A DNA stretch of 64,000 nt. It comes from Takakia lepidozioides (Eukaryota > Plantae > Bryophyta). Within the stretch, counting starts at the first letter, position 1. Every line of letters starts with the position of its first letter. Made by a program: the position numbers and the translations under genes. The stretch is taken from assembly GCA_030704615.1 (NCBI GenBank), contig CM060734.1, positions 7,564,001 through 7,628,000 on the forward strand, read 5' to 3'. Shown here in pieces: positions 1 to 64,000 of this stretch. The notes beneath the pieces are model-generated. The model was not told where the DNA came from. It saw nothing but the letters and a program-made list of their open reading frames with translations, and searched no databases.

Positions 1-704
1 CATTTGTGCACATTCTCACTATCTCACATAATTCTAATTCTTCAATCATTGCATTCAGAATCGGATTCACATTTCATCATTCCATTCTTCATGCAAAACA
101 AATTGAATTGAAATTCATTTTTTTCTCCTTCTTCTCTTCTATTTATTCACAAGCATTACATCACAATAAGGAAATACTAATCTATCATTGGGAAATAACT
201 CTGTCTTCTAGAACCTACTCACTCTACTCTGCTTTGGTCACAACTCTTTGGCTCAACTGACAAGGATCTATTGTCTCGCAGCTCAATTATAGCAAGCTGC
301 CTCAACAACTTCTATAACCGCCTAACCTCTTCTATTCATCCACAATAGTCATTCATCCATCTTCTTCATTATCGATTAAAGTCAGACTATCGACCATCAC
401 AAAATATCGAGTAATGTCACTATATCGAACCAGTATTGATAGTACCACAGAGTATATCGAGTAGGAAATGCACTAAATAGTCTTAAGAGTAAATCTCAAC
501 CAAAAATTCCTATTATTCTACAAGAGATTGTGAAGACACCAGTGCTTCATGTGCTATTTGTGGATAGGACGCGTATCAAACTCTGCAAAGGCTGCACCAC
601 CAAGGCTAAAGAAACCTATTCCTCCATGATTCCGGTTGGTTCTTGCCCCTAGAAGATCTAAGTCTTTGGCTTGTCCTAAGCTCTTTTTGGTACTATTTTG
701 CTAG

Positions 705-852
705 TTTTCTGTCTGTCCTTTCTCTCTGTCATCCACAAATCTTGGAAACCAAGCACCTTACATCTGGTGAAATCTATGTTTTCTCTCTGTCCTTTCTCTC
801 TGTCATCCACAAATCCTGGAAACCAAGCACCTTACATCTGATGAAATCTATG
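705..852. repeat. Tandem duplication, 2 x 74 bp
   Basis: ttttct(g/c)tctgtcctttctctctgtcatccacaaatc(t/c)tggaaaccaagcaccttacatctg(g/a)tgaaatctatg occurs at 705-778 and 779-852 with 3 mismatches. Confidence 0.95.
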
Positions 853-1802
853 GCATCGCTGTCGCAGCACAAGATGTCATCACGAGTGCATCCTCTCTCT
901 GTGTCTCTGATATCGAAGATAACCTGTTGGGGTCTAATTGCTGGGCAGATCACACACATCAGTTGATGCTGACACTGCCTTGGTGGATATGTATGTCAAG
1001 GCAGCCCTGGAAAAGGGCGTTAGTATCTCTCAGTCATGATTAGTGCAGCTTATTAGTACTCTTAGTTTTGTTTGTGGTGGAAAATGACGGATAACCACTA
1101 ATTTGCATTGGTACCAAACTGCATCAAATAAGCAAGCCTCACAATGAGGGGTAAGCAGCTTAGGCTGCTCCCTCTTCTGTTCTTACACTTAGTAACTAAT
1201 CTCTGCTTGCTACTCTCACCTTTGACCAGTTCCCAGGATTTCATTGTCTAATGCAGCAGGTTGATACGTGCATCTGGGCAGGATGACTCTATTAATGCTG
1301 TACGTCTTGCTAAAGTGGCAACTCTTGAGGCAACATCAACTACTCATAAGGCAATCCTATGTCAACCATACAACATGGGCCACTCACAAGCAAGAGAAGC
1401 TGATGCGCAGGCACTGGCTGACAAGACAATTTTCTTGATGCAGGCCATGGATGCTGTGAAGGAGGAGACGATGCTCTTCACAAACTTGGAAGTGCATTGG
1501 AGGCCTTAGCTAAGGGAGATGGACCTTCATTGCTGCCACAACAACATACTCCATCTGTTGTCACTTCCACAGAGACACTAGCACCTTTAGGGCTGGCTGG
1601 ATCCCTTGGGCACTCAGATGTGTAATCACTCAATCTGGTACTGGTACTGGTACTGGTAGCAATCTCATCTGGTACTGGTTTGATTGCATCTATAATGCTT
1701 TGCAGATTCAGCATGTCTTTGCATATTAAGTGCATGAAGATGACAGGTCCAAAAGCTGGAAATTAGCAGCAGCAGGCCCACTGTCCCCTTTCTTATTTGT
1801 TT

Positions 1803-3830
1803 TTAAAAAAACCAAAATTGTTGAGCCATCTGAAACACACCATCTTGGTTATCCACCAAGACTACTCCAGGAGTCACCATAACGCGCTCGATGGCTGGCC
1901 TAGTTGGTAGCTCTTGCAACCTTGCAGCTGCGGCCGCCGGCCATGGCGCAGCCGTGGCTGTCTTCACCCTTGGATCCACAACATCCTGCATGGACTGCAT
2001 CTTATCTACTATCCCCACAGACAGCGCTGATGCATCACCTGTCTCACAGAGTGTAGCTGCCAGTCTAAACACTTCAGCTGGCCGAATCCCCGGCATTACA
2101 ATTGTCATTGCAAAAAACAATGGAGCCTGGAAAATTTGCCGTAGCCGCCCCCAACAATGTACTAGCTGTACCGTAGCCTAGTGATAATGGGCACATACCA
2201 CGTTGGATGTGGTTGTGGGTTCAAACCACCGTCTGGTGTGTCATGAAGGTGTTCACCTTTCTGCTGGAAGGCAGTAGCCCTTCAGGGTCAAGTGACACCA
2301 TAAGTTACGCTCCCTTCGGGAGGCGTCATACTTATTTTACTAGTTGTACCTTGTCTCCCAGTAGTATCCACTAGCATCCCCTGAGCCATGCCAACTCTCC
2401 CCAATGGCACTCTTGGCTCTACCCCTGATACACTTGGACGAGCGGGTACCATCGATGGCGTGGTTGGCACTATCTCGGCCAATGTGAAAGATTGGGGAAG
2501 CCTTGTCTGTTGACTTGCTTCCCCTCTTTGTGGATCAAAATCCACATCCGCTCCTTTTGGCTCAGCAGCACGAGTTGCGGCTCGAGTAACAGTAGCTGCA
2601 GAGTCCACATGTAATGGCCCTGCAAGTGCGGCTCCACACATGAAGCCCATACCAATCTGATCTTCCTAGGCATAGGAGGTTGTGCAGGTGGGGCTTGAAC
2701 CTCAGGCCTTGGAGTTGGTGCAACATGAGTAGTTGTCATGGCAGCAAGCCGTTGCTCTAGCTGGGCAAGCCTATCTACCATGCCTTGATCATGACCTTGA
2801 CCCTAAGCCTATGCTCCTTGGTTTTGGTTACGACCTCCACGACGACCTCTGCCTCGTCTTCCTCTCTGAACTGCATTGCCTCGTCCTCGGCCACCATTGT
2901 TCCCTTGGAACTAGCCTGGCCGTAGCTCAGGATGCAAGTCATAACAATGGGCCTCTACATGCCCATACTTGCCACAATGCCCACAGTGCAACTGTGTAGG
3001 TTGTGCCTTTGTCGACCCTTTGCCTTCCTCTGGGCAATCCTTCTTGACATGGGGTCCTCCACAAATCCAACAAGAGACACTCGTCTATTGCTGGCCTGAA
3101 AATGAAGGGAGAGACCTCTGCATCTGAGATCCTCTCTGGCCTTCCCCGGGCTTCATCTGAGCCCCCTTGTTGCCTTGAGCAGGTTGGGGGGTTGGTTGTT
3201 GTTGGCTAGGAACTCCACTTCGTTGTGTCTCATTGCCAAACCCCACCATAACCACCCGCTCCTCCACCATATTAAGCTCTATCCGCTCTGCCATCAAAAA
3301 CACATTAATTGCTAATGTGGGTTGGGCCACTTGTAGGAGAGTTGCGTCCCGCACCCTTCTCCTCAGCTCCTTGTCCGGGATCCTATAGTACCAGAATTGG
3401 ACTGCATGAGCTTCTGTAACCCCTTGGGTTACGTTTATCAAGCGCCTCATGCGAGTGTAAGCCTCCCTCAAACTCTCAGTAGGCCTTCGTTAGAACTCTT
3501 GCAAGCTCCGCAACTTCTCTGTCCTTATCCCTTGATAGTTTCTCCTTAACTCCTCAAAGAACTCCACAATTGGGTTAAAGGCAGGCACATGTGTTAGTGT
3601 ACTTGGGGCTTGAGCTTGGGTGGATGTCCCAGCTCTTGTACCACTTGTCCCACTGGTGCTTGCAAAAGCTGCCGGTGTAGCTGCTGGTGTCCCCGCTGCT
3701 CTTGTGCCTCTGGTGATGGAGATATATATAGTCAGGTGATCAATACTCCCGCCATTCCTCAATCTCCACCTCATGTCCCCGCCTAAACTCACGGTAATCG
3801 TCCATGGGTGGCCCCTCAAGGTGCTGAAGC
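1803..3830 (-). mobile_element. Degenerate Ty3/gypsy-like gag region (no pol or LTR seen)
   Basis: Broken minus-strand ORFs with a retrotransposon-gag-like segment (FFEELRRNYQGIRTEKLRSLQEF*RRPTESLREAYTRMRRLI) and two zinc knuckles, CWICGGPHVKKDC (~3035-3073) and CGHCGKYGHVEAHC (~2943-2985). Confidence 0.7.
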
Positions 3831-6800
3831 AGCCCCTTCCACGCCATAAAAGGCATAAACAGTTGTGGATTCCCCCAGTACCGATCCACCCCTACTGCCT
3901 CCATCTACCAGACACTCAGAACACTATATGTCACCACCACCACAACCACAGAAGCAGACACTCGTCCTCAAACACCTAATATGCCATATGCCGACCCGGA
4001 TGACAACCTCTATACAGCATCAACCTCCCCACCCGACACACTCGACCCCCTCCCCAACTCCCCACCAAATGCCACAGACGCCCACTCACCCCCCCCCCCA
4101 CACAACATAGACGGCACCAATGCCTATATCATAGAAGCCATACTGGGAGTCAAAACCCAAACATCACTTGACGCTTTTGGGGCTACTTGCATAGATACAT
4201 ACTACCACTGCAAATGGGCTGGATACCCTTCAGAAGATAACACATGGTAGATAGAGGATGACCTGTTCGGCCCCCATGACGACTGTGACCCAGACCACAA
4301 CCTGACTCTTCTCATCCCCTTCCATAAATGTACCAACACTGACTACCTATCACATATTCATCAGCAACACATCACCTCTACTCAACCAAGGGACAACCGA
4401 TTCGTTCACCAACCGCTCTTTGCCCCCAACGTACACATTTGCATAACTGAATGCAACCCCGACAAAGATGTTAAGCATAACCAACCACTTATTCACATGG
4501 GCCCCCGCCATTCCAATATCTACGCGCCACATGGCCGCTTCATGGGGATCATCCCTAACAACCGACTCGCATGGCTCTGGGAAAAGTACTCTGCTACAAG
4601 CGTACACCCACACTCCCTCCAACCTCCAAAACAAGACTTCGCTACTGAAATATATTGGCTTGTCGACCGATATCTCAAAGACATCCCTCCCAAGAAGCCA
4701 CGGTCCCTCGCCAGACTAGAAACTGCACGCAATACCACCAGATGTTCTTGCCTTACTCATCAACGTCTTTCAGATTAATCACTCATATTACTCTAGCCCA
4801 CTTACATGCCCTTTGGACATACACACTTTCTCCAGTCCACACCATAGAGACTGCATTTTTGGTGCCACGGGTAGTGCCACCCAACATACCTGGGAGGGCA
4901 AGGGCTTGGCCCACCCCACCCCTGGCCCTCTTACTCATGAAGCTCTCCAATGGGCACGGTTTGCTGCTCACTCCTCCCCCTCCACCTCCAGTACAATCCT
5001 CATCCTCACACAGCAAAACATACCTAGTCCCTCCCACCCTCTCCTACGCCTTCCAGTAGGGGTCACCCTACTAGCCACAATCGATCCAAATCAAATGCAA
5101 TATGCTCATACCCCCCCTCTCCCCAAATACCTCAAACGTAAAGAACCTACCCTTATCTTGATCTTGCACGTTCAAAACCCCCTACACACAGACATACCGA
5201 CACCCTTCTCACCAACTCGAACAGTTGTTAACCATAAATCATAAAATGAAAGCATCCATCCACTACCCAGATATACCCCCTCACATCTGCACCCCCGTCA
5301 CACCCCTTCGGATTAAAACAAATAAAGCTTGGGACATGGCGAAGTCGCGCCTCCCCCCAAGGTACACCAACAACACCCCCTCCCCCCATTCCTTCAATAT
5401 ATCAACAAAGCACCACCCTCAAGTATCCCCCAGCAAACTCACACTATACGGATGGCTCCCTCACCAACCATAAAGCAGGGTATAGCATTTACCACGCTGG
5501 CAACGGGCAGGGAGTTGCATTCCGGCTCCCGGGCCCTGCCACCATTCTCAGAGCAGAACTTATGGCCATCCAGGACGCTCTCTCCTTGCTTGGTGCCTTC
5601 CCCCCTCCACACTATATCTTTACTGACAGCCTCACCTCCCTATATCTGATCCGAAACCACGTCTCCCGCCCCTCTTCCCACCATCATCACCCCGATCATA
5701 ACCTTATTGCTGCTATTGTTCACAAAGTCACCTCTATCACCCACCTAGTCCACTTCCTCAAAGTCCGCTCACACATTGGTATCCATGGGAATGATGAAGC
5801 CGATCTCCTCGCTCAACTCGGCACCTCTCAACCCCTAGTATTACCCATGAACGATCCCATCCACATCGCTCACACCCACCCCTTTTGGTTCATTCACCCA
5901 GTCCCCGACCCCCATGCACCTAGACCAGTCCGTAACCTCCTAACCACTCTGACCAGAGAAGCACACAAACAAGCTGCCGCCTCCATCAGCCATACCAAAG
6001 TACACATCCAAAAATGACTCAATATGATATCCTACACCATAAACTCTCAAATCACTTCTGGCTAACCAAAGCCACCACTGACGCACAAATCCGACAAACA
6101 CTTAAATTTAGGTACGCCCAATACATGGGCCACCAACGCAAACACATCTTCTGGCCACACTTGTTCCCATCCCCTTACTACCCACTATGCTCCACCACCC
6201 ACCAAGCTCGCGACACCTGGCCGCATCTTCTTAGCCAATGTACACACCCGATCATACATGGCCTACATATCACGAGACACAACCATGCAGTCTGGCACCT
6301 CCATAAGCTTTTTCAAAAACGTGCGGAAACTAGGTGGTTCTCACTCGTGAATGCTGGCACCTACCAGGGTAGGCCACCTGACCATACAGTACCACCGTGG
6401 CTGGTACCATGCATTTGTACCCGTTCACCATGCTCCTGCCCAGCTAGACTCTGCCCAGACATACTCCTAGTGCATGGCCTGCCCATCAGTACTCTTCCCC
6501 CTACCTCACCATCCCCACAACTCATCATTCACTTTATTGAATTCACTTTCTGCCATGACCGCTATCCAAATGATTCGATTTTAGAGAAATGTCAAAAATA
6601 TGCCCCGCTCATCCTTGCAATCCGCAGGCGTGGCTGGAAAATCGGCCCGCTAACTGTTATTACCACCGGTACCCGTGGTGGCATTCATAACGCCAATATC
6701 AATGCCATACACGATAATTTCCAAATTCCCATCCCACCCATCCATAAATGCTTCAAAGAAATACATCTCACGGCACTCCGCTCACTCACAGCTATTATCA

Positions 6801-6886
6801 CCAACAAATGCCAATTGGAATCCGGCACCTCAAACCCCCCCTAGGTCTCCCATGGTACCAACCCCCCCCCATTTCCAAAGGTCACC

Positions 6887-6990
6887 GGGTGCCCGTAGGG
6901 CACCCCTTCTTTTATAGGGCCCACCCCCGAAAGGGGGCAGTAGCCGCAAGGCGAAGTGGCTCTTAGTTACGCCGGCTTCGGCCAGAGTCT
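6887..6990 (+). ncRNA. Structured RNA element in the LINE 3' UTR
   Basis: Hairpins GGGTGCCC-gta-GGGCACCC, CCCCC-GAAA-GGGGG, GCC-GCAA-GGC (flanked by AGTA/GAA) and GGC-TTCG-GCC within about 100 nt. Confidence 0.6.

Positions 6991-7032
<42 letters not shown>
6989..7032 (+). repeat. (TC)n microsatellite at the LINE 3' end (tail or target site)
   Basis: About 20 TC units directly after the structured 3' UTR. Confidence 0.9.
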
Positions 7033-7036
<4 letters not shown>

Positions 7037-7061
7037 ACAGGTGTGGTTGTGAGTTTTCATC

Positions 7062-10000
7062 ATGGAGGTGTCACCAGTTGCTGAGGGGAGTGCCAGTACG
7101 AGCACCAGCGATACTAGTGGGTACACAAGACGAGGTGTATGGTTTAGGCCGCCCTCACCTTCAGTGTCTCCTGAGGGAGGTTTAGATTCGGAGTCAGAGG
7201 GATTCTCGCCGAGGGTGCAAGCCATTTCCATGCCATTGTTGTGGGATACGATGGAGGAAATGTATGGAGCTACCAACGGGCCACGTAGATACTCCGGAGC
7301 TGTGGGCACCATCGAGCTTGATGATTTCATACATGAGTTTTGATAGTTAGTGTGATTTAATGCTGCAGAGATTTCCAGTCAGGAAGGTAACGTATCTGCC
7401 TCCCGAAGTCGATGGCAATGTAATCTTCGAGTTTCCACCTGTTACTTCGTCAAACAAAGCCTCAGGGATGTTAACAGACATGGATCGAAAGCATGACGGA
7501 CACCCCTGGTGTGTGACGAAGACCAATAGCACGAAAATTGCTGATGTTGTTCGTGTACGATACGTCCTCTGTGCGGGGAAGCTGAGGTGCCTCAATCCCG
7601 CCTGCTTCCACTTTCTCTCCAAAGGAGGGCGGAGAAACGAGACGGATTGGACTGGCACAACCCATCATCTATTCATTGTCTCCAGTCAAGCTTCGGCGGG
7701 TACTTTCAAGTGCGCACATTGCAAAGAACCACCAACGTGCATGTCCATGTGCAGAGCCAAGCAATATTATGTAATCCGTTTGCTCCCGGACTTGACTAGA
7801 GCTTGCATACACGTTGGGGTCCACTGCCACCCCTTGGCGAGAGGCAACATCCGGGAGGCTGTGCAGGAAGCACACGACATCATAAAAGAGGAGGTGAAAT
7901 TGAGCCCCGGAGCCAGACCAAAGCAGATTCAGCTCAAGACAGCCCACAAGATTGCTCTTGGCAAAATCATGCCTAAGATGGTTCAGACCAAGTGCCCTTG
8001 AACGAAGAGGAGATGCTTGACCTGTTGGAGTCCGTCTCGCACGTTTGTAGTCCGAATGTGCGGAATCACATCGTATCTTGCAAGTAGGAAATCGGCCGGG
8101 GATCGGACATGCACTCAATCCTAGAGGTGAAACAAAGGATTGGATATGACTACATCCAAGGTAGCAAGTTTCCAGGGCAAGGCATCGAATCCGATCGTTG
8201 TTACATTTTTAAAATGTCAACATGTGGGCCTGGGAGTGGAGTCAACTTGGTCACTCGCATGACAACTGGAAACTTGCCAAATGCTTGGGTGATGTTTGAC
8301 CACATCAAGCAAATTACAAACCATCAGTGGGTGACTATGGCTGCGCATGTTTATGACTATCACTCCAAGAGGCTCATGACGATTGCAATATGCGAGATGA
8401 AAGGGGAGGACACACAGTCGGAGATGCATCTGTGGGAGGGCATAAACGAGTAGATGGCAAGGGCAGGTTTGCCAGAGCCCAATTTCAGGGGATTCATGGC
8501 AGACAACGCTCAGGCCAACTGGGCAGCGGTGCGGCGTGTGTACGGCAAGGACCCCAATGTTTCAATGGAGGGGAAAGAGAGATCCTGTGGATTCCATTGG
8601 TTGCAGAGTTTATCTCACTACACTACCAAATTTGTTGCTAGCTCATTCCAAGCTGAACACCATGTCCTTTGTACGGCGTGGAAGGATGCACCCACATTTG
8701 ATGACGCGGAGGTTAAGTTTGCTATCATCGAGGCTTGGTGGAACACGTCAGGTGCAGTGGAGACAACCAATCTTGGAGCCTTGCACAGCTGGTCGGGGTG
8801 GTGGCATTTCCGGTATCGATAGTTCAGACAGTACATGCGGGAGGTATGATGCCAGACTTTTCCTGCAATTGTCGTTCTATTACGGACCTTTCCATTTTTC
8901 CCTCACCATTGTTTCTGTCCTTGTAGGAGCGGTGCCTGGATTCCGACATGGACATGCCAAACACGAATATGGCAGAATCAGTCCACTCCTCCTGGCGAGC
9001 GTCTTCTGCCGCACATCTAGTGGACATAGTGACGGCCACAACGGAGGACATTGACAGAGCAATCATGCAGCAAGCCACGTACTACAAGTTCCTGAGCGGA
9101 AAACAATGGGGCTTTGGGCCAGACATGGAGGAATTGTTGGTACGAACAGCTTTGAGGTCCAAGAATCCACTGAAATGGGCAACAACATTGCGAGAGAAGA
9201 TCAAAGGGACGCCTCTGCACCGCAGAGGTGAACACCTAGAGGGGGACGTCCGTACTCGCCCTGTGAGGCGGAGGATTGAAGAGGAACCCGGGTGCGAAGA
9301 GGATTCCTGGAGATCCGACAGGAACATTCGGACAGCACCTCGAGGTCCTGCCATGTTGCCGCACTATGTGTCTTCCAGCAGTGGAAGCCCAAGAGTTTCC
9401 AGATCGCCATCGCCTTCAGCGGGGATTCCGTGCAAGAAATTCCCACCGCTCGCTTGCCCCAGATTCCGCCCGCTGTTATGCAGTATGGCCAACCTATTGT
9501 GGAGACGACTGTGTTTGCGTCACAGTGGAGAATTGCTCGCACAAGGCCGGCGTTTCGAGGCAGGTGTTCCGCAATTCAAGTGGATACACGACAATGTTGT
9601 TTAGAGATGATAAGGAGGAATCCAGATGGGGCTATCCCTGCTCCTACTTTTACATGAAGATTTGTCTATGCAAAGTTTGCGGAGGCGACAACTACCCAGT
9701 TCTGGTTCTGCATGCACAACATTATGACTTGCATGTATGGAAAGCCCAAGTACGGCATACAAACAATGTCAGAGGCTCCCCCAGTGTGGCCGGTGGAACC
9801 AGGATGCGATCTGAGTCAGGGTGAGGCCGACGTCCTTACTGTTGCAGGATTTCGGATGGTGCAGCACACTGACGTCCCTAGACAACCATTTCCGCTTCCA
9901 CAGCCTCCACCACCGACCCCTGTGAGAGCAAGAGCAATGGGACGCGACAACTCTAAGCATCCTACACACCGTTGGGGGAAACCGAAGAGGTGGCGACCTC

Positions 10001-10356
10001 CCTCAAAAGTGAACGAGACAAGGATGGGGAATGCACTTCGGATGAAATGTACAATCCAGAGCTCAACAAAAGTGCCCCCATCAGGCTTCGGGCATGTGTA
10101 TCAGATGGCCACGACAGGCTCAGTTGTCCGCAATGAGGTGTACACCATCACCATTTCAGAATTACCCACCTGCAATTGCACCGACTTCCAGATCATGGCG
10201 AACAAGGGGGCATCATACTGCCCTTGCAAGCATCTGTACTACGTGTACCTAAATAGACTCCGGTGTAATTCCAAAACTCATCACTTCATACATGCACCAA
10301 GGTTGAGCCCCCAAGAGGTGTACACTCTTCTGAATATGGATCCAGGGGACCAGTGA
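7062..10356 (+). mobile_element. Mutator-like (MULE) transposase pseudogene with Cys-rich N-terminal domain and C-terminal SWIM zinc finger
   Basis: WVMFDH..FMADNAQANW..CGFHWLQSL..TNMAESVHSSW (MULE-type DDE and CxxH motifs); CAGKLRCLNPAC..CAHC..C Cys cluster; SWIM CNCTDF..CPCKHLYYV. Several stops and frameshifts; probable intron at 8844-8927. Confidence 0.75.
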
Positions 10357-10948
10357 GCTTGGCTTGCGGGCCACAACACAATGTTACGCCCATCCTTTTC
10401 GGAGTTTCAGTTATAGTAGAACTGTACTGCTGCAAGTACCTCTGACTTTGGCCACATAAAGGTTCGACTTATGTCTTGCCTACCAATAACCTGTTTTGCT
10501 CGAACTAAGATAATACTATGTCATTCACTTCTGTTTCCACGTGCTTGTATTTTTGTTTGTTGGAGGGTTCCTGTTTTTCTGCTCTCCCAAACTTTGCTTT
10601 CTTCATTCGACCCCCGGCAAGGAAATGCGGCGCCGCATTTCCAAGTAACGTCGTAGGTACTGGTAGTTGCGGCCTTCGTCATAGCAAGATAGTCGCACCC
10701 AGCCTTCAGGGAGCTGACCGTCGCCAACACCGAACCCCCCAGAAATTTCGCACGTGCGAACCCTAATGCGGCACCGCATTTCCCAGTTGAGTCGCAAACC
10801 TTTCCCGCCGAATACCCGAAGATGACAGAATTGTGAAGTACTGCAGACTCTATTGGTGCAGACTCTATTGGTTCAATCGCGGCAGAAGGGTCAGCTTCAT
10901 TCCAATGTTAAGGCCATTTACAGGGGTCGAAAAAGTATTCATCCCACA

Positions 10949-12190
10949 GCTTCTCCTCATATTTGTTACCTGTTTTTGGATACTTTCATGTTGTCACATT
11001 GGCAGTATCATGTCAAAGTCACTCCAGACAAGATTCACTCAACCAGCTAACTTGCAGAATTCAACATGGAAATTTAGGGCGGATTCTGATAAGAAGGAAA
11101 AACAGGGTGAAATGTGTTGAAGAAGGTGCCTTCATTAGCAGCGCCTGATTTTATCCATTGTGTCGCTGCTGCTTCGGCTTCCAGTTGACCATATGTTTCT
11201 TGCAGCTATCCTCCACAGGGAATATTCATAGGTAATCTAGAGCTTGAAATCCGGGCCTCATGGATGAAACTGGCCCCACAATGTATCCCTGCACTCCTTC
11301 AGCTATCCATGCCTATGTACAAATCGTGAATACACTCAGCCTTGCTGCAGCTAATAGTTGAAGCAGCTGACACTGACGCCCTAGCCCTACCTACAGACTT
11401 AACATGTCAAAATCACTCCAAAACCACCATAGATCCACCAACAAGCTTCTCCTCATCTATGTTATTTGTTTTTGGATACTTTCCTGCTGCCACATCGGCA
11501 GTAACTTGTCAAAGTCACTCCTAACCACCACAGATCCACCCAACGAGCTAACTTACATAATTAAATATGCATCTTAGGGCCGAGTCTGATGAGAGGGTAA
11601 ACAGGCAGATATAGGTTGAAGAAGAAGGTGCCCTTTGTCGACCTTGACCTTTGTGTCATGACCCATGGAGGATTTGACCGACCATCAACTCAAAGAACCT
11701 CTTGTGTGTGCTGCTTGTGTTTGTAGTCAGGTACTGTCGGATTGGTCTGTGAGAACCACCACGGTGCAGCTGAGCAGGCAGAGATTTAAACACGGCCTGC
11801 TAAGACCAAGCTGACTCTCCCAAGAACCTTGTAAACATCAGGAAGAATACCAAATCATGGTACTAATAGGAGCCAAGAGCCCACATTTGCAGGATGGACA
11901 AACTTCTTCACATTGTACATTAAGAAAAAGCCACACCTTATGATTGCGGTTGTCGCACCATTGTGAAGGATCTTTAAAAAACTCATGCCAGCTCTGCTCC
12001 GTGCTGCAAATTCAGGGCCGAGTCTGATGAGAGGGCAAAACAGGCTGAAATAGGTCGAAGAAGAAGGTGCCCTCACCACATTGTCCTCGACCTTGTGTCA
12101 CAACCCATGGAGGATTTGACTGACCATGAACCCAAGAGGACCTCTTGTGTGTGCTGCTTGTGTCTGTCATCAGGTAATGTCGGATTGGTC
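10949..12190. repeat. Diverged local segmental duplications (three overlapping copies)
   Basis: 10949-11130 resembles 11445-11632; 11575-11748 resembles 12011-12190 (shared agggccgagtctgatgagaggg...gaagaaggtgccc...tgtcggattggtc). Confidence 0.8.
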
Positions 12191-12344
12191 CCCTATGATT
12201 CCATGTGGATCAATAGCTACAAGAAACCTGCTGCATTAGATGGTCAAGTAAAGGTAGCAACTGCAGTGGCACAATTGATAAAATCAGGCACCTCAACCAT
12301 GACCACAACTTCTGAAAGAGGATCAAGAGAGGGAGTCCACAATG

Positions 12345-13660
12345 CCTCTTCTACTGGGCATGTGAAGATGCTTTGTGAGGCAGGCAGACTAACAGAGGCT
12401 CTACAACTTTAAACCAACGAGGCATTTCAGCAGATTCAGATACGTCTGTCTGTCTCTTGCTTAAGTGCATCAAGATGAAAGGTCTAGAAGCTGGAAACAG
12501 GTGCACACTCACATTATCCAAAGTGGATTCATGCCAAATGTTTTTCTACTCAACACCCTTGTCAACATTTATGTTAAGTGTGGGAGCATCATGGATGCTC
12601 ACCAAGTTTTCACAGAGTGCCTCAACGATCTTTAATCACGTGGAATATAATGTTGGTAGGATTTACCAAGGATGGGTGTGGTAGGAATGCTTTGGAGACC
12701 TATGAGCAACTACTATGCAAAGGATGAAGCCCAACCACATCACGTTTGTTTGTGTTTGCAATGCGTGTGCAAGAATGGGAGCTCTGGAAAAGGGGAAAGA
12801 GGTCCATGGTGACATCGTCAAAGCTGGATTTGTATGAGATGTCATTCTGAACACTGCCCTGGTGGACATGTATGCCAAATGTGGGTGCATTAAGGATGCG
12901 AAGGAGTTTTCAACACTATGCCTGAACGAGATGTGGTGTCATGGAACGTGGGGGGAACGTGATGCTTGCAGGGTATGCACATCAGGGACAAGGTATGGAG
13001 GCTTTGGAGACCTATGATCAAATATTGATGGGGGAAGGGGTGAAGCCCAACCACATCACGTTGCAGCATACTGGTACTTCACAGCCATGGCGGGTCTCTC
13101 AGCCCCTCCATTTTTTTTCTTTTGTTAGAGCAGCAACTCTGCTATCTCCTTCCCCTTGCTTATGCCGATCGTTAAAGTGGAAATTGTACCAGTTGTCATT
13201 CTGAACTCTGCCCTGGTGGACATGTAAGCCAAATGTGGGTGCAACAAGCCTGATGCAAATGGAGAGTTCGACAATATGGCTGAACGACATGTCGTATTTT
13301 GGAGTGCCATGATTGCAAGGTATGGGATTAAGGCTTTGGAAACCTAAGAGCAAATGATGTGGGAAGGGATGAAGCCAGACCAGGTCATGTTTATTTGTGT
13401 TTGTAATATGCATATGTGAGCCTAGCAGCCCTGGGAAGGGGCAAAGAGATTCATGGTGACATTATCAAAGCTGGAATTGTACCAGATGTCATTCTGACAT
13501 TCCCCTGGTGTACATCTACGTCAAATGTGAGCCTGGCAGCTCTAAAAAGGGCACAAAGGTCCATGGTGACATCGTCAAATTTGGAGTTGTATCACTAGAT
13601 GTCACTCTAAACACTTCATTGGTGGATATGTATGTCAAGGCAGCCCTAGGAGTGGATGTC
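12345..13660 (+). pseudogene. PLS-class PPR protein pseudogene
   Basis: GHVKMLCEAGRLTEALQL*, NTLVNIYVKCGS, KPNHITFVCVCNACARMGALEKGKEVHGDIVKAGF, NTALVDMYAKCG motifs with many stops and frameshifts. Confidence 0.9.
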
Positions 13661-14122
13661 ACTTTGGGTGACATGGTAGCTGGCACCACCATTCTTTGGA
13701 ACTACAAGTTACTGGATTCATTCTCGGAATGATTTATGATGTTCATAGATCTCTTGACATGTCCACGATAGTGCTGGACCTAGCTGCACAACAGATTTTC
13801 TTTACTACTTCACTTGGGCAGTGATCTATGGATATGGCAACATGGCCCTCATGTTGGTCATCTGTAGAATGTGGCCAAAACTTGTTTTGCAAAACACTCT
13901 TGATATAAACCAGTTTTGAGCCATCCAAATGTTTTTGGTTCTGACCATGTATTTGTATTTTATGTTTTGTTGTATTTGTAATATATTTTCAATGCAGTGC
14001 AGCGAATCAAAAAATTTAAATACAAAACCCACTAATTCACATACGTATAGATATAAACTAAAAGTAAATAAAAAAAAATGAAAAAACGAAATAACAGTAA
14101 TAAATAAAAAGCCTCCCCAATT

Positions 14123-14185
14123 CATATATACATATATATATTATGTATATATATATGTATGTATTTTTATTATGTGTATATATAC
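14123..14185. repeat. Imperfect (AT)n microsatellite
   Basis: catatatacatatatatattatgtatatatatatgtatgt... Confidence 0.85.
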
Positions 14186-14672
14186 ACCCCCAGAGTGAAA
14201 CATATTTACTAAAATATGTCATCTTTTACTAATTCACAGTAGAATACTACACTATATAAAGTCAAGCAAACTCACTATCATTGATTCACAGTCAAATCGT
14301 AACTAAACATCATGGAACATAGTCAATATGTTCCACTTCAGTTAAATCACTTTACTACACATCATGCATCCACGTCACTCTGCCCTTAAGCCATTAACTA
14401 TAAGTCATGCATCCACGTCATAATGCACTTAAACCACTTTACTACACGTCATAGCCACGTCGCATCCACGTCATACTATGGTACAATCACTTTACTACAC
14501 GTCACCCCCTGGGTTTTACTGTCACATTTCATTGGCAGAACCTGGCACCTTGATGCGACTGCTTGACTGAATCGACTCGACACTTGTCACTCATGTTTGA
14601 CTCTGCAGGCTGGGAGTAAAAATGTCACAAACGACTCAAAAATGAGTCAAATACAGAGTTGAAAAACCCACC

Positions 14673-17500
14673 TTGTATTATAGTGTTGGATCCCTTGCCA
14701 CCAGTATCCAGAGTCTGATCCACCTGAGCCTCACAGACTCTACGCCCCCGCACATTATTCTCATCCAAGAAACCAAACTAAACACTAACAACACCAATAG
14801 CTCCTATATTAACAAACTCCTGCCAACCTACTACCTCCTTTACGGGACCCCCATGACAGCCCCACAGTGTCTCCGTTGTCGCTCTGCCCTTTACTGTCCT
14901 ACTCGAGGTGGTGTGGCACTTGGCATTCTCCGCACCCATCACTCCCCCAGTACCACCACAAAAATTATACTACCCCTCCCTCTCCGATCTCGCCTTCAAA
15001 TTGTCCAGCTGCACCTCCCTGCACTTACCCCCATCACCCTCATTCACTTATATGTGCCATCCCACACTAAAGACCTATATTGGACACAATCTCTAACACA
15101 GTCACGCACCCCGCGCAACAACACCATCACTACATACTAGCGGGCAGGAGACTTCAACCGTGATATTGCTCTACTGGGTCACACATACAACGGGGTCCAC
15201 AAATCCCCTTCCTCCCTTGACCAAGACTAGGCCCGCTTCATACATAACCATCATTTTAGATACATACCTTCAGACCACCACTATTCGAGGCAAGGAGGCC
15301 TCAACTACTCATCTCTAAGCCTTATAGATGGTTTCTATCTCAAGTCACCTGGAGAAATACCCGCATATCGCACAAGCCATATCCATATCGATAGCATCTG
15401 CAACTCGGACCATTACCCAATATTTGTCTGTCTCCCTCCATCTCTCATTCCTATCCGACACATCCCACCTATCCCGACCCATGACCCACAACCCACAACC
15501 CCGTATCCTCTTACCCTTACCTCAACACAATATCACCGCATTTCTAAAACACTTTCAACCTCATGCATCACTCCTTACCCAAAAACTCTCCTACACCCTT
15601 TCCGACACAAATATGATGCAATCCTTTGAGTCTACCTGGATCGAAGCCGAGCGCACCCTTACAACCGTCCTCCAAGAAATGACCAAAAGCGTGTTGGCAA
15701 CATGTTCGGCCCCCCAGGACCTCCCCCAGACCACCCGATCCAAACAGAATGGTGGATACCTTACCCGCTCACAAAAACGTGCCTGGACCTCTCACCTTAC
15801 CCATCATACCATATGTCGTGCCCGTACTATCATCCCCAATTCCCCATCCAACAGTCACTACACAGAATGGAGACGTGACCCCCGCATTACTTGCCTAAAC
15901 TCTCTTCCTATATGCCAAGCCCTCCTGCCCCCTCCTGTGGATCACAACACCATGCCAAATTGGGGTGCTGCCCTTGCCAAACTAGGAAGGGACGCAAAAA
16001 AAGCCGCATATCTCATAACCAAACAAAAAGCTAGCGACAACCATAAGAAGTTTATCACCTCCTTTGGCTAGCTCCTGGTGCATGACCATCCCAAAAAAGC
16101 TCACAAAGCCATTTTTAACCCTACGCTCAACCCACCAGTTGACTGCCTTAAACATCGGCTGGGCCACTTCTTAACAAACCCCATTGATATTAATAAAGAA
16201 ATATGGATACAAGCATCCACTTCCTATACGCCCGCTATCACAAACTGCCTACACCCTGACCATCATCACCCAAACTGCATATGTAAAGTCAAACATTACC
16301 CATGGCATGACTTCGACGGATTCTCATTAGACAAACGTGGGGAACCCACGGACCGCATACATGACCTATTCACACTAGACCTCTATGACTCTTGCCTTAA
16401 AGGTCTATCCAAATCTAAAGCCCCCGGACCAGATATGATCCCTAATGCTATATTACAAGCGCTTGACCCCCATCTCCATACCCTCTTCTTCAAAATTTTC
16501 AAACTATTTTACCAACTCCAGCGTATCCCACCTACATGGAAACATAGTCGCACCATCCTACTCTTCAAGACAGGCGATCCCACTGACCTCGGTAACTACA
16601 GACCCATAGCCCTAGCTAACATTCTCTATAAATTGTTTACCAGCACACTAACCACGCTGCTATCCAACTACGGTGAACAACACCATATTCTGAGTGACCC
16701 CCAGGAGGGCTTTCGAGCCACGGGTAGCACAACCCGCCAAATTTACAATACGTCCTCTCAGCCCTCGAAGATGCCAAGCTCACTAAATAAGATGTTTATC
16801 TCTTGTATATAGACTTTAAAAATGCCTTCGGATCCTTAGATCATGCTAGATTACTTGCAATCATGACGGACCTCGGCTACCCCATCGATGCTATCCAACT
16901 CATTGGTCATATCTATACCAACAGCACTACGGAGTACTCCGGCTCATACTATGGTACTACCCCTCCTATTCCTATCCTTCGTGGTACCATACAGGGTGAC
17001 ACCCTCAGTCCATACCTATTTATTATCTTTTAGAACCACTACTAAGATGGTTAGCATGCGGAAATCTCGGCTAACACTATAAAATCTCCCCTAGCGAAAT
17101 CTCTCGCTGCCGCATACGCTGACGACCTAGCCATCCTCGCTTACAAACCCCGGCCAAGTCAACAAGTTATCACGCTTTAACCTATGGTCCGGCATGGAAC
17201 TTAGCCTCCACAAGTGCGTCGTTACCGCAGCCACCCACCACAGTAAATTAACAAAAACTGCGATTGCCTCCCATTGTAAACTCTAACACAAACCGCTTCC
17301 ACCCCCGCTCCCCCCTCCCCCTCATGCTCACCTAGCACTCCCGCAACTCACCATGCCAACCCAGATAACCTAGACGCATACGTTATCGAAGTCATCCTAG
17401 GTATTAAAACCCAAACTTCTACAGACTCATATGGGGCCACATATGTTGATACATATTACCTTTGCCAATGGGCTGGCTTCACAGCCGATGATAACTGACG
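14673..17500 (+). mobile_element. Dualen/RandI-like non-LTR retrotransposon, 5' part (copy 2): APE, RT, internal deletion, chromodomain
   Basis: APE IILIQETKL, RGGVA, AGDFN, LIDGFY, NSDHYP; RT KAPGPD, NYRPIAL, QEGFR, YIDFKNAF, RGTIQGDTLSP..EPLLRWL, AYADDL (~17113). 17376-17495 (AYVIEVILGIKTQT..YYLCQWAGFTADDN) is homologous to the copy-1 chromodomain. Confidence 0.88.
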
Positions 17501-18379
17501 TGGTCATACGGCATTCCTTCGTGTACCAAATGCCCCACAAATCAAAGGTGAAAGCATCTAAGAATAATTTTAAAGGATCTAAGAATCTATTAGAGATATT
17601 TGCTGAACAAGTGGGATGAAGACATTGACATTTGGTACGCATACCATTTGCCCACAAAATGAACTCTCGACAAATCATCTATAACCACTAGCGGTTGATT
17701 TGTCGGGGTCGTAGATGATTTGTCGAGGGTTGTAGATGATAGTAGAATTGTCGGGCATTTGGTATTCCATACCACCACTAGTGTCAGGCCCTTTTGCACT
17801 ACTCCTGTAGTGAGGAGAGAGAGGGCCCATCACCAACATTTCCCATTGCTGTAGCATGGTAATTTAATGGGGAAATTGCCTCAAAGTGAAAATGATGTGA
17901 ATGGACTTTCTTTGCAGATTCACATACACTACTGACCATAGTATTTCTGCAGTTCATGCCAACGGCAAAGTCACCAATGGCTTAGTACAAAATCCAGATG
18001 AAAGTGAGAAGTGTCAAAAGAACCTGCCCCGATCAGCCTGACAAGACCAATTCAGGCATGGCTTCTAGTTACTAACACACTGAAAGACTCGCTCATTCAG
18101 ATCTCACACACTGAGATTCAGATTCTGATCTGTGAATTCTGGTTGGATGCTTGTGAATTTAATGAGTACAGAGACAGTGTTTACTGTTTAGTATTCTTGG
18201 AAATTGCCAATTGTATCTCATCCTCTAGCCTCTACCTCCTCTAGCAGTTCCAGTGAAACCCAGAACCCAGAAATGTATGAAAGTTGACATGCAGAAGAAC
18301 CTTTCAAAGTGTGCTGGTTCAAAAAGATTCTCCACAGTGCTACATAATGTGTTGGCTTCTGACTGTTGTGACACATGAC

Positions 18380-19020
18380 CTTCCTCTGGGTCCTCTCGAT
18401 GCGGCATACGCGAGCCTCTGCATACAGTTTTCCTGGCCTGCAGAAGTAACTTTTGTCTGGAGCACAGTGTCTATCTTCCGAGCAAATACACAAGCCCTCT
18501 ACAGCACAAAAATCTTTGACAGTCGACACGCCTCGTGCTCCCGGTTTCTGAATTCCAAAGGTGTGGGAGGGCGAGCCCATAAGTCGCAAGTCTGTCAATC
18601 AAGTCTCTCAACTGCACGCCGCTATCCACGGCGACAGTTAAAGCTTCTTTATCTACAATAATGTTGGACGCATAATCACGCGTACTAATGAGAAGTCCTT
18701 CATCTCCACCTGGGCATACAAGCTTGGGGATACTATGGCACCGCCTTACTAGCGACTTTGATCTTTCGGTTGGATTTCACTGCACCTGCAACCGCTGCTA
18801 TCAGCTCTTCTTCGGTGGTGGGATACACCATTTCTGCCATCTTGCAGGGGACTCTATCTGTCCATAGCCTATATGTGCTGGAGACGGTACACCCCGATGC
18901 ATCGCAGACCTCGGGGGCAATCGAACTGCCATGAATGCCACTGATCAAATTCCGGATTGCTAACAGGACTGCAAGAAGAAGAATCAGTCGGCTATGACTG
19001 CGATCGGTACCCCAACCCAT
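18380..19020 (-). pseudogene. L-gulonolactone oxidase-like (GulLO) pseudogene with a large internal deletion
   Basis: Signal peptide, then [45 protein letters not shown], joined out of frame to the family C-terminus [35 protein letters not shown]. Additional frameshift near 18740. Confidence 0.85.
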
Positions 19021-19978
19021 GCCATTTTATGCTGGAACTCAGTCTTCCTCACTTTCTTATATCCCACTCAAAAGACAGCTCTTCCCATTGAAGAGTTGGA
19101 ATGTTGATAAGCCTGCATCTTTCAAGTTGTAATCTATAACATGCGGGCAACCTCTAGAGTTCCTGCCCCGTCTGGGCCTGCCTACGGGCACGATATACTC
19201 TCTCAAGTCTGAACTGCACTTCCGAGAAGGAAAACTAGTCTCTAAGTCTCACAGGTCTTGAAGCTTCTCTTGTGCGAGATTGGGCAGGTGTAGGCCAGCA
19301 GATTGTACAAATTTGGCGTGCACATGAGAATTGGATATCACACAGCAGCGCAGCCTGCAAAGTGCTGTCAAGATCCGCATCTAGAATGAAAGTCCGGGTG
19401 ATTTGTTTTGTTCGAAAAAGTCAACCAAAAAGTTAGAGACTGACAAAATCAACACTGCCCCCCAAGGAGTTTTTTCTCCACTTGGTGTGATGGCGGAGAG
19501 CGATGGCGGACAGCCTGCCGCCAGAGTCGCCAGCCACTCCAACTTTACCCATGGCAGGTCGAAGCGTGACGTAGCAGCAGCGCACGCTGGTGGCCCCTCT
19601 CACTCCTCACTGTAACGGCATTCAGCGCGATGCTGGTGGGACCTCCTCTTCCAGGCAGGGCAGCCCTATGCGCAAGGATGATGGGCCCTCTTACAAAATA
19701 GCTAACTCCAACATCTACAGCTTACCCCATCAGAACATGGCCTTTCGACTTCACCTGGGAGCTCGGTTGCAGCTTGCCTAGAACTCTGGACATGATTACA
19801 ACACAAGCAATAGACGTCCAATGAAGACCTCACCTAAGGCTAAGCATAACTATGCATTATGGAAAAGGTGATTATCAAAAGAGAAGAGAGTGGTGTGTCC
19901 CATGACTACTGATGTATAACATGGTCAATTGATGTACCATGTAAGATAGATTTTGTACTTCCACAACAGTACACTATC

Positions 19979-22900
19979 TTAGATACTTAGTCTTACACCT
20001 GCCATCTGGTAGGTGAGCTCGCCTGTCTGTTTCTGATCCTTCCCCTTCTGTGAGGTTGCAAGAGTTTGCAATGTTGATTCAATTGCTTGGACAACTTCTG
20101 TGCTCTCAGACTTTTTGTCTTGATCCTCCAGAGATGGCACTTGTATATGCAATGAGACTTGAGAGTGAGGCGCATGTGTGTTTGAAAATTGTGCATTCTC
20201 TTTGACATAATTCCACAGCTCCACGTGGAACTTGTGGTAGGGTGAGAAACAATCCAAAGATTGGTCAGTGATGTCACTGACAGACTTGAATGACTTTAAC
20301 CGTCCGTCTGTCGAGCCACCTCTTGAAAACATTGGGAGTGTATCCCTGTCCATTACCTGAATGCATCACCCCCAACAACTTCAGTTTTAAAAGACTTTCT
20401 TGTCCACCTTCCCAACCCAACCCTGCATGTATTTCAATAAACACTTTCAAGGTGGGTCTCTGGGTCCAATGTACTCCTAGTTCACAGAAACCAGTTTGTG
20501 GCATTCTCCTTGAAGGGCTTCCATCATGGAAATCAATATCCATGACCAAGCAATGAGACCTACATACAGTAGCATGGTTGCTCTAGCAGCTCAGGATGGA
20601 CAGTTCATTGATGCAGTAGGAGGGTGTTTCTTGTCATAGGGAAGGGGTTTCCATCCCCAAAAGGGGTCATCTTTTGTTTCCTATTGTTCCCTGTTAGCTC
20701 TTACAGCTTGCCATGAGAATTAAGCTTTTTGGGCTTCCCCATAGCAGACATCACAACTAACTAATTCATTCCTGCAAGGCAGTCCACGACAATAATCCTT
20801 CCAAAATGATTTACAGATGCATACCCGAAGAAGCTCCTCCCTACCGTTGCCGTTCAGTACTTGCACTTTGCGCCTTGTCCTTTCTTGCAACATTGGCTTT
20901 ACAGCCTGCAAATCATAAACCAAGGTAGTAAATATAAAGTAACTGCATAATACAGGACCATCAGAGCCAAGCCCGAGTGACACCCTTCTCCATCACACCG
21001 CCACCGAGGAGCACAGTGGGCTTAGCAAGGGAAGACACAATGCAAGTGGAGATCAACTGCTGCAAGAAAAGAGGACTTAATACCTTCCAGCAGGCAGTGA
21101 ACGCGTAGGGTGCATTGACAATGTAGTAAACCGCAGTTTTCTCCGGATAGTTCAGATCATCAACTGTAGAAATGGCTGTCAATATCTGCTTCCAACCCAC
21201 ATTCGGAAATCACTGGTCAGTAGCATGATTTAACCACAAACGTCACAATTGTTGGTTAATGCATGGATTCCGTCAACAAAATTCCACCATTTGAAATAAG
21301 CTGAGGATGTACATAAAAGAAACATGTCCCGGCCAAGCGCTCACTGGAAGAAGGTAACATATGCTCATGAGGTTCAAATTCCATCCGGATGTTTGGGTTC
21401 TCTTAGTCAACACTTAAGATGATCATAAATGTGAGAGATTGCAGTATGGCAAACTGCTCCGGTACAAAGTTGTTGCTTTGAAATTGCAAATTGCTGTTGT
21501 AGGTTGAGTTTCAAAAGCCTGTACTGTGAGCAAACCATCCTCAGGGCAGGTGTTTCTTTCTATTAAAATTACAAACCTCACACTTCTTTCACTAGATTAC
21601 CTCCCTCCCATGTGTTCTAATCTGACTGCTTTGTGTGGTACTATCTGGGAACAATGCACCTTCACCTTATCATAGGCATTGGGAAGAGAATACAGCCTCC
21701 CTTCAACCTCTACCGCAACTGGAGCTGCTCAAAGGTGATTAGGTTCTGCAACATTGACCACGACACTTAAAAAAGGATGATTGGATTCGTCATGACTTAA
21801 AAATGATGCTCTTCAGATTGGGGCCACATGCCTGAGCCCTAGGTCAAAGCACCATGGCAGTCTATGCGGTTTATCTAAATGTTCAATATTCTACAGCATG
21901 TCAATCTCTTGATGTCTGTACCTTACGCTGGCTGAGAGCAGAAAGCCTGAGACCTGTCATATCAAGAATCTTCAAGCAAGTTCCCACGTAGTGCCCTTGC
22001 TTCTTGCTGACCTCAGGCTGTACAGCAAAAACATGCCACCAGCTTTCAATCAAGAACTTCCACCCCAAAAGTGCAGATACAAGACTGCAGTCTTAACAAG
22101 TCACTACCCAACCCATCCCACCTTTACTCCAAGCTAAGTTTTCATTATGGCAATTGATTGCGAACTTCAAGCAATACCCTGCAAACCTGCAATGTCCTAT
22201 CGAGAAAGCACCCAAGAGGCAGCCTATCAATGAGATTAGACATCCAGCCAGGATCCACAATTTACTGCTGTTGTTATTTTGAAGTAGGTGTACCTTACAC
22301 ACCAGAACAGAGAACGAGAGATGTGCTAGGTGCCCTTGAAAAAAATCTACTGTTATTAAGAACCCTACAGCAGACATCTTGCTTACACAAGTGTATCAAT
22401 GAAATGAAAACCTCCACTTATCACTAAAATCTGGAAGATTGGCATCAATGGAACTGCTAGATGATGAGATACGATTGACAACTTACAAGAATAACCCTGT
22501 CTCTGTACTCATTAATTTGTATATGTGACTGAACATATTTGTCAGCCTGCACAAGCATCCCACCAGATTTCAGATAGCAGAACAAGTTGAAAGGGCCAAT
22601 AGGCTAATGTGGAAGTCCCCTACCTCACCCACAAGGTAACACCACCATCTGCAATTCAGAAACCACTAATCCCCATATTGGTCTGCCTATCACCGAGTAC
22701 TTCAAAATTTGTTAACAACAAGCAAGCTTTCCTTACGTTTCACACCAAGAGCATTCAGTTTGCCACAAAAGGACCATGTTGCACTAACCTGGAAGCCCAG
22801 AGAAGGAAAGGATAAATTAAGGTCACAACTGCCCAACACCATATTAATTATAAGTAACAAAAATGGGGCCTAAACACAGATTTCGGCTCCAAAAAGAGCT

Positions 22901-25581
22901 GGTTGTGCTCAGATGATCACACAAAGCATTTCTTAAGGGCTACACTTTGCTACAAGAGGCACTGCCTTCATGGCATGAACATCCATTTGTTGAAAAGTTC
23001 TCGAGTCAGTTATTTACACTTACTGGTGCTTTATCATAGCCACTTTGTCCCACCCCCATTGCAAACACGGGTCGACCCTGCAAGTACCCACACCAGCACA
23101 ACCCCAGCACAGCGTAAGTGTGTGGTCTTTACCCTAATATGCACATTTAACTACTGGTATCTCTGTCTAATTAAGCATGATTCTTTTGAAGATAAATGTG
23201 AAACCTTCTGTGTGTAAGCATGCTGAACAACCTCAGTATCATATCTGCAAAATTGCGTTCAAATGTTAGATGATAGGCGAAAGTGCCATTTTCCACTTCT
23301 TGTGTCTCTTAACTCACAGATGCACTTGCAATCCAATCACTGTAGTCAACAACCATCTCCTTCACCTATGCTCGCTTCGGCAAATGTTCCACAGTAATGA
23401 AAAAAAAGTGGAAGGCCTTGCCTTTTTGCAGTAACCACACATGCCTATAAGCTGTGACTCCCGAATTGCGTTGATCAGTGTTATGGGTCTCTGTCAAGCA
23501 ATAGTACAATGGTATACTGTTACAACTACAAAACACCCCTCCTTCTCATTTTCCAATTAAATTGTATTGACTGCCTAGGAAGACATGAAGACAAAACATG
23601 TGTTTGACAGGCTTCACATTGGACTTGCTAAAGAGCACAAAATCATCAACAGAGAACAAATCCTGTCACCCCACACGAATACCCAAAACTATTGGACAAA
23701 AGTACTTTGCCTTCTGTTCAAGTGGTTGTTTAAGAGAATATTTAAAACCCAGTGCATTGTATGCCATAGGAGCTTCTTAAAGCTTGTGCATTGCCCTGCA
23801 TCAGTCTGAGATGAGCACTGTAAGAGTGCATATGTGTTAGTTCTCAACTTTAAGGGGTCCTTATCCCTCTTGACCCCATAGGAAACCATGGTGAGGTCCT
23901 CAAAGTGGATCTTGTGGCAATAAACAGATAATTACCTGAAGGACACTATCAATATCATTTTGAAGTCTCCAGGTTAGACAGTCAATTAACTGCACAAGAC
24001 AACGAGAAAACTCAAATCAAAGAATTTCATAATATCATTGAATTTGAACAACGCCATCAGAACATCTAACACAATAGGGGCAACCAAGCAACGCACTGAT
24101 ATCAGGCGTGGACTACTGGCAAAGGCCTTTATATTTCTACTGCAGCTTGATAAAGCAATGCATGAGGAGACCTTCACCATTTTGCTAGCCTTGGGAATAT
24201 TCCCTTCTCGTGCTTTGAGAAACCGAGCTAAAGTTGCCTGTGGATGCCCACCATGCATATTCTGCAGTAATAAAGTGTGAAAACAAAGTTTAGAATGTCT
24301 GTGAGGAAGTCCTCTACACAAGTAAGCAACCACTGACCTGGAAAGAACTCTATATGCTAATTACAACCATCATGCATCCCCCCCACAAACCCCTCCCCAT
24401 TGCATTCACGTTGAAAGACATCTTAAAATGCAGCAGAAAAAAGAAGGAGAATCAAAAATACATAACACATCTGACAATCAGCAAAAGAACACTGCACATG
24501 CAATGCAGCATATTGGGGGTTGCACAATGTGGATCCCAGTCCTAGTTACTGCCTTTACCTGGAAACTGCGCTGGAGAGAATCATCCACTGGAACATTTCA
24601 CGCATTCCACCATCAGAGACAGAAAGGGCCACAAAATTATCAGTTGAGTTGTCACTTTAAATGTTTGGATAGATGCCCAAAGAGGCATATATGCATGAAG
24701 GCCAAGTGTCACATGGTCAATTCAAGCCCATTGAAAAATTTATCGGGACAACTCAAGCCCGTCCAGCAAATGCATTCAAGGTTCTATGTGATGCATTGCA
24801 AGTCCACAATTTTGGATTTGCTCCTGCAACTTTCAAACGAAAATGAACATTGCAACATGCTCATATCTCACACACCGCATAGCCAGTAATAAATGGTGCG
24901 AATGGGATCAGCCTGATCTGTCAATACAGCACTAGATGAAATTCCCCTAAAAGATCTCACTGATCCCCTAATATTCGAGTTCAGAAATGTAAGCCTCTGA
25001 GGACTACTCAATAATGTGCTTGGCTGCAATATTTGGCAGGTCCAAAACAGTCCTTAACAGAATATTAACAGCTGAATTTGAAGAGACCAATACGTACAAA
25101 CAAGGTTGGAATCCAAAAACAGGTAAAATGATCATGCCAGCCTAATGGGCATGCAAGTCAGCAAATAATTTTCAGGAACCTGCAACTTTACTCTATATGT
25201 GGCAATAGCTACTGGAGAAGCTTTTGCATGGCCAAGCCTGACTGGCTAAAGAGACAGCTTCATACCTCATTTGAGGATTCAATCAGTATCTTCAACAAGT
25301 ATATGGTTCGGCAAGGCTGCAGATCTACGGAATACGAAGTTACCTCCTTCTTTAGGAAGGAACAATTCTCCAACAATTGATGAGAAAACAGGGGGTCAAC
25401 ATCAGTGATGAAAGTTGGTCATTATTACGTGGTGAGCCCCATGGGAGCAGTGCATATACACACAACACAGGACTGGCAGTATATAAGGAAACCTCAGGTC
25501 TCCTAGAAGATCCAGAAATCACTTACGTCCATCAACAATCTCTGCCATCTGCTTCCATGCTTCTTGCGTGCCGACCTCCAT
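19979..25581 (-). CDS. SEC14-like CRAL-TRIO phospholipid transfer protein (11 coding exons)
   Basis: Approximate exons: 25581-25527 (MEVGTQEAWKQMAEIVDG), 24587-24559, 24261-24178 (LARFLKAREGN), 23989-23936, 23490-23422, 23077-23024, 22546-22487 (YVQSHIQINEYRD), 22017-21922 (ILDMTGL), 21185-21084 (DDLNYPEK..VNAPY), 20905-20825, 20356-19979. Splice phases are consistent. Confidence 0.9.
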
Positions 25582-26809
25582 CTGAGCTCCTACTTCAGCT
25601 GCACGCCTACTCTCTACAGACTGTCTCCTTCCTGCTGTCTACACGTCTCTGTAATGCTAAGAGGATTGAGATGAGCGATGAGGGAGCCTACTTCTCCAGA
25701 AAATTGTTGAACTTCCACTTTAACCGTAAGAAATGGCTGGTTTTAAGGATGCGATGTGGAAGCATCCAAAGTATGACAACCTCGATCGAATTCAGAAGAA
25801 TCTGTTAAAAATGCCGATCATCTACAAGCAAGCACAGGCCCCAGTTGTCTCTCAACCTACAGCCACTATCATCTGAGAGGAGGATAGCGTATGGTCGGGC
25901 GGGATTGCGGATAATTACAGGCGCTGAGCATATCAGACGACACAACGGGGGAACTTTCCGCGGTACGCACAACTACAAACGTGTTCCATGAGTGTTATAT
26001 CTGCGTTCTCGAATACCTAAAGACATCGAGGAGGCCTGCTGATTGAGTCCAACGACAGAGAGACCCAATAGAACTGACCAATGACTGTGGCTGAAATGAA
26101 GAACCAGCGAAGCACACCAGCATTCCACCACTTGGAAGCATTCCAGAAATTTCTCAGCTATTGGGAGGTCAAACATTATGGCTTTCCACCTATATCCGTA
26201 TAGACTCGCTGTCGAGACCAGAGACGTCCCTGAAGACTAGAACAGAGAACGCTCAGCGCTGTGGACGCCACCTACCCCACCTGGAGTACCACCTGCTCCA
26301 ATCTTGTTAGCGCGCTCCTCGCTCACCCAACTTACCATCACTTGTCAATCATCGCTGCTCACTCTCTCCCATGGAATTCTCGCACTGCCCTCTTCTCCTC
26401 CGATCCTTCCACTCTCCTTCCTCCCTTCCTTCGCTCCCGAGTTGATTCAGTCTTCGCTTACAGCCACCTGGCAGTCAACCTGCCAGCGCCGCCTTCAGAT
26501 ATGCTGGATATAATGTTTTTTCTTTTTCAAGGGAACCGGGAGCGATTCGTTAGGACGCCAAGTTTTTGTTTCTCAGCAAGACAGAAGGCCACGTCGACAA
26601 GTTGTGGCTAAACCCTAATAGCCAAAAGATCACATTTGTTTTAGCCAAATAACTATATTGTTAATAGTTGTTTTATTGAAGGGGGAAAAAGAGTTAAATC
26701 CCAAATGGTGCCATACGACCTCAACACTCAACCATGACCAAGAAGAAAAACCCTAATATTTTTTTTATATTTATTCTAATGATCCCTTAAAACCAATGTA
26801 AAGATCTCT

Positions 26810-29800
26810 CAGGATGGGCACACCCCCAATTGCGAAGTCCGACGCATCTGCATCCGGGATTTTCAGGACTGGAGCTTCCGTCATCCGCTGTTTTAACTCG
26901 GCAAAAGCTTGGCCACAAAAGGTGTTCCATACCCATACCTTGGACTTACACAAAAGGTTTGACAACGGCCCCGCGATCTTGGCGAAATTTCTCACATACT
27001 TTCGGTAATAGGAGGCGAGTCCTAGGAAGGATCTCACTCCCAGGACCGAAGTCGGAGGCTCTCAAGTCCAAGATCGCCCTCACCTTTCTGTTATCCATTT
27101 TGATCTCATCATGTGTAATCACATGCCCTATGAACTCCACTTTTGTGACCCCGAATTCGCACTTTGAAACTTTGGCATACAGCTTCTCTTCCCGCAATTT
27201 TTGGAACACCTTTTTGAGGTGCTTCAGGTGCTCTTCCTTCGTTTTTGAGTATACCAAGTTGTCGTCGATGTACACGATCACAAAGTTATCCAACCACTCC
27301 TGGAAAAGGCTGTTCATTAGCGTGCTAAAGGTCGCGGGTGCGTTGGTGAGCCCAAAAGGCATCACCAACATATGAACCATATCTTGTCATGCACGCGGTT
27401 TTCTCCTCATCTCCTTCCACCACTCGGATTTGATGGTAACTTGAGTGCAAGTCGATCCGGCTGAAATACTTTGCTCTTGCCAACCGATCGAAGAGGTCGT
27501 TGATCTTTGGTAAAGGGTACCGGTTTTTTATAGTCACTTTATTTAAAGCCTTGTAATCAACGTTACACATCCGCAGCGTCCCATCCTTCTTGTCTGCGAA
27601 TAGCACCGGGGCTCCGTAAGGTGACTTACTCGGCCGGATGTACCCCTTTGACATTAGATCCTTGAGCTGGGCCTTCAGCTCGACCAACTCTCTGTGGCTC
27701 AACCGGTAGGTATCACCGGTATCACCTCTATCTTGTGATCAACTCCTCTTCGCGGTGGCAAGCCACTTGGTAAATCCTCCGGCATCACATCCTGGTATTT
27801 CTCCAGGATCCCCTTGATCCAATCTGGGCTCGGCTCCCTATCGACTTCTCCTTCCACTTATCTTACGTAAAGCAAAAACTGGGGTTCGTATGGCTCCTCC
27901 ATGGCCCACTCCTTTGTTGTCAGTAGATTTATTCGCCATCTCACTCGGTTGGGCATTTCCGACATCCGTAAAACTTCGTCATCATCCCCACACGGTAGCG
28001 TGACTACTCTCTTGCGGCCATCTATGACCGCTCCGAATTTGCTCAAAAATGTCATCTCCAAAATGAGATCCACTCCATCGATCTCGCAAATTGTGAAGTT
28101 CTCACGTCCCTCCCAACTCCCCAGCTGAAGAGGAACATCGAACGTCAACCTCGTCGCCAGTTATGGTTATCTTTTGGCAGAACGCACTTCAATAGAGGCT
28201 CCCACATCACTTGTCGGGAGCCCTAGCTTCTGTGCCGTTGCCGGTGTCATGAAAGAGTGCGACGCTCATGTGTTCACCAACAATGACACGTTAGTTCCGA
28301 AAATTATCCCACTCACGAACATTAACTGACTCTCTTTACGCAAGAGGCCAGTCTCCTGATACAACTCACAAGAGTAGTTGTCTACCTTGCAAGTCTTGGC
28401 AACCACCACTTCCATCAAGCGGCTGATGGAATCTTCGGACAGCTCCGTGATCGACCGAGTCATGTTCAATTGTCAGGGTTTTGCGTACTTCTTGGCCATA
28501 TGTCCGGCCTCCCCGCAATTAAAGCACACTTCATCAAAGGTCGTCTTCTGTCCGCCATAAGCCGTCGCACCTGATTTTTCTTTCGGAGCACCGGGTGCCG
28601 CCTTGACGTGTGAAGGCCCTCCTTTCGAATTCCATGTGTCATTGTCACCGCGTGGCCTATCCCACTTCTTTTCTTATCAGAAGGAGTCATCCTCCCTCCG
28701 GGTCTTCTTGTGGTTTAGCTCCGTACGACCTTGTCTTTCGCCCCTAGGGACATCCAAGAAACATTCAGCCCTTTCAATTGCCTCGTTCAAAGTATTAGGT
28801 GGCTTCTCCTCCAACTTCCGTCTGGCCTATGGGGCCAGTCCCGCCACAAAGTTGAAGACCATTTCTGGTTCTGCCATATCCGCGACTTCGAGCAACAGCA
28901 CATTGAAAGCCTGAACATATCCCCGAATGTCATCCGTTTTTTTCAAATTCCTCATCTTCTCTCGAGCAAGCCATGACGCGTTGAGGGGCACAAATTGTCT
29001 TTTCATAAGTTCATTGAACTCACTCCAGCTCAAGGTTTCTGGGTTTGGACCTTGGTCATGAAGGCATTTCTGCCACCATTGTTGAGCATAGCCCCTCAAA
29101 TAGGTGGGAGCTACTTCCATCCGATCCTCGTCACTCAACTTGGCCGCCCAGAAGTATTGCTCTAGCTCCAAGAGCCAGATGTTGAGTGCCTTCCGATTTC
29201 GGACGCCCTCGAAGGTGTCAGGTTCCTTAGGCTTCACCTTAAATTTTGCCTTAGTGGAAGTGGCATTAGCTGCCTTCAACATGTCTTTCAACGTCTCGCC
29301 AAACTGCGCCAACGACCCTTCCCAAAAGGCTGCTGGCATGGGAGGCATCTGTTGGTCTGGCGGAGCCTTTGGGAAGTCCTCGGGCTCCGACTCCCAAAAT
29401 TCTTCCCGTTCTTGAGCGGCCTCGCTTTCAAAAGCATGAATCGTCTCTTCCAATTGCCGCTTCGGTGACACGTCGCTCCCACCGGGCTCACCAGGGTCAT
29501 CATCTTTCGAGCCGTTCCGCTTTCGCTTTGTCTTGCCCTACCCCATGATGAGGCCGATCTCAAGGACGAGTGCGTACTGAACTCTAAGCTCTGATATCAA
29601 ATGTCGCGCACCTCACTTCCGTAAGCTCCCCTTCATGTCATAGATACTCGCTTTGATGCGCGCGCCTAACTCCCAAACTGGCCGTCGGGCCAACTCGGAG
29701 CTTCGGCTGCTCACCGGGACAAACGGTCCCTTTTTGCTCCTCCACAAGACCCTCGCTCACTTTGGGCCTAGTGGAAATTCCCTTTGGTTGTTGGCAGTCC

Positions 29801-30181
29801 GGAACAGCTCCCCACACCTTGGTCGCTTTCCGGCTCGCACGCTTACTCACTAGTTTCTGGTCACCAACGGGCTTGCACCGTTCTCGGGGTTACTACTCCC
29901 TATATATACTTATGTGACTGTCCGCGGGGGTTTCGTAAACAATACCGTCCTTTTATGGCGAACCACCATAAAGACCCTTGACTCCCGGTGATGAGTCGCG
30001 GTGAGTCTTGGCCCACCCACCACGGCCCCAATGGACCGTGATGAGTCCCAAGACTCCCAACAACTCCCACCACAAGGTCTCCGCCCCATGGTGAGTCCTA
30101 TGTCACCCCCACTAAGACCCACTAAGCTATCACCACCCCTCATGGAACCACCCCCACCGCAACCCGGTGTGCGGGGCTCCA
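26810..30181 (-). mobile_element. Ty3/gypsy LTR retrotransposon, 3'-truncated (5' LTR, PBS, gag, protease, RT, start of RNase H)
   Basis: LTR ~29602-30181 with TATA at ~29900; PBS tgatatcagagc (tRNA-iMet type) at 29588-29599; gag 28480-29471 with CFNCGEAGHMAKKY; [34 protein letters not shown]; RNase H DASDFAIGGV. Integrase and 3' LTR absent. Confidence 0.92.
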
Positions 30182-30727
30182 CCTAGTGAGCGCCTTCGCC
30201 TCCTTGAGTGCCTCATAGGCATTTGCTTGGCTAGTTGAGACACCTCTCTCTTCATTTCTCTTCTTCTTTCTTCACTCTCGGACCCAACTACCCTTCTTTT
30301 TACAGTAGGCACACTTGGTCTTTTTCTTGAGTTATTTGATGCGCTCTGAATTAGACAACTTCTTGTTGTCTTTTGGACCTTTCTGTTTCTATTTTCTTTC
30401 CTTGGAGACAAAGGCTGGCTTGTTCTTTCTTGCTTGCCCTTTCTTTCTTGGGAGAAGAATGTTTGGTCTTCATGAGCATCATCATTTTCTAGCTTGTTTA
30501 GAGTATATTTTTTCAAGAGTCTCGCTGTGAGTGTTTCTACCGTTTGCTTCTCGGTTGGGACATGATCCCATGTTGAGATAATGTGGCGATAGTCCTTAGG
30601 CAAACTGCAAATGATCTTGGTGACCACCGCTGATTGAGTTGTGGGTTCACCAAGGTCATTAGTTGTCGGGCCAATGCTTCCACCTTGCTAATGTGGCTTG
30701 CAATGTCATCTTTTTGCTGCATCTCAG

Positions 30728-31188
30728 AAGTCACATAAATCGGTTGTGTAACCATTGGACTACCTACTCAGTTGTGTAACTATAAAGGAGAGTTGCGTCT
30801 CTCACAACAAGAACACACAGAGACAGAGAGAGATGGATATATATTAAGTATGAGAGTATTTCTACATGATCTATAAAAGTATGTAATTGTTGTTATAAAA
30901 GATCTAGGTTCTCAATGTGTAGAATATTTCACATGGTATCAGAGCCAAGGTTGGGGCGGTGGTCAGAATGGGTGGGCATTAGCTATAAGGGTTATGCCTT
31001 GAGGGGGAGTGTTGGAGTGTTGGAGTGTCAAGGTTATAGCCCTTGCACGGCACTTTGAGAACAGAATGGGATGGTAGCTCAGTGGTAGAGCACCCCACCG
31101 GAATGGGGGATGTCCTAGGTTCAATCCCTAGCCCGACCACATGCCAATGGTTTTCCAACATGGTATCGGAGCCACCTTGACAAGGTGG
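30728..31188 (+). mobile_element. TRIM-like non-autonomous LTR element: partial LTR-A, PBS, ~50 bp internal region, PPT, tRNA-containing LTR-B, second PBS
   Basis: ...ttcaca|tggtatcagagcca (30934-30947); PPT gagggggag (31001-31009); LTR tgttgga...tccaaca (31010-31160); tggtatcggagcca (31161-31174). Inserted within copia gag between FFEY and EMQQKD. Confidence 0.8.
31068..31139 (+). tRNA. tRNA-like sequence (pseudo-tRNA with A and B boxes) inside LTR-B
   Basis: TA-GCTC-AGTGGTA-GAGC D arm, CCCCA/TGGGG anticodon stem with a 6-nt loop, CTAGG-TTCAATC-CCTAG T arm. Acceptor stem has 3 mismatches, so probably not a functional tRNA. Confidence 0.8.
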
Positions 31189-32187
31189 TACTCAAAAAAC
31201 TTCTGTTGAAGTATGTGCTTGTTCTCTAATGAGCTTTGTTCATGGATAGTTGTCAACCTAGACCAGATCTCATGAGCAGTTCTGCAGTTGATGAGAGTCT
31301 GCAGGTGCTTCTCATCTACTGCCGCGCTTATGAACAACTTTGCACAATTATTTTTGCTATCCCAATCTTTCTCTATGCCTTCTGCTACTGACATCTCTCG
31401 AGTTCTACTTCCATCAATCACACTCATGAATTCCTCGGCCTCAAACAACATTTGCATCTAGAATATCCAAAGTTGAAAGTTGGCTCCATGAAACCTTGCT
31501 ATGTCCGCTACATCTTTCAAATCTCCTCTCGTTGTGACTGCTTTGTTCCTTGCTAGTGTAGATTCTTTCAGCAGAAAAAACCAGCCCTAGTGATAAAGTT
31601 AGATTAAATGCTGTGGGGCCATAACTTGTTGAGAATAAACGCACAACATTCTAGCATCTAAACACTCACAAGCATCTGGAACAAAGGCAAGCAAATACAC
31701 AAGAATGAGCTGCTGAAGAAGTTTCAGATAATTGCACAACTGTGCAGAGTTTTGTGACAGATCTTAACTACAAAGAGACGAGCTACCTACAGGCTATGAA
31801 AGAACTACAATCTCAGAATTGCAGGGAAAAGCAAGCTACTAAGATACACACTTGACAGTGCTGCCAACTACATATGCTACTCTAACAGAATGCAGATCGA
31901 GTTCTGCTGTCCCAGTGCCGAGCCGAGTGGAATCCTGCCAAGAAAATGCCACGTACCGGCTGAGCACTCCAAGAAGGACCTGCAACCCTAATTAGTTATT
32001 TCTGTTGTGAGATGAACCATGAATTACAACAATGACTGCCAGTAGCCATTTGGGCACAGGTTTTGCCCTCTCCCCGCCAAACTACACGTGATCAACTCAC
32101 AATGTTGAGAGCTGGTCCTTGGATTCCCGATCCATTCGTCAATCTACTCACCTTCACTTGTACTTCGGATGCACATTTTTGCTACAG

Positions 32188-33404
32188 TCAGTTCCTCACT
32201 GGAACATTTCCTAGCAAACGGGGCCTTCTAGCTTGCCTCACACCAAGCCATTTTGCAGCTGGCTTACTGGTCCTCCCTGATGAGTTACTGATCCTACGTG
32301 CTGGTTTACCGGTCTTCTCCGATGGTTTAGAAACCTTCCTGATGGTTTGCTTTCTCCCCCTGACGGTGCACTGACCCTCCGTGATGTCCGGCATCTGTTT
32401 AAACCTTTGAAGTGCTGCTGGTGACTGCCAAACGTCGTCCTCATCTTTATGGTCAGATTCTAGTTCAATCACCTCATTTACGTCAGCGACCTCGCTTTTC
32501 TTGCTGTGAGTCTTTTCTCCTTTTGTCTTGACCTTCTGAGCAGGCAGTGAACCTTCCTCATCACTGTGCTCGAAAACCACAACCTCCTCCTCTTTGACTT
32601 GTCTCTTGCGTTTGCCAGACCGTGCTGCCTCAACGACCTTCAATTCTGTGTCCTCTTTGGCACCTTGTTTGACTCTCTTGCACCGAACCACATCAAGAAC
32701 AGCTGCATCTTCTTGGTTAATCTCTTCTTTGATTGTTTTACGAAGTTTCCTGGATACAGGCGTCATTGATTTTTTCCCGCTTGAGCTCTTTTCCACTTTC
32801 TCTCTGTCTGGATACGATGCAGTTGACTTCTTAGTGGGACGTTTCGTCTCTTTCTTCTCTGCCGCCAATGTTCCCCCTTCCGTCGGTGCTTCATCTGCAT
32901 CCTGGGATGCTGGGTCCTGCTCAGAGGCCCTTACAATGTGGATCTTGAATCTAGTCCTAGAAACGAGCTCAAACACGCATGCGTCTCCATTTACCAAGTT
33001 ATGGTCCAGCGAGAAGCCTCGCCATCCCCCACTCAGTCCCACCTTTTTCGCTAGATAGATCGTCTCCCATTCCTTATCTTGCTCATCCTGCAGCATAATT
33101 CGGTCATCTTGTAATGGCAGGTGCACCTTGCAGAAGGCGGCCGGCAGCCCGAGCCAAAACCCACTCGCTGTGTGGGAGTGTAACATTGGCTTGACGATGG
33201 ACGGATTATCTAAGCCTTTGGTGATTTCTTCAGTAGCTTCAATCGCTGCCATGCGAGCCTTATCAGAGAAGTACCGGCGAGGGAGACTTTGCATGTCTCC
33301 CCTGGACCCACAACTTGCCCGAAGCCCAGAAATCTCAAAATGGTCTTTGTAATCAACAACTGGCTTGGCAGCCACTCGAGAAGACCGCCTCTGCTCCTTG
33401 CGCA
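32188..33404 (-). CDS. B3 DNA-binding domain protein (REM/VRN1-related); N-terminal exon not identified
   Basis: RRSSRV..ARMAAIE..VKPMLHSHTASGFWLGLPAAFC..YLAKKVGLSGGWRGFSLDHNLVNGDACVFELV, then a long K/E-rich tail. Open frame of ~400 codons starting at a probable acceptor site; first in-frame ATG ~33295. Confidence 0.85.
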
Positions 33405-35173
33405 CTGACACAAGAGTAGAATCAAAGTAAGTCTGTTATTGCTCACGCCGTTCTGCACAGTACCGATGCAAAGGTAGGCACACACAGACAGACAAGCTGA
33501 TGCGTGAGAGGAGCGTAAAACCCTAGCGAGTGTAGTTTTGGTGGGCTTTAAATAGCGTACAGGGCGCAGTTTTGCCGCTCTAAATTGGAGCGGGCAATGA
33601 GAGAATGGTCTACATAACTATCGATGATTGTTGAAGATCTGCCAACTGCGAGCTATGCGGAAGGGATCTCGGGTTGCAGCAGCGAAATGCAAAGCTAAAA
33701 GTCGAGCGTGAACAATGTACTTCAAATTTATCAGCAGGCTTGCAGACAGCTCTTGCTGTTGTCAGCAGCAGCAGCAGCAGTCACTGATGTAGGTTTCAGT
33801 CCGATTTCATCAACATTGACAGTGTGATTGCCAGGACTAATCTTGCTTGAGGTTATGGGTGCCTTTCGCATTACATCGATGGCATCGCTTCAGGAGCAGT
33901 AGCGACTGAGAACACATGTCACATTCTGTCGGAAGTAAATATCACGTATAGGGTAAGTCCCCCACCCGAGGGTGTACCGCGGTGTGAGGGGAGTGACCGA
34001 GGGCGCACCCGAGGGTGGGGAACTTACGCTGCGTAAAGACATAGGGTTTCTTTTCGCTGTGGACGGCTCAGATTGGGGCATCTAACATAAAAGATGACAT
34101 TGTAAGGAAAAAGATGGCGTGCATAATCTCCCACGGGACATTACGCGTAATATCACACGGGAAATTACGTAATCTCCCACGGGAAATCCCTCTCGTCTCC
34201 CTCTCTTATTATCTAGTCCTTCAAACGGGGGTGATGGGCAGAGGATAGGAGTTTGGTGTCATTTGTCTGTCAGAAGTTACTTCCAGCTTTCGTGAGATGC
34301 CACGAAGCTATTAAATGGCAGGGGCATATACATGGAACACTGGCATCAAAACGGTAGATTCCTGTGGGTGACTCTAGACAACACTAATTTGGTGCTGTAG
34401 CACAAACCAGAATACCGGCAGCCAGTTGGCTTCCACACTCTGCAGTTGGGCCTGGAGCTTGAAGGAAAATTGATCAGTTGGCACCATTCTCCATATGGAT
34501 GCGATATCAATAACTGAGGATTGCTCTCTACTTTGTCTCGCAGTCCCTTTTTAAGGGACACTATGGACTTAGTACTTTATAGATCCACAACCCTCATACT
34601 AGAACTCTCTCTTCATTGCAAATTTAGAGACTTCTCATATGATGTTTCATAATCGTCATGCAACTTCCCCAGACTCTCCGACTCCATTTTATTTACAAGC
34701 TCAAGGTCCTCCCACAAGTCAAGCCCCCACTCCTCACATGTCTACATCCTAGTGAAATGTTCCAGACCCAGCCTAACTCTCCACACGTGTGCACATTGGT
34801 CCCCCCAAAAAACCTGAAGTTCCACCCCATTCCCAACCAGCCATTCATTGATCCCGTGGACTCTCTATGTTGGACCTTGAAAAGAAAAACTTTCGAAGAT
34901 TTGGGGTACTTATTTCTCAGAAATATTAGGAAGGACATGAGGAGAGCTGATCATCTGAATACCTGCATACTCCGGCTGAAGATTTTAACCTCCACACCTT
35001 TAGAAGACAGAGTTAAGACAAGGTCCAGCACAGCAACATTTCTCTACAGGGTTGTATTGACCAAGATTCTCTGCAGGAATCCAAAAGCAGTTGAGCGAGA
35101 TACTGGCAACACAATGAATCCTGGCATCTCCACACCTGGCATCTCCATGTCGCATGTTTCAACAGTAACAAGC

Positions 35174-36755
35174 TCAGTCTTTGACGTCATGAAAGCGGTT
35201 GGTAATGTCAGGCACATACCCAACCTCCTTCATCAGACGGACTATCTCTCCAACTCAGTATGGATTTCCTCATTTTGTGGATGCAATTGATCATCTACAG
35301 GGAATGAATGCATAGGGTGGTCTACCTCAATACAGCTGCACCCTGGTTGCTCTCTTGCAGCTCTGTCCTGCAATACATTTCTCACCTTTGCTTTATCATC
35401 CCACCTGCCCGTAGCAGCATAAATGTTTGATAGTAGTACATATGTTGCAGTGTCCTATGGCTCACACTTGAGAATACTCACACGTTCTGCTACTTCCACA
35501 TTTACATAAGTTCTGCAGGCTCCAAGCAATGCCCTCAACACTGCAACACCTGGTTCAATTGGCATGTTGTTAATGAGGTCCTCTGCCTCATTCAATCGTC
35601 CAGCACGGCCAAGAAGGTTCACTATGCAGCCAAAATGCTCCACTGTAGGAATGATGCCATGCTCTCGACTCAAAGTAGTGACGGCCTTCATCCACTAGAC
35701 CACGTGGCTACATGTAGAGAGAACACCTATAAAGGTAATACTGTCAGGCTTCAAGCCTTCCTGCTGCATTTGTTCAAATCGTAGAAGGGCCTGCCTACCA
35801 CACCCATGCTGAGCATATCCTGCGATCATATGCGACCACATCATGTTGAGCCATTTCGTCAAACACTTTCCGTGCATCCTTCATGTTCCCGCATTTTGCA
35901 TACAGATCAACAAGGGCAGTCTTCAGAATAATATCTTCTGGAATTCCAGCTTTGATGATGTCTGCATGGACCTTTTTGCCCTTTTCTAAGCCTGCCAGGC
36001 TGGCACATGCATGGAGAACAGAAATGAATGTGACCTTGTTGGGCATCACGCCTTCCCGTAGCATATGCTCATACACTTGAAAGCCTCCAAACCACACCCA
36101 TGCTGGGCATACCCTGCAATGATTGCACTCCATGAGACCACAATTCGTTCAGTCATACTGTCAAACACTTCACGTGCATCTGTCCACATTTGGCATACAT
36201 GTCGACAAGGGCAGTCTCCAGAATGATATCTTCTGTAAATCCAGCTTTGATTACATCAGCATGGACCTTTCTCCCAAACTTGGCATACATGTTGAGAAGG
36301 GTGTTGAGTACAAAGTTGTTTGGCTTGTTTGGCCACTTTCGATGATGTGGGTGTGCACCTCCTTTCCCATTTCAAAGTTTTGAATTTTGATGCACTCTCG
36401 CAAGAGACAGACATACGTATAGGAGTCTGCTGAAGTGCCTTGTTTGTTCAAAATGTGCAGTGCCTCTTTCAGTTGCCCTGCCTTACATAGTGCCCTCACA
36501 TCCCCACAAGAGCCAAACGGGTTGTGGCTGACTCCATAAGCAGACTGTGGTCGACCCTGTAGCATAGCACGTACTACTGGATTAAACCAAGGAGTTTTCA
36601 ACGAACCCTCAACCAATGGGGCCTTGCTTGTGTGTTTATGTGTGGGGTATGGTGATCTTGGATTTTTCTGTGAGAACCACCAGTTGGCATCTGAGGAGCG
36701 CCAGTTTGAAGACAGCCTCCAATAGACCAGGCTCCAAGCGTTTTTCAAACAACAT
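35174..36755 (-). pseudogene. PLS-class PPR-E+ RNA-editing factor pseudogene
   Basis: DVRALCKAGQLKEAL, TALVDLYAKCG, EHFGCIVNLLGRAGRLNEAEDLINNMPIEPG, YVLLSNIYAATGRW, QPGCSCIEV, MKEVGYVPDI..HDVKD*. Stops, frameshifts and internal deletions; no DYW domain seen. Confidence 0.9.
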
Positions 36756-38432
36756 GGAGCACCCTTGAGCAAGTTAACAATAAGGACTGTCTGTGCTGGC
36801 TTTACACTACAAAGATCAAAATTGTCATTAATTTCAGGGGATAAAGATAGCCTCACCTTATCAAACCTGCTGGGCCACCACCGTGAAGGAACTGCTGCCA
36901 GAAATGTTCTGTTCCTTTAAATTGACCTGTGTGCAAGAACAAAGAGACCATGAGAACTTCACCAGCTACCGATTACCTCAGTCACTATTAAAGAGTCCAA
37001 GTTCTTTGAACATAGAGCTGCTAAGATCTCCAATCGGGACCTGCCATACCAATCTGGTCTCAATCATTCCTTTGTGTGCCATGAAGAGCGACAAAGGAAA
37101 ATCATCACCCTTTCTATTCTATTATCACTGATAGAGCAGTATTAAAACCCCTCCTGGATTGCTGGAATTCATTGATATCTACCTTGACATGAGACTAACT
37201 GAGAAGTCTCACCCTACTAACTGAGAAGAAAGTCAGATTCTTCCCTCATAGAAATCCAAGTCTATCCTCTACTATGACACTTCCTCCCAAATTCACAGCA
37301 CAGTGTTGGGACCAACCAGATGGTTTCAAAAACTGTCTGTGGCTTTGCAAGGCTGGAATATGGCAACGCTTTCTCAGTATCCAATAGTTTTGCTGCCCAG
37401 ATAACCAATTAGGTGCATTGTGTTGGCAATTTCTTTCCTGAATGTCACTAGGGGCAGACATTGCAACTCATTGTTCTCTACCTCCAGGTGGCCTCCTTCC
37501 TCATCCCCCTGTCCATAAAACCTCATCGCTATCTGCAGGCCTCCACTGCCCAGCAATCACCTGGAAATTATGGGAAATCAATCTCAATCCAACGCGCTTT
37601 GGAGAATGTTTAGGGCGGTGCAGAGTGTACATTCCACACCTTCCGAGCTCTTCTCGCATATGGCCAGGCTTACAGGCAGAGTGGCCTCGGGAAGGGTTTG
37701 GAGGCCACCCCGAGATGCCTCCAGCAACGAAGGTCATGGTAGAGTGCAAGGCATGTATGGCCCCCACAAGTGCTTGCAAGCTCACTGTAGGCGAAATCCT
37801 GAGACTTTCCAGTAATACTGCCATTGATTCGGAGTGATAAGCTTGGCTTGAACGAACTAGTCAGCGAGAAAGGATCACATCTATGAGTGAACAAGGGTGG
37901 TTTCAGCTCGGCATCACTTTGAAGCATAATTTCAACAAAGACATCGAGATTTGGCACTCATACCGGTGTAACCTGATACACCATTGTGATGGCATGGCTG
38001 CAAGTGTTTCTACACTAAAACAAGAACCGAGTGAGCTATGGCGGGGTCGTGCCGCTCTAAACTTCCACCCAGTTGAGAATCTGCCATGAAATAGTAGTTA
38101 TTGGTAGCACCATACTCCTCAGGGCTTTGACCTCGTTACACTATTGCAACACCCACAAGCTCGAGAGAACATCCTTTGGTTTCCGATCAGCACGCAGCCC
38201 TACCTCTTTCTTCACCGAGCCCACTCAATACAGCTGTGAGAGATTGATTGCTCCACAGGCGCTGCTTGATTGCTGGCAAGTTCAGACATATTGGAGGGAG
38301 ATCTGGAGAAGGCGAAGCAGGAACAACCTTTCATCCACAAGGGCCGCATGCTTCATCCCTACAGTGCTGTTTCTTTCATCCGCCGAGCGCAGGGATACAG
38401 ACAGCTCGTGCATCAGTAGTGAAGCTGCAGCG

Positions 38433-41011
38433 ATGGCGGACACAGACACCCAGCAGAAGGGTGCACGCATCATCGACGGGAAGGCCATAGCCCAAACCAT
38501 TCACCTCGAAATCGCTCAAGAGGTTTCCAAGCTCAAGGAGCAATATAGCCGGGTAAACCCATCTCTCTCTCATTTCTCTGGGATTCGGTTGCACGTGCAG
38601 CCTCTACTCTGGAATCCTTCTGGTGGGAATCAGAAGTCCATCATGTGAATTTCTAAAATATGGGTTTGTTAGAGGCTGGCAGTCCATTGTTCCAGCTTTT
38701 GAACGCACATCCACTCTGTTAGTGAGAGATCTGTAGCAGTTTCGGACGCAGCTGACAAGGCAAATGCAAAGCAATGGAATGTACTGGCTATCAAACCACG
38801 GCACTGACAATAGCATTCTCTGGCTGTTTGCTTCTCACAGTCCCCAGTGCTGGCGGTTGTATTAGTAGGGGAGAGAAAAGACTCTCAGACCTACGTGCGC
38901 ATGAAAAGAAAGGCATGTGCAGAGGTGGGCATTTTATCAATCAACAAAGACTTGCCAGGGGATGCGACTGAAGAAACAATTCTCGACACAGTTTTAGATC
39001 TCAATGTGGACCCCAATGTCCATGGTGCGTCACTTCCATCTTCACCTTTGTAATTTTTCTAGCAATATTGTTAGCATACGGCTACACACTCGGTCAATTA
39101 CAATCTGCCTCCCTCCAACCTTCCTGCTGTAGTGAAATTCTACTCAGGGTAGGTTGCACTACTGGAGGTGGCCTTCCACTATTGGCAGTGGCCCATTCCA
39201 CTGCCTCCCCCTCCCCCCCCCCTCCCTTTTCTGCTTCTTAAATATGAGGACGGGGCTGTGGCCACAATGGTACTTGCAAAGCAAAAAGTACACTTGGTAC
39301 TAAATCTCTGTATGTCTTGCTCCCACTACGAATCTGAGTTCTCTGCAATCCTCCGCATGGTAGAGTAGTCTATGCATTGTGCAATGTGGTTACTGGGAAC
39401 TAATGTGGAAGTCAGATGTGCATCTCAATGTGGCAGAATCTCTACCTCCCATGAATTTACGATCTAATCAACTTCTTGGTAGCATGTGAAGAGAGAATAC
39501 TGGTTGTATCATAAGGGCTGAAAACAATCATGGCCAGGGAATGAAACTAAGCTTGATTATGGGTTGATCAGTGTGGGTAGATTGTTATTTGATCAAGCTT
39601 TATTACCTTCTAAGCAGGGGCTTGGGTAGGGCAGGGATTCTTGTGCAGTTGCCACTGCCAAAGCATGTGAATGAAGAGAGAATCTTGTGTGCTGTTGGTG
39701 TGGAAAAGGATGTAGATGGCTTGCATCCGCTCAATGTGGGCAACCTTTGCATGAAGGGACGCAAACCTTTGTATGTTCCATGCACACCCCAGGTATTGTC
39801 TCATACCTTGTGTATTCCTGAATCAACACTAGTTCATTGCTCAAAAGAGTCTGGAAGAATTGTAAGGGGGTGCTTTCGTTGTGGTTTGGATTGTCTCAAT
39901 GGCAGGGATGCATTGAGCTTTTGGAGAGAAGTGGGGTGGAAATAGCAGGGAAGAGGGCGGTGGTCCTGGGCCGGAGTAATATTGTGGGTATCCCCGCAGC
40001 GATGCTTCTCAACAAGAAAGATGCTACAGTTACGATCGTGCACTCACGGACTGTGGATCCTCACCTCATAGTGTCAGAAGCTGACATTCTTATCACTGCA
40101 GCGGGCCAGGCACAAATGGTATAGGTTCAGACTCATTTGACAATTGGATTCCATCTCAATGTGTTAGCTCTCTGCCTCATCAATCAGATAGTCTTTTGAT
40201 CTTCCAAACAACCATTCAACGATCTGCCATCCAGGCGAGAGTGAGTTGTGGAAGCACATTTCATTATTGTAGCTAGTTATAAGTCCTCAAGTATATCAGA
40301 AGAAGCTTGGTTGGTGGTGTTTTCAGGTTAAAGGGGATTGGATCAAGCCAGGGGCAGCAATAATTGATGTAGGGACAAATGCAATTGATGACCCAAGCAA
40401 AAAGCTGGGATACAGACTAGTTGGCGACGTGGACTACGAAGAGGCTAAAAAGGTGGCAGGCTGGATAACTCCTGTTCCAGGTAAAAATTGCACCAGATGA
40501 TGCGGGGATCTCCTCTTCCTCTCTCTGTTCTCTCCTGTAGAGTCTTGTAATGTGTGTGTTTTAACAATGATGGGTCACAGATTGCCACCTTTTTTGGAAC
40601 TGTTCATAGCATTGGAATCAGAGAGAGAGAGAGATCCATGAAGTTGTCCTTGTGCAATACTAACCCTCCTGGAAACAGTCACGAGGTTCCAGCCCACCAC
40701 CATGGAACCGCAGCCATAGCTCTTATGCACAGCTGATGGAAAGAGAGACAAGCCTCCGGCTGAAGGCTGCGTAAAAAAGAGTCGGATGGAAATCCCATCA
40801 CAGGGATTGAGTGCTGATATAACAGCAACATGTTGGTTGGAGCAGTGCTACCCCCATGAGTCCCCTTATCTGGTTGAAATGAAACATTTTGGATAATCTC
40901 ATATTTTCTCATGTTGTACTATTTGCAGGTGGGGTGGGGCCTATGACAATCGCCATGTTGCTACGCAACACTCTCGAGGGTGCAAAACTTGCCTTCGCAC
41001 AACTAAACTGA
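38433..41011 (+). CDS. folD: Bifunctional methylene-THF dehydrogenase/methenyl-THF cyclohydrolase (6 exons)
   Basis: [96 protein letters not shown] introns in consistent phase. Confidence 0.95.
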
Positions 41012-41420
41012 GATCCAATTCTGGCCAGCATTGATGATCCGTTACATTCACAATCATTGATTTCGAGATTGACTAGTAAGAAAGGAAATCAACTGGAATT
41101 ACCTTTCCACATTATTGAGCACCTTTATTTGCATTTCAATTGCAGGCCTCGCCAAAGACAGTTTGCCGGAAATGGAAGGAATCCATATAACTTCCAAGGC
41201 AAAAACAAAACCTTCTAAGATATTAGGTGAAATTGAACTTACCTGCTGATAGCTTGACTTGGGCTATGGTGATAGACTGTTCATATGAAATGGCAGAAAT
41301 TGAGGACTTATTTGCTCCAGCAAATTGTTGTGGAAACCTCCTAGGCATTTGGACAACCAAGTAGAGGATAAGCTAATTTTCGAGGGTCTCTTCCAGCCGG
41401 GTGCCACAAAATCTGCCAAT

Positions 41421-42683
41421 CTAAATGGCAGCTTGAAGCTCAGTCTTGTCCTCCATAAAGACTGCTTTGAATAGGTTTTTGTCAAGATCATAGTTCCAGT
41501 TTCCATTACTCACTAGAAGTGCACCAATGCGTCCAATTTCGTCAGAAGATTTGGCTGCTGCTCCGCAGCCCCCAGTGGCCACAAAGACTTTTGTCTCATA
41601 GGAAGCCTGCTTTCCATCCACTGCATCAATGTAGGGATAACCGTGAGAGGTGTATGTAACAATGCATGGCTTCTTTTGTAAGGAATTGTAAGAAAGATCT
41701 GGAATCAATTGTAGGAGAACACTTTGTAAAACGTCAACCTGAGCTTGTCCACCTTCACCGTGAAACCACTTCACGAAATCCTCGTGGCTTGATTTAGTCA
41801 GTGGGTCGTATTCTGTGTCCCCGATCTTCAGGTACGATTTGCCATCTGGATAGCGAATAGGTGGACATGCATAAATAGAATGCAAAGTGGGATGTGAATC
41901 TAGACGCCAAATGATTGAAGGCATGCCTTGCAATCTCTTCTCTTCCTTCTCTCCAATTTCAGCAAGCAGCACTGACACAAGCTTAGTCTCCAGAACTAAC
42001 TTCGAACTCGGAAGCAAGTAGTTGGAATAGGCATCCGCACATATCAGGACTTTGAAAGCTGACAACACCTTTCCTCCGTCGGTGGTAATGGTCACGCCAT
42101 TGCTGCTGGTTTCGACTGCTATCACAGTCTCTGGCACAAGGTAAGCCCCGTGTTTCTTAGCAACCGCTAACTGGGCTTTGACCATGGCCCTTGGATTCAC
42201 GTACCCCGCCCCTCCGGTCTCTACGACACCGGCGTGATTGCTCTCAAAATGGAAGTATGGAAACCGCTGCTTCAGCTCGCCCACCCCATCTATCAATTGC
42301 ACTGCTGCTCCATTTTCTTTTCCAACCTCAAAAGCTGTAGGCAAACTGTCACCCACTTGTTTGTATAAGGGGGTGACTCTAAGAGATCCAACCGGATGAT
42401 GAAAGCAGATTCCACTTTCCTCCTCAATGAGACTATAGCTGGCAATTGATCGGGCTGCAAGCTTCGACCATACAGGGTCCTTGTCCACAATACGTGTGAT
42501 GCGTCCCTCGTCATAATGAGAGGCAAACACTCCTGTATGGGCCTCCCAATCTGCAGGCTCTGGAGGTCCAATACCCACCACTGATTCTGATGCGAGAGAG
42601 AGATGGCGGCAGGCAGCTGACCCAATCATGCCCAACCCTAGCACAGCCACAGAAAAGACAGTGGACTCATGAAGCTGTGCCAT
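41421..42683 (-). CDS. Intronless FAD-dependent oxidoreductase, monomeric sarcosine oxidase/SolA-like family
   Basis: Rossmann motif VAVLGLGMIGSAAC, IGPPEP..GVFASHYDEGRITR, GYVNPRAMV, PPIRYPDGKSYLKIG, GGCGAAAKSSDEIGR. Uninterrupted ORF of ~420 aa (ATG at 42683; an upstream in-frame ATG at 42704). Confidence 0.88.
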   Translation of the reverse strand: MAQLHESTVFSVAVLGLGMIGSAACRHLSLASESVVGIGPPEPADWEAHTGVFASHYDEGRITRIVDKDPVWSKLAARSIASYSLIEEESGICFHHPVGSLRVTPLYKQVGDSLPTAFEVGKENGAAVQLIDGVGELKQRFPYFHFESNHAGVVETGGAGYVNPRAMVKAQLAVAKKHGAYLVPETVIAVETSSNGVTITTDGGKVLSAFKVLICADAYSNYLLPSSKLVLETKLVSVLLAEIGEKEEKRLQGMPSIIWRLDSHPTLHSIYACPPIRYPDGKSYLKIGDTEYDPLTKSSHEDFVKWFHGEGGQAQVDVLQSVLLQLIPDLSYNSLQKKPCIVTYTSHGYPYIDAVDGKQASYETKVFVATGGCGAAAKSSDEIGRIGALLVSNGNWNYDLDKNLFKAVFMEDKTELQAAI

Positions 42684-43416
42684 AGCTCCAATCAACTTCT
42701 GCATGAGTGAAAGGAATCGTACAAATCCTCTACTAGCATTTCAGGACGTGGGCCAGAAACATGAACAAGAGTTTGTTGAATTGGCAAAATTGAAGCTTCG
42801 GATGGCAATAGAAATGGAAATCTTGGGTGCAGTGGTGAGAATTGGACATGAGAACTGCGAAAATCCGGTGGGTTTCTTACTTGAGCTGAAATTTGAACGA
42901 GAAAAGGAGACTTGATAGAGGATTTCGTGTATGGATTGATAGAAGACCTAGGCACTCCCGCGGCATAATTCGAACCCAAGAGACAAAGTCAGAGACAGAG
43001 AGTCTACAGCAATGCAACGCACTCACAGCATTTCTTCGAGTCTTGTGATACTGACTACGCTTCTTTCACGCATTCTTCCCATGTTCTAATTTCCACGGAG
43101 GAGATGTGGTGTAATTCCCATCTAACGGTCTATAGCCATACAGAAAAACAGAAATCTTCAAAGAAAAGAGAGACACGCTTTACGCTTATATACATCTTCA
43201 GATGAAGTAGTGTGAATTTTCTATCGTCAGATAATAGACACGTGGAAGCTGGGGTCTTTGGGGTCTTTTGTGAGTGCACATTGGTGTGCAAGGAATTCTG
43301 GGCTACTTCCAAGTGAAGTGGGCTTCGATATTTCTCGGATGTATTTCGGAGTGAATTTCTGTCCGTTGTAACGTTTGGTATTCAGGGTTGGAGGCTGTAC
43401 AATTGGAACCTGCACC

Positions 43417-46400
43417 ATGATCTCCACGGTACGTATTCTTGCTTCTGGGAAAGAGGACGGATTTTGATGGATTTGAAAGAAGTGCAGCTTTGTGTGGTCG
43501 TGTTTGTGAGAGAGAGACAGATGAGGTTAAAGGATCCTGGTCACTGTTGTGCAGCAACGAAGTACAATTGGAGTGCCTGCCAGCCCATCAGGGGCAGGCC
43601 CAGGATCAGAGCAACCCTTTTTGTCCGTCTCTGTCACAGACCCTGTGAAGATGGCGCTGGCGTGCAAGCGTACATCTCCTATCGTGTTAGCACCAAGGTG
43701 GCGCTCTCACTCTCTCGTAGACAATCCCTGGAGCAATTGTTGCTTTTGGCTGCTTGTGGAGGGCTCCTCTCTTTTTTCTTGTTTCCTTCTTTCTCTTGTT
43801 CCATAAGCTCCTTCTGTTTTCCGGTATGGAGGACCATCTCATTTCATTTCATGTCTCTTTCAAATTCGTGTTCCGCTCGGCGAAGCTGCTTTTAGCTGCT
43901 CAGCTCTGCCATCGGCAGCAGAGTGCCTCCCTCATCATTTTTTCTTACTTGTTTATCTGCGAATTAATTGCTTCTCAGTTGTTGAGACATGACGTGTAAT
44001 GGTGTTAGCAATCAGGATTTGGTTCACATCTTCCTACTCTCGCCCTAATTCTCGCACAGACTAGGGCACAAGATCATAAATTCATTGTGGACCCAACTGT
44101 CAGGTTTAAGCTGAGAAGAGAAAAGACTGATGTCTTGCTCTATTTTGTGAGAATCAAGTGTCGGCAATGCCTCTTCAGTTTGGACCCAACTGTCAGGTTA
44201 AGCTGAGAAGAAAATTATTGAACAGGCTATATCTGGCTCTGGCCAACTTCAATTTTTGGATTTTCAGGGGCTGACACATACACAGGCACCCATAGTTCCC
44301 AGACACAATCTCTCTCTGTTAGAAACCCTGGTGACTATGGGGCAGAGAACCCACCCTACTTGGTGAAGCCCTTGGTATCAATCTATTTCAAAACAAAAGC
44401 AGACCTGCAGGATCCTTTGTTGGTTGCATTGAAGGGAGAGAGACATGGATTTACCTAGCAGAGAGAGAGAAGAGGGCTGGTGATACGGCAGATAGTGAAG
44501 TCATGATTTGTAGTAACTTGGTAATGCAGAGAAGTTCCGATTCAGTGCGGAGTTTATTGAGGTGCGACGGCGTGCTTTGGATGTGTTCCTAAACCGCATC
44601 ACTGCCCACCCACAGCTGCGCTTGAGTGAGGACCTGAGAAACTTTCTGCAGGCTGATGAGGAGATTTGGGTGCGCTTTGTTCCATCAATTTTTTTCAGGC
44701 TTGAAAATTTTAATGAAAACCAGGCGTTGGAAGTTTTTTGAAATATTGAAGAGAATGTCTCTAGAAGACAGACAAACAGACACATGTACACCCTTCCCAC
44801 AGACACATTCTATACATCAAGATCCAGTTATGTACTTGCTTTAGTCTCAGTAATTAAGACCTTCAGTCTTCAAGGGGCTTATTTGGATGCATGAGATGGT
44901 AGACCATGGAGAAAGCAAGGTGTGTGGAGGGCACTGTGTTCAGGAAGAAGCCGAGTGACTTCCTGCAGATGTTCAAGGTACATATCATCACCCATGCATC
45001 CAGGTGTTGCTAAGCAAGTCAATGTACTTGCAGGGTGAGTTGTCATGGTGGATGGACTGGTTTACGAAGGAGTTATCCACCTTTTCGTTTTTCTTGTTTT
45101 GTTCTGTTGCTTTTACAGCTTGTCCTTACTCAAGTCTGTTGTTTTAGTTACACTCATGTGCACTTTGCCTCTTCTGCAACAGGATGTGCAGACAAAAGTG
45201 AGTGATGCAGTGCTGGGAAAGGAGAAACCATTGGAAGAGTCAGGTCCTGAGCTTCAAAAATTGAAGAATTATACAGTAGAGCTGGAGGACCATCTTGCAG
45301 AGGCCCAAAAGCAGTCAATGCGTCTCGTCAAACGACAAAGAGGTGAAACAACTCTCTTTCTGGATTAACAGTTTAAGCTGAAGGAATGAACCAGAATTTG
45401 ATCCTGGGTCATCTACAATGAATACGTCTAGAAAAGGGAGAGAGAAGCCATTGTTTTGTTCAGATGAAATTTTTCAAACAATTAAGGGGTTACTCCTCTA
45501 TTCTTACTATTTCTCATCAGATGGGGAAGAAAGAAGTTGGGAGGGGACTTGTGCGGTCATGTCTTGAGCAATTCAATGCCTGCATTGTTCATTGAAGGTA
45601 GCATCTATGAAGAAAAGTACTCATTTGAAGTTTTGTGGTTGTGGTTCCAGAGCTGGCCCAGGTATTGACAGATTTTGGGAAGGCAATACACCTTCTAGGC
45701 AATTGTGAGGGTGGTGCTATTGGGAAAGTTTTCTCGGACTTGGGGGACCGATCAGATCTACTTTCTTACAAGCTACAAAAGCAGGTAAGGTGTAAGATGA
45801 ATCTTCTGTATGTATGACCATCTTATGTCTGACTCTGTGCTTGCAGTCTGGCATGCTGGGGCAAGCATGGATTGTCTCCTTGAGGGGGAGAGAGGATGGA
45901 GGAAGAGTGAGTCTAGGAGCCCATAGCTCCTGAAAGGGGTTCAAGTATGCTTTTGGCACATATAATTTGGTTACTGGAAAGTAAATTTGTTCCAATTATT
46001 TAGCACCAAGTCTTCTTGTTGGTCGAGAAGATGACGTCAGCTTACCGTCTGTCAAGGGCTATTCTACCAATAAGAGCACTAAGCTAGCACCTGCATGTTC
46101 AAGTATGCTTTTGGCACATATAATTTGGTTACTGGAAAGCAAATTTGTTCCAATTATTTAGCACCAAGTCTTCTTGTTGGTCGAGAAGATGACGTCAGCT
46201 TACCGTCTGTCAAGGGCTATTCTACCAATAAGAGCACTAAGCTAGCACCTGCATGCTGGGGCAAGCATGGATTGTCTCCTTGAGGGGGAGAGAGGAAAGA
46301 GAAAGAGTGAGTCTAGGAGCCCATAGCTCCTGAAAGGGTTCAAGTATGCTTTTGGCACATATAGTGTGACTTTGGTTACTGGGAAGAAAATTTGTTCCAA

Positions 46401-47888
46401 TTATTTAGCACCGAGTTTTCTTGTTGGTCAAGAAGATGAGCTTACCTTCTGTCAAGGGCTATTCTTCCAATAAGAGCACTAAGCTAGCACCTTCTCCTTC
46501 CTGCCCAAACAAACTATTGTTTCATTAGAAGCCGAACATGCTGTGTTTCCCAGCCAACCCACTTGGACTGGCACAGGGTGCCAAGTTCGATGGTGTTCGT
46601 CTGACCTTCCTGGGGGACTGAGGTGATGAGTGATAACAATACCCCCTGGAGATGAAAGTTGGCTCTGACCTGTGGTGGTAATTCAACGTACTAGATACAT
46701 TAGGAAGGGCATTGTGGGTTGAAGGTTTACTTCCCTAAGAGAAAGAATCGTCCATCTTGTTTTGGCAGGGACTTGATTTGCTGATGATTTTTGAAGAGCC
46801 ACTTAAGGAGTATGTATACACTGTTCAATCTGTGAAGGTACTTTCTGCCCTTGATTCTGTGTCTGGTAATTGATGTGGTTACTGGGTGAATTATAATGGT
46901 GGATTTATCTGTCAAGCAGTCACAGGTCGTAACTGTTATTTTACTTTTTTGTGCAGTTTCTAATTTTCTTCTGCTGGTATATATCTTCTTATGAATTAGC
47001 AAATACAATTCTCTTGTCATCTGTGTGGTCCGCAGGTGGTATTGGCAGATAGAGCACAGGCATACCGGCAGCATCACGAGCTTATGGAAGCTTTCAAGCT
47101 CAAAGAGCTAAACCTGTATGTTCTTGGCTCTCTATATGAGCATCCCCACATTTCTCTCTCTCTCTCTCCACTCTCATGGATGTTTATGTGCACTAGAGGT
47201 TGATGTTTGATTTGATTATTCAGCTTTGGCCTAAATCCTGGGCTCATACCAGTAGAAACGGATATATCAAGTCTAGGGCTGTAGACCTGTGTGTGTCCAT
47301 ACATCTCATCTGTTGACTACCTCCCCTGACACCCTCACTGCTCTCTCTCACCTTCCCCTTTTGCCCTTGTGTTCAAACCCTTGGTTCAAACAGGTGCTGG
47401 CAAGCAAGTCTAAAGAGTATATGGTGTCTACCTGTTGTCATGTGTTGGGGGAGGACAGTGAAAAACTGAAGCTTTTATGGCCAGATAAGGTTGTGGAGGC
47501 AGAGCTTGAGGTGACAGAAGTGAGTGCCTTACCAATTATGAGACTTGTACGACGACTCACACAGTTTTCTTCATTACTCTTGAAAATCAGTTTGGCTTCT
47601 GACTATCTCAGAACTTGCTGTAACTTCTTTGTTACCCAATGTGTGTGGCAGTTGAAACTGCAGAGCGATGACGCAGAGTCACGGTATGAAGAAATAGTCA
47701 GGCTGATGGAGCAGGAGATGGTTAGATTCCAAGAAGAAAAGACTCGTGATGTAAGTTTGGTCCTCCACAACTTTGCGTGTGCACAGGCCCAGCTGGCCTC
47801 TAACACAGCTGATGCCTGGCGGACTCTTCTTCCAGAACTTGATAACCTCCACTCAAGTCAAACTAAGCTTGCACATCCTTCTCCTTAA
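43417..47888 (+). pseudogene. SNX1: Sorting nexin 1 (PX-BAR), apparently disrupted
   Basis: LSVSVTDPVK, GVQAYISYRVSTK, EKFRFSAEFIEVRRRALDVFLNRI..HPQL, DVQTKVSDAVLGKEKP, FEEPLKEYV, RFQEEK. 1-nt deletion at ~43653; the exon expected to carry VIRRYSDF..PPLPEK is not recognisable intact. Confidence 0.85.
45851..46491. repeat. Nested tandem duplication in an SNX1 intron (A-B-B-A-B)
   Basis: ~155-bp B unit (gttcaagtatgc...gctagcacct) three times and ~87-bp A unit (gcatgctggggcaagc...) twice. Confidence 0.92.
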
Positions 47889-48518
47889 ATGAACTCTTGC
47901 TTGTATTGCCCGAGTACAATTAAGAGAACAAAGAAATGTCAACCCAACTTCGCTGTTTTATATGCAAATTGGGTTGGTGTTCTTGTGGTATGGCGTGTTC
48001 TAACTTCTAATATGGTTTTATTTCAATGCCTATGCAATGGTCAGTGTCATGGAGGTTTCCGCCGATAACCAATGAGTGTTTTCTTCCTTACTGCGCACCC
48101 TCCCTCTCACCACACACAAGGAATAGGGCAGTAAATGAGGTGTGTAACTTTTAAGTATTCTGCACGTTGCTGTGTTCTATAATTTGCTTAATTGATGTTT
48201 AAGTTCACCTGCAATTGGAATCTGAGTGTTAAAATTAAAGTCTCCGAGAAAATCTCCAGTTTACCTTTGGTCCTCCCCTTCTCACACTCAGGGACCTATG
48301 TAAGTACTACCTATTTTTGAATCAACCAAATAGCAGTGAGATTGAAATTCGTCTTGGGAATGTCCACTTCACAAGGGCATAATAAGATAATACAAAAGAC
48401 AATACACATTCTAAAGACACTTAAATTGGTTTTATAAGCTCTGGTTGAGTCTAATCTCAGATGATCATACTTCCAACCATTTCTTCCTGTGGTTTAGATA
48501 GACTCATATTTGAGCTTA

Positions 48519-48873
48519 CATGTACTCCAAAGACACTTTTGCCCGAAGACTTGTGGTCATAGAGCCAATCCGGACTATAGAGACAAACACTCAAACACCT
48601 TGCATTGTGAAATGTGAGATAACAAATGAACATCCTAACTCAAAAGAAGCAAATCATCACATGACTTGTTGGAACGCAACAGAATGCAAGAGGCCATGTT
48701 ACTCCAAAGACACTTTTGCCCGAAGACTTGTGGTCATAGAGCCAATCCGGACTATAGAGACAAACACTCAAACACCTTGCATTGTGAAATGTGAGATAAC
48801 AAATGAACATCCTAACTCAAAAGAAGTAAATCATCACATGACTTGTTGGAACGCAACAGAATGCAAGAGGCCA
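48519..48873. repeat. Tandem duplication with 177-bp period downstream of RPS12
   Basis: tactccaaagacac...gcaagaggcca starts at 48523 and again at 48700; one substitution seen. Confidence 0.95.
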
Positions 48874-48959
48874 CCAAAGCTGTTGAAATTGGCTCCAAGT
48901 ACTGCACACTTGCAAGTGGCAGCAAGTATGTTCAATTTTTCTAGTAACAAAAAAGAAGC

Positions 48960-50141
<1,182 letters not shown>

Positions 50142-50539
50142 TGTAATCGGTAGATAAATGTACGAGCAGTCCCGCCTGCACAAGCGCGACAAATAATTGC
50201 ATGTACAAGATGAGAACAACACATCAAAATTACATACCAGGAGACGGAAAAGAGAAGCTAGCATGCTACACAGGAGCGGTAGCTGCCCTCCAAAACCCAC
50301 CAGGCAGCACACGACGGAATTCAGATAGCTGGCCCCTTAATCGCTGGAACTACAAATCCACCCACACTCCAGGGAAAAAAAGAAGCTTCACATATCAAGA
50401 TATGGGGAAAGCTCTCTCAACAAGCAGCCAGCTTGGTTAGGGGCAAGGGCCGACCTCAGTTGCTCGGAGCTCCAGACCCAGGCTGCTGCGCTGCTCGCTT
50501 GGAGAGAAAGGAGATGGGCAGCGAGGATGGCGGCCCTTC

Positions 50540-50547
50540 TAGGGTTT
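50540..50547 (-). promoter_or_regulatory. Telo-box (AAACCCTA) in the short divergent promoter between RPS12 and the SEC-C gene
   Basis: tagggttt on the + strand; telo-boxes are typical of plant ribosomal-protein promoters. Confidence 0.55.
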
Positions 50548-50663
50548 CCACAACCCCACATTCATCCTTCATTCATCCAGCGACGGGGGTCCCTTGTCCC
50601 TTCTCCATCTCTCTCGCACCCCCCGCCAAGCTCTCTTGCTGGGTGGGCTGGTCAGGAAGCAGG

Positions 50664-52189
50664 ATGGGCTCTCTTGTAGCCCTGCGTTGTCTCTTACGTT
50701 CCTGTTGTCTCTCACCGTCGCCTATTCCTGTATTTTCCCAATGGACTCATATCCCAGAATGCACACATTGGCGCTCACATGCATCAGGTTTTGCAACGGA
50801 GGCGGAGGATGAGGGTTCATCTGCAGGAGCTTCGTCCTGGATGCAGAGGCTGAAGAGTGTGTTCAAGAGCAAGACACCTTCATCAGATTCCTCCCAATCG
50901 GATACTTCCAAAGAAAAGTCTGGGTCTCAGCATGACCTTACAATGGAAAGTGAGTGCCATTCTACTGTGTTGCTAGGTGCTCTGCTAGAGATTCAACAAT
51001 CTCATATCATAAAAGGCCCTCACCTGCACCATGTGACTGCTGGGAGTAGAGCAGTGTGAACCTTTGGATCACTTTGCTTATTTATTGCAAGGGACACTTC
51101 ATGGATTTCTTAGCTGAATGAGAAGATGGTGCAGACAAGTCTGCCTTGGTACCAATTTGGCTTGTAGGAGACAATGGCGGATATGCTTCTTCCAGCAACA
51201 TGCGACTGCAGGAAGGAACCCAGTAGGTGTAAATTGGAGACTGAAGAGACAATACCCTAAAGCCTAGACTGATTTGGTGGCGAGTTTCTTTGATTGGTCC
51301 ATAGGAAGCAGCATAATGTCTGACGATCTATGGCGCTTCTAATGCTTGGTCAAATTCTGAGGCCTGCATTATGATGATTCGCAATATAGGAAACAAGTAT
51401 AACAGAGTGGGGCATGTGGAAACTGGCCGATGGTTTCCGCAGGGAAAGTGAGTCTTTCGCGGGAAGAGTAACAGTGATCAAACAGGCAGGAAATTTTATG
51501 TCTTCTTTCAATGAGTGCTTGAAGACCCTAGACTGAGAGCCCAATCCTGTATTTTGTAGCCACGGCGGTCAGAGCTTGGAAATTAGCCCAATAACCAGTG
51601 AATTAGAAGAAACCGTACAAGTATGTACTCAATTTGTGAATCTTTTTTTGGAAACTGGCTCTGCCTCTCCATATATTTTCTTTGTGTTGTACAGATTTTG
51701 CAGATGAGTTGAAGAAGGCACGGCAGTTTGGAAGTTTAACAACATTTGGACGCAGCCTGCCCAGAGGGGAGCTGTAAAATCCCTTGAGAGGCAGGAGGGG
51801 ATTCTTCGATCCCTAGCCCCACACGACCCTCTGGTATGTTTTTTCATTACATCTGAATTTTGGTTGCAACAGGAAAGTCTGTTTCGATCTTTAATAAGAG
51901 CACCAACCTTCAGAAGTGGTATATAGTTAAAGAGGGCTGCATACTGGACGGCCGGGCTTGCAAGTGAGCACACGATGTCTTCAGAAAGTAAGCAAGGGGC
52001 ATCGGGCTGGGCATGGTGTGGGTCCAGCGAGTTGGAGATCTGCACAAGGCTGACGTGGCAACGGAGTGGGGGTGCACTGTGCGTGACGTTGACGCTGTAC
52101 TGGCGAAGTATGAGTGGGCAAAGGAGGCAAACAGGCGTGTGATGAAGCTTAAGGAGGAAGACAAGCCGCTTCCCAAGTCTCTTGATGAG
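50664..52189 (+). pseudogene. SEC-C-motif organellar protein (At3g04950-like), exons 1-3
   Basis: Transit-peptide-like N-terminus; FADELKKARQFG..ERQEGILRSL..DP; CTVRDVDAVLAKYEWAKEA..KLKEEDKPLPKSLDE. Exons 50664-50949, 51695-51833 (frameshift near 51768), 52028-52189. Confidence 0.8.
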
Positions 52190-52286
52190 GTTAGTCTCCC
52201 GTGTTTGCTGCCTAAGAGCTCTTGTATGTTTTTGTTATGCTTCGGCAGCTGCATTCTCCTCTCAAAGTCTCTCCTCCGCTCTCACC

Positions 52287-53095
52287 AGAGCGAGTTCTTT
52301 ATATTCCTGATTTAAAGAATCTGTTCTCTATTGGACAAGCTGCAGACAAAGGCATCGACACTGTCTACAGCAGTGGGAGTTGTCGAATGCTTAACAAGAA
52401 AGGAGAAATTGGCATGCAAGGAGTTCGAAAGGACAAATTGTACCAGCTCTTGGTTGAGGTGATCGAACCTACGACACAAGCAAACATTGCGAGCAACAGC
52501 GGAAACGTGCAACAGCGGAAACATGGAGGCTTCCGAAAAGTCGAGACAACTCAGTTCAGAGTCGGCGATGACAAGAAGTGATCTTCAACTGTGGCATAAC
52601 CGTCTCGGCCACCTAAATGTTGCAGCTATCAAGAAAATGTGTGAGACCCAGATGGTGGAAGGACTGTCTCTTCGGAATGATGGGAACGCTAATTTCTTCT
52701 ATGAAGGGTGTGCCTATGGTAAGCAACACAGATTGTCTTTCAATAGCACAATTCCTAGGACTGTCATTCCTTCCACTTGGGAGTTGATTTCGATTTCTCC
52801 CACTCCAGCTACCTAGAGCTTGGTATCATCTGCGATATGGACATGCCACTTCTTGTTAGAAATAGACTCAAAGTTTTTGAACCATTCTCTACGATTGGTC
52901 ATGTGCTCCGTCGCTCCTCCATCAGCGTACCAGATGTCTCGACCCATGCACATGTTAGAATCAACTGCAAATGCAAATGCTCCCAGTTTTAGATTTATCT
53001 GCTTGACTGCTTGAGAGACCTTTATCTTCATCTCTCTTCTTGTCTTTGTGCTCTCTGGCCCAATGACCCTTCCCTTTACAGTAGTTACACTTGGT
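52287..53095. mobile_element. Ty1/copia fragments in opposite orientations (pre-integrase on +, gag knuckle and protease on -)
   Basis: + strand ERVLYIPDLKNLFSIG..LWHNRLGHLN..EGCAYGKQHRLSF (52287-52755); - strand CNYCKGKGHWARE..WYADGGATEHMT (52758-53095). 53010-53085 is similar to 30235-30310. Confidence 0.85.
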
Positions 53096-53179
53096 TGACA
53101 TGGTAGGCATAGGAGGCACACCTACACTTGTGTGGCTGTCAGCTGCAAATGCAACGCTCCCAATGGTGTCCCGACCCCG

Positions 53180-54090
53180 TTGCCCTCAAGGCAAAGGGCC
53201 GCGACACTAAGGGCTGAGCTCATGGCCATCCATGACGCTCTTTCTCTACTTGATGCCTTCCCCCCCCCATACTATATCTTCACTGATAGCCTCACCTCTC
53301 TATTTCTTATTCGAAACCACATCTCCCGCCCTTCTTCCCATCATCATCACCCCGACCGCAACCTCATTGCCACCATTGTCCTAAGGGCCATTTCCAAAAA
53401 CCATCCAGTCCATTTACTCAAAGTCCGCTCGCACACTGGCATTCATGGTAATGAGGAAGCTGACCTACTCGCTCAACTCGGCGCCTCTCAACCCACAATC
53501 GAACCCACAGCCGACCCTATCCACATTGCCCATACCCACCCCTTCTGGTTTATACACCCCGTCCCGGACCCCCCCTTACCCAGACCAGTCTAAAACCTTA
53601 TGACCACTTTGACCAGAGAAGCAAATAAACAAGCTGCAGCCTCCATCAGCCACACCAAAGTGCACATCCAAAAATGGACTCAATCAAATGTATTGCACCA
53701 TAAACTCTCAAATCATTTCTGGCTAACCAAAACTACCACTGACGCACAAATCCGACAAACACTCAAATTCACATACGCCCAATACATGGATCACCAGCGC
53801 AAACACATCTTCTGGCCGCATATGTTTCCATCCCCATACTGCCCATTATGTTCAACCACTCACCAAGCTCGTGACACCTGGCCACATCTCCTCAACCAAT
53901 GTACGCACCCGATCATACATGGCCTTCATATCACGCGACACAACCAGGCAGTCTGGCATCTCCTGCATAAGCTATTTCTAAACCGTGCTGAAACCAGATG
54001 GTTCTCGCTCATAAACGCTGGCACCTACCAAGGTCGGCCACTCGACCACACTGTGCCACCCTGGCTGATACCATGCATATGTACCCGATC
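53180..54090 (+). mobile_element. Dualen/RandI-like LINE fragment (copy 3): RNase H, CCHC, start of RLE
   Basis: Clear homology to 5535-6425: RAELMAI, IFTDSLTSL, KVRSHTGIHGNEEAD, intact CPLC..HLLNQC, RHN. Confidence 0.9.
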
Positions 54091-55282
54091 TCAATTGCTC
54101 ATTTCGATTTGCTCCCCAGGCTGGCGGTTCTTGCAATATTGGCCAGCATTGAGATAGCTTGCGTTGTGTATCTAAGCTACTGTAAGGCTCTCAAATTTCT
54201 AGAAGTCACTGATCATCACTGGATAGGTGCTCTAGCCACCAATACTTGTAGCAGATAATTCATGACTACAAACTACAATTGGCAAGCAGAAACTCGTATG
54301 GTGAGAGAGAGTCTAGAAAGTTAGCGAACGAATCAACACATACAGTCGGAGGCAGATCTGTGAGAGAGAGAGAGAGACACACATACCTCGGTAGATTAAA
54401 AGTTTCTAGTGCTGAACGTGAACGCAACGTTCACAATTTTATTTTATTTTTTTTGTTTTTATGTTTTTTTTTTCAAAATTTGAATTCAACTTGTAGACAG
54501 TGACATATCCTCCCATTTTCAATTCGAAATTTAAACTAAACCGTCACACTCAAAGTAACGTAACTAAAAGAAGGCCTGGAACTACAAAAAACCCTCAGGA
54601 ACTGACTAGTGCAACCAGGCCAATGATGGATACAACAGCTAACAATTGCATTTTGGGTTACCCATCTGGGATTACATGGACTGACAATGCTACTATTGAC
54701 ATTAGCCGGACCCATCTTTAGTATGCAAAACTTTGCTAGTGTCTCAATTGTCCAATATGTGCACCGTTGGCTATTGGGGGGACCATCAAACCGGCACTGT
54801 TACATTTTTTAATAATGATTCGCGAGTGCACGTTGTTTTCATTACAAAGCAACAACCATGTAGCTGACTAATCAATTTTCGAGTGCACTATTTGCCTCAA
54901 AAACTCTCTTTAGAAAATGATGGAACTTCCAGTACTGCTATCCTTCGGAGCTCCCCAGAATCATATACAGAGGGGGGATTGTGGCCTCCTTGTTGTTGGA
55001 TTACTGACTTCCATCAACAGAGACAACATAGCCCTGGACTTGCTCCGCAGTTTGTTGCTGCCTAAACTCGCGCTAGGTTTGTGTGCTTGAGATAACTGGT
55101 GAGATAACTAGTGAGGAAGTGCTGATGTAAAGATGTAAAGATCCAGTTGCATCTGTCAAAGTCCATTTGGGGTGTAAGTAGGTGACCAAAACGGGCAGGA
55201 GGCCACCTGACCTCACCACAGAGCACAAACTCTTCATAAGTAAGTGACTTGCGCAGCATAACTTCCCTGTTCAAGTCCAAGC

Positions 55283-55736
55283 TTATGACTTCCCACAACA
55301 CCTGCAACAGAACTCCCCAGATTTTTACCAGTCATGGTCTAGTAAAGGATAGGCAATATACTTGGAGCATACTTCGCCTGTAAGATAATGTTCAAGCCAC
55401 AGATACCTCACGGCCAGCTTCTTGCCAGGCTACATGATGTTTGATGGTACTACTTGCTTTTCTTCAAGTTTGAGATTTAACTCATCTAGCCACAAAATCC
55501 TTCTGTTAAGTATGAGTGTGAGAAAAAGTAGCCAGAAACATTGCTTCTCTCAGCCTTACCACACTCCCATGGGAATGGGTCAGAGAAATGAGAGGAGCTG
55601 TGAAAAGAGAGAGAACCCACCTCTTGTACTTCTTTCCAGAACCGCATTGACAGGCAACATTTCGACTCAGTTGTCCACTTTTTGCAAGATTCACAAATGC
55701 TGCCGCATTCCAGCGTCCCCCCATCAACTCTTCCAC
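55283..55736 (-). pseudogene. SEC-C-motif protein exons 4-5, inverted relative to exons 1-3
   Basis: Exon 55736-55621 VEELMGG..NLAKSGQLSRNVACQCGSGKKYKR and exon 55301-55283 CCGKS*. Phase matches the end of exon 3. Confidence 0.85.
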
Positions 55737-56572
55737 CTTCACCAACCAAATAATCCACCGTGTCAACCTCAGGCCAGACCCTTCATCTCCCAACTATGGC
55801 CATCTTATATTCAAGGTATAGAGACAAATTTATTTCATCATTCAAGGTATTAAAAGATGATAGGAAACAGGCAAACAGTGGAAAGCCATCGAAGGTTGAA
55901 ACCCCCGGTGAATTTTTTCACTGAGACGTGTGCGGGCCAATGAGTTCAGACTCAATCGGAGGTGCTTGATTTTAAAAATACTTAAATGGACATTTCCACC
56001 TATTGCATTTGATTGCAACGTAAATTAGAAAATTATATAAAAATAATAATAATATCCATCGAAAAAAACGTAAATATACTGTACCCTCCACTGACATGTT
56101 AACCCTCTGTTATCTTTTTTTTTTTATCCCAAAGATTTTACAAAGTAAGTGTTAAGTGTTATGATGTTTTTGTACTCCCTCCTTTACTAAATGACCCTTA
56201 ATAAGTGTTAATTTTCTTCAAATGTATATATATGGGGATGTATAACAAGGCAACTTGGCCTACGGGTCATGTCGTCATGAGATATATCAATTAAACTTGT
56301 CAGCTCTTTAATTTTACTTAACATGGAGATCATTCAATCTCTTTAAGTGTTAGATTCCCGTTTTCAAGCTCTATGTAAGTTTTCCTTCCCTAAGTGTGAT
56401 TTTTGAAAGATTCTTTTATATATATTTATATACATATATGTAAAAATACATAGACTACGAACAACAGCCAAATGGAACTATCAACATGAAATCTATAAAT
56501 ACATTATACACATGGAATCATTCAATTAATTGAATGTTCATTCTATGCACAATGTGACATTACAAATGCTTA

Positions 56573-57985
56573 CTAGGGTAGCATGTGCCGTTGGCCCAAG
56601 TGTCCAATGTCATCTAAAGCCCAAGTGTAAGATCTTCTATGTATCCCAGTGCGTAGGGTAGCATGTGCCTTTGGCCCATGTGTGTGAAGAATTGAAATCT
56701 AAGACCAAGTGCAATTTCATATGTATCCCAGTGCGTCTTCTATTTTGAGGCCCAAGCCTCGAGTGTAGCCTACGCCTTTGGCTTATGTGTGAAGAATTGA
56801 AATCTAAGACCAAGTGCAATTTCCTATGTAGGCAAGTGCGTCTCCTATGTCGAGGGTAGCATGTGCCGTTGGCCCAAGTGTCCAGTGTCATCTAAGTCCA
56901 AGTGCAATCCCCTATGTATCCAAGTGCGTCTCCTATGTCGAGGCCCAAATGCGACCTCTAGGGTAGCCTGTGCCGTTGGCCCAAGTGTCCAATGTCATCG
57001 AAGCCCAAGTGTAAGATCTTCTATGTATTCCAATGTGTCTCCTATATCGAGGCCCAAGTGCGACCTCTAGTGTAGCCTATGCCGTTTGCCCCATATGTGA
57101 AGAATTGAAATCTAAGACCAAGTGTAATTTCCTATGTATGCAAGTGTAATCTTCTATTCATGTATCCAAGTGCATCTCCCATGTAGAGCCCCAATTGTCC
57201 ACTGTCATCTAAGCCCAAGTCCAATCTCTTATGTATCTAGTGCAATTTCCTATGTATCCAAGTGCGTCTCCTATGTCGAGACCCAAGTAAGTTTTTTTCC
57301 ACAGAGCCTATGACCAGATTTGAACCGGAGATAGCAAAGTGGGCTCTCCTAGGAGCCTCGACGGGAGATATATCATTAATGATTTGATGTATTACTACTA
57401 AAAAAAAAATAGCAAATTGGGCTTTCTTGGGACAATGATTGGATCACTCAATAAATTCATGGAAAACAATATATTGAAGCTTATACCCTATGAGGAGATA
57501 TAAAATTTCAAGTACTTTTGGTTGCTGGAAATTCGTGAAAAATAGCAAAGACAGAACCCATCAATATATGAAACGAGGTAGAATATTCATATATGAACCG
57601 AACTCAATAAATTCCTGGAAAACAACAAATTGGTTTTTTCAGTCGAATTTCAAGTACTTTTGGTTGCTGGAAATTCGTGAAAAATAGCAAATTGGGCTTT
57701 CTTGGGACAATGATTGGATTACTCCATAAATTCATGGAAAACAATAAATTAAGCTACCCTATGAGGAGATATGGAATTTCCAGTACTTTTGGTTGCTGGA
57801 AATTCGTGAAAAATAGCAAAGACACTTGGGCCTCTACATGGGAGATGCACTAACCTACAGTTTTCAATTCTTTTCAATTCTTCACACATGGGCCTCAACA
57901 TAGGAGACGCACTTGGATACATAGGAAATTGCACTTGGATTTAGATGACATTGGACACTTGGGCCAACGGCACAGGCTACCCTAG
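56573..57985. mobile_element. Non-coding foldback-like element with long modular inverted termini resembling Helitron 3' ends
   Basis: ta|ctagggtagcatgtgccgttggcccaagtgtccaatgtcatcta at the left end is the reverse complement (1 mismatch) of tagatgacattggacacttgggccaacggcacaggctaccctag|ta at the right end. Module repeated about 5 times in 56573-57290; internal duplication 57407-57553 / 57680-57824. Confidence 0.7.
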
Positions 57986-59629
57986 TATGTTTGAATGAAA
58001 CCGGTTTGCAAATAAACAATCAAATTGGTCGTTATATGTACATAGTAATTGCTTCTCAAAACAAACTGGTTATGATGGACCGTACATATCACATGTCTTC
58101 ATACAATATTACTACTTCATTCCTCACTCCAAAATTATGAATTCAAACAAATAAAGGTGCAACATTTATCGTTGCAACTTTCTATGTAAATTCCTGGAGA
58201 GCTATACATGTAGTTGCACTATACAAAGTTCTTCATAATTTACCCTCCCTTCAAATAACATTTTACAAATGTTGCAAAGCATGCGATAAAACTCCAAATT
58301 TTATCTAACAATTTTATCAAGGAATTTAATATCAACCTTTGCAAATTTCTGAATCACTTCTTGTTCATGATACATTACCACTTTCATTCAAGATTACGAT
58401 TCCCAAATGATGGGATCAATATATGTGGTAGAGTTTAACCTTTAATCCCCCAATCGATGATCACTGATTCTAACCACCCACATCTCCCGGTGGTTAATTT
58501 TGATATAGAAGGTCCTTGAAATTTTTTGTAACACAGTTGCAAATAATACTTCAATGTTTTCTTTCTATTTTCTAGAGGGGCTTGCAAGTTGACTCTCAAT
58601 TTGGGTTCGGGCTGCCCCCTCACGAATAACCTGGTTAGTCCAGAACCCACTCCCGGTGTCAAGTCGCCTTGCCTAGCAGCATGGCCCAAGCCAAGCAGCA
58701 AGTGGGCCACCTTTTCAGTGTTGTAGTTCATTTAGGAGGTCCCTCTCTAACCACCCTCTGTTGGGTGAACTGTTGAATGAAAAATCATGGGCAGGATAGA
58801 TGTCGTTCATCAAAATCCAACAGAGTTCATACAAGAAAAAATAGAGAATTTTCTCACATCATCTCACTTTTTTCAATTTCCAAATTCAATGGATTCCTGG
58901 AGCAAAATAACAAGTGAAACATTTTGCTGCCCATCCTTGACTGCCATCCAGATGGCACCTACACAAGAGCCTAAAAACAAAACAACCCCAAGTTTTTTCT
59001 GAAACTTGGTGGGAAGATGGATTATCGGCCGCAAAATCTTCTCCCGGACACAAAATCTTGTAGTATAGGAAATCCGATAAGGAAACAGGATTTTTGGGCC
59101 GTCACAAACTGCTGGAGACTGTCCATAACATTGTTATTATAATCTCCCAGCTTCTATGGTGGAAAATTCTGAAAATTTTGTGAGGTGGTAAGTAGCTTAC
59201 ATAGTATCAGTTTTCACCCATGCGATTTTTTGTTTTTTAAGAAAGGGGACAGAGGCCCTTTTAATCAAATTAATTAAGAATAAATCTAAACAGTAGTGGA
59301 AAAAATAACCATTGAGGAGGCCGTGAAGGATTACTGCGGGGAAACTTCCCCGAGACCTTAGCAAACTAGCTACTGAGCAAGGTGAGCAACCAACGGAACA
59401 AACTGAGTGAAGAGAGGGGGTGAAGATATCTGAAGCAAACTAGGGTGGGGGGCCAATGTAAGGAAGGCTGGAAATGAGGAGTGTGCCAACACTTAAGCTG
59501 CGAAGACTAAGTCATTGACTACAGCTAGCATTAGACTAAACTGGCAGTGTAGTCCGAGAGAAACACTGCAAACAACCATATTTTAGGTTAGTAGATCAAG
59601 TCAGGAAGTTTCTCGAGTTAAGTCGTGAT

Positions 59630-60320
59630 TGAAATATGCATTGGAAGGTGACCTTGTCGGGGGTCACCCCTCTTTGCCCTTTTCCACGGCTCCCATGCTG
59701 GCACATGCATTGAGAATGCAAATGAACGTGACATTGTCGGGGCTCACTCCTCAAAAGCCTCATCGCCATACCCATGCTTGGTGTATCCAGCAATCAAGGC
59801 ATTGTATGAGATGACATCTTTCTCAGCTATTTTGTCAAGTTCATGGGGTGTGCATCTCCCGCATTTGGCATACATGTCCACGCGTGTATTCTCCAGTATG
59901 TTGTATGATGCAATTCCATTTTTGCAAATGTCATCACATACCTCTTTCGCCTTCTACAAGGCTCCGAGGCTTTTGGTTTCTCCCCTTCTTGCATCATTTG
60001 CTCCTAGATCTCACAAGCCTCCCTACCCGACCCATGCTGAGCATATTCTGCGATCATGGCATTCCATGCGACCACGTCTTGTGTTTCCATTCTGTCAAAC
60101 ACTTGATGGGCATCCTTTACGCTCACGCACTTGGAATACATGTAAGCAAGGGCAGTCTCCAGGGTTATATGTGGTGTGATCGAGCCTTTGATGATGTCAG
60201 CATGGATCTCTCTACCCTTTTCCAGGGCTCCAAGGCTGGCGCATGCACTGAGAATGCAGCTGAATGTAACATTGTCTGTTGTCACCCTTGCCTGCATATG
60301 CTCGTAGATCTCAAAAGCCT
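59630..60320 (-). pseudogene. PLS-class PPR pseudogene fragment
   Basis: VTFSCILSACASLGALEKGREIHADIIK, VFDRMETQDVVAWNAMIAEYAQHGSGREA, VTPDKVTF; multiple disruptions. Confidence 0.88.
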
Positions 60321-61010
60321 ATTGGATTACAAACACCTTCAACTTCCTTCAACTTCTCCTCGAAGTCCTCTTTCTCAGCTGATTGGTTATCATCCAATTA
60401 CTCCAAGGCCTTCAGAGCAGTTTCTATTGTCTAATATCGTCGGCCAGCTTATCCTTATCCCGACTTGATTCTTCATGTTGTAGACATACGTCTCCAGGCT
60501 GTTCCACGTGTCAATTCGTTCCTTCACTTTCTTGTCCTCTTCGGTAACTCCTCGGCCTCTTGAACCATCCTATCGATGTCATCCTGACTCAGCCGACCCT
60601 TGTCATTGGTGATGGTGATTTTTTCTGATTTTCCTGGGCTCTTGTCCTCAGCTAACACATTGAGGATACCGTTGGCATCTACTTCAAAGGTGGCTTCAAT
60701 TTGTGGCACACCCCTGCATGAAGAGTATTATCAGCACCAATCATTCTCAATCTAGAACGAGACTACACACTTCCAAATACGATAGAATATGGGAGAGAGA
60801 GCCTGATCCACATACCTAGAACCTGGAGGGAATCCCTCTCAAATCAAACAGATTATCAAACATCAACAGATCAACAGTAGTCATCCTTCAGAAGACCAAA
60901 CTCCATCATAGTGAGAAAGTTTTGAGGCTCAACATACCTGAATTGAAACAGTCGATTGCTAATCTTGGTAGGTTGTGAACACCTGTGACTTCTTAGTGGA
61001 GATGGTGGGG
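60321..61010 (-). pseudogene. BiP: Luminal HSP70 (BiP) pseudogene fragment, substrate-binding domain exons
   Basis: [101 protein letters not shown]. Introns retained; stops and frameshifts. Confidence 0.88.
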
Positions 61011-61129
61011 AGCCAACCAACTACAACAACAAGGTGCCTATGTTAAGGGTTAGAAGACAATTGGCAAGCTCAGACAAGAGGTTGAGCGGGCAAAGAGAGC
61101 TCTCACAACCAGCATCAAGTCTGTGTGGA

Positions 61130-64000
61130 CACTACAGGAAAAAAAAGGGGGGCGGGGGGGGGGGGGGGGGGGGGTTTAGTGACGTCGTAGAAACGGCGCA
61201 GCCACGCCGCGGCGTCACTAAACGCCGCTTTTGAGGCAGGGGCGCAGGCGCCCTTTTGCAACGCCCGGGCGTGGCACGACCGTCCCCGGGGCGTCACTAA
61301 TCGGAAGTCGCATAAATGTGATGGATGGGGGTTGCAAGCCACTATCCCCCTCCAGTGACACCCCACCGTCGCTTCTTGGCCATCCAGGGCGCTGGGGGGG
61401 GCCACGCCCGGCCGTCGCTACCATCCCGGCGACGGCATTGGTTAGGGCGACGGCTCGGCGCGTTGCTGCCAGACACGCCACGGCGTCGCATGGGGAGACC
61501 CTGTCGCCTCAGTGCAGTCGCCCAGTGCGACGCCGGGGCATGGTTACTTGCGACGCTCGGGGGTGGCTGGGTGCCTTTTTTTTGCAAAAAAAACAAACGG
61601 GTGGGGGAGGCCTTATGTTGGGCTCAGGGACGCCGAGGCGTCGCAGCTAGCCACCCCCGAACGTCGCACAGAAGAAAAACCCGTCGCACGGGGGGGTCTG
61701 GCTTTGCCACTGCGTTGCTGCTAGCCACGCCTGGCCGTGGCTAGTTGCGACCCCCATCCGTGGCAAGCCTAAAAGACCCGTCGCAAGGGCGCTGGCCCAA
61801 GCGACGCCCTGGGGTGGGGTGGGGGTTGGGTTTCATTTTGGGGGGTGAATTGGGGGTGATTTAGGGTTTTTCCCTGGTTTCTTTCATGGGTGTTGGAAGA
61901 CATTAGAGCTTCCATTGCTCTAATTTAACAGGTACTCAATTTTGTTTATTGCATTGGTTCAAGCAAGCATGAATCGAGGGTGAGGCCGGTGCGACACATG
62001 AATAAGATGGAAGATGGAAATATATGTACAAATGGAAATACAAGCAATGAGCTGAATTCTTTGCTCACAGGGGTTCAGTAGACTGACCCTGGGACCTACA
62101 CGGACTAGGACTACTCATCCTCATCCTCATCCTCATCCTCATCCTCATCGTCAGAGGAGGAGTCATAGCTATCCGATGAGCCTGATGACTCCACGCCCTT
62201 CGCCTGAGCACGTAAACCAGGCGGCGTTCCCCTTACTCCCACAGAGCTCTCATCCAATCCCTGACCATGACCCCCCCCCCAGCCATACTAGTGCCTTGTA
62301 GTGCACTCATCCCCTCCGTCTTGGCTATGTTGATCATGAGGGATTGCCAACCATGCTCCTTGGCGTAGTTGTACTCTACCGGAGATGACAACATCTCAAA
62401 CGTGGTTTCCTACACATGCCACAAATTAAAGTCAGTTTCTCACGATGATGGAGCCAGAAAGAAGACATAACAAAATACATAGGGAAGTATGACTTACAAA
62501 TCGGAGGATAAAACCCCTCGATCCGTCGGGGCCCACTTGTGTGTGGATTCGTGCTTCTCAAGGCGGATTGTTGTTGCTTCGCGTGCCCTCTGAAACTTAT
62601 CCTTGTTTGCCGCATCATTCTCTCCCACAATGAGCCCACGATACCTACGCACCCCCCCCCCCCACAATTAGTGAATTACACACATACGTTGCATCGAATC
62701 CACCTCATTAATGCACATGCAACAAATGGAAGGTGAAATGATTCAAGGATTTGCCAACCTGTGAAATTCCAAAAGATGGTTTGGGTGTGACCCCCTTTTC
62801 CATTGCCCTCCGAATCCTTTGTGTGGCACGGTACGTCTTGTTCTTCAAGTTCTGCCCCACCATCTCCATCACCCTTGTCTCACTCCAATTGCCCGGAAAC
62901 CGGCGGTCTAACTCACGGGCATACTTGCACTTCTCGCCATAGTACTGATCACCCCACTCGATGTGCCAAGGGAACCACGTCGCTGTGAGTTCAAAGGCTG
63001 GCCCCTTCATAGCCGCCCAAAACGCACCGCACGGGTCACCATGCTTATTGACCTCCACCGGTGGCACAACGATCTTTGCCAAGGCCACCTCCTTTATCCC
63101 CCCGGGATTTCTTCCTTCTTTGCAGGCTCCTTCCCCACCTCCTTTGTTACCCCACTGCCCTCCCCCGCACGCACACCCACCCCGTCGTCTCCATGGGACT
63201 TCTTCCTCTTCTTCTTTTCCTTCCCATTCTCCAGGACTACCTCCTTCCCCTTCCTCGCTACTTCCTCTCTCCTACTTCCTCTCCCTCCTCTCTCTCTCCT
63301 CGGCTGCCCCTTCATTGATGGTAAAAGGGACCTCGGGAGGTCGAGGCTCTTCTTCTTACCTTTGGTGTTCGGGTCCTTCATCAACACCATGTGCTCTGCG
63401 CTCATTGGCAACCCCACGGGAGTGCACCCAACCAGCCAAGAATGTCTCTGCCTCCTGAAGACAAATATCCCCCCCCCAAATTCCAAAAAAGAAACAAACA
63501 AGAAAGAAATACATGCATGCAAAGGAAATGACAAAACATGGAATGGGCAAGGTGCGACGGTTGTACCTTTGCAAGCTTGGCCGACTCGGCCCCGGTGTCA
63601 CCCGATGTGGTAGGAGTCCCCGCTGCCGGAAGTCCCCGCACTATCCCCTCCCGAAGCGCCGCTGGAAGTAGGTTCCAGATGTCGACCATAGCCGGCGGCG
63701 GCGCCCCATAGTCCAAGCCCTTCTTTGCTGACCGCTCAGGCTGAGGGGGCGGCATCATTGATCGGCTAGGGCGCTCCAAACCGGCCCGTAGCTCTTCCTC
63801 CCCTCCCCCACGAATGCGTAGCAGGGTAAAAGCCCTCACCCGGCTTGACTAATTCGAGGTGCTTCGCTATCTCGGCCTCCTCATTGGCCCTCCTCGTCAA
63901 CTCCTCCCTCATGATCAACATTGGGCTAGGGACAGCTAGTTCCCGAGGCCCTTCAACCTGACCTTGGGCCTTGGCAAATGCGGCCTTCACTGCGGAGGAA
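61130..64000 (-). mobile_element. CACTA (En/Spm) DNA transposon end with subterminal repeats and a spliced accessory (TnpA-like) gene
   Basis: gga|CACTACAGGAAAAA terminus at 61130; many gcgacg/cgtcgc motifs in both orientations in 61175-61810; spliced minus-strand coding segments 62100-64000 ending in a (DE)n tract. Other end lies outside the window. Confidence 0.8.

Follow-up and report, generated by a model that had tools for sequence, protein, structure and literature searches.

Dualen/RandI elements, the non-LTR retrotransposons reportedly described by Kojima and Fujiwara in 2005, are to our knowledge unique among LINE groups in retaining the old restriction-like endonuclease (RLE) alongside the newer APE nuclease, and for that reason they are read as the intermediate in LINE evolution. 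Their published definition is the order APE-RT-RNase H-CCHC-RLE (PMC5029228). They have been described in green algae (Chlamydomonas, Haematococcus; PMC9977147, bioRxiv 10.64898/2026.06.17.732966) and in cryptophytes (PMC5029228), and a 2015 survey recorded the clade from no group other than green algae (PMC4438587). In Haematococcus a 2A-like peptide stands ahead of APE (bioRxiv 10.64898/2026.06.17.732966), SET and C48 peptidase domains are found in the cryptophyte elements (PMC5029228), and the 3′ ends of algal RandI families are microsatellites, not poly(A) (PMC3747384). Active Dualens of Chlamydomonas are associated with very long target duplications, and second-strand cutting by the RLE has been proposed (PMC9977147). 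The literature we searched holds no mention of Dualen in land plants, or of Dualen elements with a chromodomain or a PCIF1-like domain.

Here we describe three stretches within a 64,000-nucleotide segment of the Takakia lepidozioides genome (GCA_030704615.1, contig CM060734.1, positions 7,564,001 to 7,628,000 of the forward strand; hereafter the window). They are very probably independent dead fragments of one non-LTR retrotransposon family of Dualen/RandI type, an assignment made from published domain descriptions, with R2 and L1 scores serving as a proxy for RT placement.

Results

The window contains three fragments of one family, all on the plus strand and all pseudogenes. Self-BLASTN of the window aligned 4131-4241 with 17385-17495 (71% identity over 111 bp) and 5547-6435 with 53207-54100 (82% identity over 894 bp), showing that the copies proposed in an initial annotation are real and mutually related. 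All have a similar strand bias (C 34-37%, G 14-15%). No single copy within the window extends from APE to RLE, as that annotation had also stated. All three are broken.

Copy 1 (3835-7033) comprises a chromodomain, a PCIF1-like domain, RNase H, a CCHC knuckle, an RLE, a 3′ UTR and a (TC)n tail, and has decayed through at least one in-frame stop and three frameshifts. APE and RT are missing, from which we infer 5′ truncation; the truncation point and a Pro-rich linker ahead of the chromodomain occupy 3835-4121, with similarity to the L004 protein beginning at 4032. The chromodomain (4122-4250) ends in an in-frame stop at 4248-4250, and the ORF at 3981-4250 matches Pfam Chromo at 27.7 bits (cut-off 25.1; E 2.6e-6). 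By eye, the Y, W and Y of an aromatic cage can be read in its translation. A conserved spacer (4251-4719) that aligns with L003, L004, L005 and L006 leads into the PCIF1/CAPAM-like domain (4720-5241), which lies in a shifted frame, matches P0151 by BLASTP (E 2.4e-40), has relatives that exceed the Pfam PF12237 cut-off, and reads H-P-T-P at the catalytic NPPF position. RNase H follows at 5400-5990 (Pfam RNase_H E 5e-5 on 5562-6017), and tblastn with P0001 and P0002 gave a match spanning 5418-6053. Homologues, a structural model, Foldseek and column conservation together place a CCHC knuckle (6179-6241), an RHN motif (6275-6283) and a PD-(D/E)xK endonuclease core (D at 6458, E at 6539, K at 6587 and 6596) within 6014-6844. 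The 3′ UTR (6845-6989), read from the sequence, has a predicted fold no better than that of shuffled sequence (z -1.13), and at its 3′ side the element terminates in the (TC)n microsatellite at 6990-7033. A target-site duplication was looked for around copy 1 and not found. The chromodomain, RNase H, CCHC, RHN and RLE originally assigned to this copy are all borne out, with one amendment: the CCHC finger is present, but its first Cys is replaced by Tyr.

Unrelated minus-strand ORFs lie upstream of copy 1. Those adjoining it, at 3085-3819, are gag-like and have no Pfam hit; they are putative LTR-element debris.

Copy 2 (about 14640-17495) carries APE, RT and then a chromodomain, and is interrupted by several in-frame stops and several frameshifts. 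The APE motifs QET, GGVA, GDFN, IDGF and SDH fall in one frame from 14640 to 15470, with two in-frame stops (15141 and 15228), and this region matches the intact APE of L021 (tblastn E 3.8e-29). An APE-RT spacer (15471-16467; tblastn to L021 and L020, E 1e-12 to 1e-13) separates it from a frameshifted RT (16468-17260), which was recognized by a weak RVT_1 match and by its translations, with YADD at about 17110-17145. The RT pieces are 60-75% identical to the RTs of L016, L020 and L021; relative to intact relatives, copy 2 lacks about 0.9 kb, corresponding to the C-terminal part of the RT and the thumb. A chromodomain fragment, identified from its translation and its 71% nucleotide identity to 4131-4241, occupies 17364-17495, after which similarity stops. 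The APE and RT first read in copy 2 therefore hold, and its chromodomain end is upheld by identity to copy 1 but does not reach Pfam significance alone.

Copy 3 (53180-54100) reads in one frame, broken by a single stop at 53591, through RNase H and an intact CCHC knuckle into the beginning of the RLE. It matches P0001 and P0002 by tblastn (E about 1e-65), and its 82% identity to 5547-6435 supports the RNase H and CCHC assignments made for copy 1.

A search of the representative library returned 823 relatives of the ORF at 6014-6844, which also gave a confident model with a pLDDT of 88. All seven Foldseek matches at E ≤ 1e-3 were R2 (E 5e-6 to 8.5e-4; TM 0.53-0.63 over about 270 columns), with Prp8 and cap-snatching PD-(D/E)xK nucleases ranked below them. 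Pfam has no model for the CCHC-RLE domain. Of 27 sequences, 17-25 retain the residues of the RHN, PD, E and K columns, and the CCHC columns are conserved too. On the strength of the model, the R2 matches and the retained motifs, the suggested identity of this ORF as an RLE is confirmed. For the RT we used P0186, from the L021/L022 subfamily, which matched RVT_1 at 118 bits and has R2 and L1 ORF2p as its best PDB relatives. It scores about twice as high against R2 proteins (110 bits) as against human L1 ORF2p (58 bits), which indicates that the RT is not L1-like. An L1 or RTE LINE was rejected given the presence of an RLE and an RNase H plus RLE architecture incompatible with those groups, and an R2-type, RLE-only LINE was rejected because the contigs that bear the RT also bear an APE upstream of it.

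Relatives of the window copies join both nucleases on one element. The 11.3 kb contig L022 contains a 2A-like sequence, APE, RT, and chromo-like, PCIF1-like, RNase H and CCHC-RLE domains in that order, in an element (3685-11146) with two stops and one frameshift only. Its APE scored 38.4 bits with PF14529 and 34.2 bits with PF03372, RVT_1 was also matched, and the downstream domains gave 33 bits (PCIF1_WW), 58 bits (RNase_H) and E 8e-120 (CCHC-RLE, profile A3). L016 is a degraded copy with the same order, and L021 and L020 are continuous from APE via RT into the PCIF1-like domain. APE profiles exceeded their Pfam cut-offs in L022 and P0247 (PF14529 and PF03372) and in L021 (PF14529), and RNase_H scored 49-58 bits in P0001, P0002, L005 and L022. 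Each domain junction is further supported by overlapping intact ORFs: P0247 (APE and RT), P0300 (RT and Chromo), P0183 (RT and PCIF1), P0181 (PCIF1 and RNase H), and P0001/P0002 (PCIF1, RNase H and CCHC-RLE). The Dualen/RandI architecture anticipated for the family, with an N-terminal APE, a non-LTR RT, RNase H and a C-terminal CCHC-RLE on one element, is thus found in relatives. The proposed link from APE-RT to the RLE is present on single copies in L022 (near-intact) and L016 (degraded), but not within the window, and the RTs of the linking relatives are only about 47-75% identical to that of copy 2.

As seen in relatives, the intact element is at least 11 kb long and codes for a large ORF1 as well as a polyprotein of some 2,480 residues, in which 2A-like, APE, RT, chromodomain, PCIF1/CAPAM-like, RNase H, CCHC and R2-type PD-(D/E)xK segments follow in that order; a 3′ UTR with a microsatellite tail comes after it. 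Further relatives are 5′-truncated (L002, L015, L017-L019); 5′-truncated copies, the microsatellite tail and the shared strand bias were counted as LINE hallmarks. The relatives are assigned to land plants because the contigs that bear them also hold MIKC MADS-box and PPR-DYW genes. In a database search, RTs at greater distance (37-43% identity), with GC-rich coding sequence, joined the others in one continuous family; these are probably algal, and the PCIF1-like module is present in two.

The segment initially called MTase-like proved to be a PCIF1/CAPAM homologue by PF12237 and a PDB profile, but one in which the catalytic NPPF is replaced. PF12237 scored 32.0-33.3 bits in L004, L005, L006 and L022 (cut-off 31.1). 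Profile A7 against the PDB returned 6IRX (E 1.8e-4) and 6IRV (E 2.5e-3) and nothing else significant; these two structures were also the top Foldseek matches, weak ones obtained with a chromo plus PCIF1-like model of pLDDT 59. No WW domain was found in the PCIF1-like domain of the family. In all plant-family members NPPF aligns to H/F/I-P-P/T-D/N and, because of this replacement, methyl transfer by the plant proteins appears unlikely from their sequences; the distant relative P0294 has NPEY at this position. The chromodomain reached 41.9 bits in L003 and 43.4 bits in P0300 (cut-off 25.1), the corresponding region of the L004/L022 subfamily did not reach the Pfam Chromo profile, and Foldseek with the same model (pLDDT 59) gave weak matches to Chp1, CBX7, SUV39H1 and LHP1.

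Discussion

Copies 1 and 2 might belong to two unrelated elements, copy 2 being an APE-type LINE with an acquired chromodomain and copy 1 an RLE-type (R2/NeSL-like) or other retroelement. Chromodomains are mobile modules, and the two copies are linked in the window only by 111 bp of chromodomain at 71% identity. However, L022 and L016 each hold both halves, in order, on one contig, L021 and L020 run continuously through APE, RT and the PCIF1-like domain, and P0183, P0300 and P0181 bridge the junctions, leaving very little probability for separate origins. Chromodomains, RNase H and CCHC motifs are also all known in chromoviruses and, with putative LTR-element debris adjoining it, copy 1 could be taken for part of one of these Ty3/gypsy LTR retrotransposons, which bear chromodomains. 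We regard this as extremely improbable: the domains run chromo, PCIF1-like, RNase H, CCHC-RLE, integrase and protease are both absent, the fold at the C terminus resembles that of the R2 endonuclease, a microsatellite and not an LTR closes the element, and in relatives a non-LTR RT and an APE lie upstream.

A different question is whether a genuine dual-nuclease LINE need be a Dualen, since a separate deep lineage outside Dualen/RandI could have acquired APE and RLE convergently or retained them independently. The likeness to Dualen is drawn from domain descriptions, with the RT compared to R2 and L1, the chromodomain and PCIF1-like domain are absent from published descriptions (PMC5029228, PMC9977147), and an RT much nearer to R2 than to L1 is expected of any basal APE lineage. 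Against this, the order APE-RT-RNase H-CCHC-RLE fits the published definition point by point (PMC5029228), and the distant, probably algal RTs at 37-43% identity belong to one continuous family, two of them with the PCIF1-like module. We consider a separate lineage improbable, and favor assignment to Dualen/RandI.

For a Dualen-type element, we infer copying by target-primed reverse transcription, in which APE would nick the first strand, cDNA would be primed from the 3′ tail, the RLE would cut the second strand, and RNase H would strip the RNA template. The chromodomain probably ties the complex to methylated histone H3, which would lead to insertions into silent chromatin in the manner of chromoviruses. 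The PCIF1-like module, having lost the Asn and Phe of NPPF, is most likely a non-catalytic RNA- or cap-binding domain or a scaffold, not a methyltransferase. A broader proposal, which we consider less likely than not, is offered tentatively: that a land-plant branch of the ancient dual-nuclease LINEs fused a histone-methyl reader to a PCIF1-derived module, the former steering insertion to silent chromatin and the latter, which may be catalytic in NPEY relatives, binding or marking the element's own RNA at the end near the cap for transcript recognition, and that this module is an old, undescribed component of the whole Dualen group.

The window contributes dead fragments only, and its value lies in the family. 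A multi-copy plant lineage widens the range of Dualen and provides abundant natural variation with which to ask why two nucleases persist. By analogy, LINEs would have in the embedded chromodomain an equivalent of chromovirus targeting, and the PCIF1-like sequence may tie a transposon to the mRNA-cap modification machinery.

The chromodomain of chromoviruses directs integration to heterochromatin. Like these Ty3/gypsy LTR elements, the family encodes its own chromodomain, in which an aromatic cage can be read, but carries it in the middle of a non-LTR polyprotein, whereas theirs lies at the end of the integrase. With PCIF1/CAPAM, a cap-specific m6Am methyltransferase (PDB 6IRV-6IS0; PF12237), the motifs SPLN/SPLT, D..FGS.G and G-x-x-A-[N]-P-P align, and one difference is that the family domain is embedded in a transposon polyprotein. 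R2 (Bombyx, Taeniopygia, Platysternon; PDB 8GH6, 9DOU, 9NL2, 9NL3) has the same C-terminal CCHC and PD-(D/E)xK fold, and its RT is the closest solved relative of the family RT; it lacks APE, RNase H, chromodomain and PCIF1-like domain, however, and targets 28S rDNA via N-terminal zinc-finger and Myb domains. Dualen/RandI elements, such as Dualen-4b_cRei of Chlamydomonas and the cryptophyte Dualen-1_GCr, resemble this family in uniting the two endonucleases within a single element of the order APE-RT-RNase H-CCHC-RLE, have a non-poly(A) microsatellite tail, and vary among lineages in their accessory domains. The family described here differs from them in residing on plant contigs and in having two further domains, a chromodomain and a PCIF1-like one, between RT and RNase H.

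Three truncated copies of one LINE family

Self-comparison of the window bore out the relatedness of the three pieces grouped by the initial annotation. Copy 1 matches copy 2 over 111 bp at 71% identity (4131-4241 against 17385-17495) and copy 3 over 894 bp at 82% identity (5547-6435 against 53207-54100), and all three have the same strong strand bias, with 34-37% C and 14-15% G. Since copies 1 and 2 differ by 29% where they overlap, they are separate insertions and not two halves of one copy.

Copy 1 (3835-7033, + strand) contains a Pro-rich linker, a chromodomain (Pfam, 27.7 bits against a cut-off of 25.1), a conserved spacer, a PCIF1-like domain (4720-5241), an RNase H domain detected by Pfam, a 276-residue ORF (6014-6844) with a zinc knuckle and the RHN, PD, E and K motifs of a restriction-like endonuclease (RLE), a 3′ UTR and a (TC)n tail (6990-7033). 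The order originally proposed, from the chromodomain through RNase H and CCHC to RHN and PD-(D/E)xK, is present. Damage to the copy consists of a single in-frame stop (4248) and three or more frameshifts. Its CCHC finger was located as described, but the first Cys is replaced by Tyr. The flanks of copy 1 revealed no target-site duplication, and the 6014-6844 ORF is absent from the record as a called gene.

Copy 2 (14640-17495) was correctly described as APE and reverse transcriptase (RT) ending in a chromodomain, as judged from motifs, Pfam and translation. After the APE, whose full motif set lies in a single frame interrupted by two stops, come a spacer and an RT carrying YADD. The chromodomain follows about 0.33 kb beyond the RT and ends abruptly. 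Because the same interval spans about 1.2 kb in intact relatives, copy 2 has lost the C-terminal part of the RT, along with everything 3′ of the chromodomain. Copy 3 (53180-54100) is the RNase H-CCHC part, as proposed; its CCHC is intact, the beginning of the RLE follows, and the whole lies in a single frame with one stop. No copy in the window runs from APE to RLE, in line with the initial annotation, and all three are ordinary dead fragments of an unusual family.

APE and RLE are joined in relatives

The window copies alone do not settle the link between APE and RLE, and relatives were used instead, whose natural open frames sufficed. The RLE ORF (6014-6844) has 823 relatives in a representative library, mainly fragments. 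Tracing the relatives that sit on long plant contigs pointed to L016, a contig in which five domain blocks follow one another in order on the same strand: APE (5334-5747), RT (6688-7627), chromodomain plus PCIF1-like (8106-8968), RNase H (9195-9848) and CCHC-RLE (9767-10714). Contigs L020, L021 and L022, along with longer ORFs, were reached by a search with the open frame of contig L004. L022 is the best case. Between 3685 and 11146 it encodes a 2A-like peptide, APE (PF14529, 38.4 bits; PF03372, 34.2 bits), RT, a chromo-like segment, a PCIF1-like domain (PCIF1_WW, 33 bits), RNase H (RNase_H, 58 bits) and CCHC-RLE (E 8e-120 against profile A3), in a frame with no interruptions other than two in-frame stops and a single frameshift. 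With two breaks, L021 covers ORF1, the 2A peptide, an undamaged APE and the whole RT and continues into the PCIF1-like domain, and L020 spans the C-terminal part of APE to the beginning of RNase H.

Every domain junction is also bridged independently by intact database ORFs: APE and RT are joined in P0247, RT and chromodomain in P0300, RT and PCIF1 in P0183, PCIF1 and RNase H in P0181, and PCIF1, RNase H and CCHC-RLE in both P0001 and P0002. The predicted linkage of APE-RT to the RLE in a single element is found in L022 and L016. Further copies among the relatives are 5′-truncated, as is usual for LINEs. The contigs of P0001, P0002, P0151, P0168, P0173, P0169 and P0008 are short or 5′-truncated and do not reach the RT, and a metagenome scan yielded only contigs of ≤2.2 kb, the open frames of use coming from L004-L006. 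One MIKC MADS-box gene and one PPR-DYW gene on the relatives' contigs indicate that these are plant DNA.

Assignment of the nuclease and reverse transcriptase domains

In single-sequence searches the 6014-6844 ORF matched no Pfam model and no PDB sequence. A structural model built from a 27-sequence alignment (mean pLDDT 88) gave seven Foldseek matches at E ≤ 1e-3, all of them R2 retrotransposon proteins (TM 0.53-0.63 over about 270 columns), followed by Prp8 and bunyavirus cap-snatching nucleases, both of which are PD-(D/E)xK folds. The RHN, PD, E and K..KY columns are kept in 17-25 of the 27 sequences and are all present in the window ORF. Together with the R2 matches, this conservation upholds the reading of the ORF as an RLE. 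An ESM Atlas feature search returned generic RNase H clusters and nothing else. For APE, phmmer found no match in PDB, and a small profile reached ExoIII/APE only weakly (E 0.02).

Placement of the RT inside L1, which would have counted against the initial annotation, is argued against by the scores of the full RT P0186 from the L021/L022 subfamily: 109.6 bits against R2 (E 1.5e-30) versus 58 bits against human L1 ORF2p (E 7e-15). The shorter L016 RT piece likewise ranks R2 above L1. By sequence comparison, the family RT would lie outside L1, which fits a deep branch. An RNA-directed DNA polymerase entry assigned to Agrobacterium sp. (P0306/P0320, WP_444832181.1) is about 40% identical to the family RT and is probably eukaryotic DNA within a bacterial assembly.

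A PCIF1 homologue that has lost its catalytic motif

The region first described as methyltransferase-like exceeds the PF12237 (PCIF1_WW) cut-off in L004, L005, L006 and L022 and falls slightly under it in others. Neither single sequences nor a four-sequence profile (A2) matched PDB sequences; a 19-sequence profile matched PCIF1/CAPAM only (6IRX, E 1.8e-4; 6IRV, E 2.5e-3). In the alignment, SPLT and D..FGS.G of the family pair with SPLN and D..FGSRG of PCIF1. A low-confidence model (pLDDT 59) likewise retrieved PCIF1 structures at the top of the Foldseek ranking, then chromodomains. The catalytic NPPF is replaced by H/F/I-P-P/T-D/N. We conclude that the module is homologous to PCIF1 but that in the plant family it is very probably not a methyltransferase. 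SPLN and NPEY stand at the PCIF1 motif positions in a distant relative, P0294; P0295, with an equally distant RT, has the module with both motifs absent. The chromodomain passes Pfam in the window subfamily, L003 and P0300, and has drifted under detection in the L004/L022 subfamily.

Upstream, 3′ and neighboring sequences

A 2A-like "ribosome-skipping" peptide lies about 190 residues 5′ of APE in three independent copies, canonical in L021 (7751-7777, D-I-E-S-N-P-G-P) and variant in L022 (about 4270-4300) and L016 (4663-4689). Copy 2 is truncated 3′ of its expected position. ORF1 is located upstream of the polyprotein (L021:1927-6903; L022:3-3770; L016:3674-4030) and is very large, with 1,256 to 1,659 codons open. 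Over its last ~680 residues, which no Pfam model matches, L021 and L022 share 49% identity; low complexity marks the N-terminal part, whose openness may be due solely to the C/A-rich strand bias.

The 3′ UTR of copy 1 (about 6845-6992) contains several short GC hairpins whose loops are four bases long. It does not fold better than shuffled sequence in energy terms (z -1.13), so a special RNA structure is not endorsed. In L015-L019, about 150-230 bp past the RLE stop, a stretch resembles, in reverse complement, a tRNA T-arm plus acceptor (for example L016:10900-10935); ARAGORN called no tRNA in the relatives' 3′ UTRs. Directly 5′ of copy 2, at 14380-14560, are several ACGT-core repeats (CCACGTCAT-like) with no similarity to the relatives' 5′ regions. 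A + strand run of ORFs between copies 1 and 2 (7360-10356) has a Cys/His pattern resembling SWIM, and MULE/SWIM and PPR readings of these ORFs were dropped as there was no Pfam match at E ≤ 0.01. Putative retrotransposon gag-like ORFs, without a Pfam hit, lie directly against copy 1 at its 5′ truncation point (3085-3819, - strand).

Comparison with known Dualen/RandI elements

Taken together, the observations of the initial annotation are confirmed and its interpretation is supported. The family is a plant LINE of Dualen type that carries a chromodomain together with a degenerate PCIF1-like module. Full-text literature searches returned no paper combining Dualen with mosses, ferns or liverworts, none tying PCIF1 to non-LTR elements, and none linking chromodomains to RLE-bearing LINEs. 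A 2015 survey confined the clade to green algae (PMC4438587). Dualen/RandI elements are defined as having both APE and RLE in addition to RT, RNase H and CCHC (PMC5029228, PMC3708506, PMC4640811, PMC9977147), and the plant family has all five in common with them. Active Chlamydomonas Dualens generate very long target duplications, attributed to the two nucleases (PMC9977147), and 2A-like peptides are described for Haematococcus Dualens in a 2026 preprint (bioRxiv 10.64898/2026.06.17.732966). Whereas cryptophyte Dualens carry SET and C48 domains (PMC5029228), the plant family carries a chromodomain and a PCIF1-like module.
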